From Leptolyngbyaceae cyanobacterium (GTDB lineage Bacteria; Cyanobacteriota; Cyanobacteriia; Phormidesmidales; Phormidesmidaceae), in NCBI GenBank assembly GCA_965263355.1, contig CBDHHL010000056.1:1920001-1984000 (forward strand): a DNA stretch of 64,000 bases, written 5' to 3'. Positions within the stretch are counted from its first letter, which is position 1, and the number at the start of each line of letters is the position of its first letter. The position numbers and the translations under genes were made by a program. Under the pieces are notes generated by a model. It saw nothing but the letters and a program-made list of their open reading frames with translations, searched no databases and was not told the DNA's origin. Below are positions 1 to 64,000 of the stretch, one piece after another.

Positions 1-600
1 GCAGGGGCCATTTCTCGTCTAAATGAAATGGAAGTTGAGGCATTCCAGGTATCTAGTTCGTTAATCGGGGTACTTGCTCAGCGTTTAGTACGCCGAGTAT
101 GTACTGATTGTCGAATAGCTTATGTACCTAGCAATGAGGAGTTGGCTCGGTTTGGTTTAAGTTCGTCCGGTGGTGATGTTAAGTTTTACCGAGCTAAAAC
201 AGTTTCTCCAGATCAAGTCGAAGCCTCTAAAAACGCGGGAGACCTCTGCGAAACTTGTCAGGGCTCGGGTTACAAGGGACGGGTTGGTGTATACGAAGTA
301 ATGCGTATCACTGAAACCATACAGAAAATGATCTCGGATGGAGCCCCCGCAGAACATATAAAAGAAGCTGCCGTTGAAGAAGGTATGCAGACACTGTTGG
401 CTTACAGCCTCAACCTAGTTGAACAGGGTTACACCACCTTGGAAGAAGTAGAACGAGTGACCTTCACCGACACAGGCTTGGAAGCTGAACTCAAAGCAAG
501 ACGCAAGAGCGTTTTGAGCTGTACTACTTGTGGCGCAGAGTTACACCATGACTGGTTAGATTGTCCTTACTGTCTCACGCCACGATTCCAAGATAATTAG
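1..600 (+). CDS. pilB: Type IV pilus assembly ATPase PilB, C-terminal part (gene starts before the window)
   Basis: Frame open from base 1; AQRLVRRVC, CxxC-GSGYKGRVGVYE and the cyanobacterial C-terminal CxxC...CPYC motif; directly upstream of pilT-pilC. Confidence 0.95.
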   Translation, partial: AGAISRLNEMEVEAFQVSSSLIGVLAQRLVRRVCTDCRIAYVPSNEELARFGLSSSGGDVKFYRAKTVSPDQVEASKNAGDLCETCQGSGYKGRVGVYEVMRITETIQKMISDGAPAEHIKEAAVEEGMQTLLAYSLNLVEQGYTTLEEVERVTFTDTGLEAELKARRKSVLSCTTCGAELHHDWLDCPYCLTPRFQDN

Positions 601-750
601 TTGGGTTAGCTAGATGTAATTCTTCACAGCAGAGTGGGTACAATCATCTGCATTAATTGCATCTAGCTCTACTGAAATGCCCTGCTATTTCATTAAAATC
701 AATATCCTTTGCTTACAACGATTTTGTAGATATCTACCTGAGGTGGCCCT

Positions 751-1896
751 ATGGAAATGATGATTGAAGACTTAATGGAAGAAGTAGTTGAGCGAGGCGG
801 ATCTGATCTCCACCTTTCGGCAGGCTTACCCCCTTATATTCGGGTCAGTGGTCATCTCACGCCCACTGAGCATCCACCGATGACCCCTGAGCAATGTCAA
901 CGGCTAATTTTTAGCATGCTTAATAATACTCAGCGGAAGCATTTGGAGCAAAATTGGGAATTAGATTGCTCTTATGGTGTAAAAGGATTAGCGCGTTTTC
1001 GAGTCAATGTTTACAAAGATAGGGGTACCTATGCAGCCTGTCTACGAGCACTGAGTTCTAAGATCCCCAGCGCTGATTTGCTAGGCTTACCCGATATTGT
1101 GATCGAGCTTGCCCGCAAGCCACGCGGTCTCATTTTGGTGACTGGGCCGACGGGGTCTGGCAAGTCCACTACCTTGGCTTCGATGATCAATGACATCAAC
1201 CATTCTAGGGCTGAGCATATTCTGACAGTTGAAGACCCAATTGAATTCATCTATGAGCCTATTAAGAGTCTGATTCACCAACGCCAGATTGGCGAAGATA
1301 CTAAGAGTTTTGCCAACGCACTTAGGGCTGCACTACGGGAAGACCCTGATGTCATTCTGGTGGGTGAGATGCGGGATTTAGAAACTATTTCCCTGGCGAT
1401 TTCAGCAGCAGAAACAGGACACCTTGTTTTCGGTACCTTACATACTAGTTCTGCGGCACAAACAGTAGACAGAATGGTCGACGTATTTCCACCTGAGCAA
1501 CAACAGCAGGTACGCGTACAGCTTTCTAACTCTCTAGTCGCAGTGCTTAGTCAAACCCTTGTTCCTAAGGCAAATCCAAAGCCTGGTGAGTTTGGTCGGG
1601 TGATGGCCCAAGAGATTATGGTAGTTACACCAGCGATTTCTAACTTAATTCGGGAAGGTAAAACAGCGCAAATTTACGGGGCTATTCAAACAGGTGCTAA
1701 GTTAGGCATGCAAACATTAGAGATGGTTTTAGCCGATCTATACAAGGCTGGCACTATTAACTTTGAAAATGCTATAGGCAAGTCGTCCCGAGCTGATGAA
1801 CTGCAACGATTGATCAATGCAGGGGGCGCAGGCACTACTATGAACAAAGGTCAGGCACAGCGTGGACGTCAAGCTACAGGTGGTTTACGTCGTTAG
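751..1896 (+). CDS. pilT: Twitching motility retraction ATPase PilT
   Basis: GPTGSGKSTT Walker A, EDPIE, LREDPDVILVGEMRD, GHLVFGTLHT, AISNLIRE motif. Confidence 0.97.
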   Translation: MEMMIEDLMEEVVERGGSDLHLSAGLPPYIRVSGHLTPTEHPPMTPEQCQRLIFSMLNNTQRKHLEQNWELDCSYGVKGLARFRVNVYKDRGTYAACLRALSSKIPSADLLGLPDIVIELARKPRGLILVTGPTGSGKSTTLASMINDINHSRAEHILTVEDPIEFIYEPIKSLIHQRQIGEDTKSFANALRAALREDPDVILVGEMRDLETISLAISAAETGHLVFGTLHTSSAAQTVDRMVDVFPPEQQQQVRVQLSNSLVAVLSQTLVPKANPKPGEFGRVMAQEIMVVTPAISNLIREGKTAQIYGAIQTGAKLGMQTLEMVLADLYKAGTINFENAIGKSSRADELQRLINAGGAGTTMNKGQAQRGRQATGGLRR

Positions 1897-2020
1897 GACA
1901 TGGAAAATTCTGAGGCTAGACTATTTTTTTACTCAAAATTAGGGGTTGCCTAATTTTGAGGCAAAGCTGTATAAAGCCTTCAATGACTGCTACGCATAAA
2001 ACTTTGCAGAGGTAAAACCT

Positions 2021-3241
2021 ATGCCTACCTACGTTGCCACAGGGCGAGACACTACAGGCCGAACCCGACGAGAGAAGGTTGTTGCGGCCACACCGGGTGA
2101 AGCTCGGACAATGCTCAAGGAGCGTGGAGTCTATATTCAAAGTATCAAACAGGAGCGAGGGCTGAATTTTAACTTGGAGGATATAAAAACCTCTTTAGTT
2201 AATGTCTCAGTAAAAGATAAAGCTGTTTTTTCACGTCAGTTTGCGGCTCTGGTAAATGCAGGCGTAGGACTAGTCAGAGGGATCGGTATTTTAGGTGAAC
2301 AGTGCCCTAATCCTAAGCTGAAAAAAGCTTTACTAGCAATCAATGCCGATGTGCAACAAGGTAATAACCTATCTGACTCGATGCGCAAACATCCATCAAG
2401 TTTTGACTTGTTATACGTCAGTATGGTGCAAGCAGGTGAAGTTGGAGGTGTGTTGGATGAAGTCTTAAATCGTCTAGCCAAGCTTTTGGAAGATCTCAAT
2501 CGCTTGCAGAACCAAATTAAGTCTGCAATGGCTTATCCAGTAACGGTTGGTGTACTGGCTGTCACCATCTTTCTGGGTATGACGATATTTCTGCTGCCTA
2601 TTTTTGAAAATATTTTTACTGAACTGGGAGCAGAATTACCAGGCTTTACGCAGTTTATGATCAACATTAGTCGGTTTTTGCGTAATCCATTACTGGTCTT
2701 TATAACAATCGCTATATTGATCGTAGCTGGTTTTCTGTATCGCCAGTACTACAAAACTCGGGCTGGTAGAGAGACTATGGACCGAGTATTTTTGAAACTG
2801 CCTCTGTTTGGTGATTTAGTTCAGAAGTCAGCAACTGCAAGATTTTGTCGCACGTTTGGCTCTCTTTCTCGGTCTGGTGTGCCAATTTTGACAGCATTAG
2901 AAATTGTGCGAGATACATCAGGTAACCAAGTTATTGCTAACGCAATTGAAGAGGCTCGTTCAGAGATTCAGACTGGTGGCATGATTAGCCTGGCCTTGCA
3001 AAGACATCAAGTCTTTCCAGTGATGGCTATCCAGATGATCAGCATTGGTGAGGAAACAGGCGAACTAGATCAGATGTTAATGAAAGTGGCAGACTTTTAT
3101 GAGGATGAGGTTGAACAGGCGGTCAAAGCATTAACTAGTATTATGGAACCGCTTATGATTATTTTCTTGGGTGGTATGGTAGGTTCTATCCTGATAGCAA
3201 TGTATTTGCCAATCTTCGCATTGCCTGGTGCCATCAATTAA
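2021..3241 (+). CDS. pilC: Type IV pilus inner-membrane platform protein PilC (T2SSF family)
   Basis: Two T2SSF repeats (AGEVGGVLD, IGEETGELD), TM segments, pilB-pilT-pilC synteny. Confidence 0.96.
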   Translation: MPTYVATGRDTTGRTRREKVVAATPGEARTMLKERGVYIQSIKQERGLNFNLEDIKTSLVNVSVKDKAVFSRQFAALVNAGVGLVRGIGILGEQCPNPKLKKALLAINADVQQGNNLSDSMRKHPSSFDLLYVSMVQAGEVGGVLDEVLNRLAKLLEDLNRLQNQIKSAMAYPVTVGVLAVTIFLGMTIFLLPIFENIFTELGAELPGFTQFMINISRFLRNPLLVFITIAILIVAGFLYRQYYKTRAGRETMDRVFLKLPLFGDLVQKSATARFCRTFGSLSRSGVPILTALEIVRDTSGNQVIANAIEEARSEIQTGGMISLALQRHQVFPVMAIQMISIGEETGELDQMLMKVADFYEDEVEQAVKALTSIMEPLMIIFLGGMVGSILIAMYLPIFALPGAIN

Positions 3242-3312
3242 GAGAGGCTGGAGTGCTATTTCTGGATTAAATTTTACCTACTGGATTCTTTTGCCAAAAA
3301 CATTTCTTTTAT

Positions 3313-3351
3313 ACAAGTACCCTAGCTATAAAACATAGTTAGGGTACTTGT
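3313..3351. terminator. Likely bidirectional terminator hairpin between convergent pilC and ABC gene
   Basis: ACAAGTACCCTAGCTA...TAGTTAGGGTACTTGT inverted repeat. Confidence 0.7.
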
Positions 3352-3369
3352 GTTTTATATCGGTACCGG

Positions 3370-5118
3370 TTACTGGAGGACTTCTTTGAGTTTATGTTGA
3401 TTCCAGAGCCGCTGATATAAACCAGCACGAATTACTAGGCTATCGTGGGTACCTGTTTGGACAATACGGCCTTTGTCCATAACTACGATGCGATCGCAAT
3501 TTGCTGCCGCTGACATTTGGTGGGTAATAAAAATAACAGTCTTACGTTGAGTTCCGTGGGATAGGTTATCTAAAATTTGAGTTGCCGTTTGGTTATCAAC
3601 GCTAGACAAAGCATCATCAAGCACTAAAATCGGCGCATCAACCAACAGTGCCCGTCCTAGAGCTGTACGTTGTCGCTGCCCTCCCGATAAGGTAATCCCC
3701 CGTTCTCCTACAATTGTGTCATATTGGTTCGGAAAGTTTAAGATTTCGCTCTGAATCTGAGCTAATTTTGCCGCTTGCTCGATCTCGGGCATTTCCGCCA
3801 AAGGCATGCCGTATCGGAGATTGTTTTTAACTTTTGTACTAAATAAAAAACTGTCTTGTGGAACAAATGCAATCGCCCGTCGTAGATCTGGCAAAGTTAC
3901 CTGGGTTATATCATGATGATCAATAAACAGTTGTCCTTCACTAATTTCCAAAATTCGAGGTAGTGCCTTAGCAAGAGTAGATTTTCCTGAGCCAATGGGA
4001 CCCACCAAGGCTATAGTTTCTCCTGGCTCAATGGTAAAGGATATATCCTGAATGGCTGGCGTAGCAGTACCAGGATATTGGTAGGTTAGACCTTGAGCCC
4101 TGAGCTGACCAGTTACCTCAGTTACTGGTAATTTTGTTGCCCTATTAGCTGTGGCGACTTTAGGTTGTGCTGCAAAAATCGCTTCAATCCGATCAACGCT
4201 TACTTCACCTCGTTGATAAGACGTAATCGTAAACCCTAAAAGAGCAGTTGGGAATACCAGATTATTGACATAGAGCAGCAGCGTCACAAAATCTCCAACA
4301 GCCAATCCCCCCGCAGCAATGCTACGCGCACCCAGCGCCAAAATAATCACTAAGCTAAGACTAGCTAAACCGCCCAGGAGAGGAAAGAGTGTATTTCGGG
4401 TACGGGCCAATAATAGATTAGCTTCCAGCACTGCATCATTACATTGGGCAAAGGCTTGTTGCTCATTAGTCTCCTGGGCATAAATCTTGATTAATCCGAT
4501 GCCACTCATATCCTCTTGAATGAGGGTACTCAAGTCAGACAAAGACTGTTGTACATCTAACTGTTCCTGGCGGAGACGATTACTAAAGGAGCCTACCAGC
4601 AACATCATCAGCGGATAGATAGCCAAGGCCACCAACGTTAATCGTATGCTGATACGGAACATGGCAGGAACAGTCAAGCTATACGCAAATAAAATATTTG
4701 CCAAACTGAGCACTGCAAATCCGAGTAAACGGCGAATGTTATCCACATCGCTGGTAGCCCGATTAATCAGATCTCCAATGGTATTTTCTGCAAAGTAGGC
4801 AGGTTCTAATGACAGCAGGTGTTCAAAAATACGCTGCTTTAGATCAAACTCGACTTTACGTCCGACGCCAAATATCAGCACCCGTGAGGCCATACGAATG
4901 ACCCACATCACCGTTGCTAATGCCAATATCAGCACCACATAGCGCAGAATCGTTCCTTGGCTAAAGGTAATTTTGAGCCTTTCAACGGCATCACCAATGA
5001 TCAGAGGAATCCAAACACTGAGAATATTAACGACCAACAGGGCCCCAATGCCTATAAAAAGCTCTTGCCGATGGGGGTGAAGATAGCTGGTTAAATACTG
5101 CAGCCTAGACTGTGCCAT
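3370..5118 (-). CDS. ABC exporter, fused TMD-ATPase (MdlA-like)
   Basis: N-terminal TM domain, GPIGSGKST, LSGGQRQR, ILVLDD. Confidence 0.93.
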   Translation of the reverse strand: MAQSRLQYLTSYLHPHRQELFIGIGALLVVNILSVWIPLIIGDAVERLKITFSQGTILRYVVLILALATVMWVIRMASRVLIFGVGRKVEFDLKQRIFEHLLSLEPAYFAENTIGDLINRATSDVDNIRRLLGFAVLSLANILFAYSLTVPAMFRISIRLTLVALAIYPLMMLLVGSFSNRLRQEQLDVQQSLSDLSTLIQEDMSGIGLIKIYAQETNEQQAFAQCNDAVLEANLLLARTRNTLFPLLGGLASLSLVIILALGARSIAAGGLAVGDFVTLLLYVNNLVFPTALLGFTITSYQRGEVSVDRIEAIFAAQPKVATANRATKLPVTEVTGQLRAQGLTYQYPGTATPAIQDISFTIEPGETIALVGPIGSGKSTLAKALPRILEISEGQLFIDHHDITQVTLPDLRRAIAFVPQDSFLFSTKVKNNLRYGMPLAEMPEIEQAAKLAQIQSEILNFPNQYDTIVGERGITLSGGQRQRTALGRALLVDAPILVLDDALSSVDNQTATQILDNLSHGTQRKTVIFITHQMSAAANCDRIVVMDKGRIVQTGTHDSLVIRAGLYQRLWNQHKLKEVLQ

Positions 5119-5224
5119 AGAAGTACTCGAAACGCATCTGCAGCCCTTGCTGCTTAACTATCGTAGTACCCTTATGTCAGGATTGGCGGCCAAAAAACTT
5201 GGCCACCAATAGTTAAGCCTCTGC

Positions 5225-6319
5225 TTACAGTTCGATATTGGAATTCCAGCTGAAATCAAAGCTCGGTAGCCAACCCCGTAAAAAGTAGTAGGTAGAAGTC
5301 AGGACTTCATCCCAGTATCGAGATGTCAGCTGGAGCGCATCAACATTAGGAATAATGTCAGGTAAGCGGGAAAATGTATCATTTCCTGACCAGGTATTAA
5401 CTGAGTAAAAATCAGTCGGCTTAGCAATTACCTGCATATCCATATTTTCAAAGGTCAATGCTGAGCGTGTCATGGTCATGGCTGGAGCTACCAACATAAT
5501 CCGTGGATCGGTTGGTTCATCGCGATTGTTTCTCGCAGGCAGTACCTGCTGACTACGCAGAAAAGTATCGACTCTCTCAGCTGTACCATGAGCATTTAAG
5601 CCAGTGGATTCGAAACGAATACGTTCTGCAGGTACCCCGTTATTGAGCAACACCGTTCTCAGATTTTGACGTTTGATTTGACTGGCCTCGCTATTTCCAC
5701 CTGGATCGGCTGTCACCACCACAAATGGATTAGCCCCCGCCTGACGAGCATCACTATAAAGCTGAGATGCATAGATTAAGCGGGGTACCAGTGTAGAGTT
5801 ATAAGCTTGATCGCTAGCACTTTGAAAGGCAACAGATCCCTGAGAATCTCCAGCATCATTACCAAGAACAACAATCGCGCCTGTACGATCCAACCTAGGC
5901 CCTTGCAGACCAGCGGGACAAACCTCAGCACATTGCTCAGCCCGAGCAGTGAATGCCTGCTGTACTTCTAGTTCTGAGCGAGCAACAATGTAGCGACTAA
6001 AAATAGGCAAACTCGTAACGACTAAAATTGCTAGAGCGGCGGCTACCTGCTGCCCCTTAACCTTCCCCACACCATCACTAATTGCAGATCCTAGCAATAA
6101 AATTGTTGCTCCGAGAGGCGTTAGTGGTAACGAGAGCAATCGCCAAATGGTACCAATCGTTTCGTCATTGGGATCTGCAAATGACGCAACAATGAGTACC
6201 AATACAATCACTCCACCAAACCAAGTAAGGTACTGTTTAGGAATGATTTTGGTCAGAATGTACCAAACTAATAGCCCAATAGTGGCCCAAAGTAAAACAC
6301 GGGTAAGCAGGACAAGCAT
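5225..6319 (-). CDS. YdcF/DUF218-like membrane protein
   Basis: N-terminal TM helices, AIVVLG motif, GVPAERIRFES, C-terminal PTDF...E pattern. Confidence 0.75.
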   Translation of the reverse strand: MLVLLTRVLLWATIGLLVWYILTKIIPKQYLTWFGGVIVLVLIVASFADPNDETIGTIWRLLSLPLTPLGATILLLGSAISDGVGKVKGQQVAAALAILVVTSLPIFSRYIVARSELEVQQAFTARAEQCAEVCPAGLQGPRLDRTGAIVVLGNDAGDSQGSVAFQSASDQAYNSTLVPRLIYASQLYSDARQAGANPFVVVTADPGGNSEASQIKRQNLRTVLLNNGVPAERIRFESTGLNAHGTAERVDTFLRSQQVLPARNNRDEPTDPRIMLVAPAMTMTRSALTFENMDMQVIAKPTDFYSVNTWSGNDTFSRLPDIIPNVDALQLTSRYWDEVLTSTYYFLRGWLPSFDFSWNSNIEL

Positions 6320-6495
6320 GGGAACCTTTTAGACAACAGGCGCAAGAGAGATTGTTCAAAAGTTAAGCACATTAGTTCATTTTCGGCTACCGGGTTAGGC
6401 GCTTAAACCGGAACTAATATACCTGGTTCTGTACGTAGATGGGCTCTAAACTGTAAAAACATTTGGCAAAACATGTCTCTTTACGCCCAAATTTA

Positions 6496-6524
6496 AAGCG
6501 GGAACCTTGTTAAGGCTCCCGCTT
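6496..6524. terminator. Hairpin downstream of DUF1517 gene
   Basis: AAGCGGGA...TCCCGCTT inverted repeat. Confidence 0.6.
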
Positions 6525-6580
6525 AGGGATATTGCTTGAAAAGATTAATAGTGGAGCAATGAAATTAAGTCAATACAGAG

Positions 6581-7540
6581 CTACACCAATTTTAGGTTGG
6601 GATATTGAGCAATTACCTCATCGCTGGTCAATGTTTCACCACTGGCTTGAGGGGTCCATAAAACTTCAACCGCCATTAGCGCATCGCTAGAGATTGCACC
6701 AATTTGGTTAAGGGCTTTCTGAACATCATGTTCAGCATTGATATTGGGAAGCACCAATTTACCCTGGGTAGCTACAATCACAGTGACAATGATGTATTCC
6801 CCGGAGGGTAAATTGCCATCCGTATCGGTCAGAGCGGCACTGTCACTCCCAGATAGCTGGTTATTAACGTTGGAGACAGCTTCGTGGCTAAACTTGCTCC
6901 GTTCCATCAGGGCCAAGCGATTAAATTCCACCTCAGCAGAGGTTAGCTTTGTTTGGACAGTATCGGTATCTGCGTAAGCCCAGTATTCTGGGTGACGTAG
7001 CAGAGACAGGGTGCTTTCTTGTAGTACTTTGGCTAGTCCAGCGGTGGAGCTAGTATCTGCAGATGTGGCCAAACGATTGAGATCATCTTGCAGGTGACGA
7101 GCCTTGGCCAATAACCCCACCTGTAGACGGGCTACAGAAACCGTAGGATTTGGGGTATAGGAGGCTTCCCCACTGTCAAATCCAGCGGAGCGAAAGCTGC
7201 GTATTAGGAAGGATGCGATCGCAAAAAATACCAGCAAGCTAAACAACCCGCCACCACCAAATCCAAACAGCGGCATCACTAAAGGAAACCCAAAACCAAA
7301 GCCACCACCAGGATAATAACCGTTAGCAGGACCTCGATAGCTGCGGGGGGATGAATACGTACGCCCGGAAGGACGGCTGGGAGCCCTAAAACTGCCACCA
7401 CCGATGCGACCACCAGCGCGAGCAGCTAACGCGCCGTCAGCTTGGGAAAAGACCAGAACAAATGCGAGGACACAAACCAAAAACGGTTTTAGCAGAGGCC
7501 GTAGCCAAGACGTAAATTGAGTTAGCTTAAATCGACTCAT
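6581..7540 (-). CDS. DUF1517 family membrane protein
   Basis: GGRIGGGSF motif after signal, Gly-rich TM region, LLRHPEYW, EVLWTPQ. Confidence 0.9.
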   Translation of the reverse strand: MSRFKLTQFTSWLRPLLKPFLVCVLAFVLVFSQADGALAARAGGRIGGGSFRAPSRPSGRTYSSPRSYRGPANGYYPGGGFGFGFPLVMPLFGFGGGGLFSLLVFFAIASFLIRSFRSAGFDSGEASYTPNPTVSVARLQVGLLAKARHLQDDLNRLATSADTSSTAGLAKVLQESTLSLLRHPEYWAYADTDTVQTKLTSAEVEFNRLALMERSKFSHEAVSNVNNQLSGSDSAALTDTDGNLPSGEYIIVTVIVATQGKLVLPNINAEHDVQKALNQIGAISSDALMAVEVLWTPQASGETLTSDEVIAQYPNLKLV

Positions 7541-7659
7541 GGTGCAGGGTGCAAAAAACGCTCAGAGCGGCCCACTAGGCCAGTAGCTCGTTACTAAAAT
7601 AGCTCGCCAAGTGTAGCCACTTTTACTGTAACGCGTTTAGTTAAGTCAGACCGATAGTG

Positions 7660-7905
7660 TCAATGGGAGGGATTACCGTATCCCCCCCCAACAATGGTGA
7701 CCACCTCCAAGCGATCATCAGGTTGCATCACCGTAGAGTCCCAAAACTGACGATGCAAAATCTCGCCATTGTACTCCACTGCCACCAAACGGGGATCCAT
7801 ATCTAGCTGAGTTAAAAGCTGTGGTAAGGTCGTGCCCTGCGGGCAAGATTGAGCATTACCATTCACATGGAGGGTGATCAGAGCTGTATCAAAGCTATTA
7901 TTCAT
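7660..7905 (-). CDS. thiS: Sulfur carrier protein ThiS
   Basis: VAVEYNGEI...DRLEVVTIVGGG; follows thiE. Confidence 0.92.
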   Translation of the reverse strand: MNNSFDTALITLHVNGNAQSCPQGTTLPQLLTQLDMDPRLVAVEYNGEILHRQFWDSTVMQPDDRLEVVTIVGGGYGNPSH

Positions 7906-7908
7906 CGG

Positions 7909-8958
7909 TCAGCTTTCATAAAAATGCTGTTTAAAGGCCTGAGTGGCCTGGGTCGGATCATCAGCCTGCATAATTGCCCGTACAACAGCAATGCCTGGAG
8001 CCCCGGCATTTCGTACCGCTGCTACATTAGTCAGATCGATGCCGCCAATGGCAAACCAGGGCATGGGAGCATGCTCCACAGCGTAGCGAACATAATCATA
8101 CCCTGCTGCTGCTTTGCCAGGTTTAGTGGGGGTGGCATGGACGGGACCCACACCAATGTAGTCAGCCCCTTCATCAATAGCTCGGGCCATTTCTGTTGGG
8201 TTTGTGGTCGATCTACCCACAATTGGTAATGGTCCCAGCATACGACGAACAGTAGCCATCGGCAGATCTTGTTGGCCTAAATGCACACCATCTGCACCGA
8301 CTGCGGCGGCAATATCCACACGGTCATTAACAATAAACAGAGCATTGTATTGATGACAAAGTAATTTCATTTTGCTGGCCAGCTCTAGCCGCACCTGATC
8401 ATCGGCTGCTTTTTCCCGGTACTGGACAATATCAATCCCGCCCTTAAGAGCAGCTTCTACAACCGCCAACAAATGATCGCTGGGAGCGGTTACCAAGTAA
8501 GTCTGGGCGTTAGCCAGTTGCTGTCGTAAGTCATGGCCCAGCAATTTGCTTTCCAATGTGTAAAGCTGATAGCGCATCTGTTTTGAACTGCGGGCCATGT
8601 CAGCAGAATAAAGTTTTCCATATTCTTCAAGCACACGCAGTGCCTCTTGCACCCGACAGCAGTTAACTTGCACTACTGTTTGCAAAGTATCACGCTGTTC
8701 TTCCTGGGGATGACTGAGGGTAGTCCCCGCATCTCCAGGCGTGTCACGACTTTGACGAAGCTTGTCGCTGTGCCAACTACCTAGGGTTTGACGAAGATGT
8801 TTAATTTCCTGGGTAAGGGTGACGTCCTTGAGACCAAATCGGCACCATTCTTCAACAATGCGAAGGCCTTCACGAGCCCGATCCAAATTGGCATCTAAAA
8901 TTCTATACAGCACTTCCTGAGACTGGTTTTCAGTGAGTGGCTCAGTGTTCATAGACAA
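7909..8958 (-). CDS. thiE: Thiamine-phosphate synthase (cyanobacterial long form)
   Basis: RILDANLDRAREGLR N-domain; QYREK, NDRVD, GVHLGQQD, TPTK, AIGGI. Confidence 0.95.
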   Translation of the reverse strand: MSMNTEPLTENQSQEVLYRILDANLDRAREGLRIVEEWCRFGLKDVTLTQEIKHLRQTLGSWHSDKLRQSRDTPGDAGTTLSHPQEEQRDTLQTVVQVNCCRVQEALRVLEEYGKLYSADMARSSKQMRYQLYTLESKLLGHDLRQQLANAQTYLVTAPSDHLLAVVEAALKGGIDIVQYREKAADDQVRLELASKMKLLCHQYNALFIVNDRVDIAAAVGADGVHLGQQDLPMATVRRMLGPLPIVGRSTTNPTEMARAIDEGADYIGVGPVHATPTKPGKAAAGYDYVRYAVEHAPMPWFAIGGIDLTNVAAVRNAGAPGIAVVRAIMQADDPTQATQAFKQHFYES

Positions 8959-9086
8959 GCGGGTTATGAGGGCAAAGCCTCCCTATGGTATCAGCTATAA
9001 ATTCGATACCATCTGTTACAAAGGGTTGACAAAATTCTAAGCCCCTATCAAAATCCCTAAACATAAATTAAAGTCCTAGGCATAGA

Positions 9087-9159
9087 TAAACCTTGTTCAC
9101 GTCTAGAACTGAAGTTTTTCTGTAGAAGAAACTACAGGTTTTAGCTTGCACGTGGTTTA
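9087..9159 (+). repeat. 73-bp dispersed MITE-like repeat, copy 1
   Basis: TAAACC...GGTTTA ends; about 61/73 identical to 25468-25540, homologous to inverted copy 52522-52594. Confidence 0.8.
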
Positions 9160-9311
9160 TACACCTCAGGCATAAACAACTCAGACATAAACGACATCCT
9201 GCCTCACGCACCCACCGCAAATTTTGCAGTATTAACCCATGGATTTGGGATGGTAGGCAGAGCGTCATCGCAATTGGCTCGGCGAAACATGTTTTCCGAG
9301 TAGTCACATTA

Positions 9312-11123
9312 GTGGATTCGACGATGAACGCAATCAGACAAGTAAACCCCATGCATGGCATGGCGCTGCTGGCCATGGCAGCGATTGTGAGCACACTTCC
9401 AGCTACCGCTCAAGACTCCTTGCCGAGGAGTGTGTCTACATCACAATCAGTAAGTATGGGGCCAGCGCCTCAAGGCTATGGTGTATTGCATGTCAATGTA
9501 GTGACGGGGAGTGATCAACAGGGGGCAGGCAGTGCTGAGCGGCCTTTCAAAACAATTACCCAAGCCTTGCGCAAGGCACCGACTACCAGCACGGTGATCT
9601 TGTTAGCACCGGGGCATTATAGCCAAGACTCTGGCGAACAGTTTCCCCTGCGTTTACGACCTGGCATTACGATTCAGGGGAATTCAGGTGAGACGCGGAA
9701 TACGCTAATTGTGGGGGGAGGTGAGTTTCAAGTTGGGAACGGGACTCAAAACACCACCATTGTGACGGCTGATCGTTCGGGACTCGCTAATATTCTGGTG
9801 TCTAATGCCAACGGTAGTGGCGTATGGATTACCGCTGGGTCGCCTATTCTTAGAAGAGTGGCTTTAGTTTCTAATGCAGTTGCTGGGGTGCAAGTCACTG
9901 ATAGTGCCCCCGTCATTGAAAACAGCTATTTCCATGGCAATCAGTATGGTTTGACAATTCAGGGTGATGGTCACGCGCTGATTCGAGGCAATTATTTTGA
10001 AGAGACAGGTCGTGCTATTACTGTGACTAGTCCAGCCACCCCAACCATCAACAACAATCGTATTGCCCGTAATCAGGTGGGTATCGTCTTAAAAAACAAT
10101 GCTCGCCCCCTAGTCAATGCTAACGCCCTGGTCAGTAATGACCGAAACGGAGTGGTCGAGGTGGAGTCCACTAGAGCCACAGCACCAACACCCACCAACC
10201 AATCGGAGGTGGAGCCCCATGGAGCGCCTGGCAATATATCGGCTGACAGAGGACAAGAGCCCCCAGCGGTCCTTATTCAGCCAGAAGCCGTAGTCACCGA
10301 TGGGCTAACTGAGCCAGTGAATACTGAACCAGTAGTGAATACTAACGAACCTGACGATGATGCCCATCAGGTGGCATCTGAGGTTATCTCTGGGGAGGAC
10401 ACGGCAACGGGTGCGATCGCATCCTTCAGAGCGCACCTAGCCAGAGAACGCCCGGCTGTTTTATCGGCCCCTGCGCCAGTCTCAGCAGCACAAGCTGCCC
10501 CCTTAGACAGTCCTCAGACAAGTAGCTCACCAAACCTTGATGAAGCTGTTCCCCACACCGCCGATAATGCCGTGATGAACGATACTCAGACCATTGCTGA
10601 AGACGGTATTCCCATTGCTGTAATTCCAGCCAGTGAGCCAGAGACTACTCCAAATAATTCGGCCAATAACGAGAACGAGCGACGGGAGGGGATTTCTAAG
10701 CTGCTGGCCCGATTAAACCGTAATCGAGAGTCGGCACTATCTCCATCCGAGAATACTGTTGCTGTAACAACGCCAACAGTATCCGTACCAGATATACCAA
10801 CACCGGATGTGCCAACATTTGACGAACCTACCGCAAATCAGCGATTACCTGTCCCCTCTGTAACGATTCCCAGTGGTAGTAGTTCAATTAACCTGACACC
10901 ACCAGGGACAATGGCTCTGACTAAAACCTTTCGGTACCGTGTGCTGGTGGACATGGCAGATGCAGAAGACTTAGAGAATTTAGTGCCGGATGCATTTCGT
11001 ACCCAGGTGGGCAGTCGTATGTTTATGCAGGCGGGCGCTTATGTCGATGAGGCGGAGGCTCAAGATCGGCTGGAATGGCTCCAGGAGAATGGTATTGAAG
11101 GACAAATCAATTTAAGAAATTAA
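9312..11123 (+). CDS. Secreted DUF1565/beta-helix protein with Pro/acidic linker and SPOR-like C-terminus
   Basis: Signal peptide, GSAERPFKTITQAL, LAPGHYS...GEQFPL, parallel beta-helix repeats, QAGAY motif at end. Confidence 0.8.
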   Translation: MDSTMNAIRQVNPMHGMALLAMAAIVSTLPATAQDSLPRSVSTSQSVSMGPAPQGYGVLHVNVVTGSDQQGAGSAERPFKTITQALRKAPTTSTVILLAPGHYSQDSGEQFPLRLRPGITIQGNSGETRNTLIVGGGEFQVGNGTQNTTIVTADRSGLANILVSNANGSGVWITAGSPILRRVALVSNAVAGVQVTDSAPVIENSYFHGNQYGLTIQGDGHALIRGNYFEETGRAITVTSPATPTINNNRIARNQVGIVLKNNARPLVNANALVSNDRNGVVEVESTRATAPTPTNQSEVEPHGAPGNISADRGQEPPAVLIQPEAVVTDGLTEPVNTEPVVNTNEPDDDAHQVASEVISGEDTATGAIASFRAHLARERPAVLSAPAPVSAAQAAPLDSPQTSSSPNLDEAVPHTADNAVMNDTQTIAEDGIPIAVIPASEPETTPNNSANNENERREGISKLLARLNRNRESALSPSENTVAVTTPTVSVPDIPTPDVPTFDEPTANQRLPVPSVTIPSGSSSINLTPPGTMALTKTFRYRVLVDMADAEDLENLVPDAFRTQVGSRMFMQAGAYVDEAEAQDRLEWLQENGIEGQINLRN

Positions 11124-11129
11124 CAATTC

Positions 11130-12878
11130 TTAGAAAATCATGTCTAGATCATAGTCTTGTAGATTCATCCTATGGATTGCCCTGGCATCAATTTGGTTAT
11201 CGTTCCATGTAGCGACTAGTACCTCATGGTTACTCACCGACGTTAGGGCTGTAATCCCTTCTGGTCCTTGAATTCCACCAATGGGATACCAATCACGATC
11301 TAGCAATACCATCCGGCCTTTGATATCGCAGAAGAGATACCCCCAGGGTAAATCGAACATGAACTTAGGACATATATCCATCGGTATACGAGTCATTCGT
11401 AAGGGTTTGAGCATTAGGTAAATGACTGTCTGGGGAGCCTTGACATCGATAGCTAGCCACTGATGGGGCTTTCCCATGGGTGTCAACTGTTGTAACGTAA
11501 TGCCCAAGTTAAGAGACGTCAGATACATACCCCGCCGATTCCATAGCAGGAGCCGACTGCCCATTTGTTCAGAATTACTTAAAACCCCTATGTGACCGCC
11601 ATCCAGGGCTAAAATCTGGCTGATATCAATATCGGGGGCGAGAGGGCAGCGAATAGGACAAACGGCTGTTTCAGATTTAGATAATGGGGCAATGGTCAAT
11701 TGCTGATTAGCAAAATCGGCCCAAGCAGCCCACCGATGACGGGGGTCAACAGCAACCTTCACAGGCGTTTGCCACTGGTTGAAGAGAGTTAAGCTACCAT
11801 AGTTTGCTCCATTCCAGAGGGCATACTTTGTCGCTACAAATAATCCGGTTTTTGATGGATATATCTCCTGGATAGGACTATCTAAGATCTGTTCAGAAAT
11901 TGTCAGTGAGTTCTGCTGTAGAACGGCTATTTGTGGGCCATAGGCTATTAAGGTTTGAGGAGTGATGGTGGCGTTACTGAGTAGTTCTTGTAAAGAATTG
12001 ACAGGCTGGGTCAACCTGTATAAGGCTGACCCCGTGTAGGGAGAATAATCTGTTAATTCGACATGACGTGGTCGTGTTACCTCCAGATCGAGAGGCTCCA
12101 GTCGTCGCCAATCGGCAAGCATTTCGGTAGCGGTCGGATAGCGACGGGCTGGTAACTTTTCTAAGGCCTTGGCAACAATTTTTTTTATGGGGTCACTAAG
12201 CTGCTCTGCCTCAGGTACAGGCTGGTTCAGGTGGGCTAATTGTAGGGCTGTCGGAGTGCCTGTAAATGGTCGTCGCCCTACGATTAACTCAAACAGCATG
12301 ACCCCCACTGCATATACATCCGCAGCAGGGGAATATTGTCGGTAAAAACGTTCAGGAGCCATATAGGCAGGGGAGCCGGTTTGGCCTGAGCCGCTTTGAT
12401 TAGGCTGATCCTGGACAAGTTTAGCAATGCCAAAATCTGAGATCCTAGCCCGCCAGCGGCCATCACAGTAGCTGAGTAAAATATTTTCAGGTTTGACGTC
12501 ACAATGGACGATACCCTGTTGATGGGCATGGGCCAGCCCCTGAAGTACATCTGTAATCAGATTGAAAATTTCAGTCAGGCTCAAAGGGGTAAGCATGTGC
12601 GATCGCAACGTCCCCCCCGCACAATACTCCAACACTAGCCTGCGACCATCTTCAGAATGTTCTACCGCATGACAGGTAACAATATTGGTATGTGACAAGC
12701 TCAGTAAGCAATGCAGCTCCTGCAAAAAAGCATGGGTAGATAAGCTATGACGATGAAGATACTTAATCGCTACCAGCTGCCCTGTCCTACGATGAATCCC
12801 ACAATAGACCCGTCCAAACTGACCGTTACCGACCAGCCCTAACAGGCGATAGCTAGAGCGCTGATGGCGAACATTCAC
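11130..12878 (-). CDS. Ser/Thr protein kinase (SpkG-like, end of Pap-like operon)
   Basis: GNGQFGRV, VAIK, HCDVKPEN, DFG, APE motifs. Confidence 0.92.
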   Translation of the reverse strand: MNVRHQRSSYRLLGLVGNGQFGRVYCGIHRRTGQLVAIKYLHRHSLSTHAFLQELHCLLSLSHTNIVTCHAVEHSEDGRRLVLEYCAGGTLRSHMLTPLSLTEIFNLITDVLQGLAHAHQQGIVHCDVKPENILLSYCDGRWRARISDFGIAKLVQDQPNQSGSGQTGSPAYMAPERFYRQYSPAADVYAVGVMLFELIVGRRPFTGTPTALQLAHLNQPVPEAEQLSDPIKKIVAKALEKLPARRYPTATEMLADWRRLEPLDLEVTRPRHVELTDYSPYTGSALYRLTQPVNSLQELLSNATITPQTLIAYGPQIAVLQQNSLTISEQILDSPIQEIYPSKTGLFVATKYALWNGANYGSLTLFNQWQTPVKVAVDPRHRWAAWADFANQQLTIAPLSKSETAVCPIRCPLAPDIDISQILALDGGHIGVLSNSEQMGSRLLLWNRRGMYLTSLNLGITLQQLTPMGKPHQWLAIDVKAPQTVIYLMLKPLRMTRIPMDICPKFMFDLPWGYLFCDIKGRMVLLDRDWYPIGGIQGPEGITALTSVSNHEVLVATWNDNQIDARAIHRMNLQDYDLDMIF

Positions 12879-12919
12879 ATCAATGTATCCCTAGCATCCA
12901 TTGATCCATTGGCACGTTA

Positions 12920-13588
12920 CTAGGCTCCCTGCTCTACCAGTAACCCCATAATCTCAGTATGGGAAAGACACTGATCTACACCGGTTTCTGCCAGGACCAG
13001 CCGCTCTTTGAGACCCAAAACAAAACAGTTTTCGTTTGCCCCCAGGGACTCACAGGCCGTTTGAACACAATGCAAATTTTGACCACTCAACTCACTAAAA
13101 AATACCTGTAATGCACCCATTTCCAAAAAACCTACAGGTCGTTCTAACTTAGGGGCATATTCAATAAATGCCGATGCACGGATTTTGATGACCAAAAAAC
13201 CTTGGGATTGGTAGCTTTTATCTAGGCTAATCTGGCCCCAACCGTGAGTGCCCCAACACTGCTGTAACGCTTGCATAAACTCAGCCATCGATAAACTTGA
13301 CACAGACCGATTATGGTAGTCAGTGAGTTCTTCGCAAAAGCGTATATAGAAGTTTTTCCCCCACCAGCGCCCACAGTTATACAACACCAGCATTGCTGCC
13401 TGACCCGTTTCCTTATCTAAACCAGCATAAATGGCTCGAATTAGCGTGTCAGGCAAGGCTAGCAGCCGATCACCACGACGATTTTCTAATAATCCCAGCT
13501 CAAGTGTGCCATGTACGTACACATCACTGGCAAAGTAGTTAGCCGTCAGGTTATTCTCTGCAAGTATGTCGGCTACCGATACCATCAA
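12920..13588 (-). CDS. V4R (4-vinyl reductase) domain protein
   Basis: CGRWWG, HGWG, CVQTACESLGANENCF; paralogous to 14571-15251. Confidence 0.88.
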   Translation of the reverse strand: MMVSVADILAENNLTANYFASDVYVHGTLELGLLENRRGDRLLALPDTLIRAIYAGLDKETGQAAMLVLYNCGRWWGKNFYIRFCEELTDYHNRSVSSLSMAEFMQALQQCWGTHGWGQISLDKSYQSQGFLVIKIRASAFIEYAPKLERPVGFLEMGALQVFFSELSGQNLHCVQTACESLGANENCFVLGLKERLVLAETGVDQCLSHTEIMGLLVEQGA

Positions 13589-13670
13589 GCTTCCTCTGGA
13601 GTCTCCTACAAAACTATACTTATGTGAATAATTCTATCATCAGAGAGTTTACTCAATCAGAACAGAGGAT

Positions 13671-14150
13671 TTACTCCTCGGCTTGTAATAGTTGCTGTGC
13701 AGATTCTAGAGCCGGTTTCAGGAGGGTAAATTGAGAATCGGTCAACAGCCTCGGTAGCTGTTGACTAAGGGAACGCTGCAGTAATGTATCAATTGCTTTG
13801 GTCTGGTAAACCGTCACCATGGTTGGCAACCACCCTTCGAGTCGTCGTCGCCCCAGGTGGACATCATCCACCAGCATGCCAAGGGCGGCATATCGCAGAA
13901 TCAAAATTGTTTGCTTAATGCTTTGTTCGAGGGAACTAGTATTTTCCCTCAACTCAGCAGGCAGTCGATCTACCAGTTCTTGGATCAGGTTAACTTCCCA
14001 TTCTCGCAGCTGACGATAGGCCCGAATGCGATCTGCCAAACTACCAACATACTGCCCAAGTTTGCTTAATTCTTGAGCTGTCAGATAGCCCTTATCTGGC
14101 TGTAGCTCAATCTGTCGCAAAATGTGTTGGCTAGGAGTCGTCATGGTCAT
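13671..14150 (-). CDS. Phycobiliprotein-like (globin-fold) protein
   Basis: GYLTAQEL N-terminal motif, ILRYAALGML; lacks canonical chromophore Cys. Confidence 0.75.
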   Translation of the reverse strand: MTMTTPSQHILRQIELQPDKGYLTAQELSKLGQYVGSLADRIRAYRQLREWEVNLIQELVDRLPAELRENTSSLEQSIKQTILILRYAALGMLVDDVHLGRRRLEGWLPTMVTVYQTKAIDTLLQRSLSQQLPRLLTDSQFTLLKPALESAQQLLQAEE

Positions 14151-14271
14151 GCTAGAGGACAGCTTATATTCAAGACTTGAGCATAGCAGTAACCGTCAGT
14201 ACTCCCTCTCATTTAGATTACTGACCTATAGCGTCCTCTAGTCAGACAGTTTGTCCGGGCATAGACAAAGT

Positions 14272-14574
14272 TTAGAACAAAGCCGATAGGTCTTCTAGCG
14301 TCAAGGTATCGCTCCCCGTAGAGTCTATCTCATCAGAGGCAAGCACATCCCAATTGTTAGACGGTATTGCTGTCGCTGTACCTTGCCAAGGAAATGTACT
14401 AAAAAACTGTCCCACTGTTTCATAGGGAGAGGTTTCTAAGGTCACATCATCAAGACCTGACAATGCGAACGCATACCAATTAATTTGCTGAAAAAAGTCA
14501 CTGACCGAAAGCACTTCTAAGCCTTGACTATGTTGGCTAGTTAGAGGAGGCTGGCTCAGATTGCTCACCATCAC
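14272..14574 (-). CDS. Hypothetical acidic protein of Pap-like operon
   Basis: Repeated V..FF....W motif, C-terminal LEDLSALF; overlaps upstream stop. Confidence 0.75.
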   Translation of the reverse strand: MMVSNLSQPPLTSQHSQGLEVLSVSDFFQQINWYAFALSGLDDVTLETSPYETVGQFFSTFPWQGTATAIPSNNWDVLASDEIDSTGSDTLTLEDLSALF

Positions 14575-15251
14575 AATGAGTCTCCAGAGCGCAAACGCTT
14601 TTCGATGTCGCTAGCGGTCGCCCCTTCATTTAACCAAAAGGCTGCTGCGTCAATCCGCTCTTTAGCACCTAGCAAAAATTTACAGTAGGTTTCGCCCATG
14701 GAGTAACATTGAATCTCAATACAGCTCAGCTGCTTACGCACCATCTCCGTAAAAAAGCCAGCATACAGCCCAGCATAGAGATAGCAAACTGGCTTGCCCA
14801 CGTCTCCCAGGGTACGGGCTACCGCTGAATCAAAAAGATTGATAAACATAAATCCCTGGGAACGATCAGCCATGTCAATTTCCCAACGTCCCCAGCCTTG
14901 AGCCGTGAAGGGCCACCACCAGGTTTCTAACAAAAACATTAGATTGGCCTGCTGTGGACTGATGTTGTATTCCCGCTCAAACCACTGATCAAAAAACAGT
15001 GAGTCCTGCTTACCCCATTCCAAACCGATGGAATACATTACAGCTGCCGAAGCCGCGCCAACTTCTTCCTCCAACCCTTCTAACAAACCGATAATAAAAT
15101 CTTCGCTGGTCAGAATATTGCGGCTACCATTCCAGTCAGAAATCGTGCCCACCGATGTATTGAATTGGAAAAAATCGGAAAACTTATAGTGGTTATGCTT
15201 GTGGGGGTATTGCTGACGTAGCTGGTGAGACAGAACCGACGGGGTATCCAT
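14571..15251 (-). CDS. V4R domain protein
   Basis: WWWPFTAQGWG, GKPVC, CIEIQCYSMGETYCKF. Confidence 0.92.
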   Translation of the reverse strand: MDTPSVLSHQLRQQYPHKHNHYKFSDFFQFNTSVGTISDWNGSRNILTSEDFIIGLLEGLEEEVGAASAAVMYSIGLEWGKQDSLFFDQWFEREYNISPQQANLMFLLETWWWPFTAQGWGRWEIDMADRSQGFMFINLFDSAVARTLGDVGKPVCYLYAGLYAGFFTEMVRKQLSCIEIQCYSMGETYCKFLLGAKERIDAAAFWLNEGATASDIEKRLRSGDSL

Positions 15252-15288
15252 AGGGCTTGATGTACCTGGACGTACTTTTAGGGTAACG

Positions 15289-15759
15289 CTATTGACCTAG
15301 TAAAAGCCTGGCCTGAGCTAAAATTGGGCAAAATAGCTCAGCCTCTTGGGGTGTAAGATATTGACGCACGACATCCTGCATGACTTTGTAAGTAATATTG
15401 CAGCTTGGCTGTGCCTTAAAGGATCGCATAATCGATTGAAACCATAGTAGAAAGCTTTCTTCGAAACCTTCTTCATCGGCTACTAACAGGGCATGGGCAC
15501 AGTAACGTAACCCCCTCACAGCATCACGTTGCCATTTAGCGCTAAAGTCTACTTTGCCACGCTGGAGCAATTGAGGATCGGCAGCTTTTAACTTTTTCTT
15601 AACCTGCTGGATAATCTCTTTTTCGGCTTTCTGAATTTTTTGGTAAGCACTAAATCGCAGACGAGCTGTTTTCAAATAATCTTGCAAAAATAGCAGCTCA
15701 GTATCGGTGGCATAGCGACCATCTACTTCACGGACAAGGGTTTGCAGTTGGCTCAGCAT
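15289..15759 (-). CDS. Phycobiliprotein-like protein
   Basis: DGRYATDTEL, RD...LRY pattern of the phycobilisome fold; start moved to ATG 15759. Confidence 0.8.
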   Translation of the reverse strand: MLSQLQTLVREVDGRYATDTELLFLQDYLKTARLRFSAYQKIQKAEKEIIQQVKKKLKAADPQLLQRGKVDFSAKWQRDAVRGLRYCAHALLVADEEGFEESFLLWFQSIMRSFKAQPSCNITYKVMQDVVRQYLTPQEAELFCPILAQARLLLGQ

Positions 15760-15857
15760 AGGGGAAACGGCAGTGGGCAGCAGTAGGGTGGGGAAGCCCA
15801 CCAGAAAGGAGGGTTAGAGTACCATATGTCCGTCAAAAAAACGTCCACATAAGACTA

Positions 15858-16202
15858 CTAGTAGCGGGGAATCGACCTATCTACAAGGCGTGCATAGGCG
15901 TCGATGCCGCCAGAGAGGTTTTTGGTTTGCTCAAAGCCTTGACGCTGAAGCCATTGACACATTTGGGCAGAACGCATGCCATGGTGACACATAACGATGG
16001 TTTCAAGGTTTGGGTCTAAGTGGGTAAAAATTTGCTCAGCCCAGTCTGGATATTGACTGAGGGGTAAATGGACAAAGTTGGGTAGGTGTGCGATCGCAAC
16101 TTCCTCGGGTTCCCGCACATCTACCAGTTGTAATTCTTTCTCGGCCAACCGCTGAGCAAAGTCTGGCGCTGATATTTCTTCGACACCTGCTATTCCGTAC
16201 AT
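15858..16202 (-). CDS. Rhodanese-like sulfurtransferase
   Basis: LVDVREPEE, CHHGMRS, NLSGGIDAY. Confidence 0.92.
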   Translation of the reverse strand: MYGIAGVEEISAPDFAQRLAEKELQLVDVREPEEVAIAHLPNFVHLPLSQYPDWAEQIFTHLDPNLETIVMCHHGMRSAQMCQWLQRQGFEQTKNLSGGIDAYARLVDRSIPRY

Positions 16203-16316
16203 AGATCGTTTTTGATATCGTCATCACCTATTGACTAGGGTAACGTTTGCAATTAGCAAAAAAGAGGTTAGCAACAACCCTAGATTGAACAACTATTGAG
16301 CATCTACATTAAGATG

Positions 16317-18617
16317 TCATGGCTCTAGCCATGTCGTTGGCAGTAAACAAGGAGGTAGCACAGGGCGAGGAGCTAGCACAGTCGGTATCCCTGATTGCCT
16401 AATGCTATCTAGAAAACAACCATACTGATATTTCACATCAAGCCGTTGCGAGAAAATGCTGTGGGAATTTTTAATTCCATCTCCCTCATATTGCACCACA
16501 ATACCCGTGTACGGTATCCCCGTTTCACTTACCATATTCTGAGCAATTGGATAGGATAAAACCCCCTCTAGCCCATCTAACGCCAAGGATGTCTGCATTT
16601 CAGGCCATAATGTAGGGCCAGCCTGTTGCACACCACTCGCTAGGGCAACTGCATCAAAGACAGCCTCAGGAAAATCACTATCGAACTGTCCCACAGGTTG
16701 ATAAATTGATCGTACTGGATGACCAGGTAGAGGGCGTCTAGCAATCCGAGGCATATACACCATTGGTTCTACCGGTTCCCAAGCAGTCTGAAGCAGTCGT
16801 AAAGCTGGGTATAGATGGTTGAGTGGCTCTGGCTGTTTGAGCGTTTGCCCCAGTAGTCTGCCAATCTCACGAAAATCATCGACTACACAATCATCAGGTA
16901 AGTCTTCTAGGGAAAATCCCCGTGCTCGGAGACCTTCACAGTAGCCTGGTAAGGCTGCTTCTAAGTTGGCTTGACGCTCATCTGAATGGGCCAAAATTGA
17001 AAACAATAATGCCCAAAAGCCACCTGATCCTGTGGGAATAACCGCTCCAATTTTAGGTTCGACCGCTGCCATCATGACAGCATATTGGGCCCCTTGGGAT
17101 TGCCCCAAAGCAATTACCGAATCCGTATTCAATCGAAAATGAGTTTCTTCAGCAGGCAACGTGGGGCCTGGACACCCTTCTAGCGCTGCTGCTGGAATCT
17201 GTAAGGTCTCCAGCGCCGATAATAAGAGACGCTGCTCAATCACCCCTTGACGGAATGTATCTCGATAAGCAGAGAGATTTACTGGATTAAGATAAATACG
17301 GCCATCCAACAACTCTGAAAAGACTATAGCAGCGACATTATCAAGACGTTCTGGGTTAAGGGGCAATGCACTGGCAACCGAGGCAAAGCCATGGCGACCG
17401 ACTACATCAGCGGGACCTCGATCTGGCAATCGATTGAGTTCCGGTTCCAGGCCTTGATTTATCAGTCGCTCTAGATTTGGTTTGGGGACCGGCCCCCGGT
17501 CGACCACCTGGGTACTGAGTCCACCCGTGCCGTGGTAATAAGCCACCAATGGATATCCTTCTAGTGGCATGGTAGTTTTGGGCAACGTAATTACCAAGGG
17601 GACTGTCTGATACCGTTGGCGCTTTAGATTGCCATGGTCATCAAAGACAAATAAACCCTCCTTTTCTTCGTACCTGAAGTAGGGAGGAAAACCTTGTTGA
17701 AATTGGGGCAGTTTAATTGTGGCGGTAAATTTGCAGTAGTCGAGATCTGAGATAGTTTGGGTAGAATCGTACTCGACTGAACGAATACTAGGAGTATATG
17801 TCTTCAGAACATGATCTGAAAGTTGTGCCATGTCGGTCACCACATCTCCAGTGGTAAAAACTGTGGCGACCACTACACTTTCTCGATTAATACCTAACTT
17901 GTCGAGGGTTTCCCATAGAGGATTATAGAGAACATAGGCCAGAAACTTCCGTCGCATCTGTCCTGGAGGAATATTGCCCTGCCTCAATTGAGCAAAGACA
18001 TCTGTAGTATGCAATGACTGACCATTGGCATCCTTGAGGGAATCTCGCACTACATAGGCATACTGACGATTGGGCTTGAGCACAATACCTGGATAGGGTG
18101 AAACGGCCAGCAAGTGCTCAGGTACATAGAATGGATCGGGAGCTAGGGTGGAAGCTACAACGGGAAATAAACGCCCCCGCTCCGGTGAATTGCGATCAAT
18201 ATCAATCAGAAGAATAGGGGAGTCGATGTCCGCTGGAATCAATTGCTCAACATCTAGCGGTGCAAGGGATTGGTTGAAGTGGAAATAGCCTGCAGCAGTG
18301 GTGGGGAAGCCGGTGCGATCGCTAGCAATGGTTTTGAGACGCTTAAATAGGCCAACGCCAAATTGTGAATAAACTGGAAATGCTGACAGATCAGGTTGTC
18401 TATTTTCATCGAGGCGAAAATCTGACGGATAGGGCAGATTGTAAAACTGATCTTCATCTTGCAAATCAGCATTGAGATCAAAGGTGGCCGTTGTTTTGCT
18501 AATCGTTTGAGCAAGAACAGCAGCAGCAGGGAAATTTGAGCTAATGAAAAGAAAGCTGAGGGCTAAGCCTAGTTTGCGCCAGTTTCGAAGGCTGTTAGAA
18601 ACCACTGAAGATGTCAT
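16317..18617 (-). CDS. Secreted alpha/beta-hydrolase-fold protein (lipase-like) with N-terminal Ig-like region
   Basis: Signal peptide, PYPSD, YYHGTGG oxyanion motif, GQSQG nucleophile elbow, C-terminal D and H candidates. Confidence 0.7.
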   Translation of the reverse strand: MTSSVVSNSLRNWRKLGLALSFLFISSNFPAAAVLAQTISKTTATFDLNADLQDEDQFYNLPYPSDFRLDENRQPDLSAFPVYSQFGVGLFKRLKTIASDRTGFPTTAAGYFHFNQSLAPLDVEQLIPADIDSPILLIDIDRNSPERGRLFPVVASTLAPDPFYVPEHLLAVSPYPGIVLKPNRQYAYVVRDSLKDANGQSLHTTDVFAQLRQGNIPPGQMRRKFLAYVLYNPLWETLDKLGINRESVVVATVFTTGDVVTDMAQLSDHVLKTYTPSIRSVEYDSTQTISDLDYCKFTATIKLPQFQQGFPPYFRYEEKEGLFVFDDHGNLKRQRYQTVPLVITLPKTTMPLEGYPLVAYYHGTGGLSTQVVDRGPVPKPNLERLINQGLEPELNRLPDRGPADVVGRHGFASVASALPLNPERLDNVAAIVFSELLDGRIYLNPVNLSAYRDTFRQGVIEQRLLLSALETLQIPAAALEGCPGPTLPAEETHFRLNTDSVIALGQSQGAQYAVMMAAVEPKIGAVIPTGSGGFWALLFSILAHSDERQANLEAALPGYCEGLRARGFSLEDLPDDCVVDDFREIGRLLGQTLKQPEPLNHLYPALRLLQTAWEPVEPMVYMPRIARRPLPGHPVRSIYQPVGQFDSDFPEAVFDAVALASGVQQAGPTLWPEMQTSLALDGLEGVLSYPIAQNMVSETGIPYTGIVVQYEGDGIKNSHSIFSQRLDVKYQYGCFLDSIRQSGIPTVLAPRPVLPPCLLPTTWLEP

Positions 18618-18787
18618 CTCGATTTTTGGAGCATTTTCATCAGTATAGAGGCAACCTTGCCTCCAGGATCTACATGGTGCAAAAGCTTGAATTGTCTTTA
18701 TTTCCTTATCGACACTTTACAGAACCTGATAGAAACCTGTTAACCAGGGCTGTAGTTCAGCTTAACACTCAACGAAAAACCACAATC

Positions 18788-19519
18788 ATGACTGCCGCTC
18801 TCTCTTCTCCATCATCTCTCATCAGCAAGACCTCTCCTTTCTGGAGTCGTTACTTTACTCAAAATGCAAAACGTTGGGAAGAATTTATCAAAATGTTTGA
18901 GGCTCAGAATTTAACATTGAATGCAGCATTTGTTAAATCGATCCAAACGTTTCAATTAGGAGAACAATCTGAGGGGCGTTGTTTGATGCAGCTAGCTCAG
19001 CAGTATGCCGACACCCATGGAGATCCTGAGTATGTTCAGACAATTCGACAGTTTATTAAAGAAGAACAGCGGCACGCACACTTCTTAAAGTTGGCACTAC
19101 AGGCGCATGGTTCCACTGTTATAGAGAAAAATTGGACGGACAATCTCTTTCGTAAAATCCGTAAACTATGTGGTTTAGAGATGATGGCATCAGTTCTATT
19201 TACCGCTGAAATTATTGCTGTGACTTACTATGGTTGCCTGGCAAAGGTGAGCGAACATCCATTGGCGAGACAATTATTTGAGCGCATTCTGCAGGATGAA
19301 GCAATGCATCTTAAGTTTCATGGAGAACATTTACGGAAGTTACGCAGCCGAGGGCGATGGAGCAATTTTCGCAGTGGATTGAATCGTGGTTTTATGTGGG
19401 CAGTCGCCGCTGTGGTATGGCGCGAACATTATGTGGTATTGCACCATGGTTTTAAGTCATTTAGACAGTTTTTGAAGCGGTGCGATGGGCAGCTAACCCA
19501 GGTAATTATAGATTTTTAA
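18788..19519 (+). CDS. Ferritin-like di-iron domain protein
   Basis: FQLGE, EEQRH, AEIIA, DEAMH carboxylate/His motifs; start set to ATG 18788. Confidence 0.85.
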   Translation: MTAALSSPSSLISKTSPFWSRYFTQNAKRWEEFIKMFEAQNLTLNAAFVKSIQTFQLGEQSEGRCLMQLAQQYADTHGDPEYVQTIRQFIKEEQRHAHFLKLALQAHGSTVIEKNWTDNLFRKIRKLCGLEMMASVLFTAEIIAVTYYGCLAKVSEHPLARQLFERILQDEAMHLKFHGEHLRKLRSRGRWSNFRSGLNRGFMWAVAAVVWREHYVVLHHGFKSFRQFLKRCDGQLTQVIIDF

Positions 19520-19527
19520 GCGGTTTT

Positions 19528-19555
19528 ACTCGCTTCCAAGGCTCTATCTGAAGCG
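19528..19555 (+). repeat. Partial REP/REPIN-like repeat copy A
   Basis: ACTCGCTTCCAAGGCTCTATCTGAAGCG resembles copies at 20535 and 20921. Confidence 0.55.
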
Positions 19556-19941
19556 GACTATGGACTCCGTGGTTCCGTTGTTGTTAGCGAAATTATTTGC
19601 CAAATAGCCAGCTAAACAGCACTGCAATCAGAGCTTTTTTGCCAGTGTAAACCTTACAGGTACCAGCAGTCATCTGAGTGATCTCCATAAGCGCTTGCTC
19701 GATGTCGTTGTTAGGTAAGTCGGGGGTTAGTTTATCCAAAGAAGTTATCGAGCCTCTAGTTACAATCTTAAGCCAGATATTCCTAATCGTAGGGAATCAT
19801 ATCATTCGTAGAATACCCATTTTGCTGAGGTTTACTTTACTTAAACGGTGTTAAATACACTGCCAGTATGGGGGGTATATATCAGAATAATAGCGAAACC
19901 CAAGGGTTTGACTTACAGTTGAGCTAGCGCTAGAGGGCAAA

Positions 19942-20535
19942 GTGATGACGATTGCCACACTTAAAACCTATACGGCTGAGGAATATCTGGCTCTGGAAGT
20001 AGAGTCCGAGCTGCGCCATGAGTGCCGGGCTGGAGAAATTATAGAAATGACGGGGGGGACACCTGCGCATAATAAACTATCAAGTGCGTTGAATGCATTG
20101 CTGTGGTTTGGCTTACGGAAGCAGCCGTACACGGTATTTGTAACGGATCAACGACTGTGGATTCCAGCGGTTGACCTATATACATATCCGGATGTGATGA
20201 TTGTTGCGGAGCCACCGGAGCTGAAACCGGGTCGTAAGGATACGGTTATTAATCCGATATTGCTTGCTGAAACTCTCTCACGATCAACTCAAAACTATGA
20301 TCGTGGTGAGAAGTTTGTGCATTATCGCACCATTGACACCTTTCAGGAGTACATGTTGATTGACCAGTATCGTCCTTTTGTGGAGCATCACGTAAAACAA
20401 TCTGAGAATCAGTGGTTATTGACTGAACATCAAGGGTTAGATACGTCTTTTTCACTGATATCTGTACCCGTTGAGATTGCACTGGCAGATTTATATGAAG
20501 GGATTGAGTTTGAGACACCTGAAGAGAGTATTTGA
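19942..20535 (+). CDS. Uma2 family (PD-(D/E)XK) endonuclease-like protein
   Basis: YTAEEYL, MTGGTPAH, YPDV, ETLSRST...DRGEKF..Y. Confidence 0.92.
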   Translation: MMTIATLKTYTAEEYLALEVESELRHECRAGEIIEMTGGTPAHNKLSSALNALLWFGLRKQPYTVFVTDQRLWIPAVDLYTYPDVMIVAEPPELKPGRKDTVINPILLAETLSRSTQNYDRGEKFVHYRTIDTFQEYMLIDQYRPFVEHHVKQSENQWLLTEHQGLDTSFSLISVPVEIALADLYEGIEFETPEESI

Positions 20536-20600
20536 CTCGCTGCCAAAGCTTACCTGAAGTGTTTTTTATGGCTCTGCTATTAGCAGACGGGAGGAACCTC
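20535..20600 (+). repeat. Degenerate REP/REPIN-like repeat copy B
   Basis: ACTCGCTGCCAAAGCTTACCTGAAG...TGGCTCTGC aligns with copy at 20921. Confidence 0.5.
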
Positions 20601-20656
20601 AGCGATTTGGCTTCGCTGCGTACAAGATTTTTGTGCGAGGCAAATGGCATGAGTTT

Positions 20657-20920
20657 AACACCAACTGGCAAAATGACTATGCCCGGAAGGTTGAGGACTA
20701 TGCGCTTTTGGGTGTGCCAGACTATTGGATTGTGGACTATTTAGGTTTAGAGGGACGGGAGTATATTGGTAACCCGAAACAGCCTACGATTACGGGTTGT
20801 CATTTGGTGAATGAGATGTCTGAGAAGTATTTGTTTCGCTAGACTGATATTGTTGAATCAGCTACATTTCCTGAACTACGCCTTAAGACTGAGAAGATTT
20901 TTGCTGCTAGGCAAATGTAA
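20657..20920 (+). pseudogene. Uma2 endonuclease pseudogene (C-terminal half only)
   Basis: TNWQNDYARKVEDYALLGVPDYWIVD...KQPT; in-frame TAG at 20840-20842, then continues as TDIVESATFPELRL; N-terminus missing. Confidence 0.85.
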
Positions 20921-21022
20921 ACTCGCTCCCAAGGCTCTGCCTGGAGCAGGTTGTTGTGGCTCTGCCACTTACAGGAGGCAGGGGTCTCAGAGGATATGCT
21001 CATCCAGAAGCTGGGCACCAGA
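20921..21022 (+). repeat. REPIN-like repeat copy C
   Basis: CTCGCTCCCAAGGCTCTGCCTGG...GGCTCTGCC...GAGGCAG...CTGGGCACCAG, degenerate nested palindrome. Confidence 0.6.
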
Positions 21023-21185
21023 CAAATAATCGCCTCTTAATCCAAAGGTTCGATTGTATCAGTTGCTAGCTCAGCCATAACCTAATAACCCCCTTTGCTA
21101 GGACTACCATGGGTTCACAAAAGACTGTGCCTGCATGCCTAAATGACGGGACTTACGGATTAACCAACGGTAAACGCCACCTGGC

Positions 21186-21587
21186 TCACCCACATCGTAG
21201 CTCATAGGTAAATTCATGTTGCTTGTCAGCGCTAGGACTATTGCCATGGGCCTGGGCACCATACTGGGCAATTGCTCGAATAATCTCTTCTTTAGTGTGA
21301 GAGAATGTTTTTACAACTGCATGTAAGTCTTTCAACAGATCGGGTTCTTGCTCAGGAGCCGTTTGAATATCGGTTTCAATAGCTGATACAAGATAATTAT
21401 GTTCATCTGCCTGGTCCAGTAGATGGGAAAGGCTACCTAAGTCGGGACCAGTAAGATATAGCAAGAAGAAACGAACACTGGCCAGCCAGCTTTTACCAAA
21501 CCCTATGGCGTCACAAATTTCATGGCCTTGAATTTTTAGCTGAGCAGCGTTGAGTTGGGGGTAAGACTCACAATAGGTCATGATCAA
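21186..21587 (-). CDS. Hypothetical protein
   Basis: 133-aa ORF, no recognisable motif. Confidence 0.5.
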   Translation of the reverse strand: MIMTYCESYPQLNAAQLKIQGHEICDAIGFGKSWLASVRFFLLYLTGPDLGSLSHLLDQADEHNYLVSAIETDIQTAPEQEPDLLKDLHAVVKTFSHTKEEIIRAIAQYGAQAHGNSPSADKQHEFTYELRCG

Positions 21588-21734
21588 TAGAAAATAGGTT
21601 GAAACGATTCGCAGTTAATAGTTACAACACAGTGTTATCTGTGAATCTCGGATAAAAATCAATCAACCTTCCGCCTTCTAGACTGTCATACAATAAATGA
21701 TAATACGCATCAACTCTTAGTAAGGCATTGTATC

Positions 21735-22340
21735 TTACCAATCTTCCAGCCAATAAACCACGTCTGAGGTGACTTCATTAATAGCCACACCATAATGGAG
21801 AGAATGATTCCAGTCATACTCTGGAGCACCACGGGTATCTTCTAACACATAGATGGCATACTCACTCGGAAAGTCTGGTGTAAGCACTTCTGACCCATGA
21901 TCACCTGTATGAAACCGGTAGTCAAACGAAATATTGACACCATTGGGACTTATTTCTTCTTTAGGGCTATTATTGTCACCTCTTGGCACATACTGCCGTT
22001 TTACTTGGGGTTGAAACTCAGCGACAAGTGCCGAAATCTCATCGGACGAAAGCTGCATACGCAGTTGTAAGATTGTTCCCCCTTGCAAAAAACCAGGTGC
22101 AAAATAGAATTTTACATTTTTGGCATGGCTCGGGATTTGTCTCGGGAAATGAGCCATTGATGGATCATCCGATGAGGCAACAATTTCTGGATAGCGTTCA
22201 ATGTCGGTAACAACCTCTGTTGCTTCGTCAAACTGGGTTGCAGACCAGCGAAGAAATACTAACCCACCTAAGGTGACAACACCGCCTAAACAAAGTGTGG
22301 CAATCAAAATGGCTTTGAAGAGTTTTTTGACAGGTGCCAT
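21735..22340 (-). CDS. Hypothetical membrane-anchored protein
   Basis: N-terminal TM helix; HFP..IP, PGFLQGG, VVYWLEDW motifs. Confidence 0.75.
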   Translation of the reverse strand: MAPVKKLFKAILIATLCLGGVVTLGGLVFLRWSATQFDEATEVVTDIERYPEIVASSDDPSMAHFPRQIPSHAKNVKFYFAPGFLQGGTILQLRMQLSSDEISALVAEFQPQVKRQYVPRGDNNSPKEEISPNGVNISFDYRFHTGDHGSEVLTPDFPSEYAIYVLEDTRGAPEYDWNHSLHYGVAINEVTSDVVYWLEDW

Positions 22341-22461
22341 AGGTTAATACGGTTATGAGGTGGAAGGTGTGCTCTGAGATTTGAGGTTTTCTGGGCTGCG
22401 ATTGGTCTTTTATAAGATGGGTTTATGCGTGTAGCTCGGATAGTAGCTATAGGTTTTGGTG

Positions 22462-22502
22462 CCCTCATCCTAAATCCTTCTCCCCAGGGAGAAGGACTTT
22501 GA
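22462..22502. repeat. Cyanobacterial palindromic dispersed repeat (CCCTCAxCCTAAATCCxTCTCCC...GGGAGA type)
   Basis: Perfect 10-bp IR TCCTTCTCCC-CA-GGGAGAAGGA (22475-22496) preceded by CCCTCATCCTAAA. Confidence 0.65.
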
Positions 22503-22545
22503 GGGAGTGGCTAACTTTCCAGAAGAGAGTTGACTTAAACTGATT

Positions 22546-22935
22546 TTAATTTTTGTGATGGGATTGTTGTGCTGTTACGTACCCCAGGAGAATGCCGCTT
22601 AGACTGCATACTAGATCCAAGGAGTCTAAGGTGCGATGGGGTGATATGCCTTGAACAATTTCTTCTGCTGTCATGGCTAAGCTAAATAAAACGGGAAACA
22701 CGGGCAAATAACGCACGCCTCTGAAGTGTCGTCGCCTAAGGACACGATGGCCTAAATAACTGGCTAGGGCGTAGAGTACCACATGGCCAATTTTGTCGTA
22801 ATAGGGGATTTTTCCGAGTAAGGCCAGGGGTAAATTATTGGTGTAAGCGGCCCACAGAATCAATAAGAATAGGCTGCCATAGCCTATGGCTAGCCACATA
22901 ATATTGCTGTGCTCAATTTTAGAGGACGTTTTCAT
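22546..22935 (-). CDS. VanZ family membrane protein
   Basis: DKIGH...Y, EEIVQ...P.RT...D motifs. Confidence 0.85.
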   Translation of the reverse strand: MKTSSKIEHSNIMWLAIGYGSLFLLILWAAYTNNLPLALLGKIPYYDKIGHVVLYALASYLGHRVLRRRHFRGVRYLPVFPVLFSLAMTAEEIVQGISPHRTLDSLDLVCSLSGILLGYVTAQQSHHKN

Positions 22936-23033
22936 AAAATCAGGGTAATTGGCAGATAGCCGATTTTCAGTACAGCGATCTACAGTAGATAACGTCTCTA
23001 TCTCGGACGTACTAATAGTATTTGATATGAGCC

Positions 23034-24011
23034 ATGGGTAAGCAATTTAGGTATCGGGTAGGACTATGGTTAGGTCTGTTGGTCTTGGTGATCGGCATGG
23101 TTGTGACCTATGGAATTTCCTCTAAAGCACAACTGCCGAACCCCATGGTGGATGGTGAGCGGCTGCGATCGCACCTCCTGACCCTATCCACTGAACGCTA
23201 TACGACCCAAGACCTGACCCGCGCCTGCGCCTACCTTACCCAACAGCTGAAAGAATACGGCTATACCCCCACATTCCAGGAATTTGGTTCCGGTGACAGC
23301 GCCGGGACTAACCTGAGTGTCGTGCGTCCAGGTACCCAAACACCTGAGCAAAAAATCCTAGTCGGTGCCCACTACGACACCGTTTTTGGTTCCCCTGGTG
23401 CGGATGACAATGCGAGTTCCGTTGCCACAGCCTTAGAAATTGCCCGTCTCTTTGCCAAGTATCCCACTGACAAAACCCTACAGGTCGTTTTCTTTGACCA
23501 GGAAGAACGACAGCCAGATGGAGAAGGGCTATTAGGAAGCCATGCATTCGTTAATCAAGCAGCCAACCTTAACGGCTTAGACAGTGCAGTCATTTTAGAA
23601 ATGCTGGGCTACGCCTGTTATGAGCCTGGTTGTCAGACCTATCCACCAGGACTAGAACAACTATCCTTGCCAACCCAAGGAGATTTTATCAGCGTTATTG
23701 GGAATATAGATGCGCCTAACCTACTAACCACCTTTGCTACCGCCCTAGAGGATACATCAGCAGCCCTGCAAGCACTGACATTACCAGTGCCCTTAGATGG
23801 CTCATCAGCCATGCCAGATTTATTTCGCAGCGATCATGTGCCCTTTTGGGAAAACGGAATCGGAGCTGTCATGGTTAGCGATACAGCCAACTTTCGCAAT
23901 CCACATTACCACCAGCCAAGCGATACCGTTGAAAACCTAGATCTGGCCTTCTTAGAAAAGACAGCAAACTATGTCGTAGAACGTGTAGAAATACTTTTAC
24001 AAAACAGTTAA
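23034..24011 (+). CDS. M28 family metallopeptidase
   Basis: GAHYD, GADDNAS, DQEE, LEMLG, RSDH, YHQPSD. Confidence 0.92.
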   Translation: MGKQFRYRVGLWLGLLVLVIGMVVTYGISSKAQLPNPMVDGERLRSHLLTLSTERYTTQDLTRACAYLTQQLKEYGYTPTFQEFGSGDSAGTNLSVVRPGTQTPEQKILVGAHYDTVFGSPGADDNASSVATALEIARLFAKYPTDKTLQVVFFDQEERQPDGEGLLGSHAFVNQAANLNGLDSAVILEMLGYACYEPGCQTYPPGLEQLSLPTQGDFISVIGNIDAPNLLTTFATALEDTSAALQALTLPVPLDGSSAMPDLFRSDHVPFWENGIGAVMVSDTANFRNPHYHQPSDTVENLDLAFLEKTANYVVERVEILLQNS

Positions 24012-24096
24012 AAGCATACGTCTAGTCGCTTATAGCGAATGCACAGACTGGGTATAGGTTACGGTAAGGTCAATTATGAAGGTTATCGATCCGAAA

Positions 24097-25395
24097 CTAG
24101 GCGTTATTTCCTGATGACAATGACTGCGATGTCGGCTCTCCATCACCCTTTAGAGACTTAGGAATAAACGACGGCAACACTGGCACAGTTTTCTCTAACT
24201 CAGGAGATTCTACAGACTCCATATTAGAGACACCGTTAGATACATCACTGTTCACAGTAGTCTCAGCCAACGTTTCCTCGGCAGCACTGCCTGTTTCTGA
24301 TCGAGATGAGCGGCCTGAAGCGACGACATAGGAAAGCTCAGCAGGATCCTCAGTAACCGATTCAGGCTCTAGCAAACCAGGTAATTGCTTATCAGGAGGT
24401 ACCTCATTCTGGGTAGGCGGCAACAGCAAGAGTCGTCTTTTCAACTTGCCCATCGGCACCATCAGCGCAGCAATCCGTTCTTCTAGCCAGATCAAACCAG
24501 CTCCCAACGCTTCAGCTAAAGTGCTAATCAAGCGATAAAGCGCGACAGCACTGATTAACAACCCACTGGGTAACTGATTACCGAGAATTGCGATCGCAAC
24601 CGCCTCAAACACCCCCACCCCTCCAGGCGCACCAGGCACCATCAGGCCCATTAACCAAGCAATGCTAAAGGCCCCAAAAATAGGAAAAAATTGGCTCGGT
24701 TTGAGGGACTCTAACGCCACCAGTGTCATCAAAAACCCCAGACCGCGCAGAGCCACAAACCCTATCTCTCCTAGTAGAGAACGCCAGGGATAAGCCTGTA
24801 AACGCAAGGTACTGGTAATTACAGTCAGCCCCTGGGAGCGAGCCTTTGCTTTGCCTAACTTTTGTAAAATTGGATTTAGAAAACGCGGATGAATCGCTAC
24901 TAGCATGGCCGCTAGAGCCCCCAGGGAGACGATTAATAATCGCCAATCATTGGCCACAGTAATGCTAAAGCTAATGGCAGCAAGTCCTAATGCTGCTGCT
25001 GCCATCAATAAGGGCTCTAACACAACACCAACGATAGCAGCCCCCGTCGATGAGCCCGATGCTTGTAGCGCACGCACCCGGCCAAAGAAATGCCACACAT
25101 TCCCTGGCAGATACTTGGCAATGTTGGTTTTCAGGTAGATCATCGTGGTCCACCGACCATCGCGGGGCTGACCAATGGCCTGCAAGATTAAATGCCATAC
25201 CCACCCTGACCAAATATGCGCAATCAACGTGATCCCCAATGCAACAGTCAGCAACGCCAGGGTAGCGCTACTAATTTCAAGAGTTCTGACCTCTTGCCAA
25301 TGATCCTTAAGGGTTTTGGCCAGAAAAAAGATAATGCCGCCAAATAAAAACCAGCGAAAGATGCGATTAACCATGGATGGGGGTAACCCGCGCAT
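24097..25395 (-). CDS. UPF0104/lysylphosphatidylglycerol synthase TM-domain protein with disordered tail
   Basis: KYLPGNVW, PGAPGGVGVFE, YR motif; acidic low-complexity C-terminus. Confidence 0.85.
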   Translation of the reverse strand: MRGLPPSMVNRIFRWFLFGGIIFFLAKTLKDHWQEVRTLEISSATLALLTVALGITLIAHIWSGWVWHLILQAIGQPRDGRWTTMIYLKTNIAKYLPGNVWHFFGRVRALQASGSSTGAAIVGVVLEPLLMAAAALGLAAISFSITVANDWRLLIVSLGALAAMLVAIHPRFLNPILQKLGKAKARSQGLTVITSTLRLQAYPWRSLLGEIGFVALRGLGFLMTLVALESLKPSQFFPIFGAFSIAWLMGLMVPGAPGGVGVFEAVAIAILGNQLPSGLLISAVALYRLISTLAEALGAGLIWLEERIAALMVPMGKLKRRLLLLPPTQNEVPPDKQLPGLLEPESVTEDPAELSYVVASGRSSRSETGSAAEETLAETTVNSDVSNGVSNMESVESPELEKTVPVLPSFIPKSLKGDGEPTSQSLSSGNNA

Positions 25396-25467
25396 AAAAC
25401 TGGGGGATAAAACAATTGGGCAATTGTAACGGGTATTAAACCGTGTTCACATGCAAAACTCCAGGTT

Positions 25468-25540
25468 TAAACTTTGTCCACGTCCAGAACTGGAGTTTTT
25501 CCGTAGAAGCAGCTACAGGTTTCAACTTGGACGTGGTTCG
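25468..25540 (+). repeat. 73-bp dispersed MITE-like repeat, copy 2 (plus partial left end at 25437-25460)
   Basis: Aligns without gaps to 9087-9159. Confidence 0.8.
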
Positions 25541-25610
25541 TAACCCAAACTTTTCATTTGCATGGGTTATCTGGATACAGGTTTAGCACACAGTATCCGA
25601 TGATTACGCA

Positions 25611-26321
25611 TTAGACTGTCTTTTGGGACTCATAGCCGTTCATAATTCGGCCACAACACCGATATTGTTCATGATAGGTCTGACTGACTGGATCACTCAG
25701 GTCTACAATCGAGTCGATGCCAATGCCATTACGGCCTCGATCTTTACCAGAGCTATGGATGTAATTCCCATGCCCCAAATATAGAGCAACATGGGTAGTA
25801 CGTTCTGGGGTACCAAAAAAGATTAGATCACCTGGCTGCAGCTCACGTTTGTCAACAGTTGTCGTAAACGCTTCCTGCTGGTATGAATCACGGGGCAAGA
25901 TCACCCCAACAGACGCAAATGCAGCTTGGACTAGACCTGAGCAATCATAGTTAGGGGACACAGCGCCTCCCCATAAATATTCGTTTGGTGCCGCCATGGC
26001 TGCTTGGGCAAAGGCAATAGCACCAGGAATCGCCTGCTCAATGTCACTGCGGGTAACTATGGTGGAGCGATAGGGCGCATTGGCCAAGGTTAAGGCATCA
26101 AGTGCATCGAGTCGCAGCCAACCTGGATAATCATCAGCACATAAAACGACCTGTACGCCTGTTGGCTCAATCGCAGTGATCCTGAGCTGATATCCAGCCG
26201 CAGCCTGGGTTACAAGTCCCGGTTCATGGGAGCTTTTATAGAGGTTGAGGTGGCGATCGCACCGATATTCAGCCCCAGGGTCTAATTGCCAGCGTTGTTT
26301 CAAATCATCTAGCTGCACCAC
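25611..26321 (-). CDS. NlpC/P60 (C40) peptidoglycan peptidase with SH3-like N-terminus
   Basis: YLWGG, DCSGLV, PRDS, PGDLIFF, HVALY, YIHSS. Confidence 0.93.
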   Translation of the reverse strand: MVQLDDLKQRWQLDPGAEYRCDRHLNLYKSSHEPGLVTQAAAGYQLRITAIEPTGVQVVLCADDYPGWLRLDALDALTLANAPYRSTIVTRSDIEQAIPGAIAFAQAAMAAPNEYLWGGAVSPNYDCSGLVQAAFASVGVILPRDSYQQEAFTTTVDKRELQPGDLIFFGTPERTTHVALYLGHGNYIHSSGKDRGRNGIGIDSIVDLSDPVSQTYHEQYRCCGRIMNGYESQKTV

Positions 26322-26465
26322 ATTTACACACCCTTATCTCGACTTAATTTACAGAGCTAATGTAACGGACCCATTGAACGAATGAGCCATTACGTCAGAC
26401 AATAAAACAATATTTTGTCGCATTAACTACCGTTTTTTAGCCGTCTCAATCCGTTAAGCATCCCT

Positions 26466-27629
26466 ATGAGTCTGACCGTATCCCAACCTCAAATCAATGA
26501 GACCTTTCGTATCACCCCCACACCACTAAACATTCCTGAGCGGTTGCTATTAGGCCCTGGACCATCTAACTCAAACCCTGACGTTGTCGCTGCGATGAAT
26601 CGTCAGCCCATTGGTCACCTGGATCCCGCCTATCTGGACTTGATGGATGAAGTCCAAGCAATGATGCGCTACGTCTGGCAAACTGAAAATCCCATGACAT
26701 TGCCCATTAGTGGCACTGGGTCAGCTGCCATGGAAGCCACCCTGGCTAATGCTGTTGAGCCTGGGGATGTAGTATTGGTTGGGATCAACGGCTACTTCGG
26801 TAATCGCCTGGTGGACATGGCTGAGCGCTATCGTGCAGATGTACGCAGCATCAGTAAGCCTTGGGGCGAAGTCTTTAGTCTGGATGAACTACGGGCAGCG
26901 ATGACAGAGCACCGTCCCGCTATCTTAGCCCTGGTTCATGCCGAAACCTCCACTGGCGCACGTCAGCCCCTGGACGGTGTGGGGGATCTGTGCCGCGAGT
27001 TTGATTGCCTACTACTGATTGACACCGTCACCAGCATGGGGGGAGTACCCATCTTTTTAGATGAGTGGGGCGTAGACATGGCCTACAGCTGTAGCCAGAA
27101 AGGACTTAGCTGCCCTCCTGGTAGCTCACCGTTCACCATGAGCGAGCGGGCCCTCCAAAAGCTAGATAAGCGTCAGACCAAGGTTGCAAACTGGTATCTG
27201 GATATCTCCTTACTGCGCAATTATTGGGGCAAGGGACGGACTTACCACCATACGGCCCCAGTCAACATGACCTATGCCATTCGCGAAGCACTGCGCTTGG
27301 TAATTGAAGAAGGTCTGGAAAATTCTTGGGCCCGTCATCAGCAAACCGCTGAGAAGCTTTGGGATGGTTTAGCAGATCTAGGGTTAAGCTGCCATGTACC
27401 CAAGGAGTACCGCCTACCCACGTTAACAACCGTCAAGGTCCCTGAAGGGGTAGATGCCAAGGCGATAACCAGTAAAGTGCTGGCTGACCATAATATTGAG
27501 ATCGGCAATGGTTTGGGCGAACTAGGCGGCAAGGTTTGGCGAATTGGCCTGATGGGCTACAACAGTCAACCAGAGAATGTAGATCGTGTATTGACCGCTT
27601 TGAGCAAGGTAATGGCAGAGGTGTCATGA
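26466..27629 (+). CDS. Alanine-glyoxylate/serine-pyruvate aminotransferase (class V)
   Basis: LLGPGP, GTGSAAME, HAETSTG, SCSQKGL (PLP Lys), YHHT, WRIGLMG. Confidence 0.95.
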   Translation: MSLTVSQPQINETFRITPTPLNIPERLLLGPGPSNSNPDVVAAMNRQPIGHLDPAYLDLMDEVQAMMRYVWQTENPMTLPISGTGSAAMEATLANAVEPGDVVLVGINGYFGNRLVDMAERYRADVRSISKPWGEVFSLDELRAAMTEHRPAILALVHAETSTGARQPLDGVGDLCREFDCLLLIDTVTSMGGVPIFLDEWGVDMAYSCSQKGLSCPPGSSPFTMSERALQKLDKRQTKVANWYLDISLLRNYWGKGRTYHHTAPVNMTYAIREALRLVIEEGLENSWARHQQTAEKLWDGLADLGLSCHVPKEYRLPTLTTVKVPEGVDAKAITSKVLADHNIEIGNGLGELGGKVWRIGLMGYNSQPENVDRVLTALSKVMAEVS

Positions 27630-27660
27630 TTCTCTAAACTTTTTCTAACCTGAGCGGTAA

Positions 27661-27691
27661 TAAAGCCTCCCATGCACGACGGGAGGCTTTA
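27661..27691 (+). terminator. Terminator hairpin after aminotransferase
   Basis: TAAAGCCTCCC...GGGAGGCTTTA. Confidence 0.75.
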
Positions 27692-27780
27692 TGGCTCCGA
27701 TACAGGGCTAAGCTTGAGAATTCAGGGATGAGCTGTGAGTGATATATCACCTTCACCCAAGGCTTTTGGGGCGAAATTCG

Positions 27781-28032
27781 TCAGTCCAATTCAAAATACA
27801 TTGCGCAATACTGCCTTACCTGCCATCCGAATTTAACGACAGCTTTGCCACAACTAATCAAGGCCAATATTATGACAATATTTCCCAGGGCAAAGGCACT
27901 GATTATGCCTACTAACAGCTTTAATAACGCCATTCTCACAAAGTTGAAAGGTGCTCGCAGGAACATTACCCACGTGTCAACCTCTAGCAGTTTGCTAACG
28001 AAACTTCTGTTAAGCCAAGTCTGCTTAGTCAT
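27781..28032 (-). CDS. Small hypothetical membrane protein
   Basis: 83-aa ORF with a hydrophobic segment; no motif. Confidence 0.35.
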   Translation of the reverse strand: MTKQTWLNRSFVSKLLEVDTWVMFLRAPFNFVRMALLKLLVGIISAFALGNIVIILALISCGKAVVKFGWQVRQYCAMYFELD

Positions 28033-28338
28033 GGGCTATCTCCAAAATACCGACCAAAATACTGAACCGACATCAAATTAATTTGATGCAATTTGTATTA
28101 ACTCCCAATTTAATCAGTCTAAGCTTTCAGTAACAGCCTGAAATCACTCATTGCGTACGTAGTTAAAATAGCACTCTTGCTCGGCATTTTTGCCTAGGAA
28201 ACTTCAATTTAGTGGTATAGGTCAGCAATTGCGAACATTAGCTATGTTCTAGACAGAGAAACAGATATTTAGATATCTAGATGTATTAAAGGTAACTTAA
28301 ATGTTAAATGGCTAATTGAGAGTACCGACTTGTGCGTC

Positions 28339-29436
28339 CTACTTTCCCTTTATTTGGGCCTTAGCTTGTTCCATCGCCAGAGACTTAAACGCCTCAAAGG
28401 ATTGAATATTTGATGCCCCTTCGATGGCTTTCACGGCCAAATCTTGAACCTGTTTTAGAGCTGCCGCCAGTTGTTTAGATAAGGTCTGAATTCGTTCTTC
28501 ATTGGTTTTGATCGTCTGTTCTAAGGCTTGAATCCTCAGCTCATAGACTCGTTTAAAACCATTTAATTCCTGATTGCGTAAATCCGCCGCTATTTTCGCC
28601 TGGGCACTGGCCGTTTTTTCGCCTTCTTCCTTAGCTTGTTTAAGGGCCGCTTCTTTTTCCGCTTCAAAGGCTTTTACTTGAGCTTGTAGCTCAGCAAATT
28701 GATGCTCTTGGAGTGCGATCGCCTGTTCCCGTTCCGCCCACTGTTCTTCTAAGGTTTGCTTAGCGTCCGCTAGTTGTTTATAGCGTTCCTCCTGGGCCTG
28801 GTCATAATCCGCCTGTGCCATACTACGCTGGAGCGTGAGGTTATAGTCGTATTCTTGAGCCTCACGCTGACTATTTTTTCGCTGTTCTTCATCCCGTTCT
28901 TTCACAGAACGTTTGTGCTCCTCCTGTTCCTTTGCCCAAGCCTGTTTTAGCTCCTGACGTTCATGCTCCAGGGTATCGCGTCTCTGATTAAATTCAGCTT
29001 CAAACGCTTTACTGTTATCTTCACAGGTTTGAATTAAAGTATCCAAGGTATCGGGTTGAATCTCGTCTAGATTGTGCAGGGCCTGCAGCTGTTCCAGCTC
29101 CTCAGTAACCGCTAGTCGAAGGGATTGCAGGTTTGCTGCCTTTGAAGTCAGCTTTTCGGACAACTCGTTAACTGCACTGCCAAATCCCGCTTGTAATCCG
29201 GTTAGGGCATTAATTGTAGCCTTCATTTTATCATCGTGTGACTGCTCGATGGGCTGCTGACTCATGGCTTTCACAGGTTCAGAGGGCGTTGTTTCCGCTA
29301 CGGGTGTTGGACTCGTCGTTTTCGATTGCTGCAGCTTGTCGACCTGCTTTTCTAATGTATTTCGCTCTTTGAGTAACTCATTATAAGCATCTAGAATCTG
29401 TGCTTTTGTATTTCTACTGGTGGGTATTTCGGTCAT
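28339..29436 (-). CDS. Coiled-coil-rich protein B
   Basis: Heptad-rich, E/Q/K/A-rich; TKAQILDAY start, LAVKAIEG end; GAGG SD. Confidence 0.85.
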   Translation of the reverse strand: MTEIPTSRNTKAQILDAYNELLKERNTLEKQVDKLQQSKTTSPTPVAETTPSEPVKAMSQQPIEQSHDDKMKATINALTGLQAGFGSAVNELSEKLTSKAANLQSLRLAVTEELEQLQALHNLDEIQPDTLDTLIQTCEDNSKAFEAEFNQRRDTLEHERQELKQAWAKEQEEHKRSVKERDEEQRKNSQREAQEYDYNLTLQRSMAQADYDQAQEERYKQLADAKQTLEEQWAEREQAIALQEHQFAELQAQVKAFEAEKEAALKQAKEEGEKTASAQAKIAADLRNQELNGFKRVYELRIQALEQTIKTNEERIQTLSKQLAAALKQVQDLAVKAIEGASNIQSFEAFKSLAMEQAKAQIKGK

Positions 29437-29454
29437 ACTGAATCCTCTTTTTTC

Positions 29455-30444
29455 CTAAGACTCAATCGTTGAGGATTTCTCAAACGCTTTTATGGTTAGG
29501 GTGTGAGACTGCTGCATCGCCTCTTGCAATTGGACATTAACACTTTCAATTTGCTGAGTTTGTTCTTGAATTTTCTGTTCCAGGGATTGAATGGTAAATT
29601 CATAGCCCTGTTTAGTCGCTTCCCATTCTTTCTCTAGTAATGCCGCTTGTACCTCTGCATTTTGCTGCACAGAACTAGCGGACTCTTCTCTCGTTTCGTC
29701 TACTAACTGGTTAAGGTCAGCTGCGAAGACATCCACCTGCTGTTGATAGCCTTCTAAGAGAGACTGATTCTCTTCTAGAATTCTCTCCCGCTCTGTCCAC
29801 TGCCGCTCGTTGGCTTGTCTGGTATCTTGCAACTCTTTTTCTTGCTGCCGACGGGTCTCATCAAACTCATTAGCATCAATGGTTTGTTTTCGATCAAGTT
29901 CATACTGACAATCTGCTTCTTGCCGCTCGCGTTCTTTGGTTAACCGCTCTGTTTGTTCCTGTAAGGTTTGCTCAAAGTCGGCTTGCTCTTTGGTCCAGTG
30001 AGATCGCACCTCAACCATTTCTTTGTCCAGGGCTGCTTTCTGCTCAGCCTCTGTTTGCTCAAGGTTACTAAGCTTGTCCTGGTGCTCTTTGGTCAGCAGA
30101 TAAAGGGTATCAGCCACCACACGAATTTGTTTCAGGGTTTGTAGATGACGCGTTTCAATGTCAATCGCCTGATCCAGTTCTACCAGCTTCAAGGATTCGG
30201 CAGTTAATTTTTCTGATAGCTGAGTGACAATGCTACCAAACTCCAGCTGTAAGTCGGCCAACCCTTTAACAATACCGTCAATGGTATAGCCGGAAGCCAC
30301 GTTTAATACCTGTTCATTTCTGGCAGCTACGGCTTCCTCTTCTTTAGTGGCAATCCGTGATCCCAGCTTTTTTCGCTCAGTGAGAATTTGCTCAAAGGCA
30401 GCAAAAACCTGGTCCTTGCTATCCCGCGATGCAACCATCCCCAT
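29455..30444 (-). CDS. Coiled-coil-rich protein A (paralog of B)
   Basis: Shares FGS.V..LSEKLT, W.KEQ, W.ERE, L..KA.E motifs with B; GGAG SD before ATG 30444. Confidence 0.85.
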   Translation of the reverse strand: MGMVASRDSKDQVFAAFEQILTERKKLGSRIATKEEEAVAARNEQVLNVASGYTIDGIVKGLADLQLEFGSIVTQLSEKLTAESLKLVELDQAIDIETRHLQTLKQIRVVADTLYLLTKEHQDKLSNLEQTEAEQKAALDKEMVEVRSHWTKEQADFEQTLQEQTERLTKERERQEADCQYELDRKQTIDANEFDETRRQQEKELQDTRQANERQWTERERILEENQSLLEGYQQQVDVFAADLNQLVDETREESASSVQQNAEVQAALLEKEWEATKQGYEFTIQSLEQKIQEQTQQIESVNVQLQEAMQQSHTLTIKAFEKSSTIES

Positions 30445-30571
30445 CACTCCAGCAGACACATCAACAGGGCAATTCTGCCACCTATAAGTCAATAAAGTAA
30501 CAGCCCCTGATTAAACTTAATCCTTGGTCAGAGGTCTGCCTCAAGAGTATTCAGCATAGTAGTGAATGTGG

Positions 30572-30589
30572 CCTACCGCATTAGGTAGG
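30572..30589 (-). terminator. Hairpin after the displaced tRNA 3' fragment (possibly the original tRNA terminator)
   Basis: CCTACC-GCATTA-GGTAGG. Confidence 0.45.
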
Positions 30590-30598
30590 GGATCAATT

Positions 30599-30631
30599 AA
30601 CGGGACTGGCGCGATTCGAACGCGCGACCTA
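30599..30631 (-). repeat. att-like 33-bp duplicate of tRNA-Arg 3' end
   Basis: AACGGGACTGGCGCGATTCGAACGCGCGACCTA identical to 31308-31340. Confidence 0.92.
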
Positions 30632-30897
30632 GCATGCCAAACTATTCAGATTGACCTCTTTATAGCTTGTTAACGTTGATCTCAAAAAACGACATGCGCG
30701 CTACATTTTATCGTGGGTGCTTCAGCTGCTCATAGCGCAGTGAAACGTCTACAGTAGTGAAAAAGCTGAGCGGTTCGATGGATTAACTTGGAATTTGGGA
30801 TAGCGCTTCGTAGTTTTTGAGATGTTTTGAGTATTCCGCATAGCCTACTCAGTGATTGACTCTTGGGTGCTCTGAAAGATCTCTAATGCCCACAGTC

Positions 30898-31116
30898 CTA
30901 GTCAGTCGAAGGATCATCGGCATAAATCATCAAATCACCAGGCTGACACCTTAACGCTTTGCACAACGCACTGAGCGTCTCAGCATCAATCCGACTTACC
31001 TGACGACGAACTTTCAACCTTGAAATTGAGCGCTCACTGATACCCGTGAGTGCGGCCAGATCCTTATTACGGACATTCCTTTCCGCCATGATGATTGCGA
31101 GTCGCCAATGGATCAC
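30898..31116 (-). CDS. XRE/Cro-family HTH transcriptional regulator (HTH_26-like)
   Basis: LAIIMAER...LAALTGIS...ISRL...LCKALRCQPGDL. Confidence 0.88.
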   Translation of the reverse strand: MIHWRLAIIMAERNVRNKDLAALTGISERSISRLKVRRQVSRIDAETLSALCKALRCQPGDLMIYADDPSTD

Positions 31117-31254
31117 GTCTAGCGATTGATACGTATTGCCAAGCAGATGCTAGCACCAACCCACAGATGTAGTTCACAAATACAGCCTTGACATCTAAAA
31201 ATAGACGCTAGCAGTTGTTTTTACTCCTTTCAAAAGCTATAGTTACTAAAAATA

Positions 31255-31283
31255 AGCTGGCTTCCAACCAATGGAAGCCAGCT
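31255..31283 (-). terminator. Rho-independent terminator of tRNA-Arg
   Basis: AGCTGGCTTCCA-ACCAA-TGGAAGCCAGCT, followed on the minus strand by a T-rich run. Confidence 0.8.
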
Positions 31284-31346
31284 AAAGGATAGTGCTTTGA
31301 TCATTTGAACGGGACTGGCGCGATTCGAACGCGCGACCTACCGCTT

Positions 31347-32038
31347 CAGATTTGTGTGAGTTTCCCCACTCTCTGGACTATACCTTCACCTTGGGCAAAT
31401 GCCTTTAGGTGGTAGCCGTCTAGTCTCTACACCTTCTTAGCCATCGATGCTTAATCAACAGCACTCAGCCGTCAATTATTACATTGTCCACTTGACTGAG
31501 CTTGGCTCGGTATTGCCATGAAGTGTCGCTACTGCGGTCAGCTAACAACCAATCCAATGTTTTGCAATCGCTCTTGTGCAGCATCTTTTAACAATAAGAA
31601 AGTGCCGAAAAAACGCAAACAACAAAAGTACTGTAAACATTGTAGAGTCCCAGTCTTCGGTAGACGAACTACCTGTGATAACTGCAACCCATCGTATGTA
31701 GATTGGACGAAAGTTACCCTAGGAGAAGTTAAACAAAAAGCATCTTTTCAGTATTCTGCAAGAGTCAGACAGCTTGCTCGAAAGCTTTACCGTCAGTCAC
31801 ACAAACCACAAGAATGCCTAATTTGCAGCTACGACAAGCATTTTGAAGTTTGCCATAGACGAGCAATCAATGAGTTTCCTGATGATGCTTTCATCGCAGA
31901 AGTCAATGACTTAGACAATCTGGTTGCTCTTTGTCCCAATCACCATTGGGAACTTGACCACAATCACCTCACTTTTTAGGTTTCACCGACTTTGACTACA
32001 TTCACACGCGAGGTTTCCCCACACGGTGCCCGATATTC
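31347..32038 (-). ncRNA. Group I self-splicing intron (IC3-like, Azoarcus type), 692 nt
   Basis: Exon ends in U, P1 CCU/GA-AUA-UC-GGG with U.G at the splice site; GUCAAAGUCGGUGAAACC, GGCAAUACCGAGCCAAGC, GAAGGUGUAGAGACUAGACGG, GGUGAAGGUAUAGUCCA, GAAA tetraloops in P2/P9, terminal omega-G at 31347. Confidence 0.95.
31518..31979 (+). CDS. Intron-encoded Zn-finger HNH endonuclease (putative homing endonuclease), antisense to intron
   Basis: CxxC..CxxxC and CxxC..CxxC N-terminal motifs; CLIC...EVCH...NDLDNLVALCPNHH HNH core; wholly inside the intron. Confidence 0.85.
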   Translation: MKCRYCGQLTTNPMFCNRSCAASFNNKKVPKKRKQQKYCKHCRVPVFGRRTTCDNCNPSYVDWTKVTLGEVKQKASFQYSARVRQLARKLYRQSHKPQECLICSYDKHFEVCHRRAINEFPDDAFIAEVNDLDNLVALCPNHHWELDHNHLTF

Positions 32039-32158
32039 AGGAGGCGGTTGCTCTATCCAGCTGAGCTACAGCCCCAAAGCTGGTCTATATAAACATACAC
32101 TTTATAGCCCGTCCGTAAGGATGCCGTCAGTAAATTCCGCAACATGGCGGAATGAAGC

Positions 32159-32932
32159 TTAGTTTTCTACCCAGCGGGGCACATACTTCCAACCATTCTT
32201 AAGAATTTTGCGATAAGGCTCAAAACCAGGCATCTTTTCACCCACTAGCTGCCAAAACGCCTTGGAATGGTTCATATGGACCGTATGACACAGTTCATGC
32301 ACCAGAACGTAGTGCACCACTTCTTTAGGTAAAAACAGCAGCTTGTAGTTCAGACTAATGTTTTTACTACTAGAACAACTGGCCCAGCGCGTTTTCTGTC
32401 CCCGTACCGACGGTCGCTTAAACGGTAGTTCCAGGTCAAAGCTCAGCTGTCGTAGCCAGGGCACTAATTCCCGATGTGCCTTATGACCTAACCACTCACA
32501 CAGCACCTGATTACAGATAGACACCTGGTCAACATGACCCCGCACCTTTAATCCATGCCCCGGCAATGGAATACACAGGGTAGGCCCCTGATCAGCCTCA
32601 TAACTGACCTGCCAAATTTCGCTGGGGTCAGTTTGGGCTAGGGGAGCTTGCCAGCGCAGTTCAAGTTTTTCTGGTTTTATGGTCTGCCAATCATTGGCCG
32701 TATCCCGATGTTCACTTAGCAGCTGAGCCCGATTTTTTAGAATCCAATCGCGACGTTTGGCAATTAGCTCCGGTAACTTATTGCAGTTATACCGGGGCGG
32801 GACCACCACCTCCACACTGCCATCCACGGCGATTTTGATCGACACATGTTTTGCCCGCTTGCTTTGACGGACAGTGTAATCAAATTCGTTTGATAAGGGG
32901 GCGGATGGTGGAAACAGCTCTAACTGCACCAT
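32159..32932 (-). CDS. YgjP/SprT-like (DUF45) zinc metallopeptidase
   Basis: QKTRWASCS, YVLVHELCH, NHSKAFW. Confidence 0.92.
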   Translation of the reverse strand: MVQLELFPPSAPLSNEFDYTVRQSKRAKHVSIKIAVDGSVEVVVPPRYNCNKLPELIAKRRDWILKNRAQLLSEHRDTANDWQTIKPEKLELRWQAPLAQTDPSEIWQVSYEADQGPTLCIPLPGHGLKVRGHVDQVSICNQVLCEWLGHKAHRELVPWLRQLSFDLELPFKRPSVRGQKTRWASCSSSKNISLNYKLLFLPKEVVHYVLVHELCHTVHMNHSKAFWQLVGEKMPGFEPYRKILKNGWKYVPRWVEN

Positions 32933-33115
32933 GGCTAAGTTTGGGGTTTACGGGGTCCTAAGTTGAACTTACATGATGCCAGTAGATTCTAAGGCGTTCA
33001 ATCCAAAACTCAAAATTAAGCACTCAAAACGCCCATTGCCGATTGCCGACTGATCAAAAACTCCTTAAGCATGCCTCCATTTTGCTGCAGGAATGCCTAT
33101 TTGCCTTGATACTAT

Positions 33116-34432
33116 GTGAACCAAGAAAATTGGCTTATAACCGAATCATTAAATATGGCCCAATTAAAAACGCGACTATGGGTATTGATAGCAGCAATGT
33201 TAATGTTGGGTGCCTGTGGTGGTGGTGATGGGGCGTCTTCTGAAAGTGACGAAAAAACCGTAACTATCCTGGGCGTAATTGTTGGAGAACAGCAGGAAAA
33301 ATTAGAAACAGCACTAAAACCCTTTGAAGAAGAAACGGGTATTGATGTCATCTACGAGGGTACCGATTCCTTCGCAACGTTATTACCCGAAAGAGTAGAG
33401 GCGGGGGATGCACCAGATATCGCCATGTTCCCACAGCCAGGTATGATGGCTAGTTTTGCCAATGCTGGGCAAATGGTCCCCATGACGGAATTTATAGACA
33501 AGGACACCCTAACCGAGGCCTTTGCAGAAAGTTGGTTATCTCTGACCACATTTAATGATGACCTCTATGGCATCTGGTATCGGGCTTCAGTAAAAAGTTT
33601 GGTGTGGTATAACCCAAAGGCGTTTGCCGCCCAGGGGTTTACGGTGCCAACGAGTTGGGATGAAATGCTTGCTCTTAGCGATCAGATTGTTGCGGCGGGT
33701 GTCATGCCGTGGTGTATCGGACTGGAAAGTGGTGAAGCCACGGGTTGGCCCGGTACTGACTGGATCGAAGATATCATGCTGCGCACAGCTGGACCGGAGA
33801 TTTACGACCAGTGGATCAACCATGAGATTCCATTTAATAATGATGCGGTTCAGGCAGCCTTTGAGCAGTTTGGCAAAATTGTTCTCAATGAAACCTACGT
33901 GGTAGGAGGAACAACTGGAGCCATTAGTACCCCCTTTGGCGATGCTCCGCAGGGATTATTTGGGGATATACCCACTTGTTATATGCACCGTCAAGCCAAC
34001 TTTATTAGCCGTTTCTTACCTGAGGATGTGAATCTGACAGAGGATGTGGATATCTTTTTGCTACCGAGCATTGATCCTGCTTACGGTACACCCGTTCTAG
34101 TTGCTGGGGATGTGTTCGGCATGTTTAACGATACTCCAGAAGCTCGGGCGTTCATGGAGTATTTGGCCACACCAATACCCCATAAAATTTGGGTGGGTCT
34201 GGGGGGATTCTTGTCACCCCACAAGCAGGTGAGTCTGGAGGCATACCCCGATGCTCTGAGCAAAAAACAAGCAGAGTTTTTGAGCGACGCTGAGACAATT
34301 CGGTTTGATGGTTCGGATATGATGCCAGAGGCTGTGGGTACTGGTACTTTCTGGGCCGGTGTGGTGGATTATGTGGCGGGTGAACCGGTGGAAGAGGTAT
34401 TGGATACGATTGAGGCGAGTTGGCCAGAATAA
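33116..34432 (+). CDS. Sugar ABC transporter substrate-binding lipoprotein (GgtB/AglE-like)
   Basis: LGAC lipobox, KSLVWYN, GWPGTDWIEDIMLR, RFDGSD; true start may be ATG 33155. Confidence 0.9.
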   Translation: MNQENWLITESLNMAQLKTRLWVLIAAMLMLGACGGGDGASSESDEKTVTILGVIVGEQQEKLETALKPFEEETGIDVIYEGTDSFATLLPERVEAGDAPDIAMFPQPGMMASFANAGQMVPMTEFIDKDTLTEAFAESWLSLTTFNDDLYGIWYRASVKSLVWYNPKAFAAQGFTVPTSWDEMLALSDQIVAAGVMPWCIGLESGEATGWPGTDWIEDIMLRTAGPEIYDQWINHEIPFNNDAVQAAFEQFGKIVLNETYVVGGTTGAISTPFGDAPQGLFGDIPTCYMHRQANFISRFLPEDVNLTEDVDIFLLPSIDPAYGTPVLVAGDVFGMFNDTPEARAFMEYLATPIPHKIWVGLGGFLSPHKQVSLEAYPDALSKKQAEFLSDAETIRFDGSDMMPEAVGTGTFWAGVVDYVAGEPVEEVLDTIEASWPE

Positions 34433-34461
34433 ATTTTCGGACAGTATGGAGGCGAAAATTT

Positions 34462-35511
34462 ATGCCCGATAATGTGTTGCGGGTTTTGACGGCGTTGGTT
34501 GCGATCGCACTTGGCTCCATTGGCACCTTTGCCATTTTCTACAGCCTTAACCTACTGGTAGAACAATTTTCCCGTCCCTGGAAAAACCGAATTTTACCCT
34601 GGATCTACATGGGGCCAGCGGTGCTAATGCTCACCGCCTATCTAGTGCTACCCACCCTGCGAACGTTGTATATCAGCTTTTTGGATAGCCGTTCACAAAA
34701 GTTTGTTGGGTTCAAGAACTATGTTTTTGCCCTGACTAACCCAGATATGGTGATTGCCTTTCGTAATAACCTGCTGTGGTTGGTACTAGTATCAGCCCTG
34801 AGCGTCAGTCTGGGGCTAATCATTGCGGTACTGGTGGACCGGGTAAACTACGAAGCAACTGCTAAGTCACTGATCTTTCTGCCCATGGCCATTTCCTTTG
34901 TGGGAGCAAGTGTAATTTGGCGGTTTGTCTATGCATTTAAACCGGCGGGCAGTGACCAAATTGGTTTTTTAAACGCAGTACGTCAGGTATTGGGGTTAGC
35001 GCCCTTGGGCTGGCTCATTGAACGGAATGGTTTACTGGAGCCCCTATGGGAAGCACTGGCAGTGCCGAGTATTCCTGGGTTACCCACCTTGTTACCGTTG
35101 AATACCCTGGCCTTAATTGTCATTATGATCTGGCTGCAAACCGGTTTTTGCATGGTGCTGCTGTCGGCAGCGGTGAAGGGTATTCCCAACGATGTGATTG
35201 AAGCGGCACGGATCGATGGGGCCAATGAGTTTCAGATTTTTCGGCGCATCATTGTGCCCATGATCATGCCTACCATCACGGTGGTGACCACAACAGTTGT
35301 AGTAGCTGTACTCAAGATATTTGACATTGTTTACGTGATGACCGGTGGCAACCTGGATACGGATGTGATTGCTAGCCGCATGATCAAAGAAATGTTTAAA
35401 TTTAGAAACTTTGGTCACGGCAGCGCCATTGCCACAGTCCTTCTCCTGGCAGTGATTCCAGTAATGATAACCAACATTCGTCGTTTTACTCAGCAGGAAG
35501 CCAACCGATGA
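34462..35511 (+). CDS. Sugar ABC permease (GgtC/AglF-like)
   Basis: PMAISFVGASVIW, EAARIDGA loop. Confidence 0.92.
   Translation: MPDNVLRVLTALVAIALGSIGTFAIFYSLNLLVEQFSRPWKNRILPWIYMGPAVLMLTAYLVLPTLRTLYISFLDSRSQKFVGFKNYVFALTNPDMVIAFRNNLLWLVLVSALSVSLGLIIAVLVDRVNYEATAKSLIFLPMAISFVGASVIWRFVYAFKPAGSDQIGFLNAVRQVLGLAPLGWLIERNGLLEPLWEALAVPSIPGLPTLLPLNTLALIVIMIWLQTGFCMVLLSAAVKGIPNDVIEAARIDGANEFQIFRRIIVPMIMPTITVVTTTVVVAVLKIFDIVYVMTGGNLDTDVIASRMIKEMFKFRNFGHGSAIATVLLLAVIPVMITNIRRFTQQEANR
34501..34508. repeat. HIP1 octamer GCGATCGC (example; more than 20 copies across the window)
   Basis: Recurrent GCGATCGC, e.g. near 3490, 7214, 10413, 16090, 24590, 34501, 50957, 63003; cyanobacterial hallmark. Confidence 0.9.
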
Positions 35512-36377
35512 AAATTGCCCGTGTGTCGACTCCTGGTTGGTTCAAACGGTTGCCATTGCATACAGCGGTAGTTACAATCGCACTCCTCTGGACCTTACCC
35601 ACGGTTGGTCTACTGATCAGTTCTTTCCGACGTCAGGATGATTTACTCCAAAACGGCTGGTGGACGGTTTTCAACCATCCCTTTGACCTGGCCCAGTTCC
35701 ACATCGGTAATTACGGGAATGTGTTAGCTAGCCAGGGCATGGGGCAGGCATTTTTGAACAGTTTGGTGATTTCAGTCCCGGCCACGGTGATGCCCATCTC
35801 CATCGCAACCTTTGCCGCCTATGCCCTGGCCTGGATGAAGTTTCCAGGACGTCAGGTGATCTTTGTAGCTATCGTCGGCTTATTAGTAGTACCGCTACAG
35901 ATGACGCTGATTCCAGTGTTGCGAGTGTATAACGAACTCGGTTTAGCCGGTAGTTTTCTGGCAGTATGGCTGGCCCATACAGGCTATGGACTACCGTTGG
36001 GTATATACCTGTTGCGTAACTACATTGCCTCGTTACCACGGGATCTAATTGAAGCAGCCGCCGTAGACGGGGCATCTCACCTGAAGATTTTTATGCGGTT
36101 GATTTTACCGCTGTCGATGCCTGCGATCGCATCCTTTGCTGTTTTCCAATTCCTCTGGGTCTGGAACGATCTGCTGGTGGCGCTCATATATCTAGGCGGC
36201 AACCAAAATGCAGCCCCGGTTACCCTGGTACTGCGCAACCTGGCAGGTGACCGAGGACAAGACTGGCACCTGCTGACAGCTGGAGCCTTTATCTCTATGG
36301 TGATACCGCTAGCAGTCTTTTTTGCCCTACAACGATATTTTGTGCGCGGACTGTTGGCGGGCTCTGTGAAAGGTTAG
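35508..36377 (+). CDS. Sugar ABC permease (GgtD/AglG-like)
   Basis: EAAAVDGA, FLWVWNDLL, QRYFVRGLLAGSVKG; ATGA overlap. Confidence 0.92.
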   Translation: MKIARVSTPGWFKRLPLHTAVVTIALLWTLPTVGLLISSFRRQDDLLQNGWWTVFNHPFDLAQFHIGNYGNVLASQGMGQAFLNSLVISVPATVMPISIATFAAYALAWMKFPGRQVIFVAIVGLLVVPLQMTLIPVLRVYNELGLAGSFLAVWLAHTGYGLPLGIYLLRNYIASLPRDLIEAAAVDGASHLKIFMRLILPLSMPAIASFAVFQFLWVWNDLLVALIYLGGNQNAAPVTLVLRNLAGDRGQDWHLLTAGAFISMVIPLAVFFALQRYFVRGLLAGSVKG

Positions 36378-36396
36378 TTTCCTGCAATTGCTAGCA

Positions 36397-36585
36397 CTAA
36401 ACAGACCGATAAAACGCTGAAGACTCTTGCCGGTTGACGCGCTGGTGAACTGTAGAAAATGATTGGGTGATTGCTGTGGTTGCTGCCTGAGGCATCTCTT
36501 GACGACAGTTTGAACAATACCAATAGATATTTCTATGACGAATATGACGTAGTAAAGAACTATTACAGCAAAGACAGTTATTCAT
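36397..36585 (-). CDS. Small Cys-rich cyanobacterial protein (zinc-ribbon-like)
   Basis: CLCC...LLRHIR....YWYCSNCRQEMP pattern. Confidence 0.75.
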   Translation of the reverse strand: MNNCLCCNSSLLRHIRHRNIYWYCSNCRQEMPQAATTAITQSFSTVHQRVNRQESSAFYRSV

Positions 36586-37080
36586 AATCCCTTGATGCTG
36601 ATGTGACGAAGTGAGCTAAGAAAAATGACGCATCGAACTTGATGACGTCTAATAGTAAGCAATAAATGTGAGCAAACTATGAAGAACATCCCACTGTAAT
36701 GTGGCAAACAGTGCAAAAAGTCATCACAAAATCAAATCTTGTTGATTGGATTAGCATGAACAAACAACATTAGTCGTATCAGTAAGCTTGGTCTGTAGAA
36801 GGCTTGATGCGATCTATCTTTTTTGAGTCTGTTGTTGGGGTTCTTGATGACCACCGATGTCACCACCCACGTAATAGAGGCGTTGGTGTTAATGAGAGCA
36901 ATGTTTGTAATTAATTCCTGATGCTCACAAAATCTTCAGATTTTTTTTCTATACTAAATTTTATATAACACAAGCAGAGTCGCTTCCTTTGTCTTGCATT
37001 GCTCTACTTACATCAGTAGGTATGAAGTTGCCGATATTAGCGTCCAAAGTTCACCAACATTTTTAGAAAACAGATTAACT

Positions 37081-37458
37081 ATGCAATGCACTACCACGCC
37101 CGTCTCCCAGTTTTTATCAGATAAGGTTGCCAGCGTTTTATCAGGCTACCCCGTCTATCCCTATCAAGTTGCGTTAAACAATGAGGCTATCCAACGGTTA
37201 CTGCTGGATTATGTCGAATGCCAGCTTAAACAAGCCATGCCTACACTGGAGTCCGATGACCAGTGGCAACGCTTACCCCAATATGCCCACCAATTTGTGG
37301 ATTTAGAACTACGTTTAGAAAGCTACATCTATTGGGGTATTGAGTACATTATTCAGAATCAGTTTGATCTGTTATTGAGCACAGAAGAGCCTACAGAACT
37401 CTCTTGGACTGTGCAAGATATGACCCAAGCCTGTATGCCCTCCTATTGGTTTGGCTGA
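37081..37458 (+). CDS. Hypothetical cyanobacterial protein
   Basis: YP..PYQ motif, C-terminal PSYWFG; start set to ATG 37081. Confidence 0.7.
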   Translation: MQCTTTPVSQFLSDKVASVLSGYPVYPYQVALNNEAIQRLLLDYVECQLKQAMPTLESDDQWQRLPQYAHQFVDLELRLESYIYWGIEYIIQNQFDLLLSTEEPTELSWTVQDMTQACMPSYWFG

Positions 37459-37527
37459 TACAGCCCCGCCAACAACAAGTAAATCGATGTGCTGATTGCA
37501 GCACTAACCCCCTAAAATACTATAAGA

Positions 37528-38295
37528 CTAATCGCTGCTGAGGACCTTCTCTTCTTCGTCCTCAGCAGCTTCTACAGCCGTTATAACGGGTACCTTCAAA
37601 GCAATTTCATCGGCCACATCAGGTTCCACACGTTTTGAGAAACCCCAGGCAAAGATGGCAGCAATCAGCATTACCATAGCCCAATAGGGCGGTACCCAAC
37701 TTTCATTGATTACCCGTGTTAATAGCCGCAAACCTACAAACGCGACGGTGACAAACCCTGCATCTTCAAGATGGACATACTCATTGAGCCAGCGAATAAA
37801 CAAACCGGCCATAAACCGCAGAGCAATAATTCCAATGGTGCCCCCCAATAAGATAATGGCCACTTCATCCGACAGGGCAATGGCAGTGGTTACGCTATCG
37901 AGAGAAAACGCCAGGTCCGTAAACGCAATAATTGGGATAGCTTGCCATAGGGAGGAAAACTTGGGGCCATGGTGCTGCTCATCATTGTCTCCGCTATCGC
38001 TGAAGTGTTGATACACCAGCCATAATAAATAGGCTGCTCCAGCCACCTCAAATTGCCAGAACTTGAGCACCCAGTTGGCCGTCAATATCAATAGCATACG
38101 TAGCACAAAGGCGACGATTAGCCCCAAATTAAGGGCTCGCTTTTGATCGTCTTTTGACTCTAAGCCTTGGGCAATGGCGGCCAGTGCGATCGCATTATCC
38201 GCTGATAAGACTGCTTCCAGCGCAATCAATACGGGTAATAGAAGTAATGTGTCCAGCCCTAAGTTAGGGGACCATTCAAGTAACTGATCTAACAT
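37528..38295 (-). CDS. TerC family membrane protein
   Basis: LEAVLSADNA, DLAFSLDSV. Confidence 0.93.
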   Translation of the reverse strand: MLDQLLEWSPNLGLDTLLLLPVLIALEAVLSADNAIALAAIAQGLESKDDQKRALNLGLIVAFVLRMLLILTANWVLKFWQFEVAGAAYLLWLVYQHFSDSGDNDEQHHGPKFSSLWQAIPIIAFTDLAFSLDSVTTAIALSDEVAIILLGGTIGIIALRFMAGLFIRWLNEYVHLEDAGFVTVAFVGLRLLTRVINESWVPPYWAMVMLIAAIFAWGFSKRVEPDVADEIALKVPVITAVEAAEDEEEKVLSSD

Positions 38296-38431
38296 CTAGC
38301 CCTTACAGTGTGCGCTCCCTACAGTGAACATATCCTTGACAGTTGGGCCTAGCTCACCCTTGTTTAGAATAGAACAGATATAATCCGCTACCCCTCATCG
38401 ATCAGAGAAACTACTGATTTCCCACCTGCCT

Positions 38432-39097
38432 GTGATTTCCAACCTATTCGCTCAATTCCGCCATCAATATGCCAATGGCAGTTTGACCACCGAACTACTG
38501 ATGCATCACGCTGAGCAATACCTTGTTAAAGCAACTGTGACCCTTGGAGAACAGGTGGTGGCCACAGCATTAGCTGCCGACCAGAACTTGACTGTAGCAG
38601 ACGATCAGGCTAAGGCCAGAGTTCTTGCCATGTTAGGCTTTGAGGCTGCCGCATCGGTTCAACCATCAACCCTCCAACCACCACAGCAGGTCCCTGTCAC
38701 CAATACTAACGGTAGTGCATCTGATACCAATATTAGTGCGTCTGATGATGTAACGTCTGTCACCTCTGCAAAACTGCCTCAGACGACAGATAACGAAGAT
38801 ATTGGTCGTCCCATCGATAGTTTTACGCCCGATGAAGCACCTGCTCCATCTCAGGTTCCAGCGTCATCCTTGGCTGCCCCTACCCTAGAAAGCTTTGACG
38901 ACAGCCATCCGGTAGATTTGTCAGATATCATTGCTCAAACAGATGTAGAAATGGCCCGTCTGGGTTGGAGCAATGTTCAAGGGCGTACCTACTTGGAGAA
39001 GACATTTAACAAACGTTCCCGCCAGCAACTAACAGATGAAGAACTACTGACGTTTTTGCTCTATCTAGAATCCCAGACAACGCCAACTATGGATTAG
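38432..39097 (+). CDS. Conserved cyanobacterial hypothetical protein
   Basis: FR..Y..GSL..EL N-domain, disordered linker, DLSDIIAQTDVEM.RLGW...KRSRQQLTDEEL. Confidence 0.8.
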   Translation: MISNLFAQFRHQYANGSLTTELLMHHAEQYLVKATVTLGEQVVATALAADQNLTVADDQAKARVLAMLGFEAAASVQPSTLQPPQQVPVTNTNGSASDTNISASDDVTSVTSAKLPQTTDNEDIGRPIDSFTPDEAPAPSQVPASSLAAPTLESFDDSHPVDLSDIIAQTDVEMARLGWSNVQGRTYLEKTFNKRSRQQLTDEELLTFLLYLESQTTPTMD

Positions 39098-39102
39098 CAC
39101 AC

Positions 39103-39705
39103 TTATACAATGGTAGGTCGGCCACCGATAGCATGACGATCAATCACCTGGTCAATCAAACCATACTCAACCGCCTCGTTGGGGGACATAAAGAAATCGC
39201 GCTCAGTATCTTCAGTAATGCGCTCAATGGGTTGTCCAGTGTGAGCGGCCAGGGCATCATTCAAGGTTTTCTTGATGTAAAGAATTTCCTTGGCCTGAAT
39301 TTCAATATCAGTGGCTTGACCTTGGGCTCCCCCTAATGGTTGGTGAATCATAATCCGGGAGTTAGGCAGGCTCATCCGTTTGCCTTTGGTACCTGCACTT
39401 AGCAAAAAGGCTCCCATACTAGCGGCCAGCCCAACACAGATGGTAGAAACATCGGGCTTAATATGATTCATTGTGTCAAAGATGCCGAGACCGTCATATA
39501 CCGAACCACCGGGGGAATTGATATACAAATAGATATCTTTTTCCGGGTCCTCGGCTTCTAGAAACAGCATCTGCGCCACAATCAGGTTTGCTGACTCAGC
39601 GGTTACCTGCTGCCCTAGAAAAACAATGCGTTCCCTTAGAAGGCGGGAGTAAATGTCAAAGGCGCGTTCACCGCGACCCGACTGCTCAATAACGGTAGGA
39701 ATCAT
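39103..39705 (-). CDS. clpP: ATP-dependent Clp protease proteolytic subunit
   Basis: [27 protein letters not shown]. Confidence 0.97.
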
Positions 39706-39867
39706 AAAGGCCTAAGCGTATGGGTTCTCTTCTTACTGTTAACGATTGTACAGACTCACTCAGGCTAATGGGGGAGTGCGGATAACCGACTTGGACCTGC
39801 TTTCACCCGACTCATCCGACCAATCAGACACAGAATTCACAGAATTGAGAACACGCATCAACAATAC

Positions 39868-40034
39868 AAAGGTGCAGGTATGACATGTGCACCAGCTATC
39901 GGCTGGTAACTCAGCGCCATCAAGGTCAGTTATCTTGCTAATTAACCTCAGGCCAAGAAACCGAATTTACGATTCAGATTCCGGTTCAACCAGCTAGTGC
40001 AGCATCAAAGCTAAAAACTCAGGTTGGTTACTGA
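39868..40034 (+). pseudogene. Remnant of histidine-kinase HATPase C-terminus
   Basis: KGAGM (frameshift) TSYRLVTQRHQGQLSC*LTSGQETEFTIQIPVQ matches G2 box/terminal strand pattern; in-frame TAA 39939-39941. Confidence 0.65.
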
Positions 40035-40038
40035 TGAA

Positions 40039-40099
40039 GTGAGACGGGTAAAGAGTGACTCTCCAGCCCTTTATAATCTTTACTCTTTACCCGTCTCAC
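40039..40099. terminator. Long inverted repeat, probably bidirectional terminator
   Basis: GTGAGACGGGTAAAGAGT (40039-56) / ACTCTTTACCCGTCTCAC (40082-99), perfect 18 bp. Confidence 0.65.
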
Positions 40100-40131
40100 C
40101 CGCAATGTTAGGTCTGACAGACCAATAGCGT

Positions 40132-40539
40132 TTAATCGGGCTCAAATGGTTGAAACCACTGCTGCTTCAGTCCCCAGTCCAACACTAAGCGGATCCCCAG
40201 AAATAGACCAAAGCTTTCAGCAATGGGGGCTGCCAATGCCAATAACTCAGAAAAAACGAAGCTGTTTGGGGACATACTTTCTAGCTGACCTAGGCTGCGT
40301 GTCAGGGCAAAGGCCCCCACAACACCACTTTTGAGATGGGGATTAGAGTCATTGCGGATAATATAGCGGTAGGTGACACCAAATAAAAAGGCAGAAACAG
40401 TAGCTACAGCGATATGTAAAACGTAGGCATTTGAGTTGAGTAAGCTAGGGCGCAATCCAAGCAATAAAGTACCCAAGCTAGTGCCCGTAAGTGCTGCCAC
40501 ACCGCCAGCCTTAATTGACTCAATCCGTTCTTGATCCAT
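40132..40539 (-). CDS. Conserved cyanobacterial membrane protein
   Basis: ERIESIKAG, LFGVTYRYIIR...NPHLKSG. Confidence 0.8.
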   Translation of the reverse strand: MDQERIESIKAGGVAALTGTSLGTLLLGLRPSLLNSNAYVLHIAVATVSAFLFGVTYRYIIRNDSNPHLKSGVVGAFALTRSLGQLESMSPNSFVFSELLALAAPIAESFGLFLGIRLVLDWGLKQQWFQPFEPD

Positions 40540-40663
40540 GGTGTTGGTATCTGTTCTGCGTCAATTTTTCCATCACCCAAAAATCAGGCGTTAATCTACC
40601 GTATGATAAAGACAGCCGGTTAAGCGGCAATTTTAATTTAGTAAACAACGCACGTTAGGCGAT

Positions 40664-40753
40664 ATGGACATTTTGACACTCGGTTGGGTTGCATTGCTGG
40701 CTTTCTTTAGCTTCTCCATCTCGATGGTAATTTGGGGTCGCAACGGTTTCTAA
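40664..40753 (+). CDS. petN: Cytochrome b6f subunit VIII PetN (absent from the ORF track)
   Basis: Translates [29 protein letters not shown]. Confidence 0.96.
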
Positions 40754-40770
40754 CATACTGGTTTTAGTCA

Positions 40771-40965
40771 ATGACAGGTGAATTAGCAGCCCAAGCTTAT
40801 AGCATCTTAGCTATATCGGCGATGTTGCTTTTAGTTTTAGTAACTGGGGGTGTGATTTATTTAACGGCAATTGAGTGGCAAGACAAGCGTAAGCGCACTC
40901 AGGAAGCTTTGGATAATCGCGTACCTGTAAGCAAACGTAAAGGCAAACACAAGAGCAAAAAGTAG
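40771..40965 (+). CDS. Small single-TM protein downstream of petN
   Basis: VTGGVIYLTAIEWQDKR plus basic tail. Confidence 0.75.
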   Translation: MTGELAAQAYSILAISAMLLLVLVTGGVIYLTAIEWQDKRKRTQEALDNRVPVSKRKGKHKSKK

Positions 40966-40967
40966 TT

Positions 40968-42305
40968 TTGATATCGGCGCGACAGCTAGCCTTTACAGTA
41001 CTTAGAGAAATTGATAAAGGTGCATTTGCCGATGTTGCCCTAGAGCGTAATATCGGCAAATTTATATTATCTGCCGCCGATAGGAGATTGGCGACCGAAT
41101 TGATTTACGGTACCGTGCGACGACAGCGCACGCTGGATGCATTAATTGATCAACTGGGTAAACGCAGTGCAGCTCAACAACCTGCGGACCTACGACGGAT
41201 TTTACATATCGGGTTTTATCAGCTGCGATACCTGGATAATGTACCCAATCATGCTGTTGTAGATACAACAGTTCAACTTGCGAAACAACAGCGTTTAGGC
41301 AAGCTCAGTGGTGTGGTAAACGGCATGCTGCGACACTATATTCGCCTGCAGGATACAGGTGATCCACTGCGATTGCCGGTTGATCAAACGCAGTCTTTGG
41401 GAATTTTACATAGTTATCCCGACTGGATTATTCAGGCTTGGGAACAATTGCTACCTGCAGGCGATGTCGCCAGTCTATGTGAGTGGTTTAATCAAACACC
41501 AAAAATTGATTTGCGGGTCAATCCTTTGCAAACAACGCTTGAGCAGGTAGCTTCAGCCCTAACAGACCATGGGTTAACGGTAACCCCCCACTTGACTATT
41601 CCAAATGCGCTCAGAATTGTGGGGCCAACGGGTAACGTACGACAGCTGCCAGGTTATGGGGAAGGCTGGTGGATGGTTCAGGATAGCAGTGCTCAGTTAG
41701 TTAGTTATTTGGTGGATCCACAGCCTGGGGAAACCATTATTGATGCTTGCGCGGCTCCCGGTGGGAAAACGGCCCATATGGCAGAAATAATGGGGGATCA
41801 GGGGAGGGTGTTGGCATGCGATCGCACCTCCTCCCGTCTTAATAAGATCCGCCAAAACGCTAAACGGCTTCAGCTCAGCAGCATTACAACAGTTATGGGC
41901 GATAGCCGCAATCATCGTGAGTTTAAGGGCATCGCTGATCGTGTACTTCTGGATGTGCCCTGCTCAGGCTTAGGTACTCTACACCGTCATGCAGATGCCC
42001 GCTGGCGACAAACACCAAAGTCTATTAACAAACTAACCACCCTGCAGCGAGAACTTCTTGAGGCAGCTGTAGGGTGGGTCAAACCTGGTGGTGTGATGGT
42101 CTACTCTACCTGTACTCTACACCCTGATGAGAATCAAAATGTCATTCAAGCATTTTTGGCTGAGCATACTGACTGGCAAATTCAATCACCTGAGACGACT
42201 GCACCAGTTTTTCCCTTTGCACAGGAACCAGGTTGGAGTACGGTTTGGCCTCATCAACAGGATATGGATGGCTTTTTTATGGTGAAGCTACAACATGTCA
42301 GCTAA
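40968..42305 (+). CDS. rsmB: 16S rRNA m5C967 methyltransferase RsmB/Sun
   Basis: NusB-like N-domain, DACAAPGGKT, DVPCSG, YSTCT, DGFF. Confidence 0.95.
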   Translation: MISARQLAFTVLREIDKGAFADVALERNIGKFILSAADRRLATELIYGTVRRQRTLDALIDQLGKRSAAQQPADLRRILHIGFYQLRYLDNVPNHAVVDTTVQLAKQQRLGKLSGVVNGMLRHYIRLQDTGDPLRLPVDQTQSLGILHSYPDWIIQAWEQLLPAGDVASLCEWFNQTPKIDLRVNPLQTTLEQVASALTDHGLTVTPHLTIPNALRIVGPTGNVRQLPGYGEGWWMVQDSSAQLVSYLVDPQPGETIIDACAAPGGKTAHMAEIMGDQGRVLACDRTSSRLNKIRQNAKRLQLSSITTVMGDSRNHREFKGIADRVLLDVPCSGLGTLHRHADARWRQTPKSINKLTTLQRELLEAAVGWVKPGGVMVYSTCTLHPDENQNVIQAFLAEHTDWQIQSPETTAPVFPFAQEPGWSTVWPHQQDMDGFFMVKLQHVS

Positions 42306-42788
42306 GTATTTTAGCTTCACTGTCAGAACAAATACTTTTCCCGGTTCTTATGTAAACAGCCGTGCTTCCCACTGCCTATGGTTCTTCAATGGTTGAATGT
42401 ACGGAAAGATAGCTCAATAGGTAGAGTCAAGATGTCGTGTTATTACTCTTATTCCAAGTAACGTACGCGCTGAATGTCTTATAGAAAATTCTGTTTAATC
42501 GCAACAGATACTAAATTTAGACGCCAATATCGATTTACTGAACCCAAAAACTGTTATTAAATCCTCTATTGCACAGTAATGATCCTGATAAAAAAGACAG
42601 ACAAACTGCTTGAACTAGGGTTAAGTATATACTTCTTGATTTCTCTTGAAGCTTAGATAAGAACCTATCAATCACCCTGGCTATCGAGAATTAGTTAAGC
42701 CATTGTAAGAACAACAAATGCATTGTGCGTAGTTGTTTTGCAAGCAAGCATTTATTTACATTGGACTTGGTTAGGAAGAGAGAAGAGT

Positions 42789-43529
42789 ATGAACACAAAG
42801 AGCCTATTGGCGTGCATCATAGGTGCTGCTGTTGTTGGTTTGGGGCTAGCCAATCCTGCTCAAGCCGATTTGATAAACTATAACTTTGAAGAAGGGAATG
42901 GTCTGCCATCATTGGATGATGTCAAGAATGATTGGCGAGATGATTATAAGTTTTTGAAGGAATCTGATGTGCCTGGTTGGCAAACCACTGATAGTCATAT
43001 TGAGATTTGGGAAAGTGGTTTTCTAGGTGTAGAAGCCGCTGACGGCAATTATTTCGCTGAAATCAATGCCCATAACTTTGGTAGTTTATTTCAAGAAGTA
43101 TCCGATATTGGTGCTGGTCAGCGGATGGGCTTCTCCTTTTTTCACCGTGCTCGCCAGGGTACCGATGTGATGAACTTGGCCATTACAGATCTAGGATTAG
43201 ATAATGTGTTTGGTACCTTAGACGATACAGTTCTGTTTACCAAAAACTATTCCGCAACAACGGAAGCATGGGTACAGAATACTAGCGAGAACGAAGATGC
43301 CATTATTACCCTGGGTAACAACATGCGCTTTGCTTATACAGCCGTATCTACTGGTTCTGGCAATAAATCTGTAGGAAATTTTCTGGATGTAGCTAATTTT
43401 GGCCTTGCGTCAGAAATCACTCCCGATGCTGATCCTCAAGACGTACCTGAGCCTGTTTCTGCACTTGCAATTTTCGCTATTGGTGCACTCTCGGTAGGGG
43501 GTACTTTGAATAAGAAGCAAGCTCATTAA
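42789..43529 (+). CDS. PEP-CTERM sorting-domain protein
   Basis: Signal peptide, VPEP + TM + basic tail. Confidence 0.88.
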   Translation: MNTKSLLACIIGAAVVGLGLANPAQADLINYNFEEGNGLPSLDDVKNDWRDDYKFLKESDVPGWQTTDSHIEIWESGFLGVEAADGNYFAEINAHNFGSLFQEVSDIGAGQRMGFSFFHRARQGTDVMNLAITDLGLDNVFGTLDDTVLFTKNYSATTEAWVQNTSENEDAIITLGNNMRFAYTAVSTGSGNKSVGNFLDVANFGLASEITPDADPQDVPEPVSALAIFAIGALSVGGTLNKKQAH

Positions 43530-43572
43530 ATCCATGTTGTGAAGCCTCTCAACCCTTTTCTCATGTAAATAG

Positions 43573-43600
43573 TCCCCGTAGACGTTTGAGTCTGCGGGGA
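43573..43600. terminator. Terminator hairpin
   Basis: TCCCCGTAGAC-GTTTGA-GTCTGCGGGGA followed by TTTT. Confidence 0.75.
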
Positions 43601-43627
43601 TTTTAAGTGTTCAGTAACTATGATGTT

Positions 43628-43924
43628 TTACTGTTTGAAAGGATCGTATTCTGCCAACAATCTTTCTAATTTAGCTTCATCAATGCGGCTAATCATGCGC
43701 TTGGCTTCTTCTTGATCGCGAATTGTTTTAGATAAACTGACAGTCGAGCCCACTGAGAAGAGTAGTCCCATGCCCAGATAGCCTTTGAGCCAGGCATTGG
43801 CGGGTAAATAGACAATACCAATGGCAGTGGCAGAAATAGAAACAACAAACGATAGCCAGGTTTGGGCTATCCAGGCCGTGGTGTGGCTAGTGGGTGCGTT
43901 AAATTTCTTTACTGTTGTCGTCAT
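43628..43924 (-). CDS. YiaA/YiaB family membrane protein
   Basis: Two TMs, KGYLGMG, SKTIRD..E. Confidence 0.85.
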   Translation of the reverse strand: MTTTVKKFNAPTSHTTAWIAQTWLSFVVSISATAIGIVYLPANAWLKGYLGMGLLFSVGSTVSLSKTIRDQEEAKRMISRIDEAKLERLLAEYDPFKQ

Positions 43925-44062
43925 GGAGAATTTCCTTGGAACTGTGCATGGTTTTAGTATCTTCAATAAAACGATGAAGATGCCATGAGAGGGATCCAAG
44001 GAAACTCAGCCATCGGAAACAGGGCGTTTAGGGGCGAAGTAACCCGAAGTAAGCCGTTAAAT

Positions 44063-44090
44063 TAAACTATGTCCACGTGCAGAATGCAGT
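44063..44090 (+). repeat. Partial left end of the 73-bp repeat
   Basis: TAAACTATGTCCACGTGCAGAA similar to the start of 25468. Confidence 0.5.
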
Positions 44091-44133
44091 TGTATCGTAA
44101 AGGCAACCCCAGATTGGACCTTGGGGCTATGGT

Positions 44134-45537
44134 TTAGTTGCGGGCAACACCTGCATCACGGGCAGCTTGCTTTACAGCCCCAGCAACGGCGGTGGCGACC
44201 CGAGGATCAAATACTGAGGGGATAATGTGGTCAGGGCGTAGTTCGTTATCGGGGATAAGCGTTGAGATAGCATGGGCCGCCTGTAAAAACATACCGGTGG
44301 TCATGGCCTCTGCTTGGCAGTCAATGGCACCGCGTAACAATCCAGGAAATGCCAATACGTTATTAATTTGGTTGGCATAATCACTACGTCCTGTGGCCAT
44401 AACAGCGACAATGCCATCCAGCAGTTCCGGCTGGATTTCAGGCACCGGGTTAGCCATGGCAAAGACAATGGGGTCCTTGGCCATGGATTGCACCATGTCT
44501 ACGGTGACCACACCGGGGGCACTCACTCCCATAAAGACATCGGCACCTACCATGGCATCGGCCAGGGTACCGCTTTGATCGACGACAAATTCTTGTTTAC
44601 GGGGGTTTAGGTCGGTGCGATCGCGACTAATAATACCCTTGGAATCACACACTGTAATATAGTTTACTCCGGCCTTCCTAAACAGTCTTGCCATGGCCAG
44701 CCCTGCCGCACCAGCCCCATTAATCACTAATTTAATTTCACCCATCTGGGGTTCTTTGCCCACCACTTTCAGCGCATTCACCAAAGCCGCCAGACTGACG
44801 ATGGCTGTTCCATGCTGATCGTCATGGAAGATAGGAATATCCAGCTCTTTTTGCAATCTTGCTTCAATCTCAAAACAACGAGGAGCGCTGATATCCTCTA
44901 GATTGATACCACCAAATACAGGCGCAATGCGTTTGACCGTCTCAACGATCTCATCGGTGTCCTGGGTGTCTAAACAAATGGGAAATCCATCCAACCCAGC
45001 AAATTCTTTAAACAGCATCGCCTTGCCTTCCATCACCGGCAACGCCCCTGCCGGACCTAAATTTCCCAGTCCCAGCACCGCACTGCCATCTGTGATGATA
45101 GCCACCGTATTGGATTTTATAGTCAGGTCGTATACCCGTTCTGGATGCTTGGCAATTTCAGAACATACCCGCCCCACACCAGGCGTATAGGCCATGGCCA
45201 GATCCTCCTGGCTACGTATCGGGGCCTTACACTCCATACGAATTTTGCCACCTTCATGGAGTTTAAAGGTACGGTCATGGACATTGACTATTTCAATGTA
45301 CTCAAGGGCACGGATAGCCTTAACAATTTCGTCAGCATGTTCGGCACTAGCAGCATCAACGCTGACATCTCGGGTAACATTGGCTCGACACCGTTCTACG
45401 ACATCGATATCGCCCAAATTCCCCCCTGCTTCTGCGATTGCCTGGGTAACCCTAGCTAACATACCTGCCTGGTTGGGCACATGCATACGAATGGTTAAAC
45501 TATAACTAGGGTTCGGTGTCAAACTGACCATTTTCAA
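44134..45537 (-). CDS. Malic enzyme with N-terminal ACT domain
   Basis: AYTPGV, MEGKA, NLEDI, HDDQHGTA, GAGAAG, NNVLAFPG. Confidence 0.95.
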   Translation of the reverse strand: MKMVSLTPNPSYSLTIRMHVPNQAGMLARVTQAIAEAGGNLGDIDVVERCRANVTRDVSVDAASAEHADEIVKAIRALEYIEIVNVHDRTFKLHEGGKIRMECKAPIRSQEDLAMAYTPGVGRVCSEIAKHPERVYDLTIKSNTVAIITDGSAVLGLGNLGPAGALPVMEGKAMLFKEFAGLDGFPICLDTQDTDEIVETVKRIAPVFGGINLEDISAPRCFEIEARLQKELDIPIFHDDQHGTAIVSLAALVNALKVVGKEPQMGEIKLVINGAGAAGLAMARLFRKAGVNYITVCDSKGIISRDRTDLNPRKQEFVVDQSGTLADAMVGADVFMGVSAPGVVTVDMVQSMAKDPIVFAMANPVPEIQPELLDGIVAVMATGRSDYANQINNVLAFPGLLRGAIDCQAEAMTTGMFLQAAHAISTLIPDNELRPDHIIPSVFDPRVATAVAGAVKQAARDAGVARN

Positions 45538-45688
45538 AACCTCAGATAAGGGGAATGGGTGTGTAGTAAAAAAATGTTAAGGCCTGACGGCACCATACTG
45601 CGACCCTTGGAATCATCCAAATAAAAAGCGTTCAAAAAATAATCCTCCGTAGGGCATTGCGTGCTCCTACATGTCCCCCTAACAACCA

Positions 45689-46441
45689 TTGCTCCTGCCA
45701 ATTATGCCTAGCCTTTACGCTGAAATCGAAATCGATGCCCCTGCCATGCATGTGTGGGATGCCCTGGTGCGCAAGGAAGACTGGCGCTATTGGAATACCT
45801 TTCTGTACGATTGTGATCCACGCTCAAACTTTATGTTAGGTCGGGAAGTTTTTCTGGCCATGCAACGGATTGAAGGGGATGCCGATACGGAATTTCAACC
45901 AGTGATAACTACACTGCGCCCTGGTAGCTGTCTGCGGTGGGTGTCGAAAATTCCAGGATTAAAAACAGAGCATTCGTTTGAAATGCAGGAAATTACTCCA
46001 GGACGTACGCGCTATTTGCATCGCGATATTTTTATCGGACCGTTATCGGGGGTATTTCTGCCGTTTATTCGCGACGATGAACGAGATGGCCTGCGACGGA
46101 TGGCGTTTCAGCTAAAGCGTTATGTGGAGAGCGGTGGTCAGCCCCAGCGGGATCCCTATGGGAGTCCTTATGGTAGAAACTATCGAGATACCTATGATCG
46201 GGGCTATGACGATCGCCGATATGACGATCGAGGCTATGGTCGCGGGTATCAGGATCGGGGCTATCAGGATCAAGGCTATGGTCGTGGGTATCAAGATCAA
46301 GGCAATGACCGACGATATCAGGGTCAGGGCTATGATGATCGTGGATATGGAGAACGAGGGCGCGATCGCAACTACCCAGATCGTGATTATCCAGACCGCA
46401 ACTACCGCGATGATCAAGGCTACCGTGACGAGCGATGGTAG
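45689..46441 (+). CDS. SRPBCC domain protein with R/G/Y/D/Q repeat tail
   Basis: EIEIDAP..VW..L...W..WN; C-terminal (D)RGY/QGY repeats. Confidence 0.85.
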   Translation: MLLPIMPSLYAEIEIDAPAMHVWDALVRKEDWRYWNTFLYDCDPRSNFMLGREVFLAMQRIEGDADTEFQPVITTLRPGSCLRWVSKIPGLKTEHSFEMQEITPGRTRYLHRDIFIGPLSGVFLPFIRDDERDGLRRMAFQLKRYVESGGQPQRDPYGSPYGRNYRDTYDRGYDDRRYDDRGYGRGYQDRGYQDQGYGRGYQDQGNDRRYQGQGYDDRGYGERGRDRNYPDRDYPDRNYRDDQGYRDERW

Positions 46442-46571
46442 CTAATAGCCATCAATAGATGCAGTCACCTTTAAAGCCTGATGGTGAGAATTGATGCCTG
46501 AGTACTCCATCAACGGATTATTTTGAATTACTTGCAATAAAGAAAACGCGTCTGAATGCCCCACAGCATCA

Positions 46572-47549
46572 CTAGCGTTGTATTTCTACAGCTGCATTGT
46601 AGATCGCCTCATTTGCACGGACTGATTTCTCCAGATCTACTATTGGGTTGGGATAGTCTACGCCAAGCCTGATGTGGCACTGCTTTTGTTCGTCTGCATC
46701 CAGCTGCCAGGGACTATGGATTTTCTTACGTGGTAGTTTTTGTAATTCTGGTAGCCAATGTTTAACATACCTACCGTCGGGGTCATAATCCTTAGACTGC
46801 TTAGGAATATTGAAATATCGAAATCCTCGGGAGTCATTGCCAACACCAGCTGTATAGTTCCAATTGCCCCAGTTGCTGCAGACGTCATAGTCTACGAGCA
46901 ACGATTCAAACCATTCTGCCCCCATACGCCAGTCGATACCAAGGTTTTTAGTTAAAAAACTGGCCACATTTTGTCGTCCCCGGTTTGACATAAAACCAGT
47001 GGCAGCTAACTCACGCATATTGGCATCCACGAGCGGATAGCCTGTTTCTCCACGGGTCCACAGTTCAAATCGTGGCCAATCTTGTTTCCATGCCATGCGC
47101 AGTCCTCGGAGTCCCGAAGGATAAAAAACAGTGTCACCATACTTAGCACAGGTGAATCGAAAAAAGTCTCGCCACAGTAATTCAAATATAAGCCAGTAGG
47201 TGGAATCATTACGTACACGCTCAGCTTCATAGATGCCGACTTCCCTATAGATGTAACGAGGTGAAAGACAACCTAAGGCTAGCCAAGGAGAAAATTTAGA
47301 TGAGTAATCTGCCCCGAGCATGCCATTACGAGTTTGCTTGTAGACTCGTAACCTATCAACATCCCAAAAGTAGTGCTTTAAACGATTGATTGCCTCAGTC
47401 TCACCACCTTTGAAGGCAAGTACACCACGCGAGTCGAGCACTCTTTTTTCCAACCCTAGTGCTGCTAATGTAGGCAGTTCACCTGGGTTAATTTCAGGCA
47501 ATGGAGAGAATGCCTTAGGTGTGGCAAAGGGGGGATAGAATGTTAACAA
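46572..47549 (-). pseudogene. 5'-truncated cryptochrome DASH (FAD-binding part only)
   Basis: [50 protein letters not shown]-terminal photolyase domain absent, TTG start. Confidence 0.8.
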
Positions 47550-47582
47550 TTTATTCTCATACTAGAAAGGAATATATTTTTG

Positions 47583-48038
47583 ATGGCGATTAAGGTGGGT
47601 GACACAGCTCCTGATTTTACATTACAGTCCCAAACAGGAGAATCGATAACGCTATCTAGCTACAGAGAACAGAAGGCAGTAGTGCTGTACTTTTATCCAA
47701 AGGATGACACACCAGGCTGCACCAAAGAGTCCTGTACATTCCGTGATAGCTTCCAAGACTTTCAAGGCCTAGGTGCTGAAGTAATTGGTATTAGTAGTGA
47801 CTCTCCAGACTCTCATCAGAAGTTTGCCAGTAAGTACAGCTTGCCTTTCACCTTGGTAAGTGACACTAATTCGGATGTTCGTAAGGCGTATGGTGTGCCT
47901 GCCACCCTGGGGTTGTTGCCTGGTCGGGTTACCTATGTGATTGATAAAACTGGAACTGTTCGTCACATGTTTAACTCTCAGTTCAATCCCAAAAAGCATG
48001 TTGACGAAGCGCTAACTGTCTTGAAGGGACTGACTTAA
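47583..48038 (+). CDS. bcp: Peroxiredoxin BCP/PrxQ
   Basis: YFYPKDDTPGCTKESC, GRVTYVID. Confidence 0.92.
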   Translation: MAIKVGDTAPDFTLQSQTGESITLSSYREQKAVVLYFYPKDDTPGCTKESCTFRDSFQDFQGLGAEVIGISSDSPDSHQKFASKYSLPFTLVSDTNSDVRKAYGVPATLGLLPGRVTYVIDKTGTVRHMFNSQFNPKKHVDEALTVLKGLT

Positions 48039-48077
48039 TTACGTAATCTCAGTTAGCCATCAGATCTGGTGCAGTCT

Positions 48078-50327
48078 TTATCCTTGTTGTTTAATTTGTT
48101 TATTCATCCAAGTAATTACAGCGGGGGAGCGAGCTGTGAAGGTAATCAAATAGTCTTGTGCGGTATCGCTCTGTTGTTGCACCTTGGCGTAGATGTCAGT
48201 TTCACAGATTTCTGTAGGAGCAGAGGGCGATTGAATTAGCAATTTGATATTGGTGAGTAGGTGCAACGGCTCCAATCCCTCAATATGTAACAATGCCGTT
48301 TTGGCAGATAACTTTTGCAGACTGCCATTATGGTGTTGTGCCCCCACCTGTTTACCTTCCAGGGCTACGTATTCGATGGGAATAGCTTCAATTAAAGGTT
48401 GTAGAGGTAGCTCTTCTAGGGTTAATGAAAGGTTATACAAGTCACCGCCAATACCATTGACATCGTAGATGGTAATGGGTCGTTTGATGCCTTTTGGATA
48501 GATGTCAACTTTACTTTGGATGGCAAGGCGATGGTTGTTGATATTACCAATTTCTTGGTGAGTATCTTCGGAAATAAAGATTTGCCCCCCTGTGGTGTAA
48601 GACTCGATGCGAAAAGTAAGATTAACAGCGCCCCCAATAACGCTATACTTCGTACGCTTTTCGGAACCGATATTGCCAACGACGACACACCCAGTGTTAA
48701 TGCCAATGCCCATTTCCTGTTCGGGAAAGCCGTTGAGACGCATAGATTTATTGACATTGACCATGGCTTGTTGCATTGCGATCGCACAAGCCACAGCCCG
48801 GTCTGGATGATTATCGTTGGCCACCCGATTGGGCGCTCCAAAGATAACTAAAATGCCATCTCCCATAAATTCATCAATCACCCCCTCATAGTCATTGATA
48901 ACGTCGGACATGTAGCCCAAATACAAGTTCAATATCTTGACCACTTGTTCCGGGGGGAGCTGTTCTGACAACGCAGTAAACCCTCGCAAGTCAGAGGTCA
49001 GAATGGTAATCTTGCGGGTCTCTCCACCGAGTTTGAGGTTATCAGGGTCATCTAGCAGATTAGCGACGATTTGATCGCTAAGATAGCGGCTAAAGGTACG
49101 ACGAATCTGGCTAGCACTATGGGCGAGATAGGTGTTTACGCCAGTCGTTGCGCCCGCTAAAGCCATTAAAGGCGGGATCACCGGGATCCACCAGCCTGCT
49201 AAAAATAGACCATAGGTGCTCAAGACTAGCGTAGAGGTCAGGGTTATCAGCAGAAACAACTGCTGGACCAGTGCCCGTTTTCCAGGATTGCGCTGTAGCC
49301 AGGTGACTATAGCCCCTACTGTGGCCCACAGAAAAATCCAGCAGTATTCTATGGGATCTGGCCAGGTACGAATTAAGGCCTTGCCATCCAAGGCTGCACT
49401 AATAATTTGACTGGTTAAGTTGGCATGGATTTCCACCCCAGCCATAGGCTTAGGCAAGTTCAGTTGCTTAGTGCTGTGGGGGACAAAAAACCTGTCTTTG
49501 AGACTTTCTGCCACAGGCCCAATTAAAATTATCCGATCTTTAGCCCAGTCATCGGGGAGCTGATCGTCTAAAACGTCCTGCATGGAGACCGTTTCAAATA
49601 GTCCGCTACCACCACGATAATTAATTAAAATTTGATAGCCTCGGATATCCGCATCCACATAGCCGCCATCGTTGGGGCCCAGACGCCGAAAGGTAGTTCC
49701 GTTGAGCTGCCAGACATTGGGCGTGTCTGTTGCTTCCGGGGAAATGCCTTCAGGTTCAAGATAAAGTAAGGCCAAATAAAGGGCCAGCGTAGGCAGGATA
49801 TCACCGGCTGGAGTTTCGAGCTGCAGTAATCCCCGGCGAACGGTATTGTCATTGTCCACCACCCCCGTTTCATTCACACCGATTTGGCCAAGTTCTGCTA
49901 AGACGGGCGGCGGGTTAAAAGCGTCTCGATTTTTGTCTTCTTCTGTAACCTTATAAATCCCGATCAAGTTAGGAGTACTACGAAATACCGCCTCTAGTGC
50001 TTGATGACCAGGCTCTACGGGGATATCCCGAATAATGTCGAGACCAATGGCACGGGGCGATTGAGCCGCTAACTTACTGATGGCTTCCGCATAGACAGCA
50101 TCGGGCAGAATTGCTTGTCTCTGCTGACGGATATCCTCTTCATCGATGCCTACAATAGCGATACGTGAATCTTTTTCCTCGGCTCGCCATTGTAGATACT
50201 GATCGTAGGCCCACCACTCCAGCGGTTGCAACACCCCTACTGACCTCAGCAGAATTACCAAGATGGTAATGGCCGGTGTGGCAATGACCACCCCCCGCCA
50301 TTGCCAAAATAACCGTTTGAGATTCAT
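48078..50327 (-). CDS. CHASE2-domain class III adenylate/guanylate cyclase
   Basis: CHASE2 (IGLDIIRD, GVEIHA), TMs, SDLRGFT, GDG, GNIGS..R..Y..IG..VN...R. Confidence 0.92.
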   Translation of the reverse strand: MNLKRLFWQWRGVVIATPAITILVILLRSVGVLQPLEWWAYDQYLQWRAEEKDSRIAIVGIDEEDIRQQRQAILPDAVYAEAISKLAAQSPRAIGLDIIRDIPVEPGHQALEAVFRSTPNLIGIYKVTEEDKNRDAFNPPPVLAELGQIGVNETGVVDNDNTVRRGLLQLETPAGDILPTLALYLALLYLEPEGISPEATDTPNVWQLNGTTFRRLGPNDGGYVDADIRGYQILINYRGGSGLFETVSMQDVLDDQLPDDWAKDRIILIGPVAESLKDRFFVPHSTKQLNLPKPMAGVEIHANLTSQIISAALDGKALIRTWPDPIEYCWIFLWATVGAIVTWLQRNPGKRALVQQLFLLITLTSTLVLSTYGLFLAGWWIPVIPPLMALAGATTGVNTYLAHSASQIRRTFSRYLSDQIVANLLDDPDNLKLGGETRKITILTSDLRGFTALSEQLPPEQVVKILNLYLGYMSDVINDYEGVIDEFMGDGILVIFGAPNRVANDNHPDRAVACAIAMQQAMVNVNKSMRLNGFPEQEMGIGINTGCVVVGNIGSEKRTKYSVIGGAVNLTFRIESYTTGGQIFISEDTHQEIGNINNHRLAIQSKVDIYPKGIKRPITIYDVNGIGGDLYNLSLTLEELPLQPLIEAIPIEYVALEGKQVGAQHHNGSLQKLSAKTALLHIEGLEPLHLLTNIKLLIQSPSAPTEICETDIYAKVQQQSDTAQDYLITFTARSPAVITWMNKQIKQQG

Positions 50328-51166
50328 TGATCGGCACGGCCATTAATGCCATCTAACAGGCGTTGAAGGCTAGTTTGAGTGGCTTGACTGTCCTGAGTTT
50401 CTTCTGAGACTACCTGGTTGGGTACAGGTGGCGTTGAAGTTTCAACCGTCAGTGCGGACTGACTTACAATCGGTGCTGCTGCCACCTGGTCAAGGCCGAC
50501 TGATGATAGTAGCTCTGTCCAAGTGTTAGGATTTTGAGTCCGAACAGTGGCAGCCAGGGTAATGGTTTCTTGCCAGGCCCCTGCTTGGGCATAGAGTTCA
50601 GCTTGGGCCACAGGATCATCGTTGGCATCCAACTGGGTTAAAAAGTCTGTACTTGCGTCAAGGCGCTGAATGCCCCCTCCCAATGCCACATCTTCATCCC
50701 GTTCGTTCGGGTCACACACGAGGGCAAAATCCCAATAATATATTCTGCCCGCCTCAAACATGGGGGTGATGCCGTCACCTTGATAGGTAGGCATGGTGAC
50801 TTGGATTGTGCCAGGGGTATTCGGCAAGTCCAATGCCTTTTGGTAAACCTGATTGCCATCGCTATCGACAATGGTCAGCTCGGCATCCTTGGTATTGGTT
50901 TGAGGAATGTAAAACCAGAGGGATAAGGGAATATCAGTATCAGCCCCAAATGCGGTTGCGATCGCATTTTGAGGTAATAACGATGTTAAAGAGGGACGAA
51001 CCGACGGATCTAGACAAATTTCTCCCCTTGTCCCAAAGGATGGGGTCCGGGCCGGTGCATCTAAGCCACTTGTTTCTGGAAATTTGACGGCATCACTAGG
51101 ACTGGCGACGGTAGCTACCATCAGCACAGCAAGGGACGTTTGAATAAAGCGCGAACGAATAGACAT
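50324..51166 (-). CDS. DUF928 family secreted protein
   Basis: Signal, GTRG..C, LWFYIP, YYW.F.LVCD, YAQAGAW; coupled to CHASE2 gene. Confidence 0.87.
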   Translation of the reverse strand: MSIRSRFIQTSLAVLMVATVASPSDAVKFPETSGLDAPARTPSFGTRGEICLDPSVRPSLTSLLPQNAIATAFGADTDIPLSLWFYIPQTNTKDAELTIVDSDGNQVYQKALDLPNTPGTIQVTMPTYQGDGITPMFEAGRIYYWDFALVCDPNERDEDVALGGGIQRLDASTDFLTQLDANDDPVAQAELYAQAGAWQETITLAATVRTQNPNTWTELLSSVGLDQVAAAPIVSQSALTVETSTPPVPNQVVSEETQDSQATQTSLQRLLDGINGRADQ

Positions 51167-51506
51167 GACGATTTTTTCTCTGACAACATCTGGTTAGGTG
51201 GAAATTTGCGATAAGTGTGTTGACATTTATCTTTTCTTACCTATAGCTACATAGCGTTCAGAATTTGTTTCGGTAACTTTTGAATAGACCAGTAGGAAAA
51301 CTGTCTGCCAAAAGCAAGGGCAGAATTGCGTTCCCAGCTCTCTGAAATTAACCGAGTTAACCGCTGTAATTCCTTAGCAGCAGCAGCATAGGGATTAAGA
51401 ACGTCAACCTATCACTAATAATTTGCTAACGAAAATCATTCCGTTGGTTATACATAAATCAATGTATTCGTTATTACATACAGATCATCGCCAACGTCTA
51501 GCCATC

Positions 51507-52454
51507 CTAGTCATCCACTTCAAATGATACTTCCAGATCAATTGACCGCTCACTTGCATCCAAGCCAAAATATTCAGCTTCGATACCTTCAATATTTGTG
51601 CCAGACTCTAGCGATACTAAAGACGTGATCGAACCCAGGGACAACAAATCACCTGGCCTTAATTCTACGCCTTGAGTTTGTAAGGTGTCGCGTAGCCAGC
51701 GCACCGCATTAATTGGATGTCCCAAAAGGGCTGTGCTATCGCCCTCAACCAAAAATTGCCCCCGATCATTTTTGAGTACGACCCGAATATTTGCTAGCTG
51801 AGCTAGACCATTATCTGCAGGGGCCAGCTCCACCGGATCACCAACGATGCCATATCGAGCCCCGACATTGACAGCCACTAAGGCTCCCGCAGTAACGTCA
51901 GCATCTTCTTCGTAGATCAGATCGGGCAATTCTAGAAAGGGGATGACAGCATCTAAGCCAGCCAATAGTTCTAAGTCGGTTTCGGCTTGATTGATATCGG
52001 CACTGCCGACCCGTACCATTAAATCGCCTTCAGCTTGGGGACGGCTGCCAAACTCCAGTGGCAAACTGTCACCGCTTTCAAGCAACATACTTTCAAGTAG
52101 GAAACCATATAGTGGATGACTTATTCCCAACTGAGACTGGGCTTGGGGGTTTGTCAACGCAACCTTATAGCCAACAATAGAGCCTTCCTCTCCGGCCTGG
52201 CTGATGAGACGTCGCACAAAGTTGCCATGAACCGAGTTAATTTGTCTGGATGATAAACCGTCAGTCAGGATAGGTGCAGGGTAACCGGCTGAGTAATGTT
52301 GAAACAGTGACACTGCCACTAAATCTGTATAGCTTTGGGCTAACCGCAGCGTTTGTAAGGGTTTCGGTAACGTGTCTTTAGCTTGAATTGCGGTGGCTCC
52401 ACTCGCCAAGATAATGCCGATGCCAATGCCCTGTAGCCAGCGCCAGTATTTCAT
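51507..52454 (-). CDS. 2-keto-4-pentenoate hydratase/FAH-family protein with signal peptide
   Basis: GYKVALT, EGDL, FLELPD, LLGHP..AVRWL, PGDLLSLGS. Confidence 0.85.
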   Translation of the reverse strand: MKYWRWLQGIGIGIILASGATAIQAKDTLPKPLQTLRLAQSYTDLVAVSLFQHYSAGYPAPILTDGLSSRQINSVHGNFVRRLISQAGEEGSIVGYKVALTNPQAQSQLGISHPLYGFLLESMLLESGDSLPLEFGSRPQAEGDLMVRVGSADINQAETDLELLAGLDAVIPFLELPDLIYEEDADVTAGALVAVNVGARYGIVGDPVELAPADNGLAQLANIRVVLKNDRGQFLVEGDSTALLGHPINAVRWLRDTLQTQGVELRPGDLLSLGSITSLVSLESGTNIEGIEAEYFGLDASERSIDLEVSFEVDD

Positions 52455-52521
52455 TTTCCGCTCCCTTACGTTTAGTGACTTATGTAACCGTTGATTTGAT
52501 CGAGTTGTATATCTATCCGTC

Positions 52522-52594
52522 TAAACCACGTCCAATTTCAAACCTGTAGATTCTTTACCGAAAAAACGACCGTTCTGGATGTGGACAAGGTTTA
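52522..52594 (-). repeat. 73-bp dispersed MITE-like repeat, copy 3 (inverted)
   Basis: Reverse complement aligns without gaps to 9087-9159 and 25468-25540. Confidence 0.78.
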
Positions 52595-52724
52595 TTTAAT
52601 TAGAAATCCCCAAGAACGCTAGAAGTTAAGAAAACTCACTTTTGGAGATTACATAGCATACAAAGCTTTTGTCACCATGACACCCGTAAAGGTGACGCCT
52701 GAGTAATTGGCTTGATACAGACTG

Positions 52725-52860
52725 ATACGCAATCCTGGTTAATTGCCCCAGATATCCCAGGGCACCAGGCTTCGACAGTAAGCTCAGCCGACCTCCACCA
52801 GGGATTGTCCCTACAGACTTTGCTACTTTTAATCGGAACTCACAGATTCGGACTGAGTAC
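52725..52860 (+). repeat. MITE/REP-like element family 2, copy with nested insert
   Basis: ATACGCAATCC...AGGGCA...CCAC.AGGGA.TG.CCCTACAG...AATCGG...ATTCGGA shared with 54850-54956. Confidence 0.7.
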
Positions 52861-53018
52861 GACATATGCATCGCTTATATTGCAGGGTTTTCTCACCTTT
52901 CTAATCCTTGATGCTGATCTCCTAGAGCATTTTGTTACTGTATATAAAGACATCTACGATCATTCCCATAGGCGATATTACGACCGTTATGTCCGTTGTC
53001 TTAGCGAAGTCATAATCC

Positions 53019-53348
53019 ATGAAGGCGGTAGTTTTGAATTCGACCGTTCAGGCCATTTCTGCGTCACCTACAGTGACGCAGGAAAGGGCTAATCAAGTTA
53101 CTCGACAGCCGTATCCTAACTACAAGGTGATTGTGCTTAATGATGATTTCAATACGTTTCAGCATGTGGCTGAGACGCTAGTGAAATATATCCCTCATAT
53201 GACACCAGATCAGGCTTGGAAGTTAACCAATCAGGTGCATTATGAGGGCCAAGCAACCGTATGGGTGGGGCCATTAGAGCAGGCAGAGCTTTACCACAGT
53301 CAGTTGATTCGTGCGGGATTGACTATGGCTCCTTTAGAGAAGGCTTAA
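53019..53348 (+). CDS. clpS: Clp protease adaptor ClpS
   Basis: YKVIVLNDDFNTF, VHYEG, EQAELY. Confidence 0.93.
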   Translation: MKAVVLNSTVQAISASPTVTQERANQVTRQPYPNYKVIVLNDDFNTFQHVAETLVKYIPHMTPDQAWKLTNQVHYEGQATVWVGPLEQAELYHSQLIRAGLTMAPLEKA

Positions 53349-53352
53349 TCCG

Positions 53353-53649
53353 ATGGCCTCTGCTGATAAGGAGCCGACTGGGCGAGTAGTTTTAAACCAT
53401 TCCACCCATATACCCGGGTTGATTGCCATCCTGCATAAGCTGGCAGCTCATGCAGACATTAAAACCTTGACACCAGCCGTCATTAGTCGAGGGCGTTCTA
53501 ATGCGCCTAAATTGCGTCTAAAGGTATCAGTACCTATTCTGGGGGGGTTTAAGTTGATTGCCCGTAAAGGGTCATCGATTCAAGAAGTTTTCGTCATTAC
53601 TGATTTGACTGCAGAACAGCTCACAGCAGCCATTGACGCGGTTATGTAA
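53353..53649 (+). CDS. DUF2103 family protein
   Basis: NHSTHIPG, GGFKLIARKG...QEVFV. Confidence 0.85.
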   Translation: MASADKEPTGRVVLNHSTHIPGLIAILHKLAAHADIKTLTPAVISRGRSNAPKLRLKVSVPILGGFKLIARKGSSIQEVFVITDLTAEQLTAAIDAVM

Positions 53650-53688
53650 GCGTACAAAGCAACGGTCATACCGAATGGATCATGGACA

Positions 53689-54840
53689 ATGGCCAATCAG
53701 CAGTACCCATCAGACAATAAACAATGCCAAGAAGGCAAGGCACAGTTTTCGATCGCAAACGCCTTTTATCGCCCCTCCAGCCAAATAGGTCGTGATTTAG
53801 CCGTACTGGCCGCTAATCTCTACCGACAGCAGCATGGACAATTGCGAGTGATTGATGCGATGACGGGTTGCGGGGTGCGATCGCTACGCTACCATTTGGA
53901 AGCGGGTGCAGACTGGGTCTGGGCAAACGAAGGCAATCCGGAACTGGCAGGCTTGCTGCGTCGCAACTTGCGCCGGGGAATGACAGCAGGTTCCTATGAC
54001 ATTACCCACCAGGATGCCAACCAGCTATTTTTTAGGTGTGCCCAGCAGCAGGACTATTACGACCTGATTGACCTTGACAGCTTTGGCAGCCCTACAGCGT
54101 TTATCAACACAGCACTTTGGGCGATTAAGCTGGGGGGACTACTCTATCTCACCAGTACCGATGGCCGAACGACCAGTGGCCATGCCCTAGAAAAAAGCGT
54201 TCAGGTTTATGGGGCCTGTGCCCGCAGTCATCCGGCGGTGCATGAACAGGGGCTACGACTACTAATAGGGTGTGCCGCCCAGCAAGCGGCTGCCAAAGGA
54301 TTTCAGATTGAGCCAGTATTTTCGATTTTTAATGGGTCGATCCATCGGGTGATGGTGCGAGTGATCACAGGCACCTGGCAACATGAAAACTATGGTTTTT
54401 TGGCCTATTGCCATAGCTGTGGACAGTTTCGTACGGCTAATTGGCGACAATTGGGGCAGCTAGCATGTGATGGTTGTGGTGCGGCCCCAGTAGTCAGTGG
54501 ACCGATGTGGCTGGGGCCACTCCATGATGTAGCCTATATAGGCCAAATGGCGGCCTTAGCAACCCAGTGGAATTGGCCATCGCAAATTCACCGATTGTTG
54601 ACGATAATGAGCCAAGAAGCTGCTCTGCCCCCCTATTACTATCCTTTAGCGGAGATTGGTCGTCGAGGACAGATGGACATTCCAGCAAGGGAGCCGTTGA
54701 TTGAGGGAATTTGCGATCGCACCGATGCCTCAGGCGATCACTACCGTGCCACGCGTACCCACCTAAATCCTCAAGCGATTAAAACCAATGCTCCCCTAAG
54801 GGACTGCCTGGCAGTTGCTCGCTCCTTATCTGTTGGTTAA
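53689..54840 (+). CDS. trm1: Trm1-like tRNA G26 N2,N2-dimethyltransferase
   Basis: FY.P....RD, DAMTGCGVRSLRY, IDLDSFGSP, CxxC...CxxC, GPMWLGPLHD, THL...IKTNAP. Confidence 0.8.
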   Translation: MANQQYPSDNKQCQEGKAQFSIANAFYRPSSQIGRDLAVLAANLYRQQHGQLRVIDAMTGCGVRSLRYHLEAGADWVWANEGNPELAGLLRRNLRRGMTAGSYDITHQDANQLFFRCAQQQDYYDLIDLDSFGSPTAFINTALWAIKLGGLLYLTSTDGRTTSGHALEKSVQVYGACARSHPAVHEQGLRLLIGCAAQQAAAKGFQIEPVFSIFNGSIHRVMVRVITGTWQHENYGFLAYCHSCGQFRTANWRQLGQLACDGCGAAPVVSGPMWLGPLHDVAYIGQMAALATQWNWPSQIHRLLTIMSQEAALPPYYYPLAEIGRRGQMDIPAREPLIEGICDRTDASGDHYRATRTHLNPQAIKTNAPLRDCLAVARSLSVG

Positions 54841-54849
54841 TTGAGACTA

Positions 54850-54956
54850 ATACGCAATCCAGACTGATAGCGTCCGGCATCAAAGGGCATCCACAAGGGA
54901 GTGCCCCTACAGGATTATCCATTTTGAATCGGGTTAAATAAATTCGGATTTGGTAT
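54850..54956 (+). repeat. MITE/REP-like element family 2
   Basis: Imperfect terminal IR ATACGCAATCC/GGATTTGGTAT (9/11) around GGGCATCCACAAGGGAGTGCCCCTAC hairpin. Confidence 0.7.
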
Positions 54957-55000
54957 AACTTCCTATTCCGTCGGTTTGCTTAGCAAGTTGTTGGCAAAAA

Positions 55001-55636
55001 CTAACTGGCGAGGGTTTCTGTGTAAGACTCTTCTAACACAGCGCCAAAATTCTGTTTTGCATAGGTATTCTTCATGTGTTTCTTGACCGTATTCAATGCA
55101 ATATTAAGTTTTGCCGCGATTTTTTGATATGTGTAACCAATTCGGTGAAGTGCCCATACATCGGCTTCACGAGGACTGAAGTCGTACCGAATTGTTTCGG
55201 TAATGGCAAGATTTTCCCAGGATTGTTTTTGGTTTTCTAAAATCACCAAAATATGGGGATCAACATTGTTGCCTAGGTTAAACCATCTTACCCGAATACG
55301 AATATGGTCATAAGATTGTTTAAGGGTTAATTCCGATTCGGCGATAGTCAGATGATTAGGAAAGTTTTTGCGACTATTAATCAAGATCTGACATGTTTTC
55401 CAAATTTCTTGAGGAATCTGGTTTATACAAGGTTGATATTGGGCGATGCGATCGCAAATACTACAAGCAAGCGTATTACTACCTACCCATTGACCGCCTT
55501 CAGTCAAAATTAAAATGCCATCAATCCAGTTAGCAAAAACAGAATCTATGGGACTATTGGTCTTCGGTATAAGCTGATTGGGTAACGATGTAGATGGATA
55601 GCTAGAAAGCGTGCTTAAGGAACTTTGAGATGTCAT
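55001..55636 (-). CDS. LuxR-type HTH regulator with PAS-like N-terminus
   Basis: FSPREADVW.L...GYTYQKIA..L.IALNTVKKHMKN. Confidence 0.87.
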   Translation of the reverse strand: MTSQSSLSTLSSYPSTSLPNQLIPKTNSPIDSVFANWIDGILILTEGGQWVGSNTLACSICDRIAQYQPCINQIPQEIWKTCQILINSRKNFPNHLTIAESELTLKQSYDHIRIRVRWFNLGNNVDPHILVILENQKQSWENLAITETIRYDFSPREADVWALHRIGYTYQKIAAKLNIALNTVKKHMKNTYAKQNFGAVLEESYTETLAS

Positions 55637-55905
55637 GGTCCTCTCAGGATGATCAAACTTGGGGACAAAAAGTCGAGAAATCCGAGGCCCATTAAGGGGC
55701 TAACGACAGGGGTAGATGCGTCAGTTACTACTATTTAATACGGTGAACCAGGTAAATCTATGCACACTTCTACCAATCTCATATCAGCTTTCTGTCTGAC
55801 TCAATAAATGACCAAGTTACTTTTGCAAATCATTCTTCATGGTTATAGATTTGTGTCATTTTCCCGAACGGCAATATTACCCCCTCTTCATTAAAAAACC
55901 TTGCA

Positions 55906-57405
55906 CTAAGTCTTGTTCAATACTGTATCCAAAAAATCAATGGGGGTGATTAAAAGATGAGGATATTTCACATCGCCCAGGCGTTTGCCCTGTTGATAGT
56001 GATACTCCATCAAGCATTGAGGAATCTCTGGCGAGTCATATATTTTAATTGGTTGCAGTTGTCCTAAAAGACGGGCGTGGCGATAATGAAAACTACGGCA
56101 GAGTAACTTTTCTAAAGTCTGAGCTAATTGATCTGCAGGTTGACTGATTTGGTCAATTAATAAACTATAGTGGGGATGCGGCAATCGGCTAGGGACAAGA
56201 CATTTGAATGTAGTATTTACTAGATTTAGCTGGGTTAGCACCTGACTGACAAAATCAAGGGTTAGTTTTTCACCCACCATATCGCTGGTGTTATTGCTGC
56301 GACCGATAAAGCATAAACAGGGCGTAGTCTGATAATAGTGGGTGGGTTGGATGCGATCGCACATCCGGTAGCGATACAGTCCCCCCTTCTGGGAAATAAT
56401 CACACTATAGGTCTGTCCTAGTTCTAGCTCATGAAGTAAATAAATCTGGCCCGCGTCATCCTCAAACTCAAAGAAAACTTCTGTGACTAAAGGCACACAG
56501 CCGTTTGCTCGCATCAGGGGAACCGTCATGGGCGCTTCCGTTGCTAACAGCCCCTTACCCTGGATCAGAGTGTTAGGAAAATGCACCCGCAACCCACTGA
56601 CCTGATCTGCTGCCATGGCACTATCCCAACAAGAGATCAACTTGAGCTGAGGCCATAGTGCTTGCCAGTCAATTATTTCGTGATTTAACAACTGCGACCG
56701 TTCTGCGGAAAGCTGACCGTTGAGCTGAGATCGCAATGTCTGACGATGTGTTTGAATATAGTCAAGTTGTACTGTTAGAAAACTAGGACTCCAAATAGAA
56801 ATAATCTCCAGGCTTTCTTCTAGCAACAGCGTTTTACATAGGGTAGATTGAAACACTTCTGGTGGTTGAGGTTTATGGGCATCGGGGGGTAATACCAGAA
56901 ACGGTTTTAGCAGCCAGCGTAACCATGGATCTAAGTATTCAGAATCGTCCTGTAAACCTTCGGTAGTTTCTCCTGGAGCCAACAGCTTAGGAGAGATACA
57001 CATATATACTTTACCCGTCTTAAAGGTGGGACCATGGGTAATCAAATCATGGGCCCAGATACAAAACAACGTGTTAAACGACTTTCTCAGGGCATGCGTA
57101 TAGGGGATACGTTTGGCTGGGCCACTACTGCCTGATGTTTGCTCATAGAAGAGAATTGGGTCTGGGGTCAGAGTATGTTTATTCTCTATCCAGGGATGCA
57201 AATCTTCATAGGTCACAATAGGTAGCTTGTGCCAGTCCTCGACCGAGATAATTCCTAAGGACTGGCCATAGTCACTCTGACTGAGTTGTTGAACCAGTAC
57301 TCTTTGTAACTCTCGTTGTGCCGTCTGAGGCTGAGACAATGCCTGATAAAAACGGTTTGCGGTAGGTGCCAACAGGGCACCAATCCCTTTAATCAGCCAC
57401 TGCAT
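55906..57405 (-). CDS. GH3 family acyl-adenylate/amide ligase
   Basis: TSGSSGPAKRIP, GLLATE, GGLYRY..D, GEKL; GGAGG SD before ATG 57405. Confidence 0.9.
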   Translation of the reverse strand: MQWLIKGIGALLAPTANRFYQALSQPQTAQRELQRVLVQQLSQSDYGQSLGIISVEDWHKLPIVTYEDLHPWIENKHTLTPDPILFYEQTSGSSGPAKRIPYTHALRKSFNTLFCIWAHDLITHGPTFKTGKVYMCISPKLLAPGETTEGLQDDSEYLDPWLRWLLKPFLVLPPDAHKPQPPEVFQSTLCKTLLLEESLEIISIWSPSFLTVQLDYIQTHRQTLRSQLNGQLSAERSQLLNHEIIDWQALWPQLKLISCWDSAMAADQVSGLRVHFPNTLIQGKGLLATEAPMTVPLMRANGCVPLVTEVFFEFEDDAGQIYLLHELELGQTYSVIISQKGGLYRYRMCDRIQPTHYYQTTPCLCFIGRSNNTSDMVGEKLTLDFVSQVLTQLNLVNTTFKCLVPSRLPHPHYSLLIDQISQPADQLAQTLEKLLCRSFHYRHARLLGQLQPIKIYDSPEIPQCLMEYHYQQGKRLGDVKYPHLLITPIDFLDTVLNKT

Positions 57406-58042
57406 GGTTGGCCTCCTCGGTCTCACTATCTGGCTCACCGATGGTTTTATTGGGGTAGAGTTCACTACCTGCTGCTAAAAAGCTGCCCGCTGTTATGGTA
57501 GCTCCTGGGCCAATATATGAGCCTGCGCCAATAAAGCTGTCATCACCAATGGTGATGGGTTTTAGGTATAGCATTAAGTTGTCGCGGCGAGGTTTAACAA
57601 TATGACTGTAGAGTCCCACCTGATGGCCAAAGACAACGTTATCGCCAATGGTTAACAGCCCCCGATCGGCAATTTCTAAGCCCGGTGTCCAGTAGACTTG
57701 TTTGCCTATCTGGGCTCCCCATAGGCGTAACCATATGGAAAATAGACCGGGCACTAGCCTTAATAGGGTTTCTAATGCTGGGAAAGCGATATAAATGAGT
57801 TGTAATTGGTGGCTTCCCCACCAGGGAGAATAATTTTCTCCCTGGAGATAGCTGATGCCATTTTTGAGGGGATAGATTTGCTGGTGGAGTCGATAGACAA
57901 GAACGGGAAACCCGTAAAGAAAGAAAATACATAGCATTAAACTCCACAGGCTATGCTCCCAGATACTGTAGACGAGGGAGAGACCGGCTAAGCCCAACGT
58001 TAGGGCTGGGAAAAAGGATAAAAACTTACTTAACAGGGTCAT
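57389..58042 (-). CDS. Membrane-anchored left-handed beta-helix acyltransferase
   Basis: TMs, LRLWGAQIG, hexapeptide repeats TIGDN/TIGDDSFIGAGS. Confidence 0.85.
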   Translation of the reverse strand: MTLLSKFLSFFPALTLGLAGLSLVYSIWEHSLWSLMLCIFFLYGFPVLVYRLHQQIYPLKNGISYLQGENYSPWWGSHQLQLIYIAFPALETLLRLVPGLFSIWLRLWGAQIGKQVYWTPGLEIADRGLLTIGDNVVFGHQVGLYSHIVKPRRDNLMLYLKPITIGDDSFIGAGSYIGPGATITAGSFLAAGSELYPNKTIGEPDSETEEANHAVAD

Positions 58043-58253
58043 GATTAGAGCGGGAGCGGGGACCTACCCAGATAGCGGCCCCGGTGACCAGGGGAATTAA
58101 GGCAAAGATGCCACCAAAGAGCAGGGGATATGTTTTAGCTGCGGGCACAGTTAAAACGATGGCAAAGACTAGACCGCAGTAAAGTAATGCGGCAAAGGGA
58201 ATGGCGCAGATGATCCAGAACATCAGGCGCTCATTGGATTCTATCGATGACAT
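58026..58253 (-). CDS. Small two-TM protein
   Basis: Hydrophobic 75 aa overlapping the downstream gene start. Confidence 0.65.
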   Translation of the reverse strand: MSSIESNERLMFWIICAIPFAALLYCGLVFAIVLTVPAAKTYPLLFGGIFALIPLVTGAAIWVGPRSRSNHDPVK

Positions 58254-58318
58254 AGGGTAGAACCAGGTAATGAATTGGATAGGAGTTCAGTCTAGCGAAT
58301 GGGGATGGGCAAGTGTTG

Positions 58319-59134
58319 TCATTGATCGGTATCAATCATTTTTTTGGTGTGCTTTGAGCAAATGGCAAAATCGGCTGCCTGGGGTCCCTCCGTGTTCACG
58401 TTCGTAGGATCTATCGGATAAATCAGTTGTCTCCATAATCTCAACTTACTGTTCTCACCTAGAGTAGATGGCCACTGGACTGACTGATATAAGGTGCCGT
58501 GAAGGCGATCCCACAGCTTAAAATTGGCACCATAATTACAGGCATGCGCAGCACTATGATGATGCCAGCCATGGTCCTGAGGCAACACTAACCAGGGCGA
58601 TAGCCAACCATACAATCGACTGTCTATGGCCGGACTAAACTGACTATGTCGCCACAGGTCTAAGGCTGCAGTCAAGCTAATACCCACAAGGTAAGCGTCA
58701 GGATCATCTAACACATAAATAAACAATCCGTGCACCCACAAGTACACAATCAAAAAACTACTCCACAGTGTATTGCGCGACGTGCCTAAGACATCCATGG
58801 TGCTCACTGTATGATGCACCTGATGGGCAAACCACCCCCAGCGACTGTGGAGAAATCGATGGTTCCAGTAGTAGAGATAGTCGACTGCAACAAAACTCAA
58901 CAGAAATGCTAAACCACCAGACAATAAAACACAATGGCTCCATCCAGGAAATAGTTGCTGATACAACCACTGCAGTAGGGTGAGCTGTAATAGGGGAATC
59001 AAGAGACCCTGAATCCATAGACCAGTACTGTCTAGAATCCAGTCCCTAAAAGGTTTTTGCACCAATTCTGACCAGCTTCGCCAGAGGGTGAGCCCCACAA
59101 GAAGAACAAAAGTACCAAAAACAACCATGGTCAT
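58319..59134 (-). CDS. Sterol desaturase/fatty acid hydroxylase family protein
   Basis: His boxes HRFLH, HQVHH, HGWHH; NYG...WDRLHGT. Confidence 0.9.
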   Translation of the reverse strand: MTMVVFGTFVLLVGLTLWRSWSELVQKPFRDWILDSTGLWIQGLLIPLLQLTLLQWLYQQLFPGWSHCVLLSGGLAFLLSFVAVDYLYYWNHRFLHSRWGWFAHQVHHTVSTMDVLGTSRNTLWSSFLIVYLWVHGLFIYVLDDPDAYLVGISLTAALDLWRHSQFSPAIDSRLYGWLSPWLVLPQDHGWHHHSAAHACNYGANFKLWDRLHGTLYQSVQWPSTLGENSKLRLWRQLIYPIDPTNVNTEGPQAADFAICSKHTKKMIDTDQ

Positions 59135-59142
59135 AATTTGGC

Positions 59143-60183
59143 CTATACCCAAAACATGACGTCAGCAGACTTGTCGGGCAAGGTGCGAGGATCCTTGCCT
59201 GCAGCAATGGCATCTCGAATGGATTCGACAAAAATGTGAATGGTGTCAGCTGGGGTGTGGTGAAAGTGAGTGCCGTATTTTGCGATCGCATCCCCCTGCA
59301 CTCCTAACGCCACAATATCTTGATCAATAATGCGTTGTGCCGTCCACCGCACCAGGGGTTTTGCTAGCCAATTCCATAGGCCATAGTTAAAGGTGACATC
59401 GGTATACACCAGCGTAGAAGTCTCTGTTTCTGGAATCGACTGACTGGTAATAAAACAGCGCCGATGAGGCCCCATGGTGTACTCTACACTCGTCACATTG
59501 GGCATATGAAAAGAGTCTCGATGGTAGATTTCATTACCCTGTGGGTTTAAAAACCAACGCGACCAGCCCAGGTTATTGGTCTCATTGCGATAGGTCGCTG
59601 TCACGGTGCCCCGGTGTCGAGTTACCGTCATCGCCAGCTGCTGTTGTCGCGCTGTGCGAAAGATGCCAGGATGCACCGAGACCGTATGGGGAATGTCGAT
59701 AAAGTTCTCAGCGCAGTTCGTCACACTATTAGCAAACCGATTGATTACCCGCACGGTTTCCCAACCCGGTGCTTGATAATGGGGCATGGCAAACGGCGGC
59801 ATATCCAATGTGCCCCGCAGCCTCACATACACATACCCATCTTGCTCGCAGGTGTCATAGGTTTTAGCACAGCGATTGGGGATAGGCGTAATCTGCGCTC
59901 CTTCAGCAGGGACATTGGTGACCTGCCCTGTCTGGTCATATTGCCAACCATGGTAGGGACATTGCAGTTGCCCTTGATTGACGTGCCCTCCAGACAGTCG
60001 CGTATTGCGATGGAGACAGCGATCCCGTAAGGCCACTGGCTGACCATTGGCACCGCGAAAAATCACCAGCCATTCATCTAGAACAGTGCGGTGCAAAACC
60101 GTTTTAGCATTGAGCTGGGCGCTAAGGGCAACGACATACCAAAAGTCTTCAAACTGAATTGGGATAGTGATCGGAGGTTCCAT
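59143..60183 (-). CDS. Rieske non-heme iron oxygenase
   Basis: CLH...CPYHGW Rieske motif; ENFIDIPH...VH iron site; distal D. Confidence 0.92.
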   Translation of the reverse strand: MEPPITIPIQFEDFWYVVALSAQLNAKTVLHRTVLDEWLVIFRGANGQPVALRDRCLHRNTRLSGGHVNQGQLQCPYHGWQYDQTGQVTNVPAEGAQITPIPNRCAKTYDTCEQDGYVYVRLRGTLDMPPFAMPHYQAPGWETVRVINRFANSVTNCAENFIDIPHTVSVHPGIFRTARQQQLAMTVTRHRGTVTATYRNETNNLGWSRWFLNPQGNEIYHRDSFHMPNVTSVEYTMGPHRRCFITSQSIPETETSTLVYTDVTFNYGLWNWLAKPLVRWTAQRIIDQDIVALGVQGDAIAKYGTHFHHTPADTIHIFVESIRDAIAAGKDPRTLPDKSADVMFWV

Positions 60184-60457
60184 AGGGACAAATTTCCAGG
60201 TCGCGGGTGACGTCAAGCTGACAGGCAAGGCGGGCATTAGGACAGTCTGGGGCCAGCAGGTCCAGCAGTTCTTGTTCATCGGTATCTGCTGGCGGAACGT
60301 CACCGGTAACCGTGACTAAACAGGTACCGCAGATGCCAGTGCGACAGCCAAATAGGATGGGAGAATTTTGGATGGTGAGAACGTCAGCCAGAGGCACGTG
60401 TGGGTTGAGGATCATGGCGGCATGATCGGTGTTAGGAAAAGAGATTTTACAGGACAT
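60149..60457 (-). CDS. 2Fe-2S ferredoxin
   Basis: CRTGICGTC...RLACQ. Confidence 0.92.
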   Translation of the reverse strand: MSCKISFPNTDHAAMILNPHVPLADVLTIQNSPILFGCRTGICGTCLVTVTGDVPPADTDEQELLDLLAPDCPNARLACQLDVTRDLEICPYGTSDHYPNSV

Positions 60458-60461
60458 TGCC

Positions 60462-61583
60462 TCATCCCCTCCGACTATGCTCAGGTGAAAGCCCAACGCC
60501 TTCTGCCTGGGGAGAAGGAGAGATAGCGCTTAGACGTTGTTTTTTGGATAAAGTAGGTTCGTTGTTCAAGGCCCCTCTCCCTAGTACGGACCACTTGGAA
60601 GGCACTAACCCATTCACATATCTGACATAGTGAGCGATGGGCGCATCTACTGGCAACAGTCGCTCGGTACTAAAGCGAATATTGTCGTAAATCATGCCAT
60701 CTTCACCGCGTAGAGCATAGTAGCTCAACCGTGTTAGCCACAACAGTAGATGAGTCATTATCCACCCAAGTAAACCTGGGCGTTTCTTGGTCACATAAAT
60801 CGGTTGAATCAATGTTTCTCTCATACCTGTCTCTTCTGAGACCATCGGTCGATAGGCATAGAGCATATGTAGTTCAGGCAGCCAACGCACCTCTTTCATC
60901 ATGGTAAGCAGCCCCAAACAGCCATGGGCATAGCGCATGGAATAGGCATAGCGGGGACCTAAAATGGCTCGACCTAATCGTTCTCGCCAGTTAGTATTGA
61001 GAAACTCGCCGCTGAGGGTAAAGTCAATTTGTTCCCCCTCTTGCTGCAGTGACAGTTCTAAGTCGACGGGCAAATGGTGGACTGTTTGCAGGTGCTGCAC
61101 ATCAATGCCATTAATCATACAAATGTGATGATGACACTTGCGAGTCAGGGGCTTGTCTGCAACCACCGCTAACTCATGGCCCTTGAGTTGATCAAAGTCT
61201 GCAACAGGCATCGGTGCCACCTGATCTGGGTAAATCCAAATAAACCCATACTTTTCTTCCGTGGCATAGGACGATAACGTCGCACTGGGGGGGATATGTT
61301 CCTGGCAGGGAATGTCCTGGCATTGGCCCTCTCCATCAAAGGCCCAGTGATGGAAAAAACAACGGACCTGGTTACCGTCAACCCTGCCGATGCCTAAGTC
61401 GGTGCCCATATGGGGGCAATAGGCGTCCAATGCCCGGACTTGACCATCCTCACCCCGGAATAGGGCAATGTGTTGACCACAAATGTCAAAGGATTTAACG
61501 GTTTCTTTAGGAATTTCTTTGGATGCTGCCACCAGGTACCATCCTTTAGCCACTATATCCCAATTGTTAAATAGTGTTGTCAT
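60462..61583 (-). CDS. Rieske non-heme iron oxygenase
   Basis: CPH...CFFHHW; NGIDVQH...VH; GED. Confidence 0.92.
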   Translation of the reverse strand: MTTLFNNWDIVAKGWYLVAASKEIPKETVKSFDICGQHIALFRGEDGQVRALDAYCPHMGTDLGIGRVDGNQVRCFFHHWAFDGEGQCQDIPCQEHIPPSATLSSYATEEKYGFIWIYPDQVAPMPVADFDQLKGHELAVVADKPLTRKCHHHICMINGIDVQHLQTVHHLPVDLELSLQQEGEQIDFTLSGEFLNTNWRERLGRAILGPRYAYSMRYAHGCLGLLTMMKEVRWLPELHMLYAYRPMVSEETGMRETLIQPIYVTKKRPGLLGWIMTHLLLWLTRLSYYALRGEDGMIYDNIRFSTERLLPVDAPIAHYVRYVNGLVPSKWSVLGRGALNNEPTLSKKQRLSAISPSPQAEGVGLSPEHSRRG

Positions 61584-62814
61584 GGGTTTTTTCCATATGT
61601 ACATTAATATTTCCGCCTGCGGCAGGTGATATTGGCGATACAGCGTCAAATTTTGCCAAAACCATATCTTGAAAAAATCTGCTCAAGGCTCTCTGCTGTA
61701 TCTGCAAATACTTATCAATCGAGGCCTTGCCCATAATTGCCATAGTGCGATTACTCGACCAGACGTAATCCAACGGTTCTAAATATGCTTGGTAAGATGA
61801 TCTGGCCTCTTGGTGGGTTTTATAGCTGCGGTGTAAGCCATCGGATTCTTGGGTAAAGCATGCCTGCATCATGTGTTTTGCGTCGGCCTCATCCATGGCA
61901 AAGATGTGCGATCGCAACAATTTATACACCCTGGAATACAATGCTGGATCGTGCCAAAAAATACCATTCACCGCCACTGAAAATTGCTGATGATCGTGCT
62001 GACACCCCCGAATGCCAAGATTAGCCACCAGAGTTTCAAACCGGGTGGGTTGGGGTAAACACTGAATCACTTCATGGGACAGTAGGGTGGAACTATTAAA
62101 GTGAAAACTCTCATCCATAAAGTGATAAAACGAGATTTTAGATGGAATAGGGGTATTTTCTGGATCGTCTTGGGTTTGATAGTAGCGACTGAGCTGATGC
62201 TGCACGAGTTTGCCATTGAGGGTACGCAGACCTCGGACAGTAAAATATTGACAAGCGAGAAAACTATTACAGGCTGAAATCAGTCCAAATGCCTGCAGCT
62301 GTAGTCTCTTCCACCATAGTTTAAGGGAATTTGTATCCCCAAAAATCATGGTTTCTGTAAAGGGTCCCCGCATGGGGTAGCTAAAGAGTCGCTGCCCCAA
62401 TAATGTTTGCTCCGTTTGTTCTGCCACAGTCTGAAATGCACTGATATGGGCCCGCTCTTGGGAAGATTCTAGATCCAGCATGTCGCAAACAGTCCGAAAC
62501 CCCTCGTGGGCATAGAGCGCAGCCGCACTGGTTTGGTTAAAAAAGATAGTGGCAATCTCAGCCGAGATAATTTGGCAGTAATAGGCCACCCAATAAAGCT
62601 GATTCAACACCGTTCGTTGGGACTCGCTGGATTGGTCCCACAGAGGGGTGCCGTACAGTAGTGAAAAAACCTCAGGGTTCCAATAGTGATCACGGCACTG
62701 GTCATAGCTAAATGCCTGACCAGCATTATCTAACAGCGTTGTATGGTCTTGCTGCTGATTGCGCCGATAGTTAATGTCTAGCCGACGTTGCAGCAGGGGA
62801 TTCTTGCTATCCAT
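61567..62814 (-). CDS. AurF/CylC-like dimetal-carboxylate enzyme (candidate halogenase or N-oxygenase)
   Basis: LNQLYW, AE, ESSQERAH, FLACQYFTVR, HFMDESFH motifs. Confidence 0.75.
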   Translation of the reverse strand: MDSKNPLLQRRLDINYRRNQQQDHTTLLDNAGQAFSYDQCRDHYWNPEVFSLLYGTPLWDQSSESQRTVLNQLYWVAYYCQIISAEIATIFFNQTSAAALYAHEGFRTVCDMLDLESSQERAHISAFQTVAEQTEQTLLGQRLFSYPMRGPFTETMIFGDTNSLKLWWKRLQLQAFGLISACNSFLACQYFTVRGLRTLNGKLVQHQLSRYYQTQDDPENTPIPSKISFYHFMDESFHFNSSTLLSHEVIQCLPQPTRFETLVANLGIRGCQHDHQQFSVAVNGIFWHDPALYSRVYKLLRSHIFAMDEADAKHMMQACFTQESDGLHRSYKTHQEARSSYQAYLEPLDYVWSSNRTMAIMGKASIDKYLQIQQRALSRFFQDMVLAKFDAVSPISPAAGGNINVHMEKTHDNTI

Positions 62815-63748
62815 AACTAGCAGCTTCCTCCGCACTTAGGGGTGTAAATAAATCTTGGCTTTCTAACTGGTGAACAATGTCATAATTAGTCTTGGTCATT
62901 AGGGATTTTAGGAGCTGCAGCCTCTGATGACTATGGCCGACGGTGTCTAACTGTTGCAAAATTTGCATGCGTTGAGGACGCGAGAGATGGCCTTTAGTGG
63001 TTGCGATCGCACTTAATACCCGCTGTGGTCCCACCCGCACCATCTGCAAAAAGGCAGCCAAACAGTCCACAATGGCAGTCTCACTATCGCAGGATAGCTC
63101 CGCCTGGTTAAACAAGATCACCCCCACTCCATGGTGCCGAGACTCTACCTGTAAAAAACTGTGAAACAACTCCCTCAGAGCAGCATCCGTACAGCTCCTG
63201 GCTAAGCTGCGATAATGGGTCAACCCCCACCCCTCTAGCACCACTTGCAATACAAATAGCAGCACAGTTTTGTCAGCACTCTCGACAATCTCGGACAGTA
63301 ACTGTAAGAATGGATCCTTGGGTGCAGCAGATACGCCATCTACTGCAAGATAGGGCAGGACATAGGGTTGCAGCTGGGCCAGATGAGTTGTTTCATCCGC
63401 CGTGAACAAACTGTATAACATTCGTTCTTGAGTGCTCTCGGCCATTAATACCATCTTGGCCATATAGCCCACACCAGCCTGCTCAATCCATAAAGATTCT
63501 TGTAACAGTAGCTGATTAAGTCGTTGTAAAATTTGTTGCTGCTCCAGAACAGTAGCTGCTTGAAAAATAGACACCCGATTTAAGGCGAAATAGTCTGCTG
63601 GCCAGTAGATAGGACATTCACCAGCCATAGACCTCCCAAGCAGATCTGGTTCTCCTAGGGCAGCCATCAAAACCCGATTGAGCTTGTTATCTGAGTCGAG
63701 GGTTGGCAAGTCAAAACCAGCTATTTGACCATGGTTTATTCCCATCAT
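62807..63748 (-). CDS. Ferritin-like di-iron protein
   Basis: E..WIE, DETTH, LEGWG..HY, ESRH; ATGA overlap with upstream gene. Confidence 0.85.
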   Translation of the reverse strand: MMGINHGQIAGFDLPTLDSDNKLNRVLMAALGEPDLLGRSMAGECPIYWPADYFALNRVSIFQAATVLEQQQILQRLNQLLLQESLWIEQAGVGYMAKMVLMAESTQERMLYSLFTADETTHLAQLQPYVLPYLAVDGVSAAPKDPFLQLLSEIVESADKTVLLFVLQVVLEGWGLTHYRSLARSCTDAALRELFHSFLQVESRHHGVGVILFNQAELSCDSETAIVDCLAAFLQMVRVGPQRVLSAIATTKGHLSRPQRMQILQQLDTVGHSHQRLQLLKSLMTKTNYDIVHQLESQDLFTPLSAEEAASYG

Positions 63749-64000
63749 GTCACACTCCTCCAGTCTCCCCAAGTCAATGCCTTTTGCCGATTGGTATGTT
63801 GGGCAAACTGCAAGATCGATTGGTCTGCTTTTAGGGGTGTTTTAAAATCAAACCGAATGCCTTGAAATACTTGAATATCTCCAGTTGCAAAGTAGGCAGC
63901 AACCTGTCGAGTAATCCATAGAACAACAGGATTAATTAGTTTGCCACTAAAGCGTTTTGGCGTGATTAATATAGTCCAGCCCTCGGTTCTGCCCCCTGCC
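63745..64000 (-). CDS. C-terminal fragment of a probable third Rieske oxygenase (runs off window)
   Basis: Frame AGGRTEGWTILITPKR...AYFATGDIQVFQGIRFDFKTPLKADQSI resembles the C-terminus of 60462-61583 (GED..IYDNIRF....L.VD.PI). Confidence 0.7.
   Translation of the reverse strand, partial: AGGRTEGWTILITPKRFSGKLINPVVLWITRQVAAYFATGDIQVFQGIRFDFKTPLKADQSILQFAQHTNRQKALTWGDWRSVT

Follow-up and report, generated by a model that had tools for sequence, protein, structure and literature searches.

The window, that is, the whole 64-kb stretch of DNA analyzed, carries on its minus strand (32075-31310) a tRNA-Arg(CCU) gene that is split after anticodon position 36. The 5' exon (32039-32075) comprises the acceptor strand, the D arm, the 5' strand of the anticodon stem, and the loop through the anticodon CCU. 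The 3' exon (31310-31346), which starts with AAGCGGU, provides A37 and A38, the 3' strand of the anticodon stem, the variable loop, the T arm, the acceptor strand, and the discriminator G; CCA is not encoded. The two exons are separated by a group I intron of subgroup IC3 (31347-32038, minus strand; 692 nt) that is inserted between tRNA positions 36 and 37, begins with GAAUAUCGGG, and ends with AAAUCUG, of which the omega-G is at 31347. Wholly within this intron and on the opposite strand is a gene for a 153-amino-acid HNH endonuclease (31518-31979, plus strand), which fills an extension of helix P5. An intrinsic-terminator-like hairpin of 12 pairs with a T run (31255-31283, minus strand) follows the 3' end of the tRNA at a distance of 27 nt, and a gene encoding a YgjP-like metallopeptidase (32159-32932, minus strand) lies upstream of the tRNA on the same strand. 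The codon AGG is in use in the window, accounting for 52/13947 codons in its 35 longest open reading frames (ORFs).

The original prediction, made from the sequence alone, stated that removal of 31347-32038 restores a complete tRNA-Arg(CCU) at 31310-32075. Two approaches agree with this statement: exons joined in silico by a script form a canonical tRNA-Arg(cct) cloverleaf, and ARAGORN, run with its intron option (-i) as had been proposed, calls a tRNA-Arg(cct) with a 692-nt intron. The insertion after the anticodon U, the U.G pair of P1 (U32039.G32031), and the omega-G (G31347) are all present, as are both core strings quoted at the time (31430-31416 and 31387-31374, minus strand). The coordinates were thus right; the minus strand had gone unmentioned and the antisense ORF of 153 codons unnoticed. 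The expectation that annotation could miss this tRNA holds for ARAGORN with default settings, which reported no tRNA in the 64-kb window, and for Rfam at the gathering score, which reported no family there. A search with the Rfam model RF00028, suggested as a further check, succeeded in part: at permissive thresholds the intron matched the full length of the model (positions 1-253; 37.3 bits; E value, 1.4e-7), but it did not reach the gathering score of 50. In this alignment about 460-480 nt are inserted in the P5 loop (L5), and it is this long insert that lowers the score. The same model gave no match at an E value of ≤0.001 in genome G001, although a tRNA-Arg(CCU) intron was mapped in this genome.

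To compile introns for comparison, species-representative genomes were scanned with a 15-nt core motif, which returned at least 116 loci; no cyanobacterial locus was among these matches as listed. When ARAGORN was run on them with introns permitted, most of the at least 116 loci were found to be interrupted tRNA genes, namely, Leu(taa) (53 loci), Met/Ile(cat) (13 loci), Arg(cct) (5 loci), Arg(tct) (3 loci), and others. A covariance model, termed R1, was then trained for the 3' domain (P7, P3', P8, and P9) on 11 of 89 distinct segments, corresponding to 10 tRNA-CAU introns and 1 tRNA-Arg(UCU) intron, none of them cyanobacterial and none ORF bearing. This model has a single match in the 64-kb window, at 31341-31434 on the minus strand, with 94 bits and a roughly calibrated E value of about 6e-24. 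Since R1 represents mostly tRNA-CAU introns and the 3' end of the intron is also tRNA-CAU-like, the Azoarcus-type (IC3) assignment made earlier stands at the level of the class.

We subsequently aligned 24 tRNA-Arg introns, comprising that of the window, 15 ORF-bearing introns from metagenomes, and 8 ORF-less introns from genomes, and counted 47 base pairs read off the window sequence in the anticodon stem, P1, P2, P3, P4, P5, P7, P8, and P9. Pairing was observed in 1018/1113 cells (91.5%), as compared to 29.9-45.7% when the 3' partner was slid by 1-3 columns, and compensatory (both-sided) changes were seen in 34/47 pairs, as compared to 12-23 in the slid controls. The individual elements, all on the minus strand, are as follows. 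(i) The internal guide GGG (32029-32031) forms with the anticodon CCU a P1 of 3 bp, with U32039.G32031 at the splice site. Among the 24 introns, which interrupt tRNA-Arg(CCU) or tRNA-Arg(UCU), the U.G pair and the following C-G pair are present in 24/24 each, and the third pair is C-G in 13 and U.G in 11; the guide GGG fits either CCU or UCU, and P1 is therefore formed with the anticodon itself. (ii) The P2 hairpin with its GAAA loop (32007-32025) shows compensatory changes in all 7 pairs and is paired in 16-19/24 introns, the alignment being partly off register here. (iii) The 5' strand of P3 (31994-31999; partner, 31412-31417) is paired in 22-24/24 introns, with compensatory changes in all 6 pairs, and that of P4 (31984-31989; partner, 31507-31512) in 19-24/24. 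(iv) An enlarged P6 region of 65 nt (31437-31501) has two predicted hairpins. (v) J6/7, the 5' strand of P7 with its bulged A (31422-31427), and the 3' strand of P3 together make up the core GUAGAGACUAGACGG (31412-31430). P7 is invariant and paired in 24/24 introns; its 3' strand AGUCC (31375-31379), likewise invariant, contains the G-C pair of the presumed guanosine site. (vi) The P8 hairpin (31387-31411) was placed by the covariation count and the R1 alignment, and the P9 hairpin (31356-31369), which has a GAAA loop and is followed by ACAAAUCUG up to the omega-G, is paired in 18-24/24 introns, with 4/5 pairs compensatory. The intron would most likely splice itself in the presence of guanosine and Mg2+.

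Four of the 22 sequencing runs listed were examined for this locus, and they bear on the question of whether the intron could be a fossil that no longer splices, the tRNA then being a pseudogene and AGG being read by an intron-less CCU copy or by tRNA-Arg(UCU). In a contig from the RNA library X18, positions 31346 and 32039 are directly adjacent, and the 38 bases to either side of this junction are identical. It is the only exact exon-exon contig, and its flanks are unlike those of the window, so that it stems from another organism, either as an intron-less allele or as a transcript, and does not show splicing at this locus. In addition, X1, which is probably the source run, also contains an intron-less half resembling tRNA-Arg(CCU), with another T arm and at about half the depth; the split gene may therefore not be the sole CCU decoder. 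Both observations would suit a fossil. On the other hand, every core helix is intact and matches the co-varying consensus, the independent model R1 returned the 94 bits given above, the exons form a perfect cloverleaf, and the locus is conserved together with its terminator, which makes a fossil improbable and favors an intron that still splices. ORF-less relatives were detected in X17, X18, and X4, where the segments 31437-31499 and 31518-31976 are each replaced by 14-17 nt, the substitute for the P6 region measuring 15-17 nt; the ORF and the long P6 are thus additions to, or losses from, a common core. A contig of 572 nt with about 93% identity in the RNA run X17 is silent on strand and transcription.

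The HNH gene occupies the P5 extension exactly: it begins next to the 3' strand of P5 and terminates within the 5' strand. The stop codon TAG (31977-31979) overlaps the 5' strand, where it reads CUA within CCUAA, and the start codon ATG (31518-31520) is the CAU of CAUGG, adjoining the 3' strand (31516-31517). Read on the other strand, the P5 halves CAUGG and CCUAA hence supply AUG and UAG in the right order. In Azoarcus-type introns these halves make up the receptor for the L9 GAAA loop.

A search of 5.8 billion proteins with the 153-amino-acid sequence yielded homologues in 92/94 candidates at an E value of ≤1e-3. Many of them are exactly 153-155 amino acids long, with 60-96% identity, the lowest identity being 31%; several are named HNH endonuclease in public sources, and precomputed matches to the Pfam family PF13391 (HNH_2) are present in most. 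When the window protein was aligned with 29 of the 92 homologues (A1), C3, C6, C16, C20, C39, C42, C53, C56, C103, H113, N130, N134, C139, and H143 proved to be invariant. The eight N-terminal cysteines make up two zinc ribbons of the form CxxC...C..C, and the HNH residues C112-H113, N130, N134, and C139-P-N-H-H143-W-E are invariant or nearly so. The AlphaFold model has a pLDDT of 90.1 and places a strand-strand-helix unit at residues 110-147. The protein thereby shows the features expected of HNH endonucleases, namely, a beta-beta-alpha fold with catalytic His, Asn, and His residues and a metal-binding Cys. Fold and sequence searches of solved structures with this protein gave no match at an E value of ≤0.001; the best weak fold matches were all HNH enzymes, namely, EcoKMcrA (4e-2), SciA of phage T5 (0.16), TagI, and Cap5. 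That the frame of 153 codons arose by chance, as an antisense open frame of a long structured loop, is scarcely conceivable. The PF13391 match of the window protein itself, on residues 100-153, falls just below the cutoff (20.5 versus 21 bits; E value, 4.5e-4), which would be in line with chance, but the conservation of the eight zinc ribbon cysteines and the HNH residues in 92 homologues, down to the lowest identity, rules it out, and the confident predicted fold and the public names of the homologues argue in the same direction.

A scan for consensus promoters found none for the antisense gene inside the intron and one weak site outside it (31173-31202, plus strand). Boxes resembling -10 elements are not enriched upstream of the ORFs (4/15 versus 4.8 expected), and none is present in the window. 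Post hoc, the four -10 matches were seen to cluster at -54 to -44, and a TGnTATAAT sequence was spotted by eye in locus L126. A promoter within the enlarged P6 would be a guess.

We then inspected relatives of the window protein together with their flanking DNA, using the best 80 of 499 metagenome loci and the best 80 of 227 viral-contig loci, and mapped introns by running ARAGORN with introns permitted, followed by a check for anticodon-stem pairing and the omega-G. In 17 of the best 80 (of 499) metagenome loci, the HNH gene lies inside a tRNA-Arg intron on the opposite strand, and in none on the same strand. Nine of these introns interrupt tRNA-Arg(CCU) (L117, L118, L136, L137, L173, L183, L191, L192, and L193) and eight tRNA-Arg(UCU) (L119, L120, L126, L140, L143, L145, L157, and L166). 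The R1 core was detected in 20 of the same 80 loci, namely, the 17 mapped plus L167, L182, and L164, and all 20 cores are on the strand opposite the HNH gene, 55-190 nt upstream of its start. Among the best 80 (of 227) viral loci, R1 matches 4, none of which encloses an HNH gene. The antisense arrangement is thus common to many uncultured bacteria and is not a one-off.

The relation between gene ends and helix P5 recurs as well. A start codon near the first CxxC was present in 13/15 evaluable ORF-bearing introns; it lies on the 3' strand of P5 in 13/13, in 7 of them exactly at the position seen in the window. The stop codon lies on the CCUA of the 5' strand in 11/15 ORF-bearing introns. In L117 and L120 the start codon is missing from the conserved position, so that some copies of the nuclease gene are decaying; L126 escaped the motif search. 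P6 measures 43-68 nt in 14/16 ORF-bearing introns and 13-26 nt in 8/8 ORF-less ones.

Many relatives of the protein are encoded outside introns. A tRNA gene was located at most 400 nt from the HNH relative in 59 of the best 80 (of 227) viral loci and, among the best 80 (of 499) metagenome loci, in 45 of the 63 for which ARAGORN mapped no intron. In the loci examined, the commonest tRNA neighbors of free-standing relatives were tRNA-Arg(UCU) (39) and tRNA-Arg(CCU) (14). These data need to be considered in the light of a reading in which the ribozyme works but the HNH protein is a selfish or phage-derived nuclease that became lodged in a tolerant P5 loop and either has another target or is inactive. 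Most relatives in the phage and metagenome contigs examined are indeed free-standing beside intact tRNA genes, and in the protein tree the intron-borne and free-standing forms are interleaved. However, the neighbors of the free-standing forms are mostly the very genes that the intron-borne forms interrupt, which fits a nuclease family aimed at tRNA-Arg genes, and the antisense placement, with codons in P5, recurs in two intron types and in two tRNA-Arg isoacceptors. We consider it unlikely, therefore, that the protein is something other than a homing endonuclease.

A number of observations on the host can be derived from protein relatives and gene order. The 90% cluster of the window protein includes proteins of Leptothoe kymatousa and Adonisia turfae. 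From proteins alone, other close clusters are named Leptolyngbya boryana and related strains and Fischerella thermalis, and single homologues are named Chroococcidiopsis, Planktothrix or Aerosakkonema, and Pelatocladus. The DNA context of relatives was checked in two loci, L117 and L118. The proteins encoded in the flanks of L117 share 90% clusters with proteins of Phormidesmis and Leptolyngbya foveolarum, and the YgjP-like metallopeptidase gene of the window is syntenic there, with 59% identity to its L117 counterpart. The flank of L118 encodes the tocopherol cyclase of the L. boryana group, in which the accessions of this enzyme and of the HNH protein are adjacent; strains of L. boryana seem to have this element too. 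Based on these flanks and the synteny, the intron resides in a resident tRNA-Arg(CCU) gene that is syntenic in at least three Leptolyngbya-like lineages. The named relatives and the synteny support the origin of the window from a Leptolyngbya-like cyanobacterium, in agreement with the cyanobacterial host named in the original prediction.

To place the intron among its relatives, a tree of the ribozyme core was calculated from 32 rows and 183 columns. The introns of the window, L117, and L118 group together with a support of 94/85 (not starred), and this cluster is located among introns of tRNA-Arg(UCU) and tRNA-CAU genes. A well-supported clade (96/98) unites the ORF-less tRNA-Arg(CCU) introns of proteobacteria with tRNA-Leu introns and with a second type of CCU intron that bears an ORF. 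The 3' end of the window intron, with its short P9 followed by ACAAAUCUG, is likewise of the type found in tRNA-CAU introns. Two alternative groupings were rejected: joining the window cluster with the CCU introns of proteobacteria lowers the log-likelihood by 44 units (AU p, 0.011), and uniting all CCU introns gives an AU p of 0.0098, both values having been obtained with a short alignment and with groups named after the tree. Horizontal acquisition of the intron is plausible. The points that fit it are (i) the intact endonuclease gene, (ii) the intron-less alleles with identical exons in other samples, and (iii) the absence of a grouping with proteobacterial tRNA-Arg(CCU) introns. The syntenic native locus in three Leptolyngbya-like lineages would also fit vertical descent.

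Several described systems share features with this locus. The group I intron in tRNA-Ile(CAU) of Azoarcus sp. BH72, reportedly described by Reinhold-Hurek and Shub in 1992, belongs to subgroup IC3. Like the window intron, it has an IC3 architecture, an insertion site after the third anticodon base, a 3-bp P1 formed with the anticodon, GAAA in L2 and L9, and a short P9 followed by ACAAA.C.G; the likeness holds for the class, as represented by tRNA-CAU introns from other bacteria, and probably for the Azoarcus intron itself. The two differ in the host tRNA, which is Arg(CCU) instead of Ile(CAU), and in length (692 versus about 200 nt), owing to the gene in P5 and the enlarged P6. A 2014 review (PMC3984707) cites crystal structures of the Azoarcus intron.

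The proteobacterial tRNA-Arg(CCU) introns in our set (L013, L024, L040, L100, and L105) share with the window the interrupted gene, the insertion site, the GGG guide, and the IC3 core. Unlike the window intron, they are ORF-less, measure 235-252 nt, and have a P9 region of 43-53 nt instead of 28 nt. Introns of this kind, of the Agrobacterium type, were reportedly described by Reinhold-Hurek and Shub in 1992 and by Paquin et al. in 1999. The tRNA-fMet intron of Synechocystis PCC 6803 is similarly a cyanobacterial tRNA group I intron with its own endonuclease, aimed at the anticodon region, but it has a different host tRNA. Its enzyme, I-Ssp6803I, which Bonocora and Shub reportedly described in 2001, belongs to another nuclease family, and its gene is on the sense strand. 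Group I introns of nuclear rDNA in which genes for His-Cys box endonucleases run antisense were reportedly treated by Haugen et al. in 2004; these have in common with the window an endonuclease gene opposite the intron RNA strand, but they are located in eukaryotic rRNA genes, belong to other intron subgroups, and encode another nuclease family. Free-standing HNH nickases are found in the tRNA gene clusters of phage T5. Phage free-standing homing endonucleases resemble most relatives of the window protein in that their genes are beside tRNA genes; unlike the window gene, they are outside introns. SegB of phage T4, a GIY-YIG enzyme, is a free-standing homing endonuclease in a phage tRNA gene cluster, according to PMC13096335, and the Synechocystis intron with I-Ssp6803I (Bonocora and Shub 2001) is cited in PMC3984707.

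A survey by Williams (2020; bioRxiv 10.1101/2020.01.27.920355) mapped 5292 tRNA introns. It treats "Arg.5Ug", the class of the proteobacterial tRNA-Arg(CCU) introns, as one of four classical classes, gives cyanobacteria the highest frequency, notes that genes may be present in introns longer than about 400 bp, and is silent on strand. Cyanobacterial Arg introns may already have been counted there without comment. The accessible sections of the 2014 review (PMC3984707) and of a 2025 review (PMC12702839) make no mention of cyanobacterial tRNA-Arg introns or of antisense genes. For tRNA-Arg(ACG), tRNA-Gly, and tRNA-Lys genes of cyanobacteria, PMC5733544 describes "group I introns" that measure 22-49 nt, a length far too short for ribozymes. 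The authors of tRNAscan-SE 2.0 state, in the part of PMC8450103 available, that their program is not designed for group I introns. Searches of the literature outside subscription found no description of (i) a genuine group I intron that interrupts tRNA-Arg in a cyanobacterium, (ii) an HNH gene antisense to a tRNA intron in bacteria, or (iii) a bacterial group I intron in which a ribozyme helix incorporates the ends of an endonuclease gene on the opposite strand.

The exons, the intron borders, the co-varying fold, the conserved protein, and the antisense arrangement fixed across many loci are all observed. The locus is very probably a tRNA-Arg(CCU) gene native to the chromosome of a Leptolyngbya-like cyanobacterium, with a self-splicing IC3 intron at 36/37 and an antisense gene for an HNH homing endonuclease in P5. 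We infer that the pre-tRNA would splice itself in the following manner. The anticodon CCU would pair with the guide GGG to form P1, with the U.G pair at the splice site, the anticodon stem would keep the exons together, and exogenous guanosine would attack after U32039. The omega-G at 31347 would then occupy the P7 site and the exons would be ligated to a tRNA of 74 nt, to which CCA would be added afterwards. The antisense gene would be transcribed, and its 153-amino-acid product would most likely serve as a homing endonuclease whose targets are intron-less tRNA-Arg genes; these would be cut near the anticodon loop, and repair would copy the intron in. A broader proposition is put forward tentatively, as one that is rather less likely to be true than false: that these introns represent an undescribed lineage of tRNA-Arg (CCU and UCU) introns, spread over several phyla, in which the HNH gene is fixed in antisense orientation and the P5 strands CAUGG and CCUAA supply its start and stop.

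The locus has several implications. A tRNA gene that is called required is invisible to default ARAGORN and to Rfam at the gathering score, so that genomes of Leptolyngbya-like and other cyanobacteria would seem to be without tRNA-Arg(CCU) while listing an orphan "HNH endonuclease." The intron is related more closely to those of tRNA-CAU and tRNA-Arg(UCU) genes than to the introns known classically from proteobacterial tRNA-Arg(CCU) genes, which bears on the movement of introns between tRNA genes, and the fit of the GGG guide to both CCU and UCU bears on their spread between these genes. A nuclease family that is also free-standing beside phage tRNA-Arg genes may offer a worked example of the path from a free-standing nuclease to a mobile intron. 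A group I intron in tRNA-Arg(CCU) belongs to a classical class in a new host group, and the antisense HNH gene in P5 is the more unusual feature; built into this helix, it merits the attention of specialists. This arrangement raises the questions of how the gene is expressed and whether splicing is influenced by antisense pairing. If the tentative reading of a separate lineage were true, ribozyme and nuclease gene would be adapted to each other, and transcription of the nuclease gene, which might start in the enlarged P6, would be independent of that of the tRNA. The nuclease mRNA, being complementary to the intron of the pre-tRNA, could in that case also curb splicing and thereby limit the supply of the tRNA that decodes AGG.

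Two minus-strand genes lie downstream of the tRNA in the window, encoding a 72-aa Cro/C1-type HTH protein (30898-31116; HTH_26, E value of 3e-19) and a 345-aa glutamate/glutamine-rich protein for which no Pfam family was matched (29455-30492). In X1, the likely source run of the window, a 1,274-nt contig aligned at window positions 32039-32071 carries an intron-less tRNA-Arg(CCU)-like 5' half fused to a 3' half that has a different T arm. The depth of this contig was 5.5 versus 10.6, and it could represent a second gene copy or stem from a companion organism.

Among the genome matches listed (loci L001 to L116), the intron-split tRNA genes that contain the exact 15-nt core motif come from many phyla. 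(i) Further hosts called by ARAGORN in this set were tRNAs Phe, Ser, Thr, Cys, and Ile(gat), some of which may have been called wrongly by 1 or 2 bases. The ARAGORN host calls agree with the many new tRNA-intron classes described by Williams (2020). (ii) A search of G001, the genome behind locus L024, with RF00028 gave zero matches at an E value of ≤0.001, despite the tRNA-Arg(CCU) intron mapped in this genome, indicating that this Rfam model detects bacterial IC3 tRNA introns poorly.

The relatives of the window's HNH protein are companions of tRNA genes (e.g., L121, L123, L124, and L197 to L200). A tRNA was found at most 400 nt from the HNH gene in 59 of the 80 best viral loci (of 227 relatives) and, among the best 80 of 499 metagenome loci, in 45 of the 63 that had no ARAGORN-mapped intron. 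The most frequent neighbors were Arg(tct) (39), Met/Ile(cat) (27), Lys(ttt) (16), and Arg(cct) (14). An intact tRNA-Arg(UCU), encoded on the strand opposite the HNH gene, overlaps the start of the latter at seven loci. The relative at L117 (positions 2501-2962), whose protein is 76% identical to that of the window, has ATA at the conserved start position, and the next in-frame start would yield 125 aa, with the first zinc ribbon lost. In L120, too, no start is present close to the first CxxC, and both nuclease genes may be decaying copies.

The window's ribozyme core recurs in contigs of three other sequencing runs (X4, X17, and X18), in which 14 to 17 nt stand in place of each of the segments 31437-31499 and 31518-31976. 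In their intron sequence, these contigs are ORF-less, short-P6 relatives of the window intron. A second ORF-bearing type of tRNA-Arg(CCU) intron was found at L173, L183, L191, L192, and L193 (also L167 and L182). This type resembles proteobacterial ORF-less introns in its long P9 but differs from them in carrying an antisense HNH gene, placed as in the window intron. The arrangement is therefore present in two intron lineages.
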